A stretch of DNA of 64,000 nt, taken from positions 1-64,000 of the forward strand of contig NIVC01000992.1 of assembly GCA_002269645.1 (NCBI GenBank). The letters are read 5' to 3'. The DNA is from Macrostomum lignano (lineage: Eukaryota). The translations under genes were made by a program, and so were the position numbers. Under the pieces are notes generated by a model. The model saw only the letters and a program-made list of their open reading frames with translations, had not been told where the DNA came from and ran no database searches. Below, piece by piece: positions 1 through 64,000 of this stretch (the first letter of the stretch is position 1; each line of letters opens with the position of its first letter).

Positions 1-201
1 TTAACATCGTGAAATGATTGAATTTGAATTTTTTCATCGCTAATTATCGCTTAATACCGCCAGATGATTAAAAACACTTTTGCATGATAAAGTTCAACCC
101 AAAAATTATCTTTATTCACAGATAAAAGTGTCCTATTATTTTGAATATGGCAGTAACAATAGTAAATGTTCGGAAAATTGTTAAAATTTTTGCTAACGAC
201 C

Positions 202-2104
202 GATAGACAGGTGCTGATTCAGAGATTAACGGGCGGCTGATAGAGAGGAGACAGACGGGCGGTGGATAGAGAGGAGACAGACGGGCGGCGGATAGAGAGG
301 AGACAGACGGGCGGTTGATAGAGAGGAGACAGACGGGCGGCTGATAGAGAGGAGACAGACGGCGGCTGATAGAGAGGAGACAGACGGGCGGCTGATAGAG
401 AGGAGACAGACGGGCGGCTGATAGAGAGGAGACAGACGGGCGGCTGATAGAGAGGAGACAGACGGGCGCTGATAGAGAGGAGACAGACGGGCGGCTGATA
501 GAGAGGAGACAGACGGGCGGCTGATAGAGAGGAGACAGACGGGCGGCTGATAGAGAGGAGACAGACGGGCGGCTGATAGAGAGGAGACAGACGGGCGGCT
601 GATAGAGAGGAGACAGACGGGCGGCTGATAGAGAGGTGATAGACAGGTGCTGATTCAGAGATTAACGGGCGGCTGATAGAGAGGTGACAGACGGGCGGCT
701 GATAGAGAGGAGACAGACGGCGGCTGATAGAGAGGAGACAGACGGGCGGCTGATAGAGAGGTGACAGACGGGCGGCTGATAGAGAGGAGACAGACGGGCG
801 GCTGATAGAAAGGAGACAGACGGCGGCTGATAGAGAGGAGACAGACGGGCGGCTGATAGAGAGGAGACAGACGGGCGGCTGATAGAGAGGAGACAGACGG
901 GCGCTGATAGAGAGGAGACAGACGGGCGGCGGATAGAGAGGAGACAGACGGGCGGCTGATAGAGAGGAGACAGACGGGCGGCTGATAGAGAGGAGACAGA
1001 CGGGCGGCTGATAGAGAGGAGACAGACGGGCGGCTGATAGAGAGGAGACAGACGGGCGGCTGATAGAGAGGAGACAGACGGGCGGCTGATAGAGAGGAGA
1101 CAGACGGGCGGCGGATAGAGAGGAGACAGACGGGCGGCTGATAGAGAGGAGACAGACGGGCGGCGGATAGAGAGGAGACAGACGGGCGGCTGATAGAGAG
1201 GAGACAGACGGGTGGCTGATAGAGAGGAGACAGACGGGCGGCGGATAGAGAGGTGATAGACAGGTGCTGATTCAGAGATTAACGGGCGGCTGATAGAGAG
1301 GAGACAGACGGGCGGTGGATAGAGAGGAGACAGACGGGCGGCTGATAGAGAGGAGACAGACGGGCGGCTGATAGAGAGGAGACAGACGGGCGGCTGATAG
1401 AGAGGAGACAGACGGGCGGCTGATAGAGAGGAGACAGACGGGCGGCTGATAGAGAGGAGACAGACGGGCGGCTGATAGAGAGGAGACAGACGGGCGGCTG
1501 ATAGAGAGGTGATAGACAGGTGCTGATTCAGAGATTAACGGGCGGCTGATAGAGAGGAGACAGACGGGCGGCTGATAGAGAGGAGACAGACGGGCGGCTG
1601 ATAGAGAGGAGACAGACGGGCGGCTGATAGAGAGGAGACAGACGGGCGGCTGATAGAGAGGAGACAGACGGGCGGCTGATAGAGAGGTGATAGACAGGTG
1701 CTGATTCAGAGATTAACGGGCGGCTGATAGAGAGGAGACAGACGGGCGGCTGATAGAGAGGAGACAGACGGGCGGCTGATAGAGAGGAGACAGACGGGCG
1801 GCTGATAGAGAGGAGACAGACGGGCGGCTGATATAGAGGAGACAGACGGGCGGCTGATAGAGAGGAGACAGACGGGCGCCGGCGGCTGATAGAGAGGAGA
1901 CAGACGGGCGGCGGATAGAGAGGAGACAGACGGGCGGCGGATAGAGAGGAGACAGACGGGCGGCGGATAGAGAGGAGACAGACGGGCGGCTGATAGAGAG
2001 GAGACAGACGGGCGGCTGATAGAGAGGAGACAGACGGGCGGCTGATAGAGAGGAGACAGACGGGCGGCTGATAGAGAGGTGATAGACAGGTGCTTATTCA
2101 GAGA
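202..2104. repeat. 26-bp minisatellite (GATAGAGAGGAGACAGACGGGCGGCT) with an interspersed longer variant unit (GATAGACAGGTGCTGATTCAGAGATTAACGGGCGGCT)
   Basis: Directly visible tandem array. The variant unit occurs at ~202, 637, 1255, 1511, 1689 and 2081. Confidence 0.97.
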
Positions 2105-2165
2105 TAGACATGCGATTGATAGAGAATTAACAGTTAAATATGTTTGAGTCCAAGCAGGCTTCTTA

Positions 2166-2546
2166 TTATTTTAAAATTTGGCCTACCTTGGTGGCGTCAC
2201 GCAAACCGCAGCGCTCCTCATTCGAAACGCCGATGTTGCGGACAGTCTCACTTGCCATTTCGAGCAGCTTCTTCCTCGTGATGGGGACCTGCTGTCGAGC
2301 GGCCTGCTTGATTGCATCACAGAAGACTCGCTCCTCGGCCTGCGTCAAATACCGCTTGGCAGTATTTTTTTCCGTCACCTTCAGCCCGTTCATCAGCCTG
2401 CGAGCTCTGTCATAAACGGTGGTGGTAGGTACGGAAAATTCTTGAGCAATTTTTCGATAATTGCACTCTTTGCCAGTGCGAATTCTTTCAATTACACTGT
2501 CCACTGCGGCTTGGACTCTCTCCTTCTTGCTTCTAATTGCTGCCAT
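2166..2546 (-). CDS. pogo/Fot1-family (Tc1/mariner superfamily) transposase N-terminal DNA-binding region: psq-type HTH plus CENP-B-type HTH; truncated or first exon
   Basis: 126-aa ORF. RKIAQEFSVPTTTVYDR matches the psq HTH pattern, and YLTQAEERVFCDAIKQAARQQVPITRKKLLEMA matches the LTxxEE...P.....l.emA second HTH of pogo/Fot1 transposases. No DDE domain follows. A splice donor (AAG|GTAGGC) is possible at 2186. Confidence 0.7.
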   Translation of the reverse strand: MAAIRSKKERVQAAVDSVIERIRTGKECNYRKIAQEFSVPTTTVYDRARRLMNGLKVTEKNTAKRYLTQAEERVFCDAIKQAARQQVPITRKKLLEMASETVRNIGVSNEERCGLRDATKVGQILK

Positions 2547-3527
2547 ACCTGTCTCTCTATTAATTTAGACCTTGTAAAAAAACTTAAAGAACTACTAAAC
2601 AAACCTATACGGCCTAGTCTTCGACTAAATTTAGTTTATATACGAAGTATATACGCTAGTCTACACAGTAATAAATATTAACTGGGTTAGTCTAAGTAAA
2701 GTATCCCTGGAGCACAGCTAGAATTATGGATTTGATCACTACAATATCACTAGACTTATAAGACCCTAAATTGCTATTTGAGTTTATTAGCTAATAAAAC
2801 TAAGTTAGACCTAATGAGATATTATGTTAATTGACCTGGACTAAGCCTATATGAATAAAAAGCCAATAATTAGAAAAAATATTTTAAAAGTTTCACGAAA
2901 GATGCAGATATCCGGTTGTACGATCTCCAAACGATGTTGCAGATGTCAGATGCTATTGAAGAGCTTTGAAAATGAAAGTTTAAAGTAATTAAGGGCAATC
3001 AGTCTTAAATTTTATGTAGCTTGTATATATCGCGAAACGCAGGAAGAGACGTTGGATCCAATGCCAAAGGTTCAAGACCTATGGGAACACATTTCATGAT
3101 AGCTAATTGGTTGCGCCAAAAAAGCAGCCAGGAACAGCCAATCCTCATGGCTGAGCAATAAACTAGGCTAACCAATGACAACGCGAGAAAAGTTCCTAAA
3201 GTTCTTTTCTTTTAAGACCTATTTTTCCTCTTCGTTCAGTTTTTAACTTTAGATGCACGAACATGCTGATCTATATGGAATGGCATTATCCATCTCTCAC
3301 TCTGGGCACATCTATCTCACTATATCTCTTTCCTTTCTCTTTCTTTCTCTCTCTTCACTTCCTTTGCCAACTGCACCATTCATTATGCGCCCACTCACCT
3401 TTCAAAGTTTTCTGGATCCAAATATTAGATCAGCCAAAGGATTTTGATGCGTAAATCTGAAGGTGCAGAATAGCTACATATAGATAGACACTGAGACTAG
3501 GAGAGACAGCGGATCCTTTCTCCCTAT

Positions 3528-4100
3528 CCACTATCCTCTCCATCCGCCCCTTCCCTCCATCCGCCCCTTCCTCTCCATCCGCCCTTCCTCTCCATCCGCC
3601 CCTTCCTCTCCATCCGCCCTTCCTCTCCATCCGCCCCTTCCTCTTCATCCGCCCCTTCCTCTCCATCCGCCCCTTCCTCTCCATCCGCCCCTTCCTCTCC
3701 ATCCGCCCCTTCCTCTTCATCCGCCCTTCCTCTCCATCCGCCCCTTCCTCTCCATCCGCCCCTTCCTCTCCATCCGCCCCTTCCTCTCCATCCGCCCCTT
3801 CCTCTCCATCCGCCCCTTCCTCTCCATCCGCCCCTTCCTCTCCATCCGCCCTTCCTCTCCATCCGCCCCTTCCTCTCCATCCGCCCCTTCCTCTCCATCC
3901 GCCCCTTCCTCTCCATCCGCCCCTTCCTCTCCATTCGCCCCTTCCTCTCCATCCACCCCTTCCTCTCCATCCACCCCTTCCTCTCCATCCGCCCCTTCCT
4001 CTCCATCCGCCCCTTCCTCTCCATCCGCCCCTTCCTCTCTATCCGCCCCTTCTTCTCTATCCGCCCCTTCTTCTCCATCGCCCCTTCCTCTCCATCTTCC
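3528..4100. repeat. 18-bp pyrimidine-rich minisatellite (CCATCCGCCCCTTCCTCT)
   Basis: Tandem array seen directly; explains the ORFs at 3430-4124. Confidence 0.97.
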
Positions 4101-4750
4101 ATACATACTTCTAGGAGCTTCCATACGAGATTAAGTTTCTGACATTTCGTTTGGTCTAGCTAGCATGCTTAGAACGTGCATGAGTCGATTCAAAGTGCGA
4201 AAACGAACCGAAGTTTGCGCAACAGTCAAGAGTTAACAGAAAGATAAGGATATGCAGATCAATTTGCATATTACCCCTATAAGAGTATGGCCCATGGATT
4301 CTGCACAATACGATTGACTGTTTGGTAGGAAAAATCGTGCTTAAATTTGAACCGAATCCTTCCTACGGACTTGCGAATTTTCATTTCTGTTCGCTGTAAA
4401 ACTGGACTAATAGACAGCCCTTATCGTAAACAGTCTGCCCAACCAATTTTTCGCACCTAGACAACTCGGCTCAATTTGGCTCAAATGTTGATGGTGTACG
4501 GCGTATGGCAAGGGTCTAAATAGAAACAGAGTTGCCCATGACAAACTAAAATGACTCTGACATCGGTCTACGTAAAAATGCGAAAAGCCCCGCCGAGATG
4601 TTCCCTGTCGTTTGTTGGCCCACTACCAATTTTGGAGCATATTATACTCTTTTTAAAAATATCGTTTGTAGATAAAACCAAAACTAAGCCTTCAGTCATT
4701 TGACTAGGCCCTAGACACAAAAGGAACTTAAAGCTATAGCCGAAGAAATC

Positions 4751-6647
4751 AAACAGGCCGATTCCTTCTCTAACTGTCTCTGTGTGTCCCATGCAGCACG
4801 TGAGTCCATCATGTATTCAGAATGAGCTGAGTCTGACCCAGCTCAGCATTTTCACTCAATCACAGAAAGAGAGGACTTGAGAGCCGCTATAATCTCTTCA
4901 TCAAACAGGCCGATCCCTTCTCTAACTGTCTCTGTGTGTCCCAGCACGTGAGTCCATAATGCATTCAGAATGAGCTGAGTCTGACCCAGCTCAGCATTTT
5001 CACTCAATCACAGAAAGAGAGGACTTGAGAGCCGCTATAATCTCTTCATCAAACAGGCCGATCCCTTCTCTAACTGTCTCTGTGTGTCCCAGCACGTGAG
5101 TCCATAATGCATTCAGAATGAGCTGAGTCTGACCCAGCTCAGCATTTTCACTCAAACACAGAAAGAGAGGACTTGAGAGCCGCTATAACCTCTTCATCAA
5201 ACAGGCCGATTCCTTCTCTAACTGTCTCTGTGTGTCCCAGCACGTGAGTCCATCATGCATTCAGAATGAGCTGAGTCTGACCCAGCTCAGCATTTTCACT
5301 CAAACACAGAAAGAGAGGACTTGAGAGCCGCTATAACCTCTTCATCAAACAGGCCGATTCCTTCTCTAACTGTCTCTGTGTGTCCCAGCATGCACGTGAG
5401 TCCATCATGCATTCAGAATGAGCTGAGTCTGACCCAGCTCAGCATTTTCACTCAAACACAGAAAGAGAGGACTTGAGAGCCGCTATAATCTCTTCATCAA
5501 ACAGGCCGATCCCTTCTCTAACTGTCTCTGTGTGTCCCAGCACGTGAGTCCATCATGCATTCAGAATGAGCTGAGTCTGACCCAGCTCAGCATTTTCACT
5601 CAAACACAGAAAGAGAGGACTTGAGAGCCGCTATAACCTCTTCATCAAACAGGCCGATTCCTTCTCTAACTGTCTCTGTGTGTCCCAGCACGTGAGTCCA
5701 TCATGCATTCAGAATGAGCTGAGTCTGACCCAGCTCAGCATTTTCACTCAATCACAGAAAGAGAGGACTTGAGAGCCGCTATAATCTCTTCATCAAACAG
5801 GCCGATCCCTTCTCTAACTGTCTCTGTGTGTCCCAGCACGTGAGTCCATCATGCATTCAGAATGAGCTGAGTCTGACCCAGCTCAGCATTTTCACTCAAA
5901 CACAGAAAGAGAGGACTTGAGAGCCGCTATAACCTCTTCATCAAACAGGCCGATTCCTTCTCTAACTGTCTCTGTGTGTCCCAGCACGTGAGTCCATCAT
6001 GCATTCAGAATGAGCTGAGTCTGACCCAGCTCAGCATTTTCACTCAAACACAGAAAGAGAGGACTTGAGAGCCGCTATAACCTCTTCATCAAACAGGCCG
6101 ATCCCTTCTCTAACTGTCTCTGTGTGTCCCAGCACGTGAGTCCATCATGCATTCAGAATGAGCTGAGTCTGACCCAGCTCAGCATTTTCACTCAAACACA
6201 GAAAGAGAGGACTTGAGAGCCGCTATAATCTCTTCATCAAACAGGCCGATCCCTTCTCTAACTGTCTCTGTGTGTCCCAGCACGTGAGTCCATCATGCAT
6301 TCAGAATGAGCTGAGTCTGACCCAGCTCAGCATTTTCACTCAAACACAGAAAGAGAGGACTTGAGAGCCGCTATAATCTCTTCATCAAACAGGCCGATTC
6401 CTTCTCTAACTGTCTCTGTTTGTCCCAGCACGTGAGTCCATCATGCATTCAGAATGAGCTGAGTCTGACCCAGCTCAGCATTTTCACTCAAACACAGAAA
6501 GAGAGGACTTGAGAGCCGCTATAATCTCTTCATCAAACAGGCCGATTCCTTCTCTAACTGTCTCTGTTTGTCCCAGCACGTGAGTCCATCATGCATTCAG
6601 AATGAGCTGAGTCTGACCCAGCTCAGCATTTTCACTCAATCACAGAA
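4751..6647. repeat. 148-bp satellite, about 13 near-identical copies
   Basis: AAACAGGCCG recurs at 5051 and 5199 (period 148). Each unit contains the inverted repeat TGAGCTG..CAGCTCA and the palindromes CACGTG and ATGCAT. Confidence 0.97.
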
Positions 6648-6968
6648 AACATTTTGCTGTTTTTAATTCACTGAAACACTAATTAGGGCTAATTATGTTA
6701 GTTATAATAATTGATAACTATAAGTCTAGGATGAGTTCTTAGAGAAAACTAGGAGTTCATGTACAGTTAAGAATTAAATTATGTAGATATGTATCTTTAA
6801 TTTGTATTCTTTAAAATTGAAGTATTTAGGTATTTTAGGCCTATACGAGTACTATAGGCCTACGTTTTGCTTTAGGCCCTAACTAGTGACGGAAATGGCC
6901 GATAGGCTAAATGTATTTTTGCTTTCGATGTTGGTTCAAATCAGTTGCGATGCTGCACCTCTGATTAA

Positions 6969-7021
6969 CAGTGGCGGATCTAGAGTTTCATTTTGGGGGG
7001 TTCCAAGTAAATCCGCCCTTG
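6969..7021. mobile_element. 53-bp miniature hAT-like insertion
   Basis: Perfect 8-bp direct repeat CTGATTAA at 6961-6968 and 7022-7029. Terminal inverted repeats CAGTGGCGGATCTA / TAAATCCGCCCTTG match at 11 of 14 positions. Confidence 0.7.
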
Positions 7022-7708
7022 CTGATTAAGAGGGCGGTGTTTGGGTGGTGACCCCCCTCCCCCAGCGAATTTTTAAAATTAGAGCAGTGCATTAAGCTAA
7101 AATCTCGCAATACAACGAGCTGCTCATACCCCTCGAAGGGATGGTAGGGTGGTCCGGAGGGTCATCCGGGGCAGCAGCCCTCTCGATCTGCCTCACCCCC
7201 CGCTGCGCCGATACCGGTTCTATTGATGAGGCCTAGACCGATCAGTAGGCCTACGCGCAATGGTCCTAGTTCTGCTCAAATATAAGGTTATGGAGCCTGG
7301 CAGTGGCATGTGAATGTGGGAGTTCACGTTAGGCCTAGTCATACAAGAGTAAAAACTCGCGGTCTGATTCTCATTGGCTGGTTGGAAATCCCACAGCTCA
7401 AGTACTCGTAGGTTGACTCTTACATTGGTAGGCCTAGGATTGCATCACTACAGGCCAGCTTTTAAACTAGGCATAGGCTAGCTCAAAGAAAGCAAGGCTC
7501 TTGAGTAGCTATCTATCTTTTTTATCCTTAGGCCATTTTTGAAATATATGCTGGAGTAAAGCTCTCGAGTAAGGCCTATCAATCGAAAGCGCATTAACAA
7601 GAAAGTGTAGTCTACCAAATTTACTTTACAATTCAACCAACTTTTAAGGTAAAGTACATTAAATTTTTACAATAATGTCAAACCTCTTTTCTATTCAATT
7701 TTCAAAAA

Positions 7709-10700
7709 AGCGCCTCTCTAACTGCTTCTATCCATCAATATCAAGAGCGCCTCTCTAACTGCTTCTATCCATCAATCTACATGTATCAAGCAAGAGCGCC
7801 TCTCTAACTGCTTCTATCCATCAATCTACATGTATCAAGAGCGCCTCTCTAACTGCTTCTATCCATCAATCTACATGTATCAAGAGCGCCTCTCTAACTG
7901 CTTCTATCCATCAATCTACATGTATCAAGAGCGCCTCTCTATAACTGCTTCTATCCATCAATCTACATGTATCAAGGGCGCCTCTCTATAACTGCTTCTA
8001 TCCATCAATCTACATGTATCAAGAGCGCCTCTCTAACTGCTTCTATCCATCAATCTACATGTATCAAGAGCGCCTCTCTAACTGCTTCTATCCATCAATC
8101 TACATGTATCAAGAGCGCCTCTCTAACTGCTTCTATCCATCAATCTACATGTATCAAGAGCGCCTCTCTAACTGCTTCTATCCATCAATCTACATGTATC
8201 AAGGGCGCCTCTCTAACTGCTTCTATCCATCAATCTACATGTATCAAGAGCGCCTCTCTATAACTGCTTCTATCCATCAATCTACATGTATCAAGGGCGC
8301 CTCTCTATAACTGCTTCTATCCATCAATCTACATGTATCAAGAGCGCCTCTCTAACTGCTTCTATCCATCAATCTACATGTATCAAGGGCGCCTCTCTAA
8401 CTGCTTCTATCCATCAATCTACATGTATCAAGGGCGCCTCTCTAACGGCTGTTCATCAATCTACATGTATCAAGGGCGCCTCTCTAACTGCTTCTATCCA
8501 TCAATCTACATGTATCAAGAGCGCCTCTCTAACTGCTTCTATCCATCAATCTACATGTATCAAGAGCGCCTCTCTAACTGCTTCTATCCATCAATCTACA
8601 TGTATCAAGGGCGCCTCTCTAACTGCTTCTATCCATCAATCTACATGTATCATGGGCGCCTCTCTAACGGCTGTTCATCAATCTACATGTATCAAGAGCG
8701 CCTCTCTAACTGCTTCTATCCATCAATCTACATGTATCAAGGGCGCCTCTCTATAACTGCTTCTATCCATCAATCTACATGTATCAAGAGCGCCTCTCTA
8801 ACTGCTTCTATCCATCAATCTACATGTATCAAGAGCGCCTCTCTAACTGCTTCTATCCATCAATCTACATGTATCAAGGGCGCCTCTCTAACTGCTTCTA
8901 TCCATCAATCTACATGTATCAAGAGCGCCTCTCTAACTGCTTCTATCCATCAATCTACATGTATCAAGGGCGCCTCTCTAACTGCTTCTATCCATCAATC
9001 TACATGTATCAAGGGCGCCTCTCTAACTGCTTCTATCCATCAATCTACATGTATCAAGGGCGCCTCTCTAACTGCTTCTATCCATCAATCTACATGTATC
9101 AAGGGCGCCTCTCTAACTGCTTCTATCCATCAATCTACATGTATCAAGGGCGCCTCTCTAACTGCTTCTATCCATCAATCTACATGTATCAAGGGCGCCT
9201 CTCTAACTGCTTCTATCCATCAATCTACATGTATCAAGGGCGCCTCTCTAACTGCTTCTATCCATCAATCTACATGTATCAAGGGCGCCTCTCTAACTGC
9301 TTCTATCCATCAATCTACATGTATCAAGGGCGCCTCTCTATAACTGCTTCTATCCATCAATCTACATGTATCAAGGGCGCCTCTCTAACTGCTTCTATCC
9401 ATCAATCTACATGTATCAAGGGCGCCTCTCTAACTGCTTCTATCCATCAATCTACATGTATCAAGAGCGCCTCTCTAACTGCTTCTATCCATCAATCTAC
9501 ATGTATCAAGAGCGCCTCTCTAACTGCTTCTATCCATCAATCTACATGTATCATGGGCGCCTCTCTAACGGCTGTTCATCAATCTACATGTATCAAGAGC
9601 GCCTCTCTAACTGCTTCTATCCATCAATCTACATGTATCAAGAGCGCCTCTCTAACTGCTTCTATCCATCAATCTACATGTATCAAGGGCGCCTCTCTAA
9701 CTGCTTCTATCCATCAATCTACATGTATCAAGGGCGCCTCTCTAACTGCTTCTATCCATCAATCTACATGTATCAAGAGCGCCTCTCTAACTGCTTCTAT
9801 CCATCAATCTACATGTATCAAGAGCGCCTCTCTAACTGCTTCTATCCATCAATCTACATGTATCATGGGCGCCTCTCTAACGGCTGTTCATCAATCTACA
9901 TGTATCAAGGGCGCCTCTCTAACTGCTTCTATCCATCAATCTACATGTATCAAGAGCGCCTCTCTAACTGCTTCTATCCATCAATCTACATGTATCAAGG
10001 GCGCCTCTCTAACTGCTTCTATCCATCAATCTACATGTATCAAGGGCGCCTCTCTAACTGCTTCTATCCATCAATCTACATGTATCAAGGGCGCCTCTCT
10101 AACTGCTTCTATCCATCAATCTACATGTATCAAGGGCGCCTCTCTAACTGCTTCTATCCATCAATCTACATGTATCAAGGGCGCCTCTCTAACTGCTTCC
10201 ATCCATCAATCTACATATATCAAGGGCGCCTCTCTAACTGCTTCTATCCATCAATCTACATGTATCAAGGGCGCCTCTCTAACTGCTTCTATCCATCAAT
10301 CTACATGTATCAAGGGTGCCTCTCTAACTGCTTCTATCCATCAATCTACATGTATCAAGGGCGCCTCTCTATAACTGCTTCTATCCATCAATCTACATGT
10401 ATCAAGAGCGCCTCTCTAACTGCTTCTATCCATCAATTTACATGTATCAAGGGCGCCTCTCTAACTGCTTCTATCCATCAATCTACATGTATCAAGAGCG
10501 CCTCTCTAACTGCTTCTATCCATCAATCTACATGTATCAAGGGCGCCTCTCTAACGGCTGTTCATCAATCTACATGTATCAAGAGCGCCTCTCTAACTGC
10601 TTCGATCCATCAATCTACATGTATCAAGGGCGCCTCTCTAACTGCTTCTATCCATCAATCTACATGTATCAAGGGCGCCTCTCTAACTGCTTCTATCCAT

Positions 10701-10802
10701 CAATCTACATGTATCAAGGGCGCCTCTCTAACTGCTTCTATCCATCAATCTACATGTGGGCGCCTCTCTAACTGCTTCAGTCCACCAATCTACATGTATC
10801 AA
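7709..10802. repeat. 45-bp minisatellite (ATCAAGGGCGCCTCTCTAACTGCTTCTATCCATCAATCTACATGT), about 68 copies
   Basis: Tandem array. The 15-aa periodicity of the track ORFs (MYQGRLSNCFYPSIY) confirms a 45-bp unit. Confidence 0.98.
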
Positions 10803-10822
10803 ATTTTGTATTGTACCTGTGG

Positions 10823-10997
<175 letters not shown>

Positions 10998-12832
10998 TAA
11001 ATTAAATTAGACGTTTAATAGGCTTTACTCTTAAATCGTTTAACAGTAAAGCGGCTACCATTAGGCCGCCTAGCACATCCAACTTGGCCTGTCTTGTTGA
11101 TTCGATTTTCTTTTTTATGCTGCGGAATTCTGAAAAGAAAATATATATGTTGCTTTTAGCTACTTTTAGTAGAAATAGAAGCAATTAATAGCAAGATTTT
11201 GTCAGAATGGAATAATCCTCTTATGTATTTTGCATAAAAATTGGTACATTTTTAAGCTCGAAATATTTGCAATTACGTGGCTTAAATGAGTTTTTCTTTT
11301 TTAAAAAAGATCTTTTTTATTGTAAGGTAGAATAAGCGAGCGAAAAATAAGTTTTTTTGGACCATTTTTGTTCGTTCGGTTTTGAAGATTTTTCTGTTCG
11401 GTTGATGATCCCGAGATCTGAAAACCGAACCGAACAGTCAATTTGGTATCATCAACCGAACAGTGGCATTTTTTGCTGAACTATTTATCAGATTGGTATG
11501 TGTGTTGTATCACTTTGTAGAAAATTTAACACTGAATTCAAAAAGTGTTTCGTTTTGAATGTAAGTTAAAAATAGTGGTCTGTAGAGCAATTTTTCTACA
11601 GACATCCCAAATCAAGAAAAAACTTCAAAACGCATTTATTTCAAAAATTTCTATCAATATTGCTAATTTTCTTGAGTATCTATCGAGCAGATTGTCAAAA
11701 CTTTATCTCATTTTGTAGATAAGAATACCTTCTTTTAAATGGTATGTCACTTTTATAGACTCTTGGAATATAGTCCCCATGAGACAGTAAAAACGAAAGT
11801 AACTTGCATGTTCGGTTTTGAAGATCCCTTGTTCGGTTGATGAGATCTTACCCTAACTAGATCTAAGTTAACAAGCTAGGCCTATTTTAAAACAATAATA
11901 GAATATAATAAATCATGGTAGGCCTAGGCATAGTAGCTATAGGCCTAGCTGTTGTTAGGCCTACGCCTACTAGCTTTAGTGTGATAATGACAACTGCCAT
12001 GACAGCAAAAAGCCAAAAGGCTAAGGTTAGGCCTATAAAGTTAGCATAATAATATACTTGTTAAACTACTTTTTTGTTGATAGTTAATTAGTTAGAAGCC
12101 CATCTGATCCTTTTCTCAAGCTTTGTCGAATTAGTAGTTCTAGCACTTAGCAGTATATGTCAACTGTCTGCATAAAACCTTGGCTTAGGAAATTCTAAAA
12201 CGAGTTTCATATAGTGATATAATTACTTAAAATATCTAGATTTAACAGATTAAAGCCTAAATAAAGTATAAATACACCTATTTATGGAGCTTCTGAGGCT
12301 CAAATGTAGTGCATGCTTCTTTAAAACAGTCAAGTAGAATACTTTTTTGAAGGCAAGTACCGATAAATACACGTAAACAAGCGGGCCTTCAAATAATTTT
12401 GCAATATTTACGAGTGTTGCGTCCTGATACAACGGTAACTTCTAGTGGTCCTTGGTATTTGCGTAGACAAATTTATTCCAGGTGTTACTTAATCATAATT
12501 ATACTAAAGATGTCTAATATTTACTGCGTATACAGTATCTGTATGTGAAACTGTGTGATAATTTCGATTATATTATTGTTATAAAATGCGCTTAGGGTTT
12601 ACTACTGTATATAGTAGTACAGTAGAAATGTTAGTACTCGTAACAAATTATTTTTGCTACAGTTTTTAGTTGCATATATATATAACTTTACTAATGGCTA
12701 TTAAATAAAGTATCTGATATTTATATTTTCCGCTGCTTTTCTTGTTGATCAAATCAATCAAATCAAATCAAAAATCAATTCCGTTAGAATCTAATTGCTT
12801 TACTGCGTTTTACTATAAAGCTTTGTTCAGTG

Positions 12833-13258
12833 GATGTCTTGGTTCTGAGGTTGGGGTGTCTTGGTTCTGAGGTTGGGGCATCTTGGTTCTGAGGTTGGGG
12901 TTTCTTGGTTCTGGGGTTGGGGTTTCTTGGTTCTGGGGTTGGGGTGTCTTGGTTCTGAGGTTGGGGTTTCTTGGTTCTGAGGTTGGGGTTTCTTGGTTCT
13001 GGGGTTGGGGTGTCTTGGTTCTGAGGTTGGGGTTTCTTGGTTCTGGGGTTGGGGTGTCTTGGTTCTGAGGTTGGGTTGTCTTGGTTCTGAGGTTGGGGTG
13101 TCTTGGTTCTGAGGTTGGGGCATCTTGGTTCTGAGGTTGGGGCGTTCAGGTGTCTTGGTTCGATGTGATTTATGTTTGTTCTGATGTTGGAGTATCATGG
13201 TTCGAGGTTAGGGTGTCATGGTTCGAAGTTAGGGTGTCATGGTTCTGAGGTTGGGGCA
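12833..13258. repeat. 22-bp minisatellite (GGTTCTGAGGTTGGGGTGTCTT)
   Basis: Direct reading. Confidence 0.95.
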
Positions 13259-13339
13259 TCTTCTCAATGCCTTCTCAATTGAATCAAAGAATAACGAAAG
13301 TCGTGTTCATGCACTGAGAAAGGTGGTTATTTACAATGT

Positions 13340-13494
13340 ATAGATTGCGTTGGACTTGTGCAGTATATGTAATCGTTTGAGTCCAATTCATAGAACGTTA
13401 ACAACAGGAAAGTTTTACCATTGAGGAGAATGAGTGGGGTATTTTCAATGAAATTCTCTGGTTATTTGAGTCACCCAACGAAATAGAGCTATAG
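13340..13494 (+). pseudogene. possible highly degraded hAT transposase fragment
   Basis: Overlapping frames give IDC..RW..Y..RL, reminiscent of the hAT D..TRWNS motif, followed by FTIEENEWGIFNEILWLFESP, reminiscent of the hAT L...EW..L..L..LL.PF helix. Frames are disrupted and the match is weak. Confidence 0.25.
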
Positions 13495-13764
13495 TAAGGA
13501 ATTTAACTGGATTATGAATCATTTGTCTAGAAAGGAGACCATATGTGCCATAAATTTTTTCTGTACTTTACAAGCCTAAGGTTTCCAGTGAGGAAATCTT
13601 ATTGCATGGTAATTTTGGGGAAATTTTTGCTTTTCGGAACTTGGGGGGGGGTCAGCTTTTCCTCTACTCGTATAGTTTATTCGAAGTGAAATGCTTTGAA
13701 CTGTTATCAGCAAACGGGGACCTGACTATCTGAGAAGCGTCAACAAAGATAGACTTAACAAACT

Positions 13765-14415
13765 GAAAATTGTCAGAAAAGACAGACCTGACGATCTGAA
13801 ATTCTCAGAAAAGACAGGCCTGACGATCTGAAATTCTCAGAAAAGACAGGCCTGATGATCTGGAATTGTCAGAAAAGACAGGCCTGACAATCTGAAATTG
13901 TCAGAAAAGACAGGCCTGACGATTTGGAATTGTCAGAAAAGACATACCTGACAATCTGGAATTGTCAGAAAAGACAGACCTGACGACCTGGAATTGTCAG
14001 AAAAGACAGACCTGACGATCTGGAATTGTCAAAAAAGACGGACCTGACGATCTGAAATTCTCAGAAAAGACAGGCCTGACGATCTAAAAATTGTCAGAAA
14101 AGACAGACCTGACGATTTGGAATTGTCAGAAATGACAGACCTGACGATTTGGAATTGTCAGAAATGACAGACCTGACGATTTGGAATTGTCAGAAAAGAC
14201 AGACCTGACGACCTGGAATTGTCAGAAAAGACAGACCTGACGACCTGGAATTGTCAGAAAAGACAGACCTGACGACCTGGAATTGTCAGAAAAGACAGAC
14301 CTGACGACCTGGAATTGTCAGAAAAGACAGACCTGACGATTTGGAATTGTCAGAAAGACAGGCCTGACGATCTAAAATTGTTAGAAAAGACGGGCCTATG
14401 ATCTGAAAATTGTCA
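13765..14415. repeat. 32-bp minisatellite (GAATTGTCAGAAAAGACAGACCTGACGATCTG)
   Basis: Direct reading; each unit has an internal GTCAG/CTGAC inverted pair. Confidence 0.95.
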
Positions 14416-14597
14416 GCAGAGTATCACAGCAAAACTAAAAACAAATGAACTGATTATTTTGGTAAAGATAAAAAGACTCGATCTGAGTTTATGCAGACGT
14501 TACTCATAAGCAAACAAACTGTGTCTAAAACAGAAAAGAATTAGAATGATAAATAATATCAACACTGTCGAAAAAAGTAGTGCTCGTAGATACCAAA

Positions 14598-17500
14598 CAT
14601 ACATACATACATACATGTACACCGCCGCAAAAGAAAGCAAAAGGAAAAGGGGGCAGCACGGGACGGAAGAGCAAAAAAAAGGGGGAAAAGAAACGGAAAT
14701 GTGAGAGCGTGGCGGCAGTGTCAGAGCACTCTCCTTCTGGCTTGCTCCCTGAAGGCAGCCGCAGCGTTGGTCTGGCCGATGACACCGGCGTCAGCCAGCA
14801 GGCAGTCCACGTACCGGCGCGTCCTGGCCTGCCCTCGGCGCCAGGGGCCCCGCAGCGTGAGCAGCAGGACGTCCTGCACCGGTTCAGGGCAGTAGGTTTC
14901 GGCGCGGATCACGTGGCCCGCCAGCTGCAGCCGCCGCCGCCGGATGGTCTCGCTGGGTGGTCGCAGGCCGGCTCGTCGGTAGAGGGCCGCGTTCGAGACC
15001 ACCTCAGGGTAGGAGATGCCGAAGGCCGCGCGCAGCAGGCTGGAGTGGGCCGCGTCCAGCCGCTTCTCCAGCGTCTCGGTCAGCGTCCACGTCTCGGCGT
15101 TGTAAGTCAGGACGGTCTCGACCACCGCCTGAAACAGCCGAGACCTCAGGCGATCTGGCAGCGCGGCGCTCTGCAGAACAACCCGGACTGAGCGGAAGGC
15201 CGCCCAAGCCAGGCCTCTGCGTCGCGCCAGGTCCTCCTGAACGCTGGGCACCAGACCGCCGAGGTACGTGAAGCGCGTGCAGCGGGGTAGAGGGGCCGCG
15301 TGACCGTCTGCGCCGCGGCAGGTGATATTGGCAGGCAGCTCCGCTGGCACCGTCAGGACCTCCGTCTTGTCGGTGTTAACAACCAGGCCGACCGTAGCCG
15401 CTATCGCCACCAGGCTGTCCAGCATCCGCTGGGCTCCATCCGCCGTGGAGGCCAGCAGCGCCAGGTCGTCGGCATAGCCCAGCAGCGACAGTCTCTTCTC
15501 TGGATGGCGGCTGCTCGTGCGCCTGCACAGCATGAAGCCGTCGGCGTCGGATGGAAGCGCAGTCCGCAGCACCCAGTCGAGGACCAGCACGAACAAGAAG
15601 GGCGCTAGCGTGTCGCCCTGCAGCACTCCAGATGTTGTACTGAATGGGTCCGACAGCCCGTCGGGCGTCACCACGGCGGCTTGAGTGTCCTGGTAGAGCG
15701 CCATGACTGCGCTGACCAGGCGCTGGGGCACGTGGTAAGCCCGGAGCACCGGCACAAGGGCGCCGCGCGCCACCGAGTCGAACGCCTTTCTGAAGTCAAC
15801 GAAGACACAGATCAGCGTCGCCTGGCGGGTGCGCGCCTCCTCGATTGTCCTCCTGAGGGCAAGGATCTGGGTCGCTGTGCCCCGGTGTGGCCGGAAGCCG
15901 TTCTGCTCGTGCCGCAGAAACGGGTCCAGCACCGGTTGCAGCCGCGTCAGCAGGATCTTGTTGAAGAGCTTCGCGGCGCAAGACATCAGCGAGATGCCCC
16001 TATGTTCTTCTTTCCGAGTTGTGCCGGGCTTCTTTGGGATGGGGATCATGTGGGCCGTCGTCCACTCAGTTGGGGCTGCACCCCCGTCAAGTACGCGGTT
16101 CATCACACCGGCGACCGCACGGGCCACCGGCAGGACTCGCAGCGCCTCGACAGGGATCTCATCCGGGCCGGCCGCTCTTCCACCAGGGGACTTCTTCGCC
16201 TGCAACACCACCTCGTCCAGAGTAATGGGGCTGACGTCGAAATCCTCCTCCTTGGGCAGGGCCACTTCCGGCGGCAGCGGCATCTCCGCCTGCAGCACCG
16301 GCGGCGGCGCGTTCACGATGGCGCCGAAAAAGTCCCGCAGCTCGTTCCGGCGGGCCTCCGCCGTGTCGCCGGGGAGGTTGAGGCTCGTGCGGCTCTTCCT
16401 CCCGGTCAGCGCGTTCACAGCGCTCCACACGGCGCGGCGCTTGCCGTCGTGCCCTGCCGTTGTCACCGTCCTGATGGTCTCTTCTACGGCGGCCTGTTGT
16501 CCTTGCTCATAGGCGGCTGCGAGGGCCGCCTCGGCTTCGTCCACCTCCGCAGTCCTGCCCGCCCGTCGCAGCTGCTCAAGCCTCAGCCTCGCACTTTGCA
16601 CTTCCGGGTCCACCTCCCAGACCGGCCGACCTTTCTGCAGGGGCTTCACCAACGGTAGGGTCCACTCCGCAGCAGATTGGACGGCCGTGCAGATCTCGGG
16701 GTAGTCGGCTTCCTTCTTGCCGTCGAGGGCATCCACAAACGCGCGGGCGAAGCGAACCTGGGTCGCATCGTCACGCAGAGCCCGGAAGAAGTGCTTCGGC
16801 TTCCGCTTGGGCGGCCGGTAGAGCGGGTCCTTCAGCTTGATGTCGCAGAAGAGCAGCTTGTGGTCGGACTTCGGCGCCAATGGCATGATGGTATCGCAGT
16901 TGGTCACACGGCCACGCTCTCGAAAGTGCAGCAGCACGTGGTCCAGCTGCGCCAGCCTCGTCGTGGCATTCCGGCGGCGGTTGTTGTTGCGCCGCGGCCG
17001 CTTGCAGCCGGCAAAGGTTGCCAGCCGCTGCTCGGGTTTCCGGAACCACGTGTTCATCGACACCATGTCATGCCGAGCCACGAAGTCGGTCAGCGCCTCG
17101 GTGTTGGCATTCTCGCGCGGGGTCACGAAGGGGGCCCGGTCTGACCTGCGCATGACAGCGTTCAGATCACCGAGCACGATCACCGTGTCCCGTTGTGCCA
17201 CAGCCTCCACCTGCCCGGACAAGAACTCGAAAAAGACACGAGCTTCATCGGGGTGGGCAGCTGTCGGCGCGTAGGCGCAGAAAATGTGGGCGCTCCGACT
17301 CCTCAGCCGCAGGTCGATCCGCAGCAGCCGAGGGGACAGGCTCTGGCAGCACACACTCTGTTGCAGCTTTGGCCCGACCAGCACTCCTACTCCTCCATGA
17401 CCTCTCTCGTCCGCTGATGTGTACAGGAGGCTCCAGCCAGCTCCCAGCTCTTCACGCTGGAGGCCGGGGCCGGCCACGATAGACACCTCCTGCAGAGCAA

Positions 17501-17924
17501 CCAGGTCCATCTTCGTCTCCTGAGCCAGCTTTGCCAGCAGGCCCTGGCGCCAGTTCTCCTTGAGGGTCCGGCAGTTCCAGGTTGCCAGCCGAAGGGGGTG
17601 CTCTGGTACGGCTGGGGCCCGATGCTGTTGGGCCTCGTGGTCCCCGGCGCCACCCGGAGGATCCAGGGCCTCGGCCTCCCGCCTGCCTGCGCGCTTTGCT
17701 GCTCCATGGGCACGACTGCGCCGGTTGCGCTCTCTGCGCCGCTGGGTGCGGCGGGCAGCACTGCGCTGGCCGCGGGGGGTCTTGGCCTTGCCGCTGTTGG
17801 CTGCCGCAGCTTGAGGGCGCGGCACTCCGAGCCAACCTTGGCTATGCTCCGGGGCGATGCTCTGCCCAGGGGTGCCAGGAGGTCGCGGCATTTATACGCC
17901 AGGGGCGTATAAATAAGATGGCTC
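14598..17924 (-). mobile_element. full-length RTE-clade non-LTR retrotransposon (LINE)
   Basis: Single APE+RT ORF. 10-bp TSD AGATACCAAA at 14588-14597 and 17925-17934. Pyrimidine-rich 3' UTR ending in an (ATGT)n tail on the minus strand (CATA repeats from 14598 on plus). GC content is much higher than the flanks. Confidence 0.92.
14721..17891 (-). CDS. RTE-type APE endonuclease / reverse transcriptase polyprotein (1056 aa), intact
   Basis: APE motifs LATWNCRTL, VALQE, YAPT, VLGDLNA, LDHVL, SDHKLL. RT motifs KLFNKILL, QNGFRP, FVDFRKAFDSV, GVLQGDTLAPFLF, YADDL, FTYLG. RTE-like C-terminus TYNAETWTL. Arg-rich N-terminal extension of about 100 aa. Confidence 0.96.
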   Translation of the reverse strand: MPRPPGTPGQSIAPEHSQGWLGVPRPQAAAANSGKAKTPRGQRSAARRTQRRRERNRRSRAHGAAKRAGRREAEALDPPGGAGDHEAQQHRAPAVPEHPLRLATWNCRTLKENWRQGLLAKLAQETKMDLVALQEVSIVAGPGLQREELGAGWSLLYTSADERGHGGVGVLVGPKLQQSVCCQSLSPRLLRIDLRLRSRSAHIFCAYAPTAAHPDEARVFFEFLSGQVEAVAQRDTVIVLGDLNAVMRRSDRAPFVTPRENANTEALTDFVARHDMVSMNTWFRKPEQRLATFAGCKRPRRNNNRRRNATTRLAQLDHVLLHFRERGRVTNCDTIMPLAPKSDHKLLFCDIKLKDPLYRPPKRKPKHFFRALRDDATQVRFARAFVDALDGKKEADYPEICTAVQSAAEWTLPLVKPLQKGRPVWEVDPEVQSARLRLEQLRRAGRTAEVDEAEAALAAAYEQGQQAAVEETIRTVTTAGHDGKRRAVWSAVNALTGRKSRTSLNLPGDTAEARRNELRDFFGAIVNAPPPVLQAEMPLPPEVALPKEEDFDVSPITLDEVVLQAKKSPGGRAAGPDEIPVEALRVLPVARAVAGVMNRVLDGGAAPTEWTTAHMIPIPKKPGTTRKEEHRGISLMSCAAKLFNKILLTRLQPVLDPFLRHEQNGFRPHRGTATQILALRRTIEEARTRQATLICVFVDFRKAFDSVARGALVPVLRAYHVPQRLVSAVMALYQDTQAAVVTPDGLSDPFSTTSGVLQGDTLAPFLFVLVLDWVLRTALPSDADGFMLCRRTSSRHPEKRLSLLGYADDLALLASTADGAQRMLDSLVAIAATVGLVVNTDKTEVLTVPAELPANITCRGADGHAAPLPRCTRFTYLGGLVPSVQEDLARRRGLAWAAFRSVRVVLQSAALPDRLRSRLFQAVVETVLTYNAETWTLTETLEKRLDAAHSSLLRAAFGISYPEVVSNAALYRRAGLRPPSETIRRRRLQLAGHVIRAETYCPEPVQDVLLLTLRGPWRRGQARTRRYVDCLLADAGVIGQTNAAAAFREQARRRVL

Positions 17925-18037
17925 AGATACCAAAGTAAGATAGTAAGCTCAGATACCAGATACCAAAGTAAACATAAAAAGGATGCCTATTAAAGCGTCG
18001 ATTGTGTAAATAATCGGTGCCAATGTCCACATTGTTT

Positions 18038-19372
18038 TTAGTGGTCAGACTGAACAGTGGGCGCCCTTGATCGCATTGGCATGTCGTTGTCGTTGGTACA
18101 AGCTGGCCCAGAGTAAGTTGCCGACAATTCTTGTCCATGGAATTGCAGACTGTCTTGACGCCGTCTCTGACGCTGCTCCTCCAGTTGTTCGTCAGCGGAG
18201 CCATCCGGGCTCAAGTAGCTTAGAGCTCGCTGATTCCGATAATTGCTACCGTCGTTGAGTCTGCAAAAGCAGCAACTGCAACGCCTGCCGCTGCAGCAGA
18301 AGGAGCAAGTTGAGAAAAGTCCAACAGCTTCGCTGCGAAACTTCGGATTGCTGGCGCAGTAAAGTAGGAAATTGCAGCAATGATTGGCGAACTGCAGCGC
18401 AATCATGATGGACCAAACTACCCGATGGGAATAGAACCGGTTGGGATCTGACTTGGCATCTAATCCGCTGGGTTGAGAGCCTCCAATCACTGTTAGGTAG
18501 ATCTTCACAGGCGCCGTTAATGCAATGAATACAAAAGTAGTGAGCAGCAGCATCACCGTAGTTCGATAGCCTCCAAAGGCGCTCTGACTCGCACTCAGAC
18601 CGGAATTCTTTCTAACGTCGCGCAGCTTGCAAACTATTTTAATATTGCAAGTCGCAATCACTAGAAACGGCACGAAAGCGGTCAAGGTGAGGTCTAACAT
18701 CGGGAACACTGTTTCAACAAAGAATTCGTGCTGGTCCAGATTTCTACAGACGGCATCCTTGTCGTCTTCAATGACGACCTTATCTTCAACGGTGACTGAT
18801 TCTGTTGTGGACGTCTGGTTATTATCCGGCCCCGGCAATACTAGACCTCTAGTGGCCAAGAAGTGCAGATTAACGCCGAGCAAGGCGATAAATCCTGAAC
18901 ACATTGTCCAACAGAGTCCACGGCGGGAGATGAGGAAAGCTCGAACACGACTCTGCTGCTGTACACAGACGGTTACGTAGCGTTCAACAGAGATCAGGGT
19001 CACTAGCCAGGAGGAGTACATCAGACTGAGGTACAGCAGCAGCTCCAACAGCTTGCAACTAGTCTGCGACGTAGCTTGAGGATCTAAATCTCCCACAGCT
19101 ACTAAATACGTCGCTTTCCGTAACCAATGACGCAATAGTCCGGTGAGCAGAGCGATCGAGTCAACTACAGACAGAACCAATAGTGGCAGGTGAACAACTA
19201 GAAAACGCATCTTAGGTCGCATAAGCACCAGGAAAGCGCAGGTATTCGATGCCAGACCGAATGCCAACAGTGCCGGAGGAAGATAGTTGAACACCAGCTC
19301 GTAGAAGTTGCGTTTCCATGCCCAATCGACTGTTGTTGCTGCCGTGGTTGCCGTGTCCAACAATGGGCTCAT
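18038..19372 (-). CDS. rhodopsin-like (class A) GPCR, orphan/peptide-receptor type, intronless (444 aa)
   Basis: Seven hydrophobic segments with TM1 GLASN, TM2 LSVVD, TM3 ISVERY, TM5 VPFLVI, TM6 FIALTAP and TM7 NHCCNFLLY. The N..NF.LY form of TM7 is typical of invertebrate FMRFamide-receptor-like orphan GPCRs. Confidence 0.92.
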   Translation of the reverse strand: MSPLLDTATTAATTVDWAWKRNFYELVFNYLPPALLAFGLASNTCAFLVLMRPKMRFLVVHLPLLVLSVVDSIALLTGLLRHWLRKATYLVAVGDLDPQATSQTSCKLLELLLYLSLMYSSWLVTLISVERYVTVCVQQQSRVRAFLISRRGLCWTMCSGFIALLGVNLHFLATRGLVLPGPDNNQTSTTESVTVEDKVVIEDDKDAVCRNLDQHEFFVETVFPMLDLTLTAFVPFLVIATCNIKIVCKLRDVRKNSGLSASQSAFGGYRTTVMLLLTTFVFIALTAPVKIYLTVIGGSQPSGLDAKSDPNRFYSHRVVWSIMIALQFANHCCNFLLYCASNPKFRSEAVGLFSTCSFCCSGRRCSCCFCRLNDGSNYRNQRALSYLSPDGSADEQLEEQRQRRRQDSLQFHGQELSATYSGPACTNDNDMPMRSRAPTVQSDH

Positions 19373-19544
19373 GCTTTTGGATCTTGTCCGATGGCGCTAA
19401 AGTGTACCGAGGTGTTGTTGTCTGCTGGGCGGGGGTCGGATAGAGAAGTATTTAAGCACTTATAAAAGATAATTTTAAATTTTAGTTTCAGTGCGCAAGC
19501 TCTAATTTGAGACCGCCAGACCTAGTGCCGGTGCTAGTTTACAC

Positions 19545-20455
19545 CTAATCTAGCATCGGAGCGCCAAACCCAAAATCGAGGCGCTGGATCTAGTATCGAG
19601 GCGCCACATCTAGCATCAAGGCGCTAGATCTAGTATCGAGTCGCCATATCTAGCATCAAGTCGCTAGATCTAGCATCAAGACGCTAGATCTACTATCGAG
19701 GCGCTAGATCTACTATCGAGGCGCTAGATCTACTATCGAGGCGCTAGATCTACTATCGAGGCGCTAGATCTACTATCGAGGCGCTAGATCTAGTATCGAT
19801 TCGCCAGATCTAGCATCAAGGCGCTAGATCTAGTATTGAGGCGCTAGATCTAGTATCGAGGAGCCAGATCGAGTATTGAGGCGCCAGATCTAAAATCCAG
19901 GCGCTAGATCTTTAGTATCAAGGCGCTAGACCTAGAATCGAGACGCTAGATCTAGCATCGAGGCGCTAGATCTCAGATGTAGTATCGAGGCGCCAGATCT
20001 AGCATCGAGGCGCTAGTTCTAGCATCCAAGCGCTGGATCTAGCATCGAGGCGCCAGATCTAGTATCAAGGCGCCAGATTTAGCATCAAGGCGCTACATCT
20101 AGTATCGAGGCGCTACATCTAGTATTGAGGCGCTACATCTAGCATCGAGGCGCTACATCTAGTATTGAGGCGCTACATCTAGCATCGAGGCGCTAGATCT
20201 AGTATCGAGGCGCTAGCTCGTACATCTAGCATCGAGGCGCCAGATCTAGTATCAAGGCGCCCAATCTAGTATCAAGGCGCTAGATCTAGTATTGAGGCGC
20301 CAGATCTAGTATCGAGGCGCTAGATCTAGTATCGAGGCTCCAGATTTAGTATCGAAGCGCCAGATCTACTATCAAGGCTCCAGATCTAGTATCGAGGCTC
20401 CAGATCTAGCATGAAGGCGCTAAATCTAGTATCAAGGGGCGCCAGACCCAGCATC
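19545..20455 (+). repeat. 20-bp minisatellite (GATCTAGTATCGAGGCGCTA), diverged copies; left arm of an inverted pair
   Basis: Period 20 is visible at 19691, 19711 and 19731. Confidence 0.95.
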
Positions 20456-21140
20456 AGAGAGCCAGAGCTAGTATCGTTTCATTTGGCATCTTTCATATTT
20501 ATTTGGGAGACAAATCCGTCCCCAAAAAGCATAGAATTTCTCAATTACCCTGAGAGGTACAATCCTTTTAAAGAAATTCACATGATATCCACTCCAACCG
20601 ATGCAGGCACTCGAACCGATCTCAACTGCATTCAGCATATTTTTAATTCAAGCCACTGCAACGCAACTCCAGGCACATTGTTAAGGCCCAGTCTATATTG
20701 TAAGTGAAGAGCTGATTAACTCCCAAGTCTAGAAATTCTATTAAAAATTTGGTAGTTATACATTTCCTAATGCAATTGCGGTTTCAAAATGCAATGCGCA
20801 GTGAAAATGGGCGTGTTCATTTAAACAAAATCCATGTTCAGCGCCTATGCAATGGATGGTAATCTGACGCTTGCACTTGTTGGAGAGAAAGGCGACTTTT
20901 TTATTAAAAATTTTAATGAGGTTCGAGAATGCATTGCTGCTGGCTAAAAATCAATAAGGAAGGAAAGCACCCGAGCTCGATTCCGTGCGACCATAGCCGC
21001 ATTAATTATGCAGCTCTCGTGCATTGGCCAGCAGGGGAAGAACTACTGTCGTGCGATTCACGCTCGCGAAGTGTCCGAGATTTGATGCCTTAGCAGAAGC
21101 TAGTGTTTTTTGTACGGCACCAATGGAAATGAGATAGCGG

Positions 21141-21910
21141 TACTAGATCTGGCGCCTCGATACTAGATCTGGCGCCTCGATACTATATCTGGCGCCTGGA
21201 TACTAGATCTGTGCGCCTCGATACTAGATCTGGCGCCTGGATACTAGATCTGGCGCCTGGATACTAGATCTGGCGCCTCGATACTAGATCTGGCGCCTGG
21301 ATACTAGATCTGGCGCCTCGATACTAGATCTGGTGCCTCGATACTAGATCTGGCGCCTGGATACTAGGTCTGGCGCTTCGATACTAGATCTAGCGCCTCG
21401 ATACTAGATCTAGCGCCTCGATACTAGATCTAGCGCCTCGATACTAGATCTGGCGCCTCGATATTAGATCTGGCGCCTTGATACTAGATCTGGCGCCTGG
21501 ATACTAGGTCTGGCGCTGCGATACTAGATCTAGCGCCTCGATACTAGATCTAGCGCCTCGATACTAGATCTGACGCCTCGATACTGGATTTGGCGCCTCG
21601 ATACTGGATCTAGCGCCTCGATACTAGATCTGGCGCCTCGATACTAGATTGGGCGCCTCGATACTAGATCTGGCGCCTCGATACTAGATCTAGCGCCTCG
21701 ATACTAGATCTGGCGCCTCGATACTAGATCTGGCGCCTCGATACTAGATCTGGTGCCTCGATATTAGATCTGGCGCCTTGATACTAGATCTGGCGCCTGG
21801 ATACTAGGTCTGGCGCTTCGATACTAGATCTGGCGCCTCGATACTAGATCTAGTGCCTCGATACTAGATCTAGCGCCTCGATACTAGATCTGGCGCCTTA
21901 ATACTAGATC
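21141..21910 (-). repeat. the same 20-bp minisatellite in reverse orientation (TACTAGATCTGGCGCCTCGA); right arm of the inverted pair
   Basis: The unit is the reverse complement of the 19545-20455 unit. Confidence 0.95.
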
Positions 21911-22652
21911 GAATGAGTATGTGCCTGCACGCTTGTTACCTCCTTGCTGTCTGCGGGTCGACTTTCGCCTTTAGATTCGCGGCAGTTACCCTCTAATAGG
22001 TAAAACCAACTAAACTAGATCACGAAGTTAACTTGGCTTGAGTAAAATCCACGTAGTTAAACAGAAAAATTTACACGCTGTCTAAATTCTGTGCCTAAAT
22101 TGCATTCTGCGTTTTGCGTTTTATATTCTGTCTCATGACAGACTTTAGTCTGTCTGTCTGTCTGTCGAATGTCTCATTATGCCTCGAAAAGCCTTCCTTT
22201 GTTGAACAACTTCAACTTTTTCAATTCGTGTTGTACCTAATAAAGCTTTATATGACCATAGTTTGAGCAAAATCGATTTCATATCTAGAGTTTAGAGAAA
22301 TAGGGTTTAGAGAGAGAGAGCCTCGGCCTATTGAACAGGGAATGAAGATTAGTCCTCTGCTCACTGGATCAGCTCAGATTATTCTGTGTTCTGTCACACA
22401 AAAACCCGGAAAAGTCAGAGAATATAGTGAAAGAAGACGTGAGCAGCATAAATCAGCTGAGTCTCTATCCAGCTACAGTTCACGGCTCTGACGGCTCAAG
22501 GGTGACGGAAGTGTTGCCGCAGAATGTAGATCAATGAAACTGGGTTTATTACTGTATTAACTAGCATTAGGGACAAAACACCCCTTTGATAGGGGCTCTC
22601 AACCGCTAAGTGCTTTGGCTCTAATAGATATAGGGCATTGTGCCTTGCGAAC

Positions 22653-23620
<968 letters not shown>

Positions 23621-24086
23621 ATGTAATCTATCCTTAGGCTTATAGCTTTCATATCCGCAGATTTGCAAAAACACAGTGGCCTAAATTCTGGGACCCGAGC
23701 ACAAATGCGTGAAGCAGCACTACATGGGCAGCAGGTGGCCCAGGCTCACACGCAAGTGTCAGACTGCACTCCCCCTCCCTCTTCCCTCGTTGCTTTAAGC
23801 TCCTGTGTCTGTGTCTTCTGTGTCTTCTATAGGATATTCTCTATTTATTTCATTTATTTATTTCTAAGCCAGCATTGCATCTGCTCCCTCACAAGGCTTG
23901 AAAAATTAACTCCATTGATGGACGGACGGTAGAATTCTTTCCTAAAGATTTAACTACAGATGGTCATGAAATTTGCAAATATAATCAGTCCGATTGGGGT
24001 ACTTGAGATGAGCTTTGTTTGAGGCTGGCTATGGAAATCTTTAAGGCGCATAGAAATTTTCTTTTAAAGCTTTTAAAGCGCCATGT

Positions 24087-24993
24087 AGGTAGCTTGTGAG
24101 ATAGCTTGTGGGGTAGCTTGTGAGATAGCTTGTGAGATAGCTTGTGGGGTAGCTTGTGAGATAGCTTGTGAGGTAGCTTGTGAGATAGCTTGTGAGGTAG
24201 CTTGTGAGGTAGCTTGTGAGATAGCTTGTGAGGTAGCTTGTGAGATAGCTTGTGAGGTAGCTTGTGAGGTAGCTTGTGAGATAGCTTGTGAGGTAGCTTG
24301 TGAGGTAGCTTGTGGGGTAGCTTGTGAGGTAGCTTGTGAGATAGCTTGTGAGGTAGCTTGTGAGATAGCTTGTGGGGTAGCTTGTGAGATAGCTTGTGAG
24401 GTAGCTTGTGAGGTAGCTTGTGAGATAGCTTGTGAGGTAGCTTGTGAGATAGCTTGTGAGGTAGCTTGTGAGGTAGCTTGTGAGATAGCTTGTGAGGTAG
24501 CTTGTGAGGTAGCTTGTGGGGTAGCTTGTGAGATAGCTTGTGAGGTAGCTTGTGAGGTAGCTAGTAAGGTAGCCTGTGAGTTAGCTTGTGAGGTAGCTTG
24601 TGAGGTAGCTTGTGAGATAGCTTGTGAGATAGCTTGTGAGGTAGCTTGTGAGGTAGCTCATGAGGTAGCTTGTGAGATAAATTGTGAGGTAGCTCATGAG
24701 GTAGCTTGTGAGGTAGCTTGTGAAGTAGCTTGTGAGGTAGCTTGTGAGATAAATTGTGAGGTAGCTTGTGAAGTAGCTTGTGAGGTAGCTTATGAAGTAG
24801 CTTGTGAGGTAGTTTGTGAGGTAGCTTGTGAAGTAGCTTGTGAGGTAGTTTGTGAGGTAGCTTGTGAGGTAGCTGATGAGGTAGCTTGTGAGATAGCTTG
24901 TGAGGTAGCTGATGAGGTAACTTGTGAGGTAGCTGATGAGGTAGCTTGTGAGGTAGCTTGTGAAGTAGCTTGTGAGGTAGCTTGTGAGGTAGC
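24087..24993. repeat. 12-bp minisatellite (AGCTTGTGAGGT)
   Basis: Direct reading. Confidence 0.97.
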
Positions 24994-25472
24994 TACGCTG
25001 GCCCACGAGAGCCAACACAAGACTCAATTGTGCGTACATGCCCTGAAAGTCAGTGCAGCTGTGAGTTAAGTGCTCAGTGCTCAGCAATCAGTGAACTTTA
25101 CTTAAAGCCTGCCTATCTCCGCTGTCGCCTTAATTTTCAGGCAGTTACAAATAAAGCCAACTTACCTTTACCTTTAACTTACTTTTGCAGATTTGAGATT
25201 GAGTTATTAAGGTACGTAGTTAGGAGTCAGTGAAAAATGCAGAGTAATAAAAATGGCCTAAAAGAGGCTTTTCAGAGTAAAAATGAAAAATATAGGCAAC
25301 TGCCTGCACTGTGCCGCTTATCGGGGGCACTGCAGACTCCATGGTTGGTGGACCAATAAGAGCAGAGCTGGGCTGCGGCTTGTTTGGACAAAATTTATTA
25401 ATCTCGCTCGCGAAATGTGGTCTAAATTGAAAGTTACAATTCAAGGCCTGTGTTTCTTGTTCGCACTCCCGG

Positions 25473-26335
25473 CTGTCTCTCCCTCTCTCAGTCTCTCCCT
25501 CCCTCTCTCACCCGCTGTCTCTCCCTCTCTCAGTCTCTCCCTCCCTTTCTCACCCGCTGTCTCTCCCTCTCTCAGTCTCTGCCTCCCTCTCTCATCCGCT
25601 GTCTCTCCCTCTCTCAGTCTCTCCCTCCCTTTCTCACCCGCTGTCTCTCCCTCTCTCACCTGCTGTCTCTCCCTCCCTCTCTCAACCGCTGTCTCTCCCT
25701 CCCTCAGTCTCTCCCTCCCTTTCTCACCCGTTGACTCTCCCTCCCTCTCTCACCCGCTGTCTCTCCCTCCCTCTCTCAACCGCTGTCTCTCCCTCCCTCA
25801 GTCTCTCCCTCCCTTTCTCACCCGTTGACTCTCCCTCCCTCTCTCACCCGCTGTCTCTCCCTCCCTCAGTCTCTCCCTCCCTTTCTCACCCGTTGACTCT
25901 CCCTCCCTCTCTCACCCGCTGTTTCTCCCTCACCCGCTGTCTCCCTCCCTCTCACCCGCTGTCTCCCTCCCTCTCACCCGCTGTCTCCCTCCCTCTCACC
26001 CGCTGTCTCCCTCCCTCTCACCCGCTGTCTCCCTCCCTCTCACCCGCTGTATCTCTCTCCCTACCTCTCACCCGCTGTATCTCCCTCACCCGCAGTCTCT
26101 CCCTCCCTCTCACCCGCTGTCTCTCCCTCCCTCTCACCCGCTGTCTCTCCCTCCCTCTCACCCTCTGTCTCCCTCCCTCTCACCCACTGACTCACTCTCC
26201 CTCCCTCTCACCCGCTGTCTCTCCCTCCCTCTCACCCTCTGTCTCCCTCCCTCTCACCCACTGACTCTCTCTCCCTCTCACCGGCTTTCTCTCTCCCTCT
26301 TAATCTCTTCCTCTCTCTCACTCGATGTCTCTCCC
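25473..26335. repeat. CT-rich variable minisatellite (CTCTCACCCGCTGTCTCTCC core)
   Basis: Direct reading. Confidence 0.93.
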
Positions 26336-26726
26336 TAGCTGACGAAAGTGTCAGGCCACGTGAACCGGGCCGAGAGCTGCTGCCCCCAGCCTCAATAGCA
26401 CGTCCTGCTGCTCATCTTGCAGGGCCAATTTAGGCGGGCCGTTGATTCGCCCAGCGCCCGGCACCTGACAATAATAAAAAACATCCGTCTCATTAGCTAG
26501 CTGGAAATTTTCTTGTCACAATTGCCACAGATAAGATAAGCGAACCTATATTCGGCTAGGCTTGCACTCAATTGTAGTATATATATATATTGTATATATT
26601 TCATGCACGTTCCAAGATTGCTACTTGCAGTAAAACTTTAAGCATTTTATTTTGTTGTGCATTCTACGTATAGCTTGCCTCCTTTATTCAGCGGGCCGTT
26701 TTACGAGTGGAAACTGATTTTAGCGC

Positions 26727-27258
26727 CGATTTAGGCATTTGGTTTTAGCGCCGGTTTAGACAGCTGGTTTTAGCGCCGGTTCAGACAGATGGTTTTAGCG
26801 CCGGTTTAGACAGCTGGTTTTAGCGCCGGTTAAGACAGATGGTTTTAGCGCCGATTTAGATCGAGGCAACAGGTTTTAGCGCCCATTTAGACAGCTAGTT
26901 TTTGGCGCCGATTTAGATAACTGGTTTTAGGCCAATTTAAACAGATGGCTTTAGCTCCGATTTAGACAGCTGGTTTTAGCGCCGATTTAGTTAAATGGTT
27001 TTAGCGCCGATTTAGTTAAATGGTTTTAGCGCCGATTTAGTTAAATGGTTTTAGCGCCGATTTAGTTAAATGGTTTTAGCGCCGATTTAGTTAAATGGTT
27101 TTAGCGCCGATTTACTTAAATGGTTTTAGCGCCGATTTAGTTAAATGGTTTTAGCGCCGATTTAGTTAAATGGTTTTAGCGCCGATTTAGTTAAATGGTT
27201 TTAGCGCCGATTTAGTTAAATGGTTTTAGCGCCGATTTAGTTAAATGGTTTTAGCGCC
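26727..27258. repeat. 25-bp minisatellite (GGTTTTAGCGCCGATTTAGTTAAAT)
   Basis: Direct reading. Confidence 0.95.
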
Positions 27259-27694
27259 TATACCCACCAAGAGGCTGTCACATCGAATTGGAGTTGGAGA
27301 CTGGAATTCAATTCGTCCTCAAAAATATCGATCATCAATCAGACAGTGTTTCTCCATTGGCTTCTAATATATAGATAGCTAACGCCCACTGCACAAGGCA
27401 ATTTACTATATTAACAAAATGCATTATTATGCATAAAACGCTAATTTGCATCGAATGCAGATCTATTCCGTGCTTGACAACCCGAGCGATGCATCATGCT
27501 TTTTTTTCTCTCAAAGCCAAGCCAAGAGCTAAAGTACATGTACTAAATGAATTATTCAGACAGTCTGAATTATAATATATATTAGGCTCATACATGTAAA
27601 TTTGCTGTATTTAGATGAAATAAATAATAATTCTTATGCTTCAATACGATATTCAGAGTAGCTTTACACATCTCACACAATCTCAGTTTTTGTA

Positions 27695-28135
27695 GTGGCG
27701 CCCTTCACAACCACTTATTTTGGCACCCCTAGTTACAACCCTTGTTTTTGGTGCCCCTAATCACGATTCACAACCCTTATTTTTGGCGCCCTCAATTACA
27801 ACCCATTCTTGGCGCCACTAATCACAAAACTTTTTGGCGCCCCCAATCACAACCCTTTTTGGCGCCACTAATCACAACCCTTTTTGGCGCCACTAATCAC
27901 AACCCTTTTTTGGCTCCACTAATCACAACCCTTTTTGGCGCCACTAATCACAACCCTTTTTTGGCGCCCCCCCCCCCCATCACAACAATTTTGGCGCCCC
28001 AAATCACAACCCTTGTTTTTGGCGCCCTCAATCACAACCCTTTCTTGGCGCCACTAATCACAACACTTTTTGGCGCCCCCAATCACAACCCTTTTTTGGC
28101 GCCCCAAATCACAACCCTTGTTTTTGGCGCGCCGC
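27695..28135. repeat. about 25-28-bp minisatellite (TTTTTGGCGCCACTAATCACAACCC)
   Basis: Direct reading. Confidence 0.92.
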
Positions 28136-28681
28136 CCACAAAAACACATCTCTCCTTAATATTACTGAAGGCAAATCTCAATATACCTTTCCACCCAAAT
28201 GGTTGCGAAGGAAGCCATATAGCACCAGAGCATACAGCAATCCATCATCTGGTATATGATAAACAAAAAAGATAGTGTTATGATAGCAACAGGCCAAGAG
28301 ATTCGTGCCCAGACTTCACTATTATTGAAAAAAATATCTTTCATATAGATACTTGCATATAATCGAGGCTAGGTATTTCTGTTTACTGGGTATAGTAGCC
28401 AAATATTTCATATTTGTGACAGCTCTACACACATTGGCGCGACTTTTGTTCTCTGTTGTCTTTTGCAACACAGGATTACACAGCAACTGCGAGAGCGGGG
28501 TGTTACGTAATCATCCCAGCTACCAGCTATCGAGCTCGTATGTAGATAAGCAAGCTGTTGTTGTGACCAGCTGCACGGGGCTAAAATGACGGGACTTTTT
28601 CAAAACAAGTTCGAAACAGCTGACTTATAGAGATTTCGATTCATAAAGATTCCAGTAGCCATGCATACCGATCGATATAGA

Positions 28682-30050
28682 TGTCATTTGAAGGCCAAAC
28701 AGTACATTTACTGTCATTTAAGCGCCAATCACTACATTTACTGTCATGTAAGCGCCAAACAGTACTTTTACTGTCATTTAAGCGCCAAACAGTACATTTA
28801 CTGTCATTTAAGCGCCAAACAGTACATTTAGTGTCATTTAAGCGCCAAACAGTACATTTAGTGTCATTTAAGCGCCAAACAGTACATTTAGTGTCATTTA
28901 AGCGCCCAACAATACATTTACTGTCATTTAAGCGCCAAACAGTACATTTACTGTCATTTAAGCGCCCAACAGTACATTTACTGTCATTTAAGCGCCAAAC
29001 AGTACATTTACTGTCATTTAAGCGCCCAACAGTACATTTACTGTCATTTAAGCGCCAAACAGTACATTACTGTCATTTAAGCGCCAAACAGTACATTTAC
29101 TGTCATTTAAGCGCCAAACAGTACATTTACTGTCATTTAAGCGCCCAACAGTACATTTACTGTCATTTAAGCGCCCAACAGTACATTTACTGTCATTTAA
29201 GCGCCCAACAATACATTTACTGTCATTATAGCGCCAAACAGTACATTTAGTGTCATTTAAGCGCCAAACAGTACTTTTAGTGTCATTATAGCGCCAAACA
29301 GTACATTTAGTGTCATTATAGCGCCAAACAGTACATTTACTGTCATTTTAGCGCCAAACAGTACATTTAGTGTCATTTAAGCGCCAAACAGTACATTTAG
29401 TGTCATTATAGCGCCAAACAGTACTTTTAGTGTCATTGTAGCGCCAAACAGTACATTTAGTGTCATTATAGCGCCAAACAGTACATTTAGTGTCATTTTA
29501 GCGCCAAACAGTACATTTAGTGTCATTTAAGCGCCAAACAGTACATTTAGTGTCATTATAGCGCCAAACAGTACATTTAGTGTCATTATAGCGCCAAACA
29601 GTACATTTAGTGTCATTATAGCGCCAAACAGTACATTTAGTGTCATTTTAGCGCCAAACAGTACATTTAGTGTCATTTAAGCGCCAAACAGTACATTTAC
29701 TGTCATTTAAGCGCCAAACAGTACTTTTAGTGTCATTATAGCGCCAAACAGTACATTTAGTGTCATTTAAGCGCCAAACAGTACATTTAGTGTCATTTAA
29801 GCGCCAAACAGTACATTTACTGTCTTGTAAGCGCCAAACAGTACATTTACTGTCATTTAAGCGCCAAACAGTACATTTAGTGTCATTTAAGCGCAAAACA
29901 GTACATTTAGTGTCATTTAAGCGCCAAACAGTACATTTACTATCATTTTAGCGCCAAACAATACATTTACTGTCATTATAGCGCCAAACAGTACATTTAG
30001 TGTCATTTTAGCGCCAAACAGTTTGTTGTAATTTTAGCGCCAAACAGTTT
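28682..30050. repeat. 30-bp minisatellite (AGCGCCAAACAGTACATTTACTGTCATTTA)
   Basis: Direct reading. The 10-aa periodicity of the ORF confirms 30 bp. Internal hairpin ACAGTA-CATT-TACTGT in many units. Confidence 0.97.
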
Positions 30051-30459
30051 GCTGGACAAATTTATGATTTTAACAATCAAAATTCAGGAACAGCAGTCAT
30101 TTCATTTCGGACCTCCAGTGAAGTAATTCTTTATTCTTAAAAATTGAACTCCGCATCTGCAGTTGGTCGATGGTTTTAAGAAAAAGTAGCGATTTCTGAT
30201 TGCAGGAGAGAGAAAATGTCTTCAAAAATGTTTTTAAGTTCACTTGAAAAGTATTCGGGGAAATTCTAATATTATAGCATGTTGTTGCACCAAATACGCA
30301 ATAAGCAAACTGCAGACTACAGGTGGGTGTGCAATATTGTAAGCTAAGCCTGCTGCGTATGTTAGTTGAGTAATTTTGCTTCACAATTATAGAAAATGAA
30401 ATCTATTTTTAACTAACCAGAAATTAGAAGGCGGTTTTTCTTTACTCTTTTTGTATATC

Positions 30460-31280
30460 TTACCTTCATTTCTCAATTTCTCACCCCCTCCTATCTCTCT
30501 ATTTCTCACCCTCCTGTCTCTCTATTTCTCACCCTCCTGTCTCTCTTTTTCTCACCCTCCTGTCTCTCTATTTCTCACCCTCCTGTCTCTCTTTTTCTCA
30601 CCCTCCTGTCTCTCTTTTTCTCACCCTCCTGAACCCTCCTGTCTCTCTATTTCTCACCCTCCTGAACCCTCCTGTCTCTCTTTTTCTCACCCTCCTGAAC
30701 CCTCCTGTCTCTCTTTTTCTCACCCTCCTGTCTCTCTATTTCTCACCCTCCTGAACCCTCCTGTCTCTCTATTTCTCACCCTCCTGTCTCTCTATTTCTC
30801 ACCCTCCTGTCTCTCTTTTTCTCACCCTCCTGTCTCTCTATTTCTCACCCTCCTGTCTCTCTTTTTCTCACCCTCCTGTCTCTCTTTTTCTCACCCTCCT
30901 GTCTCTCTTTTTCTCACCCTCCTGTCTCTCTTTTTCTCACCCTCCTGTCTCTCTTTTTCTCACCCTCCTGAACCCTCCTGTCTCTCTATTTCTCACCCTC
31001 CTGTCTCTCTATTTCTCACCCTCCTGTCTCTCTATTTCTTACCCTCCTATCTCTCTTTTTCTCACCCTCCTGTTTCTCAATTTCTCACCCTCCTGTTTCT
31101 CAATTTCTCACCCCCTCCTATCTCTCTATTTCTCAACCTCCTATCTCTCTATTTCTCACCCTCCTGTTTCTCAATTTCTCACCCCCTCCTATCTCTCTAT
31201 TTCTCAACCTCCTATCTCTCTATTTCTCACCCTCCTGTCTCTCTATTTCTCTATTTCTCACCCTCCTGTCTCTCTATTCT
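30460..31280. repeat. about 23-bp CT-rich minisatellite (TTCTCACCCTCCTGTCTCTCT core)
   Basis: Direct reading. Confidence 0.94.
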
Positions 31281-31861
31281 CTGCCCTGCCCGTATCTCAC
31301 ACAGGAAGGCATCAAAGCTAGCTATTCGAACTAAAGCAGCACTAAAATAACTGATATTTTCCTCCGGCAAGCCCAGAGGATAGGAAAAATGGAAGGAAAC
31401 TCTTCAGACAAAATAAAAATTGGCCCTCTATATAAGAACCACAGAGGCGCGCTTTCGGCTTCCTGGCTTTGTAGTTGAAATCATAAAACCAGTCACAAAT
31501 GCTGCTTTTCTTGACCAAGGGGGGGGGGGACTTTTCCTTGGAAACTGAAAATTCTATATAGCCAGGCTACGAATCATAGTCGAGATCGTAAAAATATTTG
31601 ACAACAGGGGGGGGGGAGGGCTGGTCAATAAAACTCGTTTGGATCCAAGCAGCTTTGGCTAGAGTTTGTTGTCCAAAGCTTCTGCGGAAGTGACCTCTAG
31701 TTGGCCTAGAAGATTCAAAAACTTCTGAGATGCAAAGTATGGAGTGTTGACGCATTAAAAGCAAGCTTTTGACACACGAATGTGAGCGTGACTTTTGCAC
31801 CTGACTCCTCAAATCAAGTCGATAGTCACTAGCAGTATTGGATCACTGTGGCCTGCACCCG

Positions 31862-32400
31862 GTGACTGGTGACCCAGTGACCCAGTGATCAGTGACCCAG
31901 TGACCCAGTGACCCAGTGACCCAGTGACCAGTGACCCAGTGACCCAGTGACCAGTGACCCAGTGACCCAGTGACCAGTGACCAGTGACCCAGTGACCCAG
32001 TGACCAGTGACCCAGTGACCCAGTGACCAGTGACCCAGTGACCAGTGACACAGTGACCAGTGACCAGTGACCCAGTGACCAGTGACCCAGTGACCCAGTG
32101 ACCAGTGACCAGTGACCCAGTGACCCAGTGACCAGTGACCCAGTGACCAGTGACCAGTGACCCAGTGACCAGTGACCCAGTGACCCAGTGACCAGTGACC
32201 AGTGACCAGTGACCCAGTGACCAGTGACCAGTGACTAGTGACCCAGTGACCAGTGACCAGTGACCCAGTGACCAGTGACCCAGTGACCAGTGACCAGTGA
32301 CCAGTGACCAGTGACCCAGTGACCAGTGACCAGTGACCAGTGACCCAGTGACCAGTGACCCAGTGACCCAGTGACCCAGTGACCAGTGACTACTGACCAC
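31862..32400. repeat. 7/8-bp repeat (CCAGTGA / CCCAGTGA)
   Basis: Direct reading. Confidence 0.96.
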
Positions 32401-32949
32401 TGACACGCCAGAGGCTTCTTTCCTGGATCTCCTTGTCATCCGTAACAACTGTTGAATTAGAGGTGGGGTGCTGCAGATTAACATCACTTCATCTCCGCAG
32501 CTTCACCATACTTTATTTCATATCTTGTCATAAAAACTCCCCAAACAGTGGTCCCAGTCAATGCATGCTTTTTTGGCAACAACTGAAAACATTTTCAATC
32601 AAGAAGCTTCAAGTTCGGATCACTGATCTTTCGAACTTTTAGGGCCTGCGTATTGCAGCAAGATGAAAGAGGCCCGCCAAATACCCTGCCATGAACCCAT
32701 GATGACGGAGGGTCTGCAAGCATTTTACAATTTCAATCCGCTGCGATTGAGAGATTTTTATGCGAAAATTTCATCCTTTATGAACTCGGCGGTTCCGCAG
32801 ACTTTGCAAGAATCTTTATGTTTAACCATCAAATATCTTCAGCAGCGCAAAAGCAACCACATAAACTTGCGAATTCAAGCCACTGTCTGATTCTGAATTC
32901 GTCTAGATGGCTCTAGATGTCTTCACCGTGTCGCTCTAGATTTGTTCTC

Positions 32950-33895
32950 CCTAGATTCCTCTCTCTAGATTCCTCTCTCTAGATTCCTCTCTCTAGATTC
33001 CTCTCTCTAGATTCCTCTCTCTAGATTCCTCTCTCTAGATTCCTCTCTCTAGATTCCTCTCTCTAGATTCCTCTCTCTAGATTCCTCTCTCTAGATTCCT
33101 CTCTCTAGATTCCTCTCTCTAGATTCCTCTCTCTAGATTCCTCTCTCTAGATTCCTTTTCTCTAGACTCCTCTCTCTAAATTCCTCTCTCTAGATTCCTT
33201 GTCTCTAGTTTCCTTTCCCTAGATTCCTCTCTCTAGATTCCTCTCTCTAGATTCCTCTCTCTAGATTCCTCTCTCTAGATTCCTCTCTCTAGATTCCTCT
33301 CTCTAGATTCCTCTCTCTAAGATTCCTCTCTCTAGATCCTCTCTCTAGATTCCTCTCTCTAGATCCTCTCTCTAGATTCCTCTCTCTAGATTCCTCTCTC
33401 TAGATTCCTCTCCCTAGATTTCTACTCCCTAGATTCCTCTCTCTAGATTCCTCTCTCTAGATTCCTTCTCTGGATTCCTCTCTCTAGATTCCTCTCTCTA
33501 GGTTCCTCTCTCTAGATTCCTCTCTCTAGATTCCTCTCTCTAGATTTTTTCCCTAGATTTCTACTCCCTAGATTCCTCTCCCTAGATTTCTACTCCCTAG
33601 ATTCCTCTCCCTAGATTCCTCTCTCTAGATTCCTCTCTCTAGATTCCTCTCTCTAGATTCCTCTCTCTAGATTCCTCTCTCTAGATTCCTCTCTCTAGAT
33701 TCCTTTTCTCTAGACTCCTCTCTCTAAATTCCACTCTCTAGATTCCTTGTCTCTAGTTTCCTTTCTCTAGATTCCTCTCTCTAGATTCCTCTCTCTAGAT
33801 TCCTTCTCTCTAGTTTCCTTTCTCTAGATTCCTCTCTCTAGATTCCTCTCTCTAGATTCCTTCTCTTCCTCTAGATTCCCTTTCCTCTAGATTAC
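32950..33895. repeat. 14-bp minisatellite (TAGATTCCTCTCTC)
   Basis: Direct reading. Confidence 0.96.
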
Positions 33896-34497
33896 TTCTC
33901 TCTTTGTTCCCCTATCAATTGAGAATTCTCAGTGTTGATTTACCCTGTTATAAAATATTCTTTCATTGATCTATCAACAATTTAATGGTCACCATTCTTT
34001 ATTGTTAATGCCGCGAAAGTGTTCAGAAGGACGCGCACACCGCTAGCAAATTTAATCAAGCTATTAAATTCAGACCATTGAATCATCATTTTGAACCCAA
34101 TCCGTGCCAAACGCCCCTAAAGCCGGATTTCTTGTAAGAGAAAATATACAAATAAATCCTTTTGTTGACTGCCCAAAGAAATATCCAACACCCAATTTTT
34201 CTTACCAGTATGCAGTAATACAGCGGCTCCTCTATTATACCGTATCTCCTAATTCTGCTGCGACCCTTTCAGTTGAAAGTGGCAATAAAACCCCAGAATT
34301 TTATGCCCGCTTGACCGCTCTCTTCCCTCAACCCCCCCCCCCTCTCAACCCCCTCCGCCCCCGGCCTCAAGCGCTGAAACACGAAATCAAGTTTCAGACA
34401 ACAGTAGGCTGACCTGATATTGTTCCAAGTCGATAATTTTTTTTACCTAGAGGGCCACAGATAGAGAATCTATAGCGCATGACTGTAAGTTTCACGA

Positions 34498-34852
34498 GGG
34501 GAGAGAGGAGAGGGAATAAAAGAGGAAATAGAAGAGAAGAGAAAAGAAAGGAGAGGAGAGAATGCAAAGGAGAGGAGAAGAGTGAAGAGGAGAGACGGGA
34601 GTGGAGAGAGGGGAGACGAGAGGAGAAAAGAGACGAGAGTAGAAGAGAGAAGAGATGAGAGAAGGGAGAGAAGAGGAGAGGGGAGAGATAAGAGAAGGGA
34701 AGAAGAGGAGAAAAGAGACGAGAATGGAGAGAGGAGAATTGCGAGAAAGGAGAGAAGAGGAAAGGAGAGATAAGAGAAGGGAGAGGAGAGAAGAGAAGAG
34801 ACGATAGTGGCGAGAGGAGAGATGAGAGAGGGGAGAGAAGAGAACAGAGAAG
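34498..34852. repeat. AG-rich low-complexity tract
   Basis: Direct reading. Confidence 0.85.
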
Positions 34853-34892
34853 AGACACAAACTTGATTCCTAGGAGCGCATTGCAAAGCTTC

Positions 34893-35198
34893 AACCCGAA
34901 ATATCACAAACCCGAAATATCATAAACCCGAAATATCACAAACCCGAAATATCATAAACCCGAAATATCACAAACCCGAAATATCATAAACCCGAAATAT
35001 CATAAACCCGAAATATCACAAACCCGAAATATCATAAACCCGAAATATCATAAACCCGAAATATCACAAACCCGAAATATCACAAACCCGAAATATCATA
35101 AACCCGAAATATCACAAACCCGAAATATCACAAACCCGAAATGTCACAAACCCGAAACATCACAAACCCGAAACATCACAAACCCGAAATATCACAAA
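34893..35198. repeat. 16-bp minisatellite (AAACCCGAAATATCAY)
   Basis: Direct reading. Confidence 0.96.
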
Positions 35199-35619
35199 CC
35201 TGCCCCCCGGAGTAAGTGCAATTTTTTCTGAAACAATTATTGTATTGTATTTCGCGTGCAAATTGAAGAAATGCAGTTAGCCTAAAGTTGCCCGTCCCTA
35301 TGGGGGATTGGGTTCGTTCTAGGCTTCCTCGGTGCCCACAACATGCACAAACAGCAATAAATCCCTTGAACCCTTGCCTGCATGCAAGCTAGGAAGCTGT
35401 GCGCATCCCCCCCCCCCCTGAGATTAGATCCCCAATCGCGGAATGAACCGGCGTTGGATGGAGGCTGTGCTGGTAAATTTATCTTCACTGCCTCACGTGT
35501 GCTTGGCTTCTGGCTAATTAATAAGTCTCTAGCCAACTCTGGTCTACCTAGTATTAACGGCACTCAGCATAAGGTAATCTCGCTAAAATCCCTGGAGAAA
35601 CCCCGTAAGACTGGACACG

Positions 35620-37320
35620 GGTCTAAAGCGAGATTAGATGTAAATCTTAGTGAGAGATTAGACATGAATATCGAGAGGGAGATTAGATATGAGAATAGAT
35701 AAAGATTTTACACGACTTTGGAGATAGAGTAGACACAAATTAAAAGACAGAGGAGAGATTAGACACGAATACAGATCGAGAGAGATTAGACACGAATACA
35801 GATCGAGAGAGATTAGACACGAATACAGATCGAGAGAGATTAGACACGAATATAGATCGAGAGAGATTAGACACGAATATAGATCGAGAGAGATTAGACA
35901 CGAATATAGATTGAGGGAGATTAGACACGAATATAGATTGAGGGAGATTAGACACGAATATAGATTGAGGGAGATTAGACACGAATATAGATCGAGAGAG
36001 ATTAGATACGAATATAGAGAGAGAGAGATTAGATTCGAATATCTGGAGAGATTAGACACGAATATCTGGAGAGATTAGACACGAATATCTGGAGAGATTA
36101 GACACGAATATCTGGAGAGATCAGACACGAATATCAAGACAGATTAGACACACAAAAAAGAGATATTAAACACGAATCTATAGAAAGATTAGGCACGAAT
36201 CTATAGAAAGATTAGACACGAATCTATAGAAAGATTAGGCACGAATCTATAGAAAGATTAGACACGAATCTATAGAAAGATTAGGCACGAATCTATAGAA
36301 AGATTAGGCACGAATCTATAGAAAGATTAGACACGAATCTATAGAAAGATTAGGCACGAATCTATAGAAAGATTAGACACGAATCTATAGAAAGATTAGG
36401 CACGAATCTATAGAAAGATTAGACACGAATCTATAGAAAGATTAGACACGAATCTATAGAAAGATTAGGCACGAATCTATAGAAAGATTAGACACGAATC
36501 TATAGAAAGATTAGGCACGAATCTATAGAAAGATTAGACACGAATCCATAAAATTATTAGACACGAATCCATAAAATTATTAGACACGAATCCATAAAAT
36601 TATTAGACACGAATCCATAAAATTATTAGACACGAATCCATAAAAAATGAGATACGAATCTATAGAAAGATTAGGCACGAATCTATAGAAAGATTAGACA
36701 CGAATCTATAGAAAGATTAGACACGAATCCATAAAATTATTAGACACGAATCCATAAAATTATTAGACACGAATCCATAAAATTATTAGACACGAATCCA
36801 TAAAATTATTAGACACGAATCCATAAAATTATTAGACACGAATCCATAAAATTATTAGACACGAATCCATAAAATTATTAGACACGAATCCATAAAAATG
36901 AGATACGAATCTATAGAAAGATTAGGCACGAATCTATAGAAAGATTAGGCACGAATCTATAGAAAGATTAGGCACGAATCTATAGAAAGATTAGGCACGA
37001 ATCTATAGAAAGATTAGACACGAATCTATAGAAAGATTAGGCACGAATCTATAGAAAGATTAGGCACGAATCTATAGAAAGATTAGACACGAATCTATAG
37101 AAAGATTAGACACGAATCTATAGAAAGATTAGGCACGAATCTATAGAAAGATTAGACACGAATCCATAAAATTATTAGACACGAATCCATAAAATTATTA
37201 GACACGAATCCATAAAATTATTAGACACGAATCCATAAAAAATGAGATACGAATCTATAGGAAGATTAGGCACAAATCTATAGAAAGATTTAGACACGAA
37301 TCTACGGGTTGATTAGACAA
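35620..37320. repeat. composite minisatellite with shared core ATTAGACACGAAT; blocks of ~26-bp and two 23-bp unit types
   Basis: GAGATTAGACACGAATATAGATCGA-type units come first, then alternating blocks of GAATCTATAGAAAGATTAG(G/A)CAC and GAATCCATAAAATTATTAGACAC. Confidence 0.95.
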
Positions 37321-37844
37321 GGCTTGACAATGCAGTCCAGATTTCCATTTTCTCCATTTTCTTTTAGCAATTGAAGGTGAATCATACATCAGTTAATTAT
37401 ATAAATATATACACATATCGTTATCCCGACCACACGACCCCATTGCTTCTGAACCCCCCTCCGAAGACCATCTGCTTACTACACATCATAGACTTGGGCA
37501 GGGTTCCACCCGTGTGGTTAATAATCCCTGGGGTTTGGGAGGGGGGTCAGTGCCGGAGGGCAAGTCAAGGGACTATAGCTGCACGATTCTGCGCCGGACA
37601 CGGGTGTTTGAATTTGTTCCTAGCATGCAGATATCATCTATATTGCACTGTGAACTTTGACATCGAAACTCAGATAAAGAAGGAGCCTGAAGCGGAGGCC
37701 GAGAGAAAAGGGAGACAAGGATTCATGGGATTTATTTAAGGGATTCTGTGGGTCCGTTTCATTCATATCGGCGGATTCCAACAATACGGCGCGAGGCTGG
37801 ACAACTGCTGGATGAGGTATAGTGGCATCAATGTGATGTCATCT

Positions 37845-38720
37845 CATCTGACACTTACTCCATCATCTGACGTTGAATATACTCGTAGAATCTGACACTT
37901 ACTACTAGCATCTGACACTTACTATTAGCATCCGGCACTTACTATTAGCATCTGACACTTACTATTAGTATCTGACACTCACTATTAGCATCTGACACTC
38001 ACTATTAGAATCTGACACTCACTATTAGAATCTGATACTTACTATTAGCATCTGACACTTACTATTAGCATCTGACACTTACTATTAGCATCTGACACTT
38101 ACTATTAGCATCTGACACTTACTATTAGCATCTGACACTTACTATTAGCATCTGACACTTACTATTAGCATCTGACACTTACTATTAGCATCTGACACTT
38201 ACTATTAGCATCCGGCACTTACTATTAGCATCTGACACTTACTATTAGTATCTGACACTCACTATTAGCATCTGACACTCACTATTAGAATCTGACACTC
38301 ACTATTAGAATCTGATACTTACTATTAGCATCTGACACTTACTATTAGCATCTGACACTTACTATTAGCATCTGACACTTACTATTAGCATCTGACACTT
38401 ACTATTAGCATCTGACACTTACTATTAGCATCTGACACTTACTATTAGCATCTGACACTTACTATTAGCATCTGACACTTACTTTTAGAATCTGATACTT
38501 ACTATTAGCATCTGACACTTACTTTTAGAATCTGATACTTACTATTAGCATCTGACACTTACTATTAGAATCTGATACTTACTATTAGCATCTGACACTT
38601 ACTATTAGAATCTGATACTTACTATTAGCATCTGACACTTACTATTAGCATCTGACACTTACTATTAGCATCTGACACTTACTTTTAGAATCTGATACTT
38701 ACTATTAGCATCTGACACTT
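37845..38720. repeat. 20-bp minisatellite (TCTGACACTTACTATTAGCA)
   Basis: Direct reading. Confidence 0.97.
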
Positions 38721-39009
38721 GATCAAGCACCCAGCTGATTACTTTCAGCACTCCGCTGACCTGCAAGAAAAGCATTTGCCGATAGCAAGCCTGAAAAATG
38801 AGGCAAAAAAGAACCGAAACACAGGTTGGTACTGCTGTGTGTTTCTGGCTATGCTAAAAACGCATAAGTTAGGATTTGCTGTAGAATAGAAGTTGTAAAT
38901 TTTCTCAGTTTTATTACCCCCCCCCCGAGAGGGTGCTTTGGAGTCGTGTGGCGCTATGTGTCCAAAGTGGAAACAGGAGTTAGAATAGAAGGCTTAAGCT
39001 AGGTAGGCT

Positions 39010-39013
<4 letters not shown>

Positions 39014-39057
<44 letters not shown>

Positions 39058-39077
39058 GAGAGAGAGAGAGAGAGAGA
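39014..39077. repeat. (AG)n microsatellite
   Basis: Direct reading. Confidence 0.97.
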
Positions 39078-39244
39078 GCTTGCGCACACATCCAGACACT
39101 CTAGAATGGAAAGTTACGGTTAAAAATGTACGACGAATGAAGTGTCAGACAATTTAGCAAGTTTCAGCTGCTAGAGTGTCAGACATTTCTGATAGTAAAA
39201 TTTCTCTTTGAAATTGTCAGACGCTAGAGTACTCGCAACTACCA

Positions 39245-39835
39245 GATAAGGCACGACTCTAAGGTGAGATTAGACACAACTCTAAGGGTGAGATTAGGCA
39301 AAGCTCTACATTTGAGATCCAACATGAATCTAAAGGTGAGGTTAGCCACGACTCTAAAAGTGAGATTAGACATGACTCTAAATTTGAGATTAGACACGAC
39401 TCTAAATTTGAGATTAGATACGAATCTAAAGGTGAGATTAGACACGATTCTAAAATTGAGATTAGACAGGAATCTAGATGTGTGATTAGACACGACTTTA
39501 AGGTGAGATTAGACACAAATCTAAGGTGAGATTAGACACGACTCTAAATTTGAGATTAGATACGAATCTAAAGGTGAGATTAGACACGACTCTAAATTTG
39601 AGATTAGATACGAATCTAAAGGTGAGATTAGACACGATTCTAAAATTGAGATTAGACATGCAGGAATCTAAATGTGAGATTAGACACGACTTTTAGGTGA
39701 GATTAGACACAAATCTAAGGTGAGATTAGATACGACTCTAAAGGTGAGATTAGACACGACTCTAAAGGTGAGATTAGAGTCGACTCTAAAGGTGAGATTA
39801 GACACAACTCTAAAGGTGAGATTAGACACGACTTT
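39245..39835. repeat. 24-bp minisatellite (GGTGAGATTAGACACGACTCTAAA), related to the 35.6-37.3 kb array
   Basis: Shares GAGATTAGACACGA with the 35.6 kb array. Confidence 0.94.
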
Positions 39836-40361
39836 AAAGAAAGCAAAAGAAAAATTGTCAGACAGACAGAGGAAAGTGTCAGCTGATTCCTGCCCGTTAC
39901 GTCAAAGAACGTTCTCCGAAGCACTCGTGACTTCAGATCTCCTTGTGCAGGGCCGGGTCGGGTAATATATTGGCATTCTTACCTTTGGCCCGGCCCTCCG
40001 CCTTGGCCTGACACCGTGATAGATGGCCCAGTGTCGCACGTCAAAGTGGCTTCTTATAACCTTTTTTTACTTAAATTCGTTTGATGCCCTTCTCTCTCTC
40101 TCTCCCCCTCCGTGGATGAAAGGAGGTTAAAGCCATTTCTGTCGCGGCTAGAAGCCAAGCCAAGCTTGAAACTGTTTTGGCTCTCTCTTTTTTCTGGCCG
40201 TTCTTCATCAGCGCCACAATAACCGGGTAATATAATAAGCGGATCAAACTACAAACTTCCGATTTCATAGAAATTACATGCATGTAGTCAAGTCATTGTT
40301 CATAGTGCCAAGAGTTTTGTTTAATCGAATCAAAAGCTTTTTGTTAAAGTAGTTGCAAAGT

Positions 40362-41115
40362 CAAAACAGGCGCCAAATCTGTGTCAAAACAGGCGCCAAA
40401 ATCTGTCAAAGCAGGCGCCAAATCTGTGTCAAAACAGGCGCCAAATCTGTGTCAAAACAGGCGCCAAAATCTGTGTCAAAACAGGCGCCAAATCTGTGTC
40501 AAAACAGGCGCCAAAATCTGTCAAAGCAGGCGCCAAATCTGTGTCAAAACAGGCGCCAAATCTGTGTCAAAGCAGGCGCCAAAATCTGTGTCAAAACACG
40601 CGCCAAATCTGTGTCAAAACACGCGCCAAATCTGTGTCAAAACAGGGGCCAAATCTGTGTCAAAACAGGCGCCAAAATCTGTGTCAAAACAGTCACCAAA
40701 TCTGTGTCAAAACAGGCGCCAAAGTCTGTATGTCACAACAGGCGCCAAAGCTGTGTCAAAACAGGCGCAAAATTATTTTTCAATTTCAAATCAGGCGCCA
40801 AATTCTTTTTCAACACTGACACTAAAATCTATGTCAAAGCAGACGCCAACATCTGTGTCAAAACAGGCGCCAAATTCTTTTTCAAATCAGGTGCCAAAAG
40901 CTATATCAGAAAAGGCGCCAAAATCTGTATCAGAAAAGGCGCCAAAATCTATATGTCAAAACAGGCGCCAAATCTGTGTCAAAGCAGGCACCAAAATCTG
41001 TGTCAAAACAGGCGCCAAAATCTGTGTCAAAACAGGCGCCAAATTTGTGTCGAAACTGGCGCCAAATCTGTTTCAAAACAGGCGCCAAAAATCTATATCA
41101 AAACGGGCGCCAAAA
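40362..41115. repeat. 23/24-bp minisatellite (AAAACAGGCGCCAAATCTGTGTC)
   Basis: Direct reading. Confidence 0.95.
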
Positions 41116-41565
41116 TCCGAGCAATTAAGCCAACATTACAATAAACATACAAAACTTGTTAAGCTTTTACGCTAACATTAAGAAAAAATTAAAAGCCTCT
41201 TTAGTGCCCACCAAAATTAGAGCAAGCGGTCCATGTGTGTGTGTGGTGTGTAAAAATAGATAAGAAAGAAGAATTTTATAAACTCTTCAATGAGGCCTTA
41301 TTGGCCACAGGCTCAAGAAATGTTCAGTCACGTCAACCCCGGCCACCCACACCAGCCAGAAGTCAAAGAGCGACCCGAGCCAACCACCGTTGGTCTGCTC
41401 TCCTCTCTCTCTCTCTCGTCCCCCTTTAAACGAGAGGGTGAGGAGGGGTTTTAAAAAGTCGGACTTGTTTGAAAATAAAATCTACGCCAAACCAGAATCA
41501 AGCTTCAAGACGCTACAAGATCTAGAAGGAGAGTTGCTGCAATTTTTAAGAGATAAAGTTGTTCA

Positions 41566-43629
41566 ATGAAGTTGGCAACGACTCCGCCACCAAATAGGCG
41601 GCAAAGTCTAAACTGCTTAGCAATCTTACTGTTGTTGACACTATCAACTGACGCGATTACCGCTACTGATTCTTCTCCCAATGCTTCGGACGAAAACGCG
41701 GAGGCAGCGGCTGCTGCGGCTGCGGCGGCTGCGGCGGCGGCTGCGGCGGCGGCTCCCGCAGTTTCTGGTTTTGACGGCACAGCTCAAACCTGCGTGCCGG
41801 CCCAAATCGAGGTGCCCACCTGTAAGAACAATTATTACAGCACCACGGCTGAGGTATTCACCAAGCAATCCGGAGTAGATGTTGGCTACGTGCTGAAGCA
41901 GTACAAAGATCTTATCAGAGCTCCGTGCGCGCCATTCATGCGCCTGTTCGTCTGCTCGATGCACCTGCCGATGTGCCAGGAGTCTCTGCTAGTTCGGCCG
42001 TGTCGCGAGTTCTGCGAACGAATTCGCGACCTCTGCACTCCGATGCTGCTTCGATTCGGACACGAGTGGCCGGCCGGGCTGGCGTGCGAGGGCCTGCCGC
42101 CGGAGCAGAGTGCCGAGTCCGGCAAGAAGAATCTGTGCCTGAGACCGAACGCCAAGGAATTTGAGCAGCAGCTGACGGAGCTGCGCAAGCCTGGCGGCGA
42201 CTCGTACAAAGTCGGCCGCATGGACGAGCATAAACTGCCGCAGCCTCCTCGACACTTGGTGCCGGCTGAAGCGGCCGAGACGACGCCGCCAACCGAAGCG
42301 TCGCCAACGTCGGAGGTGCCGGGATCGGCTCGCGGGCCGTGCACGCCGGCGGAAGTTCGACTGGGCGCCGATCTTAGCGGCGCCAGCTGCGCCCAGCGCT
42401 GCCACGCCGACTTTATGTTTACTAAAAAAGACAAAGCCTTCGCCGAAATTTGGATGCTAATCTCCGCTATACTCTGCTTCGCATGCACCTCGCTAGCTGT
42501 GCTCACATTTGCTATGGACAGTGAAAGGCTCCTGTTCCCCGAACGGCCCATAGTGTGGATTGCCGCCTGCTACGGGCTCTTCTCGCTGGGTCACCTGCTC
42601 CGCGCCGGCCTGGGCCCAGAAATCGCCTGCAACCGGTTTGACGCCTCCGGCACCGGCGCGGCCGCCGGCCCGTCTCTGTACCGGGTGAGCCGTCACGCCG
42701 GCCACTGGTGCGCCGTCATCTTCCTGCTGTTGTACTTCTCTGCCACTGCCGGCTGTCTCTGGTGGCTCCTCATGACCGTCTGCTGGTACTTGTGCGCAGC
42801 GAGAAAATGGGCCCACGAAGCTTTGGCGCAGCGTTCCGTGTGGCTTCACTTGTTCGCTTGGGGCGTTCCGCTGGTCCTGAGCGTTGTACTGTTAGTGCTG
42901 CATCGAATCGAGGCGGACGAGCTCACGCACCTGTGCGTAGTTGACGCGTCGGACCGGACTAACCTATTGATCTTCTCAATCGCACCTGCGGCTGTCAGCC
43001 TGCTCTGCGGCTTCTTGTTTCTAATCAGCGCGCTCTGCTCGAGCGTATCCGTCCGACATCGGCTGAAATTCAACGGTAATCCCAGCTTCAGACGCCTGGA
43101 GACGTTGATGACGAAGATCAGCATCTTCTCCGGGCTGTTCGCCTTGCCGACTGCGTGCGTCCTGGCGGCCAACGTCTACGAGTTCATGGAGCGGGGCCAG
43201 TGGCAGGCCAGCGTCGACAAGCTGCTGGTTCGAGCTCACTGCGTCAACTCTAGCGGCCTGCTAACATCCGCTGACGGCTGTCGACTCGATGCTCAACCGT
43301 CGCCGTCGATCTACGCGTTGAAGATTTTCATGTCGCTGGCGCCCGGTCTGCCAGCTGGCCTGTTTGTGTGGCTCAACCGGAAGTCGTTCAGAGCTTGGCA
43401 GCAGATATTGACTCGTCTGTTCTGGTGCAAACAAAGACCGCAACAACAACAACAGCAGCAGCAGCAGCAGCAGCAACAGGTGCACCCGATGCATCAGAAA
43501 CTGCCCACACCTGTCCGCACTGGCGTCAGTGGCAGTCAGCAGCCCCAGCAGCAGCAGCAGCGGTTGCTACTTGGCTCGGGCCAGAGCAAATACCCTCAGA
43601 TATATGGAATTGGCACCTCAGAAATCTGA
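41566..43629 (+). CDS. fzd: Frizzled Wnt receptor, probably Fz4-like (Fz4/9/10 group), intronless (687 aa)
   Basis: N-terminal hydrophobic signal-like segment. Frizzled CRD (PCAPFMRLFVCSMHLPMC, PCREFCERIRDLC, EWPAGLAC). TM region FAEIWM..ILCFACTSLAVLTF..DSERLLFPERPI, with HLFAWGVP, LMTKISIFS and LKIFMSL. KTxxxW-like motif KSFRAW. C-terminal PDZ-type ending SEI. The subfamily assignment is by eye. Confidence 0.95.
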   Translation: MKLATTPPPNRRQSLNCLAILLLLTLSTDAITATDSSPNASDENAEAAAAAAAAAAAAAAAAAPAVSGFDGTAQTCVPAQIEVPTCKNNYYSTTAEVFTKQSGVDVGYVLKQYKDLIRAPCAPFMRLFVCSMHLPMCQESLLVRPCREFCERIRDLCTPMLLRFGHEWPAGLACEGLPPEQSAESGKKNLCLRPNAKEFEQQLTELRKPGGDSYKVGRMDEHKLPQPPRHLVPAEAAETTPPTEASPTSEVPGSARGPCTPAEVRLGADLSGASCAQRCHADFMFTKKDKAFAEIWMLISAILCFACTSLAVLTFAMDSERLLFPERPIVWIAACYGLFSLGHLLRAGLGPEIACNRFDASGTGAAAGPSLYRVSRHAGHWCAVIFLLLYFSATAGCLWWLLMTVCWYLCAARKWAHEALAQRSVWLHLFAWGVPLVLSVVLLVLHRIEADELTHLCVVDASDRTNLLIFSIAPAAVSLLCGFLFLISALCSSVSVRHRLKFNGNPSFRRLETLMTKISIFSGLFALPTACVLAANVYEFMERGQWQASVDKLLVRAHCVNSSGLLTSADGCRLDAQPSPSIYALKIFMSLAPGLPAGLFVWLNRKSFRAWQQILTRLFWCKQRPQQQQQQQQQQQQQVHPMHQKLPTPVRTGVSGSQQPQQQQQRLLLGSGQSKYPQIYGIGTSEI

Positions 43630-44119
43630 GTACATATTCAAAAATATTTGTAACAACACAAAAGTTAGTCTGCAGCAACATGATCAAATGATTTGTTATT
43701 TTAACACGTTATGGAAACACTTGTTTTGTTTATTTGTTTGTTCGTTTTTGTAATCGTTCGAAAAAACGCGTTGTACAGTTATTAAACTGGTTCATAATTT
43801 GCATTTTTTCTGAAACTACGTAGAACACAAAAACATGCTTTGTAGTTTAGTGATTGTGCATGCCGCCTAATGGAGTCCTGACTCGATTGGTTTATTGCTG
43901 ATTTTTAAAACTGTTTTAGCGAATTATTCTTGTTTTTATTTTGCTATAGTCTTGTCAACTGCTCTGGCTTCTTTGCTGTTTCATCTGTATAAAATATTTA
44001 ATCCATTGTTCGAGTTGAAAATACACAACTAGTGAAGTAGTTCCCTTAAATGCACAGATTCACTCAGCTTATAATTTCAAATTGGAAACAGATTCTCGCG
44101 TGATTTTCTTTTGCACGAA

Positions 44120-44262
44120 CTAAACTTCACAAGACCTAAACTTCATCACAGGACCTAAATTTCTCAAGACATAGATTTCACAAGAACTAAACCTCACAAG
44201 ACCTAAACTTCACAAGACCTAAACTTCACAAGACCTAAACTTCATAAGACCTAAACTTCACA
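44120..44262. repeat. 16-bp minisatellite (AAACTTCACAAGACCT)
   Basis: Direct reading. Confidence 0.9.
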
Positions 44263-44949
44263 AAACGGAATTTAAGATTAAAACTTGACTCCTTGTTTTA
44301 TAACTTAAAATTGCTGTTCTTAGCTCGATGTAAACAGCTTCATATGCTAGAACTCAATTTAGCTAGTTACAAAGAGACACGTTGCGCAATTATAACGATA
44401 TAGAGGCCACAACCAAAAGACAAAGAGACCGCCGCCCGGAAAACAATAAAAACCGTCAGACCGTTTGCTGAAGACAGGGGAAAGGGGGCAGGGTGGTGAT
44501 TTACAACACCGGCTCAACCCGCAACCCCCTGCCCCCCTCAGACTCCAGAACTGGCCCAAAAGCGATACAATGCGCCAAACTTGCTTTCAATATGAAGCTG
44601 AGCTGAGCTTAATTATGCCATAAATATTGATACTATAATTTCCGTTCGGGTTTATATGCCCATCCGACCTTCCATAGTCGCGGTTCAATGACTTTTACGA
44701 TCGGTGTGGTTTGCCCTCTGGTGGTGCATACATGTAGTTATAAAGGAGCATTAAGTATTTCCAAGTCTTAATGTTTATACCCATTGGATACATAGCTTTG
44801 CTTCTAAAGTCTAGACTGCAATTGAAATGTGCGTATTCAAGTAACGCTGGATTAATTTAAAGGATTTAATACTTGAACCCGCCGAGTCCTGTAAAGATGA
44901 GACCCTTGCCTTTTGTTTAATATTCTAAATAAAAGCTATAATCTTCTGT

Positions 44950-47107
44950 CCTCACTGTGTCTGTCCTCACCTGGATTCTGTGTCTGTCCTCACCTGGATT
45001 CTGTGTCTGCCCTCACCTGGATTCTGTGTCTGTCCTCACCTGGATTCTGTGTCAGTCCTCATCTGGATTCTCCGTCTGTCCTCACCTGGATTCTGTGTCT
45101 GTCCTCACCTGGATTCTGTGTCTGCCCTCGCCTGGATTCTGTGTCTGTCCTCACCTGGATTCTGTGTCAGTCCTCATCTGGATTCTCCGTCTGTCCTCAC
45201 CTGGATTCTGTGTCTGTCCTCACCTGGATTCTGTGTCTGCCCTAATCTGGATTCTGTGTCTGTCTTCACCTGGATTCTGTGTCAGTCCTCATCTGGATTC
45301 TCCGTCTGTCCTCACCTGGATTCTGTGTCTGTCCTAATCTGGATACTGTGTCTGCCCTAATCTGGATTCAGTGTCTGTCCTAATCTGGATTCTGTGTCTG
45401 TCCTCACCTGGATTCTGTGTCTGCCCTAATCTGGATTCTGTGTCTGTCCTAATCTGGATTCTGTGTCTGTCCTCACCTGGATTCTGTGTCTGCCCTAATC
45501 TGGATTCTGTGTCTGTCCTAACCTGGATTCTGTGTCTGCCCTAATCTGGATTCTGTGTCTGTCCTCACCTGGATTCTGTGTCTGCCCTAATCTGGATTCT
45601 CTGTCTGTCCTCACCTGGATTCTGTGTCTGCCCTAATCTGGATTCTGTGTCTGCCCTAATCTGGATTCTGTGTCTGTCCTCACCTGGATTCTGTGTCTGC
45701 CCTAATCTGGATTCTGTGTCTGTCTTCACCTGGATTCTGTCTGCCCTAATCTGGATTCTGTGTCTGTCCTCACCTGGATCCTGTGTCTGCCCTAATCTGG
45801 ATTCTGTGTCTGCCCTAATCTGGATTCTGTGTCTGTCCTCACCTGGATTCAGTGTCTGCCCTAATCTGGATTCTGTGTCTGTCTTCACCTGGATTCTGCG
45901 TCTGCCCTAATCTGGATTCTGTTTCTGTCCTCACCTGCTGGATCCTGTGTCTGCCCTAATCTGGATTCTGTGTCTGTCTTCACCTGGATTCTGTGTCTGC
46001 CCTAATCTGGATTCTGTTTCTGTCCTCACCTGCTGGATCCTGTGTCTGCCCTAATCTGGATTCTGTGTCTGTCTTCACCTGGATTCTGTGTCTGCCCTAA
46101 TCTGGATTCTGTTTCTGTCCTCACCTGCTGGATCCTGTGTCTGCCCTAATCTGGATTCTGTGTCTGCCCTAATCTGGATTCTGTGTCTGTCCTCACCTGG
46201 ATTCTGTGTCTGCCCTAATCTGGATTCTGTGTCTGTCTTCACCTGGATTCTGTGTCTCTCCTTACCTGGATTCTGTGTCTGTCCTCACCTGGATTCCGTG
46301 TCTGTCCTCACCTGGATTTTGTGTCCTCAACTGGATTCTGTCTCTCCTCAACTGGATTCTTTGCCTGCCTGTCCTCACCTGCTGGATCCTGTGTCTGTCC
46401 TCAACTGGATTCTGTGTCTCTCTTCAACTGGATTCTTTGTCTCTCCTCACCTGGATTCTGTGTCTGTCCTCACCTGGATTCCGTGTCTGTCCTCACCTGG
46501 ATTCTGTGTCTGTCCTCACCTGGATTCTGTGTCTCTCCTCAACTGGATTCTGTGTCTGTCCTCACCTGGATTCTGTGTCTGTCCTCACCTGGATTCTGTG
46601 TCTGTCCTCTCCCGGAATCTGTGTCTGTCCTCAACTGGATTCTGTGTCTGTCCTCACCTGGATTCCGTGTCTGTCCTCACCTGGATTCCGTGTCTGTCCT
46701 CACCTGGATTTTGTGTCTGTCTTCACCTGGATTCTGTGTCTGTCCTCACCTGCTGGATCCTGGGTCTGTCCTCACCTGCTGGATCCTGGGTCTGTCCTCA
46801 CCTGCTGGATCCTGTGTCTGTCCTCACCTGCATGGATTCTGTGTCTGTCCTCACCTGCTGGATCCTGGGTCTGTCCTCACCTGCTGGATCCTGGGTCTGT
46901 CCTCACCTGCTGGATCCTGTGTCTGTCCTCACCTGCATGGATTCTGTGTCTGTCCTCACCTGCTGGATCCTGGGTCTGTCCTCACCTGTTGGATTCTGTG
47001 TCTGTCCTCACCTGCTGGATCCTGGGTCTGTCCTCACCTGCTGGATCCTGGGTCTGTCCTCACCTGCTGGATCCTGTGTCTGTCCTCACCTGCATGGATT
47101 CTGGGTC
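44950..47107. repeat. 23-bp minisatellite (CTCACCTGGATTCTGTGTCTGTC) with variants
   Basis: Direct reading; explains the ORFs at 44913-47196. Confidence 0.97.
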
Positions 47108-47595
47108 TGAATCTGAGTCAAAGTTTCATGTTTGTCAAAGCAAAAAACGGTGAGTTTAACATGCAGTATTTGTATACATTCAACCGGCGCCTTTAAGTAA
47201 ACTTTTTATAAGGAAAAGTTGGCACACGAGACGCCATTTACTTTGCTTGATTTACATTCTCTCGCATCTATCGCAGTCTAGCTTGTACGAGCGTATATTT
47301 GCATATTTGCATTTCAGCTAATGTTTCCATTATTTTCCAGACTGCTGACCTGCACGAATGCATCATATGTAAGCAAAATTTTATGCTCAATAAAATTCGC
47401 ACTTCACTAAGAGCAGAAGAGAAAAAAGGCAAATGCAAGTACCCAGATGCGTTTGTGCTTGAGCAAAATATTAATCTATTGCCCTGGGTAATTCCAAATG
47501 CTAAGAGTTAATATGCGGAGCGCAACCGCGAGCCTCTCGATGCAATATGCGGTATAACACTGTATGGGAGTGCAGACTTCAACCAAGTACTCATC

Positions 47596-48570
47596 AGCGC
47601 TAGATCCTACTCATCGTCGGCGCCAGATCCTACTCATTGTCGGCGCCAGATCCTACTCATCGTCGGCGCCAGATCCTACTCATCGTCGGCGCCAGATCCT
47701 ACTCATCGTCTGCGCCAGATCCTACTCATCGTCTGCGCCAGATCCTACTCATCGTCTGCGCCAGATCCTACTCATCGTCTGCGCCAGATCCTACTCATCG
47801 TCGGCGCCAGATCCTACTTATCGGCGCCAGATCCTACTCATCAGCGGCGCCAAATCCTACTTATCATCAACGCCAAATCCTACTCATTCTCGGCGCCAAA
47901 TCCTACTCATCAGCGGCGCCAAATCCTACTCTACTCATTCTTGGCGCCAAATCCTACTCATCAGCGGCGCCAAATTCTACTCATCAAGCGGCGCCAAATC
48001 CTACTCTACTCATTCTTGGCTCCAAATCCTACTCATCGGCGTTAGATCCTACTCACCAGCGCCAGATCCTACTCATCATCGACGCCAAATCCTACTCATT
48101 ATCAACGCCAAATCCTACTCATTCTTGGCGCCAAATCCTACTCATCAGCGGCGCCAAATTCTACTCATCAAGCGGCGCCAAATCCTACTCTACTCATTCT
48201 TGGCTCCAAATCCTACTCATCGGCGTTAGATCCTACTCACCAGCGCCAAATCCTACTCATCGGCTCCAAATCCTACTCATTGGCGCCAAATTCTACTCAT
48301 CAGCGGCGCCAAATCCCACTCATCAGCGGCGCCAAATACTACTCATCAGCGGCGCCAAATGCTACTCATCATCGGCGCCAAATCCTACTCTACTCATTCT
48401 TGGCGCCAAATACTACTCATCAGCGGCGCCAAATCCTACTCATCAGCGGCGCCAAATCCTACTCTACTCATTCTTGGCGCCAAATACTACTCATCAGCGG
48501 CGCCAAATGCTACTCATCATCGGCGCCAAATGCTACTCATCATCGGCGCCAAATGCTACTCATCAGCGGC
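47596..48570. repeat. 23-bp minisatellite (CGGCGCCAGATCCTACTCATCGT) with variants; homologous to the 20-bp unit at 19.5-21.9 kb
   Basis: GCGCCAGATCCTACTCATCG compared with GCGCTAGATCTACTATCG. Confidence 0.94.
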
Positions 48571-49467
48571 TTGAAACAGAAGCCACTCCGCATTTGCCAA
48601 ATTGTATTCTCTAACGCCTAGAGCTTATACAAAGATAAGCTGAATCGGCAAACACCTGTAGAGAAGCGATATCTACGAGTAACAAAAATTTTACTCTAAC
48701 TCTTGATGGTGAATAAAAGCAACACTGCGTGGCTGTTAACCCAGCCCTTACTGTGCAGAGCCTAGCAGTTATACTAATTCTATTCTTATCTTCCGCACAT
48801 ATCTCATATAATATTAAAATTCAGCCCGAGTTGGACTGACGCGCGGTAAGTAACTATTTACGAGTATAGTTTTTCTTTTTAAATTGTTCAAAGAAGCCGC
48901 CGCCAATTTTCTCTGCGCAACCCTGTATAGAAATATAAATATAAACATACACGCGGGTATTGTATAGAAAACTGTATAGCAGTGAGCTGGGGCGCCATGC
49001 ATAGTGTAACACAGCACACACACACACACACTGCACTGCTGTACAATATATACGAGCGCGTAATTATTCTAAAAAGAATCATAAATTCTACCGCTGCACA
49101 AGCGCGCTATACGAGCGTATATGCGTGCAGTTTTGAGTCGTAAAAATTTTTTTTCTCCAAATATCTAGCCTCACTTTACACCGTGTATTAACATGGCCCC
49201 GCGAGCGACTGGGCCTTGATCGGCTAGCCCTTGCTACAGTTAATTTGGAGGGTTGTTAATCTTGGCAGGAGGCTAGTCCTACATGCAGAGCGATATAGCT
49301 CTTGGTGTTTGACGGTTTTATAACTGCGCAACGCATACGCGCGTATTTATGCGCGTGTTTATGCGCTTGTGCTGGCAAGGCAAGCGCGGGTACAATGTAA
49401 GCATAAGCGTCGCCATGGATTTTATGGTGGGGGGGAATAAAATTAAGAATTCTACATGTACGTGTAC

Positions 49468-49491
49468 CATGGACAACTAGAGTTGTCCATG
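49468..49491. mobile_element. 24-bp palindromic insertion flanked by an 8-bp direct repeat (minimal hAT-like remnant)
   Basis: ACGTGTAC (49460-49467) + CATGGACAAC-TAGA-GTTGTCCATG + ACGTGTAC (49492-49499). Confidence 0.55.
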
Positions 49492-51429
49492 ACGTGTACA
49501 TGACTAATTTCATACATGTACACTATTTTCAGAATCGGTGTTGTCGTCAGCGCTCATTTTAGCGCCACAGGCACTCATTTTGGCACCGCAGGCACTCATT
49601 TTGGCCCAACAGGCTCTCATTTTGGCCCCACATGCTCTCATTTTAGATCGGAGATGCAGCTTAATACAAACTATAAAAAAATGTTGTCAACTTCATGTAA
49701 AAGGTAAAGTAATTCTGTTCATACTACTGCGTATTCAGAGTAGTATGATTTGGAATTAAACATTTAAATTTGCATCCAAAAGGCATAAATTGTGTAAAGG
49801 CATAAGTTTAAATGCAATGTTGCAATTTTATCCTATATTTATGATGCATAGTGTTTAAAGGAATTCCAACGATCGAACATGTACGCGTGGGTCTATATGC
49901 ATTATGCTGATTGATCCGCAGATTTTTCCAGGTGAGTTTATATTTCGGGTTTTCCGTCTTTTCGTTTTGGAATATAGATACATGCAGTGTGTATGCCAAC
50001 TAAAAAAAGCAATGCAGTAGTATATAGTTCCTTGCTCGGAAGGGTTAATTACCATGCAGCTGCATATGCATGTTAAAAGTACCCTAGTATACATCATTAT
50101 GCATATGTATAGAGAAGCTAACTAAGAGCGGCGCCGTCTACTCTACACAATGTCATAATGCCAAGGACCACCAGCAGTATAAAAACATACTGTGTGTATA
50201 CTCATGCTAGTGGCCTTTGCTTAGGCTGGTGGGTACCTCGTCTAAGGTGACTAACATTGGGTCCGTGTCATTGGTTTTGTATTTAAAATTCAATTCGATA
50301 AGCGGGCGCGGCCCCCCCCCCCTTTGGCCGCCCTCTGCATACGACACGATTTAGCATCCCTGTTCACAGTTACATGTACATGTACTACTAGCGCATAAGA
50401 AAAGTCCGGGTTGCTGTACGAGGTAAAGGCAGGCTTACTAGATGACTTTGATAAGTTTAGAAGCCCAAGCTTGCAAACGTAAACAGCCTGCTGATTGGTT
50501 CAGCAATAATGTACATTTACATTAGCCACTGAAATGTACCGTAACATGGCAGATTTAGGCTGGAACAACCGAGGAAGGTAATAAAAATTGGGTGGCGGGG
50601 CAGGGGTAGAGGTTCTGTGTGAAGTTTGACGGGGGGAGCGGGGGTAAAAGGCAATAAATGAGCCTTTCCCTTGTCTTTAAAAATACATTAAAATGCTTCT
50701 GTTAAACTGAAGTTACTGAACTGAAAGTAGCTTGTTGTTGTTAAACGAGAGGGTGGGTAGCCTAGGGGGCTCCCGCGGATCAGCCCAGGGAAGGGCTCTG
50801 CCGCTAGAAAACAGGGGCTTATCTACCAGGGGCATATAGCCCGAGCAGGCCAGAATGGGACCTGACGTCATGGCCAGGATAAAACTTTATTGGTGCTACT
50901 AACCCAAGCCTATGGACTAAGACACCGCCAACTCATAGGTGGAATCAGGGACGGTGCTAAGACCGAGTCCACCCAGGCCACCCCAACGACAAAACCCGAG
51001 TGTGCGCGCAAAAAAGCTTGAAGTTTAGAAAATGGTCCGAGAGCGGGGAGACCCCGAAGTCTACGGAAAAGGCTTAATTTTGGAGCGAGTCTGGGCAGCT
51101 TATTTACCAAGGGCGAGTCTCCTGCCAGATGGGCCACCAGAAAACCTCTTATTCTGCAGGGCTGCAAGCCTCAAGGCTTTTTTGCTACCGAGTCTGGAAG
51201 CTTATCCTATCAGGTAGGCGAGGCGAGTCTCCTATCAGGTAGGCCGGCGATAAGTAGAACCTCCTATATAGGGCTGCAAGCCTCAAGGCTTTTTCGATAT
51301 CCAGCTCTATATAAGGGCCAGGCCAAGGGGTCGGAGAGGGGCACAAGGAGCAAGAAGAACCCGGACTCAGCCGGTATTTCCGGTATTTCCCGATTCGGGA
51401 CGAACATCAACCCCAGGACTCCAATCCAC

Positions 51430-52907
51430 TAGGATTTGCAATCCCGGGATCCCGGGATTAGGGGCCAAATTCCGGGATTTGAATCTCGGGATTAAAATTT
51501 GTCGGGATTTACCGGGATTGATAATCCCGAGATTATCCATGGCCGGGATTCGGGATCCCGGGATGAAAATCTGTGAATTCCGGAATTTTTCGGGATTGAT
51601 AAGATGAAACAGAAATTTTCAATTTTAAATTTTCATCATTTATTTTTCATTTCTACTTCACTTTACAATGCAATTTTTTAGACTATATCGTTTGGTCATC
51701 CAAACAATGAAATGTGTGAATCATAAAATTGTTTTCTAGGAATGAATTTGTTGGACTCTGACTGACTCTGATCGTTTATGGACTGCGGACTCTGGGGTCA
51801 GTGCTTGGGGTGGGTTATTTGTCTGGTGAGGGTTTGCTTACTCTGATCAGTACATCGTTGCTCATTCTGTTTTGTAATTTTTGTAGTTTTGCTGTCTTTT
51901 GTTGTTGTTGCGAATTGCAAATTTGCAAATTGCGATCAAACTTATGTTTTGTTTGCGTTGCGAGTCTTGCGACTGAGAGTGACTCGAGTGAGGCGACTTG
52001 TGAATTCGCGAATTGCGATTATGTTGTGAAGTTGAAAATCGTAAATTTGTACTTCTAATGCGATTGTTGAATGGTGATGGTGATGGATGGTGGACGCAGT
52101 GATTGACTGATTCAGTGATTGCACATTATGTTATTTAATTTGTTGCGGTCTCTAGTAACAGCTCAGACCGCAAGTACTCAGTGGCTACAGAGTGTACAGT
52201 AGTACTGTATGCTGCTGTTTCGAAGGGAAACTGCGAGCGGTTTAACTGCGAAGCTGCGATTTCGCATTAACTGCGTTACAAGAAACTGCTGCGATTTTTA
52301 ACTGCGAGCGGACTCGCAGTCCACTTCTGCACCAGCTCCGCACCCCATCATGGTCGGCTCCGTTACGTAATCACGTAAATCACGTAAATCGGCAGGTAAA
52401 AAGACAATCCTTTAAAAAAGCTGGATCCGAATCAGCTGCATTTTTGTAACAGAAAAAAATTAAGTCCTAGTTCTTAACTGACTTAGTTATTTTACAAGAA
52501 AACTGACGCCGTGACCCTCAAACCCCTTGGAATTGGGATTGGGATGCCCGGATATAAGGATATATTGAAATTATGAAATATATATTAGCAAAGTTGGCAA
52601 ATCAAGCAAATCAAGTAAGCAAAATCAGTACAGGTAGTAGCTCGAGTACAACATACGATTTTGTGGGTTTCAGAACGATTCTTGTGGGCGTACGTAGTTG
52701 GTAATTGTTGAATCTCTATTGCGATCATATTCTACTCCGGGATCCTGGGATTAATCCCGGGATTGAGAATAATTCTCCGGGATCCTGGGATTACAAATAC
52801 TCTATCGGGATTTATCGGGATTGATAATCCCGGGATTATCCATGGCCGGGACATCCCGATCCCGACAATCCCAGGATTGACAGAAGACCGGGATTTTGCA
52901 ATCCCTA
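51430..52907. mobile_element. non-autonomous hAT DNA transposon (1478 bp)
   Basis: Perfect 8-bp TSD CAATCCAC at 51422-51429 and 52908-52915. TIRs TAGGATTTGCAA / TTGCAATCCCTA match at 10 of 12 positions. Dense subterminal CGGGAT/ATCCCG motifs at both ends. No transposase ORF. Confidence 0.92.
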
Positions 52908-53072
52908 CAATCCACTACTGTCAGTGATGAGAGCCGAGACACAAAAAGCAGGGTCGTCTTTCCTGCAGGGTGGGTGCTAAAGTAGAAAGTAGGCAGTAGT
53001 AGGGCGAATTATGATACTGCCGCACTAGCACTGGCGAGATAGGCGGCAATGCAAATGTACAGGGAAAAATAC

Positions 53073-53410
53073 ACTGCGGAGATATGAGCCCTATCTCTGT
53101 GCATTGGGGACGGCTAAGCACTGCAGAGATATGAGCTCTATCTCTGTGCATTGGGGACGGCTAAGCACTGCAGAGATATGAGCTCTATCTCTGTGCATTG
53201 GGGACGGCTAAGCACTGCAGAGATATGAGCTCTATCTCTGTGCATTGGGGACGGCTAAGCACTGCAGAGATATGAGCTCTATCTCTGTGCATTGGGGACG
53301 GCTAAGCACTGCAGAGATATGAGCTCTATCTCTGTGCATTGGGGACGGCTAAGCACTGCAGAGATATGAGCTCTATCTCTGTGCATTGGGGACGGCTAAG
53401 CACTGCGGAG
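53073..53410. repeat. 47-bp hairpin-containing tandem repeat, about 7 copies, bracketed by a 39-bp direct repeat (53011-53049 and 53424-53462)
   Basis: GCATTGGGGA recurs at 53101 and 53148. Each unit contains CAGAGATA-TGAGCTC-TATCTCTG. Confidence 0.95.
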
Positions 53411-53754
53411 ATAGAGGCGATTCATGATACTGCCGCACTAGCACTGGCGAGATAGGCGGCAAAAAGGATATAGGAAAAATACACTGCGGAGAGGATCCTA
53501 TCTCTGTGCATTGGGAACGGCTAAACATTGCAGAGATAAGAGGGGTGGCCAATCTCTGTGCTCTGTGTTAGGGTAAGGTTATAAAGTTTTACAACTGCAC
53601 AGAGGACGGCTGGTGTTGCTTACCTGGATAAGGGGACGGGGGGATACACTAATTACAGCCGGTGGCCTCTATAACGGTAAAGTAATTATTACCTGAGCAT
53701 GGCTGGATGTTCATATACGATATGATAAGGAGAGGGCATGCATGTACAAATTAC

Positions 53755-53762
53755 TATATAAG
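53755..53762 (+). promoter_or_regulatory. putative TATA box (TATATAAG) for the 53864 ORF
   Basis: Canonical TATA-type octamer about 100 bp upstream of the ATG. An identical TATATAAG lies at 51308-51315. Confidence 0.5.
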
Positions 53763-53863
53763 CAGCCACGCAAGTACAAATAAACAAATAGACAAAAACA
53801 AATTGTATAAAAGGATTTTTAAAAACCTTACTACTTCTAAAAAACAACTCTTTCTCTTTCAAA

Positions 53864-55123
53864 ATGAAAACTTTTAAAAGTTGTCATAGAGACCTCTATG
53901 AGGTCTGTATAAGCTGCGAAGTGTGCCTGCTTGGAGGCGTGTCCCCAAGACACCACGAGAATGAGAACTGTCTGGTCTCATGCTGGTTGGCATGCGACCA
54001 GTGCGGCACCGTCGAAGCTCTGCAGGAGGGAAAAATTCCAGCATATCATCGAGGACACAGGATCGTCAGCGATGACAAGAAAAAGCAAGAAAGTAACCGC
54101 TGGAAAGTAATCCGCGCCATCAAAAAGAGCAACGAGAGAGAAAAGAAGATCCAGCAGAAAAAGGGAGCCAGCAGGAGTCTGCTATCAGCTCACTTGAGTC
54201 AAGTAATTGACTCTACATTGAAGAGGATGAGGCCAAGCGGGTCTTCAGCAGCTGCAGAATTTGAAGTTGAGCTGTCTGCTGGAGTCGAGGCTGCTGGAGT
54301 CGAGGCTGCTGGAGTCGAGGCTGCTGGAGTCGAGGCTGCTGGAGTCGAGGCCGCTGGAGTCGAGGCTGCTGGAGTCGAGGCTGCTGGAGTCGAGGCTGCT
54401 GGAGTCGAGGCCGCTGGAGTCGAGGCTGCTGGAGTCGAGGCTGCTGGAGTCGAGGCTGCTGGAGTCGAGGCTGCTGCTGTCATAAACTTCATAGAGGAAG
54501 ATGTCCTGGATCAGTTCCTCAGGGAATTCAACGCTGGTCAGCAGCAGCAGCAACCTGTCTCTTCGGTTCCGGTGATTGCTGGAAAACAACTTCATCTAAT
54601 TGAAGACGACCACGAAATGGAAATCCTAGAAGAGGAGGGCAGCGACAATGAGTCGCATAATGCAATTGTGCCACCTGCAGCTCCAGCCGCCCCAGCTGCT
54701 CTGGCCGCCCCAGCTGCTCTGGCCGCCCCAGCTGCTCTGGCCGCCCCAGCTGCTCTGGCCGCCCCAGCTGCTCTGTCCGCCCCAGCTGCTCTGGCCGCCC
54801 CAGCTGCTCTGGCCGCCCCAGCTGCTCCAGCCGCCCCAGCTGCTCTGGCCGCCCCAGCTGCTCCAGCCGCCCCAGCTGCTCTGGCCGCCCCAGCTGCTCT
54901 GGCCGCCCCAGCTGCTCTGGCCGCCCCAGCTGCTCCAGCCGCCCCAGCTGCTCTGGCTGCCCCAGCTGCTCCAGCCGCCCCAGCTGCAGCCTCTACAATT
55001 CCAGCTTCTCAATCCGAAACTCCACCCGTGCCAGCTGGAGTTGCCTTCTTTCTGCCTCCTGTCGGCGGGGCTGGGTACGAGGTAACGATTTTCGAAAATC
55101 GTATTAGAATTGTGCCGCTGTGA
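53864..55123 (+). CDS. Polinton hypothetical protein (419 aa): Cys/His-rich N-terminus, basic segment, GVEAA and PAALAA repeats, acidic region
   Basis: ATG-initiated ORF with non-repetitive N- and C-terminal parts. CISCEVC..HH..CLVSC..CDQC..HRGH cluster. Both repeat arrays (15-bp and 18/9-bp units) preserve frame. Confidence 0.7.
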   Translation: MKTFKSCHRDLYEVCISCEVCLLGGVSPRHHENENCLVSCWLACDQCGTVEALQEGKIPAYHRGHRIVSDDKKKQESNRWKVIRAIKKSNEREKKIQQKKGASRSLLSAHLSQVIDSTLKRMRPSGSSAAAEFEVELSAGVEAAGVEAAGVEAAGVEAAGVEAAGVEAAGVEAAGVEAAGVEAAGVEAAGVEAAGVEAAGVEAAAVINFIEEDVLDQFLREFNAGQQQQQPVSSVPVIAGKQLHLIEDDHEMEILEEEGSDNESHNAIVPPAAPAAPAALAAPAALAAPAALAAPAALAAPAALSAPAALAAPAALAAPAAPAAPAALAAPAAPAAPAALAAPAALAAPAALAAPAAPAAPAALAAPAAPAAPAAASTIPASQSETPPVPAGVAFFLPPVGGAGYEVTIFENRIRIVPL

Positions 55124-56007
55124 CTAAGCAATTTTTGTACTTTTTTGCTTTCTGTGTGGAGTGAGAAATCTACCCATTTATTGCAATTATTGCTAAAACT
55201 TTATTTCAACTAGCTTTTTAAAGTTGAAAGTAGGTACATTAATTAATGATTTGATCATCTCATAACTCTGTATTCGCTTCTAGGAATCTTGCTTATAAGT
55301 TTTCAGTTTTCATTTCCAAATTAGTTTTAAAAAAAGCTCGTAGCTCGTAGTGGCAACCAATATTTTTTTGGTATCCGAGGTAAAAAAATTATTTGAAAAG
55401 TAGGTGAAACATTATACAGTTGAATTTAACAAATTAAAATCAACATAACATACTTTCAATAAATTGGTGATGGTTTCGTATGCTTGGTGCGATTGATTAG
55501 GTATAATTTTCTTTCTACTGCTTTGACGCGGTGTTTCCTCATTCTTTAATTATTGAACTTTTCAGCTATATTTCTGCTTCTAAACTCTCGTCTGTATTTT
55601 TAATTCATTGTTCCATGCATTGTTTATTGACTATGATTGCACCATGTGAATTCGATAATTTTTTAAAAAAATATATACATATAATGTCAGCATTTTTCCA
55701 CTCGGTGATTGGTTTGTTAATTAACTATTGGCTTCATTTTGCATTTTTTACCGATTGAGTCTGCGTAGGAGGCAAATAGAAACGAACTTTTACGAATAGG
55801 GATCAATAGAATATGCATGCAGAGAGCTAGCTTAAGGGAGAACCAAAAAAATATAACCAGCATCTACTAGCTTGTAAGTGTGGATATTGTACCAGTATTG
55901 CAGCAATAAAGACTTACGAAAAAGATTTCCAATATTCACTCCCAGTTGCTTATGACACTCAGTTGCAGCCAGTAAACACTGTCAGCTTTTAACTGCTTGC
56001 CTTTTCT

Positions 56008-56422
56008 ATGGTTGAGCACTCCTGGATGGAGCAGGAGAATGACCACTCATGGATGGAGAATGACCACTCATGGATGGAGAATGACCACTCATGGATGGAG
56101 AATGACCACTCATGGATGGAGAATGGCCACTCGTGGATGGAGGATGACCACTCGTGGATCGAGTATGACCACCCTTGGGTGGACCATGACGTCAGCAGCG
56201 AGTCAGCAGCCAGCAGCGAGTCGGCAGCCAGCAGCGAGTCGGCAGCCAGCAGCGAGTCGGCAGCCAGCAGCGAGTCAGCAGCCAGCAGCGAGTCAGCAGC
56301 CAGCAGCGAGTCAGCAGCCAGCAGCGAGTCAGCAGCCAGCAGCGAGTCAGCAGCCAGCAGCGAGTCAGCAGCCAGCAGCGAGTCAGCAGCCAACAGCGAG
56401 TCGGTGACTGATGCACACCAAG
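56008..56422 (+). CDS. repeat-rich exon/ORF (DHSWMEN and SSESAA repeats), possibly spliced to the PolB N-terminus
   Basis: The ORF track gives 56008-56505. A strong donor CAAG|GTAAGT lies at 56423; splicing to the CAG acceptor ending at 56654 is in frame with PolB. Confidence 0.45.
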
Positions 56423-56845
56423 GTAAGTGCCTTTATTTATCCTTTTCAACTTACTTAAAAATTTTCTTATCAATGCGATGTATATTATGCAGTCTAAAAT
56501 TTTAGTCCAAAGAATGGGAGAAGGGGAGATAAAAGACTTTATACCGGTAGGGTTGTACATGTATGCTTGGGTACAGACGTTTAGTTTAGTATCTTTGATA
56601 TTTGAAACTATAGGCAGCAAAAAACAAAAATATTATCCTAAAACCACAAACCAGGTTCAACAGTCAGCTTCAGCAGAGTTGCCCAAGCCTATGATCAATC
56701 ACTGGAAATACTGAGGCTCAGATCGAGTCACCCAGACACGCTTCCGTCAGAATTTTTTGTCCAAGCTGGAGACAAAATTATTGAGGCAGTTCAGCAAAGA
56801 ATTTCAAGACATCATTACAAAGTTCAGCTAAAGGCGAATATTCGA

Positions 56846-57376
56846 ATGGTCCGAATAAGAGATGGGGAGATGCTTGCCGAAGAGGACAGATGGATAAGCT
56901 GTAAAATGCAGGCCCTAGACCTAGGTGGTGAAGCAGGCCGTTTAAACAACTGGTTGATTGAGCAGGAGCAGGAGTTGGAGAGGATCTGTAGTATGATTAA
57001 TACGAACGGCAGTGGCTGGACAATTAAACAAATTAATTTTCTAGACATCAACCTTGCCAGGTACAATCCAATTCGATTTCGCCAGGGCAGAGCCGTTAGA
57101 TTCAATCTTCCTGCCAGTTTGAAGAACAAAAAGGCTGTTATCAATCCACCGAGCACAGGCAAAGACTGTTTCCTGTACGCCTGTCTCGCTGCACTGCACA
57201 GCGCCGATCCGAAAGTTCAGAAATCGCCCAACAGAATATCCTCTTACGATGAATGGTTGCGTGAGCTGGACTTTGCAGAAATCTCCATGCCAGTGAGTGT
57301 CGCTGATATCGATCGCGTCGAGTCTAAAATCCAGGAATTTGCATTTCTGCGTTCTCTTGGCAGCAGGGCAGTGTGA
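56846..57376 (+). CDS. N-terminal part of the Polinton DNA polymerase B (frameshifted from the main ORF)
   Basis: GSGW, KAVINP...DCFLYACLAALH and RISSY motifs are typical of the Polinton PolB N-terminus. The frame is open from 56642. Adding one A to the AAAA at 57326-57329 gives SKNPGICISAFSWQQGSVTLL and fuses to the 57373 ORF. Confidence 0.85.
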   Translation: MVRIRDGEMLAEEDRWISCKMQALDLGGEAGRLNNWLIEQEQELERICSMINTNGSGWTIKQINFLDINLARYNPIRFRQGRAVRFNLPASLKNKKAVINPPSTGKDCFLYACLAALHSADPKVQKSPNRISSYDEWLRELDFAEISMPVSVADIDRVESKIQEFAFLRSLGSRAV

Positions 57377-60303
57377 CTCTTCTCCGTCGCCGCAAGCATG
57401 AGTCAGATGACCGAAGACACCTCATGCTTTTGCTAGTTAAAGACAGCTACGGATCGGAGCACTGGTGTGCAATTACTAATTTTGACAGGTTAATGAACAG
57501 TCGTAATGGTCCCGCCATGAGGAAGTGGTGCACGAAATGTTTAACATCATTTTATAGCAACGAGAGGCTTCAAGAGCACAGGAACGAATGCAGCATTACT
57601 GCAGAAAATCCTGTCAAAGAAACGCTTCCAGTTCCAGGACAGAATGAAATAAAGTTCCGAAACTGTCAAAACACTGTCAGTCCACCATTCGTTGCCTATG
57701 CCGACCTGGAAGCCATTTTGCGAGCGAACACAGACCCTGCTAACCTGATCTCAAAGCATGAACCATGTGCAGCAGCTTTTCTTGCAGTGCCTCGTGAAGG
57801 CATGACAGGACCTCCGCTTAGGCCAGAAGGAGACATGTACAAGGTCTTTTGCAATGCGGACCCTGATGAGTGTATCCTTGGTTTTCTCAAATCTCTTGAA
57901 AGCCTGGCTCAGGATATATTTCACTGGAACCAGAAGCATAGCCACCAGCCGGCTGACCGATCATCCGCGACCGTCATGGATGATTTCAATTCTGCTGAGG
58001 TATGTCACTACTGCAAGAAGAACTTTAAAAGTTCTACAGATAAACATTTTGACCACGATCATTTAAATGGACAGTACAAAGGTGCAGCATGTCAAGAATG
58101 CAACCTGCGAGCACAGCTCCGACGCCGGTTTCTGCCCCTGGTTTTTCACAACTTAGGCGGCTACGACCTTCATCTTCTACTTTCCACTGCGCTTGGGAGC
58201 ATGAAAAATTGGAAACTTAGTGTTGTTCCGCAATCATCCGAGCGATACTTGTCACTAAGGGCGGAATTCCCTGTTGCAAGTTACGTAAAGAACGGAAAAG
58301 TTGTGCCAATCATGTTTACAATTCAGTTCATCGACTCGCTCTGCTTTTTGAAGGGAAGTTTGTCCAATTTGTTTGCTAATCTTCCCGAAGCTGAATGCAA
58401 GCTGACAATGCAAATGCTTGAGTCAAGACCACATCTTTCAAGAGAGCTACTTCGAAAAAAAGGGATTTTCCCATATGATTACCTCACAGGATTTGAGATT
58501 CTCGAGCAGTCGGTTTTGCCACCTAAAGATGCTTTTTTTAATCGACTTTCCGATAGGGGAATTTCCGACGACGACTACAATAGAGCAAGAGCGGCATGGG
58601 CGGCATTTCAATGCAAAAGTTTGAAGGATTATATGCTCGCCTATCTTGAAATGGATGTAAGGCAGCTGGCTGACATTTTCGAGACATTCCGACAGGCCAG
58701 TCTGAAAGAGGACGGATTGGATCCGGTACACTACTTTACTACTCCTGGTTTGTCTTACGACTCAGCTCTAAAGTCGACTGGAGTGGTTCTAGAGCAGCTG
58801 ACTGATGCTGACATGTATCATCTGTTTGAGAAGGGAATACGAGGAGGCATGTCCTTCATTAATGTGCATTGCGTCAAAGGTAATAATCCTAGCTTGCCAG
58901 GTTATGATGATCAGCAAGAGAGTGTAAGCCTCATGCCGATCGATATGAACAACTTGTATGGCTTTGCCCTGTCGCTTCCGCTTCCATGCAGGGAATTCAG
59001 GTGGGTACCGGAACAGGAAATCCAGTTCTGGGACTCCAATCGGTTTCTGTCACTCAATCCAGAAGCCGAGATCGCCTACCTTGTTCAACTCGATCTAGAA
59101 TACCCAGCTGAGATTCACGATTCGACTCAGGAGTTACCGTTTGCACCTGAAAAATCAAAACCACAGCCAGATCAATTCTCGCCGTACATGGCCGAACTAT
59201 GGAAAGAGATTGCTGAACAGCGAACTGGCAATGCTGAAGCTAAGTTTCAAGCAACGGAGAAGCTTCTACTCACCTGTACCGACAAGGATTCTTACGTAGT
59301 TCACAGCACCGTTTTAAGATTTTACCTGCAACACGGAATGCGGATCAAGTGCGTCAAAAAAATGATTTCGTTCAAGCAGGAAAATATTTTCGCGCCGTAC
59401 ATTGCCAGCAACAATGAAAAAAGAGCTTTGGCAACTTCCGAGTTTGCTAAGGATTTTTACAAATTGAAAAACAATTCTCTCTTTGGAAAAACTATGGAGA
59501 ACGTTCGAAAAAGATGCGATGTTCGAATTTGCACTAACCAGACTCAAGCAGAAACTTGCGCCTCTCGACCAAACTGTGCCGCATTCTCGATTATCAATGA
59601 GTCGTTGAGCATTTTTCAGCTCAAAAAAGATAAAGTCACGCTTGACAAGGCCATTTTCGTTGGCCAGGCAGTTCTCGATCTCTCTAAGATGGCCATGTAC
59701 AGCCTACTATATGACAGGCTCCGACCGCTGTTCTGTCATTCAGACGGTTCCAGAGACATGATGCTTTGCGGAGGTGATACTGACTCATTTTTTCTAGCTT
59801 TCAAGAATCATGATTTAACATCGGAGGTAATCCCGAAGCTTAGAGAGGAAAAAATACTTGACACATCCAACTATTCTCGAGACCATCCGCATTTCTCTGA
59901 AGAGTTAAAAGGAAAGCTGGGCTGCGTTAAAGATGAATCTGCTGGTGGAATTTACCAGGAGTGGATTCTTTTGCGTCCAAAACTTTATTCGTTTCTCCCT
60001 GCCGAGAATTCGAGTGCAAAGATCAAGAAAACTGCCAAAGGCGTGAAGCAGTCAGTAGTAAGACAGCAAATTTCGCATGCGAACTATGTCGACGCGTTCG
60101 AGTCCAAGCAAGAGCAGATGGTTGCCATGACAGCGATTGTTTCCAAGAAACACGAAATCTTCACGTCGGTCATGGAGAAAAGAAGCCTATCGGTGTGGGA
60201 GGATAAGCGAGTGTGGCTTAGCAGTAATCGAAGCCTGCCCTACGGACACTATGCGCTGACGCCCGCATCCCACGATCAGCTGAAGCGCATCCGACTGGTC
60301 TAG
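57373..60303 (+). CDS. protein-primed family B DNA polymerase (Polinton pPolB)
   Basis: C2H2-like CTKC..H..C. Endonuclease-VII-like CHYC..DHDHLNG.YKGAAC..CN. Exonuclease motifs YADLEA, FHNLGGYD, FIDS, KGIFPYDY and Y...DV. Polymerase motifs GIRGG, DMNNLYG, KLKNNSLFGK, DTDS and KGV. Confidence 0.97.
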   Translation: MTLLRRRKHESDDRRHLMLLLVKDSYGSEHWCAITNFDRLMNSRNGPAMRKWCTKCLTSFYSNERLQEHRNECSITAENPVKETLPVPGQNEIKFRNCQNTVSPPFVAYADLEAILRANTDPANLISKHEPCAAAFLAVPREGMTGPPLRPEGDMYKVFCNADPDECILGFLKSLESLAQDIFHWNQKHSHQPADRSSATVMDDFNSAEVCHYCKKNFKSSTDKHFDHDHLNGQYKGAACQECNLRAQLRRRFLPLVFHNLGGYDLHLLLSTALGSMKNWKLSVVPQSSERYLSLRAEFPVASYVKNGKVVPIMFTIQFIDSLCFLKGSLSNLFANLPEAECKLTMQMLESRPHLSRELLRKKGIFPYDYLTGFEILEQSVLPPKDAFFNRLSDRGISDDDYNRARAAWAAFQCKSLKDYMLAYLEMDVRQLADIFETFRQASLKEDGLDPVHYFTTPGLSYDSALKSTGVVLEQLTDADMYHLFEKGIRGGMSFINVHCVKGNNPSLPGYDDQQESVSLMPIDMNNLYGFALSLPLPCREFRWVPEQEIQFWDSNRFLSLNPEAEIAYLVQLDLEYPAEIHDSTQELPFAPEKSKPQPDQFSPYMAELWKEIAEQRTGNAEAKFQATEKLLLTCTDKDSYVVHSTVLRFYLQHGMRIKCVKKMISFKQENIFAPYIASNNEKRALATSEFAKDFYKLKNNSLFGKTMENVRKRCDVRICTNQTQAETCASRPNCAAFSIINESLSIFQLKKDKVTLDKAIFVGQAVLDLSKMAMYSLLYDRLRPLFCHSDGSRDMMLCGGDTDSFFLAFKNHDLTSEVIPKLREEKILDTSNYSRDHPHFSEELKGKLGCVKDESAGGIYQEWILLRPKLYSFLPAENSSAKIKKTAKGVKQSVVRQQISHANYVDAFESKQEQMVAMTAIVSKKHEIFTSVMEKRSLSVWEDKRVWLSSNRSLPYGHYALTPASHDQLKRIRLV

Positions 60304-60877
60304 TGCGGGTGTTTAACAGACTGTTTAGTACTTTTTCTTGCTTTTAGAGTTGTTTAAATTGCCAAATTCTGTTTTAAATGTAGTGACTTGCATGTAGTAA
60401 CTTTTACAAATTTGTATGCTTGGCTAATTGCGCTAGATTTAGCTGTCAATTTGTTTTTGCGGCGTGAAATATTGATATCAATTTAAGTTTTACTTTTTAT
60501 AAAGCTGTGGCAAGTGCGCTCATACAATATTAATTCATTTTTGTTTGCTTTGTGTACTACTTGTTTAAAATGTGTTTTTGGTTTTTATCTGACATAAATT
60601 GTTCCTGTAAATTCAATCAGCGTTTTAATCATATTTTCTCTATCACTTTTCTATTTCTCTTCTCTCGGTGCACATCGTTTGTTATAACGATGGTAGTATT
60701 GTTTACTTTCGGATTTGATATGCGTTTTGCGATACTTTTGGTGATGGGCTAAATACGTTTTTGAAGTGTTCCATAGCTGTCTACCTGGGAAAATGAATGT
60801 AAAGAATACTAAGTTTATCCTTTTATTCACTTTTCACTAATCATTGAAATATTTGCGGCAAATTGCTTGACTTGACT

Positions 60878-60889
60878 TTTATTTTTATT
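60878..60889 (-). terminator. tandem AATAAA polyadenylation signals at the end of the TBP-like gene
   Basis: The minus strand reads GAATAAAAATAAAAG, with the first AATAAA overlapping the TAA stop. A further AATAAA lies near 60820. Confidence 0.6.
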
Positions 60890-61457
60890 CAATGGAAAGA
60901 ACTACATTGAGTAGACGCATGCTATCGGTATGCAACTGATTCAAGGACCGAGCTCTACTGAGAACAAAAGAGCCGCTGTGAAAAAGCAGACATTTACAAA
61001 AGTTTAAATTGAAAATTAAAGCAGAAAAGGATTCTGGTTCATATTCGGCGTTTGGGATAATTGATTTTAACATTAATAAGGAAAGTGCGGAATGAACTGG
61101 GAGCTGTCCATGAGCAGTAATAGTTTTAATTCGAACACAAATTGTTTGATGAGGCAGCAGTTGAGCCGGCACTCTCCGATGCAGCATAGCCACGAAGCGA
61201 CGGGCAGCCCTTTTGGCGTCTGCGTGGGTCTTGGCACCGCAGATGCTCAGTTGCCCAGTAGGGTAGAGTAGCAGAGTCACTCTGGGACTTCGCATCCGCT
61301 TGATGAGCACCCGGGGCCAGACGGGCCGGTAGATCACATGAGCCATGCTGAGAGCCAGTTCCCGTAGAGGCAGCTGAGCGCCCCTGCCACCATCCAGTCT
61401 CAGATCTACTCCGCCAACCAGATTGGTCACTCTTAGGGCTGTAGCTGGTGGGCTCAT
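60885..61457 (-). CDS. TATA-box-binding-protein (TBP)-like protein encoded by the Polinton (about 190 aa from ATG 61457)
   Basis: Both TBP repeats align by eye. Repeat 1: VTNLVGGVDL..LRELAL...IYRP..VLIKRMRSPRVTLLLYPTGQLSICGAKT..AKRAARRF, versus TBP [55 protein letters not shown]. Repeat 2: YEPESFSALIF..LLFHSGSFVLSRAR, versus YEPELFPGLIY..LIFVSGKVVLTGAK. The track start at 61496 is a TTG; an in-frame stop lies at 61533-61535. Confidence 0.9.
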   Translation of the reverse strand: MSPPATALRVTNLVGGVDLRLDGGRGAQLPLRELALSMAHVIYRPVWPRVLIKRMRSPRVTLLLYPTGQLSICGAKTHADAKRAARRFVAMLHRRVPAQLLPHQTICVRIKTITAHGQLPVHSALSLLMLKSIIPNAEYEPESFSALIFNLNFCKCLLFHSGSFVLSRARSLNQLHTDSMRLLNVVLSIE

Positions 61458-61977
61458 TTCGATCGTCAACTTCTTCACCAAATCTGCTTCTGCCAACTTT
61501 ACTGCTCGTGTGCCACGGACACTGCTCGCTTCTTAAGTTGATGCAGAACTTTGGCTTAAGCCAACTGTAGTGCAGCAACGAATTTCTCACTGCACAGCCA
61601 GTATCTGAATCTTCAGTCGAGGGTGCTCCCAAATCTTCTAGGTTATAAACCTGTCTTCCAAGCAGCTCAGTCAGAAAAATCGACTTCCTTTCCCCATTTG
61701 ACCAGATCGGACCACTGGCAATGCTCAGAATGTCTTCCGCCAGTTCCATGTACGGACGGGTTCCATCATTCCACTTAAACTGGTGCAGACTCTTAGATAG
61801 CTGTCTGTAGTAAACTCGCATGTCAGGTGAGACTCTCTCCCATGGATACGGAGGTGCGTACACATGGTGAGCAATGCGGTAGCTCCCCGCTCTGATTTGA
61901 ACAACTGCCAACTCCTTCACAACAAATTTTTTGCCTGTGCTGTTGCACGGAAATCCTTGGAAGTCAATGTAGTTCAT
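61126..61977 (-). CDS. DEDD/DnaQ-like nuclease-fold protein of the type found in Polintons; homologous part about 61540-61977, C-terminal extension overlaps the TBP-like gene
   Basis: Motifs IDFQGF..FVVKELAV..H..PPYPW, HQFKWNDG..PY, NLEDLGAP and CAVRN..W. The family assignment is from motif memory. Confidence 0.6.
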   Translation of the reverse strand: MNYIDFQGFPCNSTGKKFVVKELAVVQIRAGSYRIAHHVYAPPYPWERVSPDMRVYYRQLSKSLHQFKWNDGTRPYMELAEDILSIASGPIWSNGERKSIFLTELLGRQVYNLEDLGAPSTEDSDTGCAVRNSLLHYSWLKPKFCINLRSEQCPWHTSSKVGRSRFGEEVDDRNEPTSYSPKSDQSGWRSRSETGWWQGRSAASTGTGSQHGSCDLPARLAPGAHQADAKSQSDSATLPYWATEHLRCQDPRRRQKGCPSLRGYAASESAGSTAASSNNLCSN

Positions 61978-62006
61978 GATGCAGCTTTCCTTCGAAAATT
62001 TCGGAG

Positions 62007-62699
62007 TCAGTCCACCTTCTTATATACTTTTCTGGCAGGCAGTTTCAGCCAGGCTGTGTTGCTCCCGTACCCCTTGACTAGACTCTCCTGTTCTTTCTCC
62101 AGTTCACTCCCTCTGCTGGTTGCCATTTTCTTCTTAACTGATTTACCAATAGCGGAAAGCGGAACATTAAGCTTTTTCTGCTGCAGAAAATCGATGAACT
62201 CGTTCCACCCAACTGGTTCACGCTCACATGGCGAATCCCTCACTGCGTGCTGAATCAAGTCCAGTATGTTTGAGGAAGGGATTGACGTGCCTGCGATTTC
62301 CACCTCCCCGTTTTCACAAACTCGAATCAGCTCTGGATTGGTGGACAGGATCGTCCACAGACTGCGAGCCCTGGTTTTGAATTTCTGTGGCACCGACTTG
62401 CTGATCTTCTCTTCCCAGGTGTTCATCTGGGGTGTCTCTGTTTTCATCAACTTGGCTTCAGTATTTCGTGATCCTTCTTTTCCAGCGTGCTTGCGCTTGG
62501 CCAGCAAACTTTGCATTGCACTTTGGTACATGGCGGTTTTCACATCTTCTGGACAATCCTCGGCATACAAGATGTCATCGCATTTCTTCTGAGCCTGCTT
62601 CAAGTCAGCTTCAGTGGTAGTCTCATTTGGCTTCAAATTCTGCATCAACATCTCATACTCTGCTTTAGGAATCAGAACCATTTCTGAAAATTTGTTCAT
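62007..62699 (-). CDS. conserved Polinton hypothetical protein (230 aa)
   Basis: N-terminal MVLIP and C-terminal NGEV.I.G..IP.SNILDL...PVGW.EF...LNVP..IG pattern, as recurrently seen in animal Polintons. Confidence 0.75.
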   Translation of the reverse strand: MNKFSEMVLIPKAEYEMLMQNLKPNETTTEADLKQAQKKCDDILYAEDCPEDVKTAMYQSAMQSLLAKRKHAGKEGSRNTEAKLMKTETPQMNTWEEKISKSVPQKFKTRARSLWTILSTNPELIRVCENGEVEIAGTSIPSSNILDLIQHAVRDSPCEREPVGWNEFIDFLQQKKLNVPLSAIGKSVKKKMATSRGSELEKEQESLVKGYGSNTAWLKLPARKVYKKVD

Positions 62700-62983
62700 T
62701 TTGCTTCTTCTTCTTTACCAGCTTAAGCAGAATCGGGAGTATTTTGATGAAGCCAGCCTTCAACAAGTCTGTCTTTCTTCTTTTGTGAGTAATTTTTCGA
62801 ATTATCTCTTTTGACTTTGCAAGAACAGCTTTTTCATCGAGCGAAAACGATAGATTGTTTTGTAAGAGATTATGGCAGGCCTCGACAAGAAAATAACGCA
62901 CTTCTTTTGGACAATTTTTTATCAACAGCCGCTTGAAGCGCACGGTATATTTAGGTGACGCAAGAACCGCAAAAAACTTGCAT
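62665..62983 (-). CDS. small basic Polinton protein, possible core/pX-like protein (one-base frameshift near the start)
   Basis: The track ORF 62665-62943 starts at GTG. Removing one A from the run at 62971-62976 links it to ATG 62983, giving MQVFAVLASPKYTVRFKRLL. Lys/Arg-rich, with LVEACHNLLQNNL and a KAGFIKILPILL motif. Confidence 0.65.
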
Positions 62984-62988
62984 GTGAA

Positions 62989-63722
62989 TCAAGCACTTCC
63001 ATAGCGATGAAAACAATAGCTGATAAAAACAAGCTTCACTTTCTTAAGCAAATACAAGATGGGGTCGCTGGTTGGGCAAATTCTGGCCCGCACTCGCAGC
63101 TCATCGGGAGTTGATGGTGAAAATCCAGGAACAGGTAAGCTCCCCTGCCCTGCGCGGTCACGTGCTTGAACACTGACAGCAGAAAGCCGGGCTTCTCTGT
63201 AAAGCACTGCCTGCCCAGTGCTGCAATCTGCAGCTGGTCTCTGGGGTTTTTCAAGATAGCTAAATACATTACATTCAAGCTCATTGTTCGCGACTCTTTT
63301 CCCTTGAAAAATATATTCTGAGTCAGCATCACCAAGAAGCACGGCAAGTGATGTGCGATTCCTGTGAAAAAATTTCGCATTGAAGCAGAGTTTGAAGTTT
63401 CCTCTATTAAGTCATCGAAAACAACCAGGTCATTGGGCCTAAGTGCTGCCTCGATGTTGGTGGGAAATCCCTGGCGCAGCTGCACACCTAGGCTGCTCAG
63501 TTCTGCATGGCCTGCCTGTGAGATCCCATAGTACCACAGAACTCTGCCAGGCTTCACATCAAACATGACGTCTCTGTACTGGATCAGGTGTTTGACAAAG
63601 GTTGTTTTTCCTGCATTGGTGGGCCCGCAGACAATCATGCAGCTTCCCTGCCTGAGGCGGATATCGTAGCAAACTTGCTTTTCTCCCATGTTTAATGCAT
63701 AAATATTAGAAATCACGGACAT
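62989..63722 (-). CDS. A32/FtsK-like genome packaging ATPase (frameshift near 63116)
   Basis: Walker A GPTNAGKT, Walker B LVVFDD, then AHH, TQNIF..SRTMSLN, KNPRD and YLFLDF. The C-terminal TPDELRVRARI continues in the 62989-63342 frame. Confidence 0.93.
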
Positions 63723-64000
63723 CTTTTTCTTAAGTTGGCTTCAAACCTCTGTAAGATTCTATCATTCAAATGATTTTTTTCATTAGCATGCAAATGCTTC
63801 AAAATCCCCTCAAATGACCGATTGAACAGAAACTTTTGATAAGCAAAATAGATGCAAAACACTCCGCATTTATTAGAGTTAGCACATTGAACTCTGTTTA
63901 TATTGCTTCGGAGCCAAAAGCCAGTTGTTTTAATCTCTCGAAACAAATTATAAACCAAAGATAAAATTTCAGGTTCCCAGCCGAGGGAGTTGAACAACTC
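63713..64000 (-). CDS. adenain-like cysteine protease, C-terminal half (N-terminus beyond the window)
   Basis: FNSLG.EP (FDSYG-type motif), VQ..NSNKCGVFC.YF (catalytic Gln/Cys region) and ND..L near the end. Confidence 0.88.
   Translation of the reverse strand, partial: ELFNSLGWEPEILSLVYNLFREIKTTGFWLRSNINRVQCANSNKCGVFCIYFAYQKFLFNRSFEGILKHLHANEKNHLNDRILQRFEANLRKRCP

Follow-up and report, generated by a model that had tools for sequence, protein, structure and literature searches.

A TATA-binding protein homologue encoded by Polinton-type elements of Macrostomum lignano and a candidate promoter box that may be its target

Introduction

An earlier note on the DNA studied here, a 64,000-nucleotide stretch of the Macrostomum lignano genome (the window), had proposed that a Polinton/Maverick element in it encodes its own TATA-binding protein (TBP). 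Is this gene a genuine TBP belonging to the element, and if so, which promoters might it serve? Viral TBP mimics are known, and TBPs also occur in mirusvirus-like elements (PMC10675990). The note knew of no TBP among Polinton genes, which holds in part: the label 'TBP' is already in print, in the legend to Fig. 5 of Starrett et al. 2021 (PMC8502044), where a section on non-animal datasets deals with viruses and elements whose PolB is adintovirus-like, but no description, selection test or promoter model of a Polinton TBP was found in the openly accessible full texts searched.

Results and Discussion

The element and its genes

The TBP gene lies within the inverted ends of a Polinton/adintovirus of 16,512 bp, which starts at window position 52,995, ends beyond the window at contig position 69,506, and has AGTAGT ends and inverted repeats. 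Its features are as follows.

52,989-52,994, plus strand: target-site duplication GTAGGC, 6 bp, with a second copy past the right end
52,995-53,370, plus strand: left terminal inverted repeat, beginning with AGTAGT and containing internal repeats of 47 nt
53,755-53,762, plus strand: canonical TATA box TATATAAG upstream of ORF1
53,864-55,123, plus strand: ORF1, 419 aa, with a Cys-rich start and repeats, of no clear family
56,846-60,303, plus strand: protein-primed PolB, in two ORFs in the window copy (56,846-57,376 and 57,424-60,303)
60,822-60,889, minus strand: three AATAAA signals 3' of the TBP gene (60,889-84, 60,883-78 and 60,827-22)
60,885-61,457, minus strand: TBP homologue, 190 aa, two lobes, core domain only
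61,090-61,130: seam of recombination separating the two TBP lobes (roughly codons 110-122), at the point where the overlapping ORF ends
61,126-61,977, minus strand: nuclease-like gene (DEDD/Maelstrom-like lead, score 0.87) with a low-complexity tail
61,530-61,537, minus strand: candidate late box CTTAAGAA, 78-80 nt upstream of the TBP start, within the nuclease-like ORF
62,007-62,699, minus strand: conserved hypothetical protein, 230 aa, with no Pfam match and no conserved upstream box
62,017-62,026, minus strand: TATATAAGAA, a canonical TATA and the variant box combined, 45 nt upstream of the nuclease-like gene
62,692-63,002, minus strand: small basic protein gene, broken in the window copy, 105 aa in lineage A2
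63,036-63,722, minus strand: A32-like packaging ATPase, its 3' part out of register in the window copy
63,041-63,048, minus strand: box CTTAAGAA, 44 nt upstream of the small basic gene
63,713-64,000, minus strand: adenain-like protease, 3' part, running past the window end
63,727-63,734, minus strand: box CTTAAGAA, 43 nt upstream of the ATPase
Past the window: major capsid (interrupted here), basic core, minor capsid, integrase, PC4-like gene and the right inverted end at 69,506

In this element family (family A), ORF1 and PolB occupy one strand. The other strand carries, in order, the PC4-like gene, integrase, probable minor capsid, basic core, probable major capsid, protease, ATPase, small basic protein, 230-aa protein, nuclease-like gene and TBP. 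Our reading of the ORFs and Pfam matches thus agrees with the gene order and the convergence with PolB described earlier, and the AATAAA signals attributed to the TBP gene are likewise there. Pfam recovered pPolB (E 1e-12), the rve integrase (2e-13), the C5 protease (1e-4) and, weakly, the A32 ATPase (0.034; P-loop present). ORFs of 427 and 269 aa at the places expected for capsid proteins have no Pfam match; the labels core, minor capsid and major capsid are putative and follow from size, position and the Polinton layout rather than from a profile match. The terminal inverted repeats, the 6-bp duplication and the set of pPolB, integrase, ATPase and protease identify a Polinton/Maverick/adintovirus, which has its size, ends and gene set in common with those described (PMC8502044; Barreat and Katzourakis 2021, PMC8097293). 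The interruptions in the window copy, in PolB, the major capsid gene, the ATPase end and the small basic gene, may be decay or assembly errors. No RNA polymerase gene is found among the element ORFs, and the small basic protein had no usable match in the Atlas.

Several observations concern neighbouring sequence. The host DNA at window positions 1-48,000 consists mostly of tandem repeats (49 direct-repeat families, units 8-148 nt). PolB contains an endonuclease VII-like zinc domain (57,990-58,110; Pfam 8e-6), present in other lineages too. Spliced 5' exons are possible for PolB: upstream of it, a repeat-rich ORF (56,008-56,850) terminates in a donor-like GTAAGT, and a single CTTAAG occurs at 55,831.

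A two-lobed TBP

The 190-aa product matches the Pfam TBP family (PF00352) in two stretches, one for each half of TBP as had been claimed, with an E-value of 2e-24 and 85.6 bits against a curated cut-off of 22.9; the TBP of a second element family (family B, below) scores 68.4 bits. Sequence matches in the PDB were TBP chains in 35 of 36 cases, the best being archaeal (2e-14) and human (5e-13). An AlphaFold model built on a 33-row alignment reached a pLDDT of 95 and superimposed in Foldseek at a best TM of 0.82-0.84. Against human TBP the predicted structure gave a Z-score of 20.0 (VIA) and an rmsd of 2.1 over 175 residues, the next unrelated fold reaching a Z of 7.9. This fold match is not independent of the sequence match, because the alignment given to AlphaFold included ordinary TBPs. 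Taken together, the gene encodes a genuine element-borne, two-lobed TBP with the saddle fold. It is 29% identical to host TBP; host TBP is about 88% identical to human TBP over the core.

The nuclease-like ORF, in another frame, overlaps the first 332 nt of the TBP gene, that is, lobe 1. Its frame stays open for 110 codons through lobe 1 (61,126-61,457) in lineages A1, A2 and A3 and in family B. The sequence of the Ser-rich overlap tail drifts while the frame is kept open, for which codon shuffling gave chance probabilities of 0.006-0.012 each in A1, A2 and B, values that are not independent of one another.

Copies, selection and origin

A genome search with the TBP returned at least 152 matches (150 of 232 candidates scored), and in all at least 168 distinct TBP places were found, as expected of a multi-copy, mobile element. 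The best 97 matches share 74-100% identity over 165 residues or more, and 95 of these 97 are free of stops; the 30 nearest copies differ by a mean of 1.2 nt in 573. Family B is 38-39% identical to family A; most of its TBP is covered by 26 matches with identities of 83% or above. Host TBP and TRF2 are each present three times, so redundancy in the assembly may have raised the copy numbers; the cores of these host genes (L045-L050) are intronless, each in one open frame and in three near-identical copies.

Whether homologues are always flanked by element genes had been put forward as a check; at 48 of 48 element loci examined, the window being one, the nuclease-like gene adjoins TBP. Family B keeps the block from integrase to TBP, with PolB at the opposite end and the PC4-like gene facing TBP. 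A TBP lies 1.2-4 kb downstream of 122 of 137 listed ATPase places, the other 15 having no listed TBP and several of them lying at contig ends; conversely, at least 122 of 168 TBP places have an ATPase among the matches listed. At two places, G000:C2301 near 62,000-65,000 and G000:C3189 near 47,000-50,300, ATPase matches on opposite strands face one another around half a TBP gene, which we regard as fold-back copies or assembly artefacts.

Among eight family-A lineages, pN was below pS in 56 of 56 lobe comparisons. Omega was 0-0.30 for lobe 1 (28 pairs) and 0.06-0.32 for lobe 2 (15 unsaturated pairs; 13 more were saturated). Three young family-B copies carry few changes, with no silent-site bias (two pairs: 6 non-silent, 6 silent). 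A rapid 69-row tree joined families A and B and six unplaced environmental proteins into a single group (SH-aLRT 93, unstarred), to which P0109 and P0135 were sisters. A clade of the element group with host TBP was rejected (AU p 0.018), while long branches blur the deeper placement. Host TRF2 grouped with P0012, away from the element TBPs, and its residue pattern differs, which does not place the element protein in the TRF2/TLF class. From the sequence comparisons we conclude that the element TBP is a fixed gene of two families under purifying selection and not a recent host copy, in line with the earlier view of an old, element-adapted gene.

The position of P0002-4, P0009, P0015, P0163, P0170, P0109 and P0135 in the tree suggests that they, too, are element-borne. 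Nine further environmental TBPs (P0013, P0021, P0034, P0053, P0064, P0067, P0090, P0092 and P0117) are short (170-195 aa) and long-branched and may belong to other mobile elements. Viral contigs searched for relatives with DNA context outside this genome returned only the metagenome locus L058, which was dropped as a spurious 35-residue match.

The DNA and TFIIB faces

Eleven rows of the element-TBP clade were compared in yeast numbering. N69, V71, T112, L114, F190, F207, E186 and E188 are kept in all 11, as in cellular TBP, with which the fold is shared. Eight positions are changed in all 11: F116 to Y, V122 to S/T, T124 to C, Q158 to K, N159 to T, V161 to T/S, P191 to S/T/N and V203 to K. 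The same surface changes across families that are only 38% identical point to a new specificity rather than to decay.

The note had placed aromatic residues at all four DNA-intercalating positions. Three are kept (Y65, F144 and F159, corresponding to yeast F116, F190 and F207), but in three alignments family A has Pro48, and family B another non-aromatic residue, in the column of yeast F99. W47 precedes this column by one residue, at a place where family B lacks an aromatic; W47 might take the role of F99 if the loop were shifted by one residue. The element TBP therefore lacks the full canonical set of four intercalating Phe and two central Asn. The alignments bear out what was described for the lobe-1 Asn, the acidic YEPE stirrup and the lost lobe-2 Asn (KTIT); the basic helix is kept in family A and only partially in family B. 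Two environmental TBPs, P0067 and P0090, likewise have Thr in place of N159 and V161.

Lobe 2 of TBP reads the 5' half of the box, P191 restricts box position 1, and V122 lies near position 6; such links of single residues to single base positions reportedly go back to structure work by Patikoglou in 1999. Most of the compared positions appear in the DNA-contact list of PMC12529657 (Table 1), in which ORF24 of KSHV also has polar residues at V122, T124 and V161. A Phe-to-Tyr change at the loop-5 position influences TATA binding (PMC7221094), and we take F116/F207 to be this position.

Two stirrup glutamates contact TFIIB (PMC7221094), and by sequence both, E186 and E188, are present in 11 of 11 rows. 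No TFIIB was found on contigs with an element TBP: the 15 PF00382 matches fall on 7 contigs, none of them a listed element-TBP contig. The element ORFs gave no Pfam match to TFIIB either, in a profile search that a very diverged TFIIB could escape.

A candidate promoter box

In an unbiased k-mer scan of the windows upstream of ten block genes in lineage A1, CTTAAG ranked first, with 8 of 8 occurrences in the windows (p 4e-7 before correction for some thousands of words). The related word TAAGAA occurs 9 times in sense and 0 times in antisense in A1, against 2.4 and 1.5 in shuffles, and 6 and 0 times in B, against 1.3 and 1.1; in A2 the counts are 7 and 0. A2 has about 73% nucleotide identity, and family B gives no blastn match. 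Boxes lie within 150-10 nt of the start in 8 of 9 cases in A1, 6 of 7 in A2 and 7 of 7 in the held-out family B (p 2e-5), with hand-picked start sites and a window widened from 120 to 150 after the core-gene box had been seen.

The distance from box to start spans 10 to 147 nt and is similar between A1, A2 and B for the core (147/147/138), major capsid (108/102/103), ATPase (43/56/65), small basic (44/50/33) and nuclease-like genes (45/56/51). A pyrimidine stands two bases upstream of the box in 21 of 21 cases, giving YWTAAGAA, though the 21 boxes are not independent because they are orthologous between lineages. The TATA consensus is TATAWAWR, with which YWTAAGAA aligns with a G at position 6. 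The box occurs once upstream of most virion and packaging genes in the three lineages, and it does so in two reading frames. Most boxes fall in Lys/Arg-rich coding tails, where the residues alone would give the motif with a probability of 0.02-0.29 each; one family-B box forms a stop codon and one box is non-coding.

At the TBP gene itself, all 30 of the nearest copies carry the box CTTAAGAA, as do lineages A2 and A3; in family B a canonical TATAAAAG takes its place. The combined TATATAAGAA stands upstream of the nuclease-like gene in 28 of 29 copies, and the genes adjoining the inverted ends have a canonical TATATAA. No box was found before the protease or the 230-aa gene in any lineage, and lineage A2 has no canonical TATA before its nuclease-like or TBP gene. 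Two CTTAAGC words, before the 230-aa gene and 103 nt before TBP, were discarded since they are not kept in A2 and A3. The TATATAAG boxes, which had been suggested as targets of the element TBP, are canonical and precede the inverted-end genes and the nuclease-like gene; the candidate target is YWTAAGAA instead. Over the whole window neither sequence is enriched: CTTAAGAA was found 3 times with 4.3 expected, its signal being one of position and strand only, and the count of TATATAAG is not above that in shuffles.

Under the same automatic pipeline, 39 of 54 YWTAAGAA sites at 10 element loci lay upstream of ORFs, compared with 5 of 72, near chance, at 18 IMG/VR loci with a related PolB and no TBP match; these control loci are partial, belong to other hosts and have a higher A+T content. 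One of the TBP-less loci without the box, L065, carries the nuclease-like gene and an apparent capsid block.

A possible late-gene switch and its alternatives

We somewhat favour a reading in which the element TBP acts as a late-gene switch of altered specificity that uses host TFIIB and Pol II, in the manner of herpesvirus ORF24. Host TBP would start the genes with canonical TATA boxes, namely ORF1 or PolB and the PC4-like gene next to the inverted ends, the nuclease-like gene of lineages A1 and A3, and the TBP gene in family B. The element TBP would then bind YWTAAGAA, a TATA variant with positions 1-2 relaxed and position 6 fixed as G, through its rewired, more polar DNA face, and the kept acidic stirrup would draw in host TFIIB and Pol II at the genes for integrase, capsid, core, ATPase, the small basic protein and the nuclease-like protein. 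Positive feedback would come, in family A, from the box before TBP's own gene. Early and late are here assigned from gene type, and the priming of lineage A2 is not accounted for, because no canonical TATA precedes its nuclease-like or TBP gene. In coral, capsid genes cluster in expression apart from PolB, ATPase and integrase, with no factor named in that account (PMC11131425). The note's suggestion that the protein directs Pol II to element promoters with altered specificity receives indirect support from a candidate cognate box.

Alternatively, the box might be a real late-promoter element whose reader is host TBP/TFIID or a different element protein (the 230-aa, small basic or PC4-like protein), with the element TBP as a cofactor or a general, unregulated stand-in. 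Boxes of the TATAAGAA type are only one base off a canonical TATA, PDB 1QN5 is, by its title, wild-type TBP bound to a G(-26) TATA variant, and the element encodes other conserved proteins without an assigned role, besides the PC4-like protein of both families. We nevertheless consider this unlikely, since it leaves the conserved non-canonical DNA face (11 of 11 rows) unexplained and the box is absent from TBP-less relatives, including L065 with its nuclease-like gene and apparent capsid block.

Retention of both TFIIB-contact glutamates alongside the loss of one aromatic and the lobe-2 Asn would also fit a decoy, a protein that has given up DNA binding and soaks up host TFIIB (or TFIIA, Mot1 or NC2), damping host transcription or defence. 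Invariant DNA-face positions across families 38% identical would not be expected of an unused surface, however, and a matching box exists, which makes a decoy rather improbable.

The motif might instead be an initiator-like start, a splice acceptor or a by-product of basic protein tails, with the TBP acting elsewhere, perhaps in replication at the inverted ends or with Pol III. Late TAAG of baculoviruses is an initiator-like start site; the core of the box is TAAG, most boxes encode Lys/Arg, and two family-B boxes lie 7-10 nt before the ATG. If transcription starts about 28 nt downstream of the box, the ATG of the gene, or one in frame with it, comes first in 17 of 21 cases, compared with 14 of 21 if it starts in the box, a weak margin over an initiator. 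One box is non-coding, most lack a preceding pyrimidine tract, and the element ORFs include no RNA polymerase gene. We judge this account improbable.

A captured host TBP pseudogene carried neutrally, to which one might ascribe the broken neighbouring genes and a departure of the window copy from its sisters at a near-invariant column (position 168, in a column at least 90% invariant in alignment A1, separates the window copy and five more of the 30 nearest from the remaining 24), is scarcely credible and is refuted for the family by purifying selection, by the 95 of 97 best matches without a stop, and by the 29% identity to host TBP with rejection of a host-TBP clade (p 0.018), even though single copies may be dead.

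Relation to known systems

The closest parallel to the favoured switch is ORF24 of KSHV, a vTBP of beta/gammaherpesviruses with the late box TATTWAA (PMC12529657). The two systems share the lack of an own RNA polymerase, canonical promoters for early and a TATA variant for late genes, and a TBP fold with polar residues at V122, T124 and V161; in the element this promoter pattern is present in the sequence, before genes of early and late type. ORF24 has 752 aa, binds Pol II directly, belongs to a six-protein complex and is modelled as TFIIB-incompatible (a section title of PMC12529657). The element TBP, in contrast, is a bare 190-aa core that keeps the TFIIB glutamates, has lost N159 and F99, and is recognizable by sequence. 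It is not the large multi-domain protein with five partner activators that characterizes herpesvirus vTBP/vTA, although it may function in a comparable way.

The TBPs of Nucleocytoviricota are likewise diverged two-lobe viral TBPs (Ravarani et al. 2020, PMC7221094), and giant-virus TBPs appear among the BFVD fold matches at 6-20% identity. Most of these viruses also encode TFIIB, their acidic contact is about 40% conserved, and 90% have Phe at L5.1 (PMC7221094), whereas the element TBP keeps both glutamates, has Tyr at L5.1 of lobe 1, and comes with no TFIIB that we found in the element. Host TRF2 has lost three of the aromatics; the element TBP keeps three.

Unlike Polintons as described, the elements studied here have a TBP fixed in two animal families, together with a PC4-like gene and a candidate box. 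Viral TBP mimics and the printed label were known before; the matched box is new, and together with the TFIIB contact kept where no element TFIIB was found and the swapping of lobes it makes the proposal directly testable. If it is true, a virus-like late switch would be an argument for an infection cycle of Polintons. Variants and lobe chimeras of TBP, a highly constrained protein, would show which residues set TATA specificity, and a TBP of changed preference that fits host TFIIB could serve as an orthogonal core-promoter tool.

The PC4/Sub1-like protein occurs in both element families with a canonical TATA box upstream (L031:4628-5401 and L033:6077-6718, both minus strand; Pfam 5e-8 in family A and 6e-5 in family B), and in family B its gene and PolB have a common promoter sequence through the inverted ends. 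No mention of PC4 was found in the Polinton literature checked for it; the protein may be a Pol II cofactor or simply a single-strand binding protein of replication. The family-B integrase has a candidate GT-AG intron of 112 nt in its 5' part (L057:6628-6739), directly after which similarity to the family-A integrase begins; vertebrate Mavericks are reported to be intronless (PMC8097293).

Recombination between TBP lobes

Measured per 100 nt over the virion block and TBP lobe 1, loci L039-L042 mostly share 91-100% identity with the window. Near 61,100 the identity falls, and silent sites in lobe 2 are near saturation. The PolBs of these lineages are only 51-55% identical to that of the window (L039 lacks a neighbouring PolB). 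In two public runs, contigs branch at 61,106 and 61,108 into the sequences of L039 and of L040/L051-56, so a single faulty assembly does not account for the lobe chimeras. Because it coincides with the end of the overlapping nuclease-like ORF, the seam does not necessarily bear on lobe function. Exchange between PolB and virion modules is known in Polintons (PMC8502044; 10.1101/2023.08.22.554363) and is found here as well.

A more specific version of the switch, which we put forward tentatively, would be a minimal, one-protein promoter switch in a 16-kb animal Polinton, an early-to-late programme run with neither a viral polymerase nor a viral TFIIB. Lobe 1, which stays with the box-bearing virion module, would read the fixed AGAA half of the box, and lobe 2, swapped with the PolB module, would read the relaxed half, giving natural chimeric TBPs. 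If so, Polintons would amount to a natural library of orthogonal TBP-promoter pairs.

Contigs from four runs cover the element evenly, intergenic parts included, and have no splice joints, and are therefore uninformative on transcription. A second seam lies near the 3' end of the ATPase gene, where L044 compared with window positions 63,100-63,200 is 92-100% identical upstream and 66-93% identical downstream.
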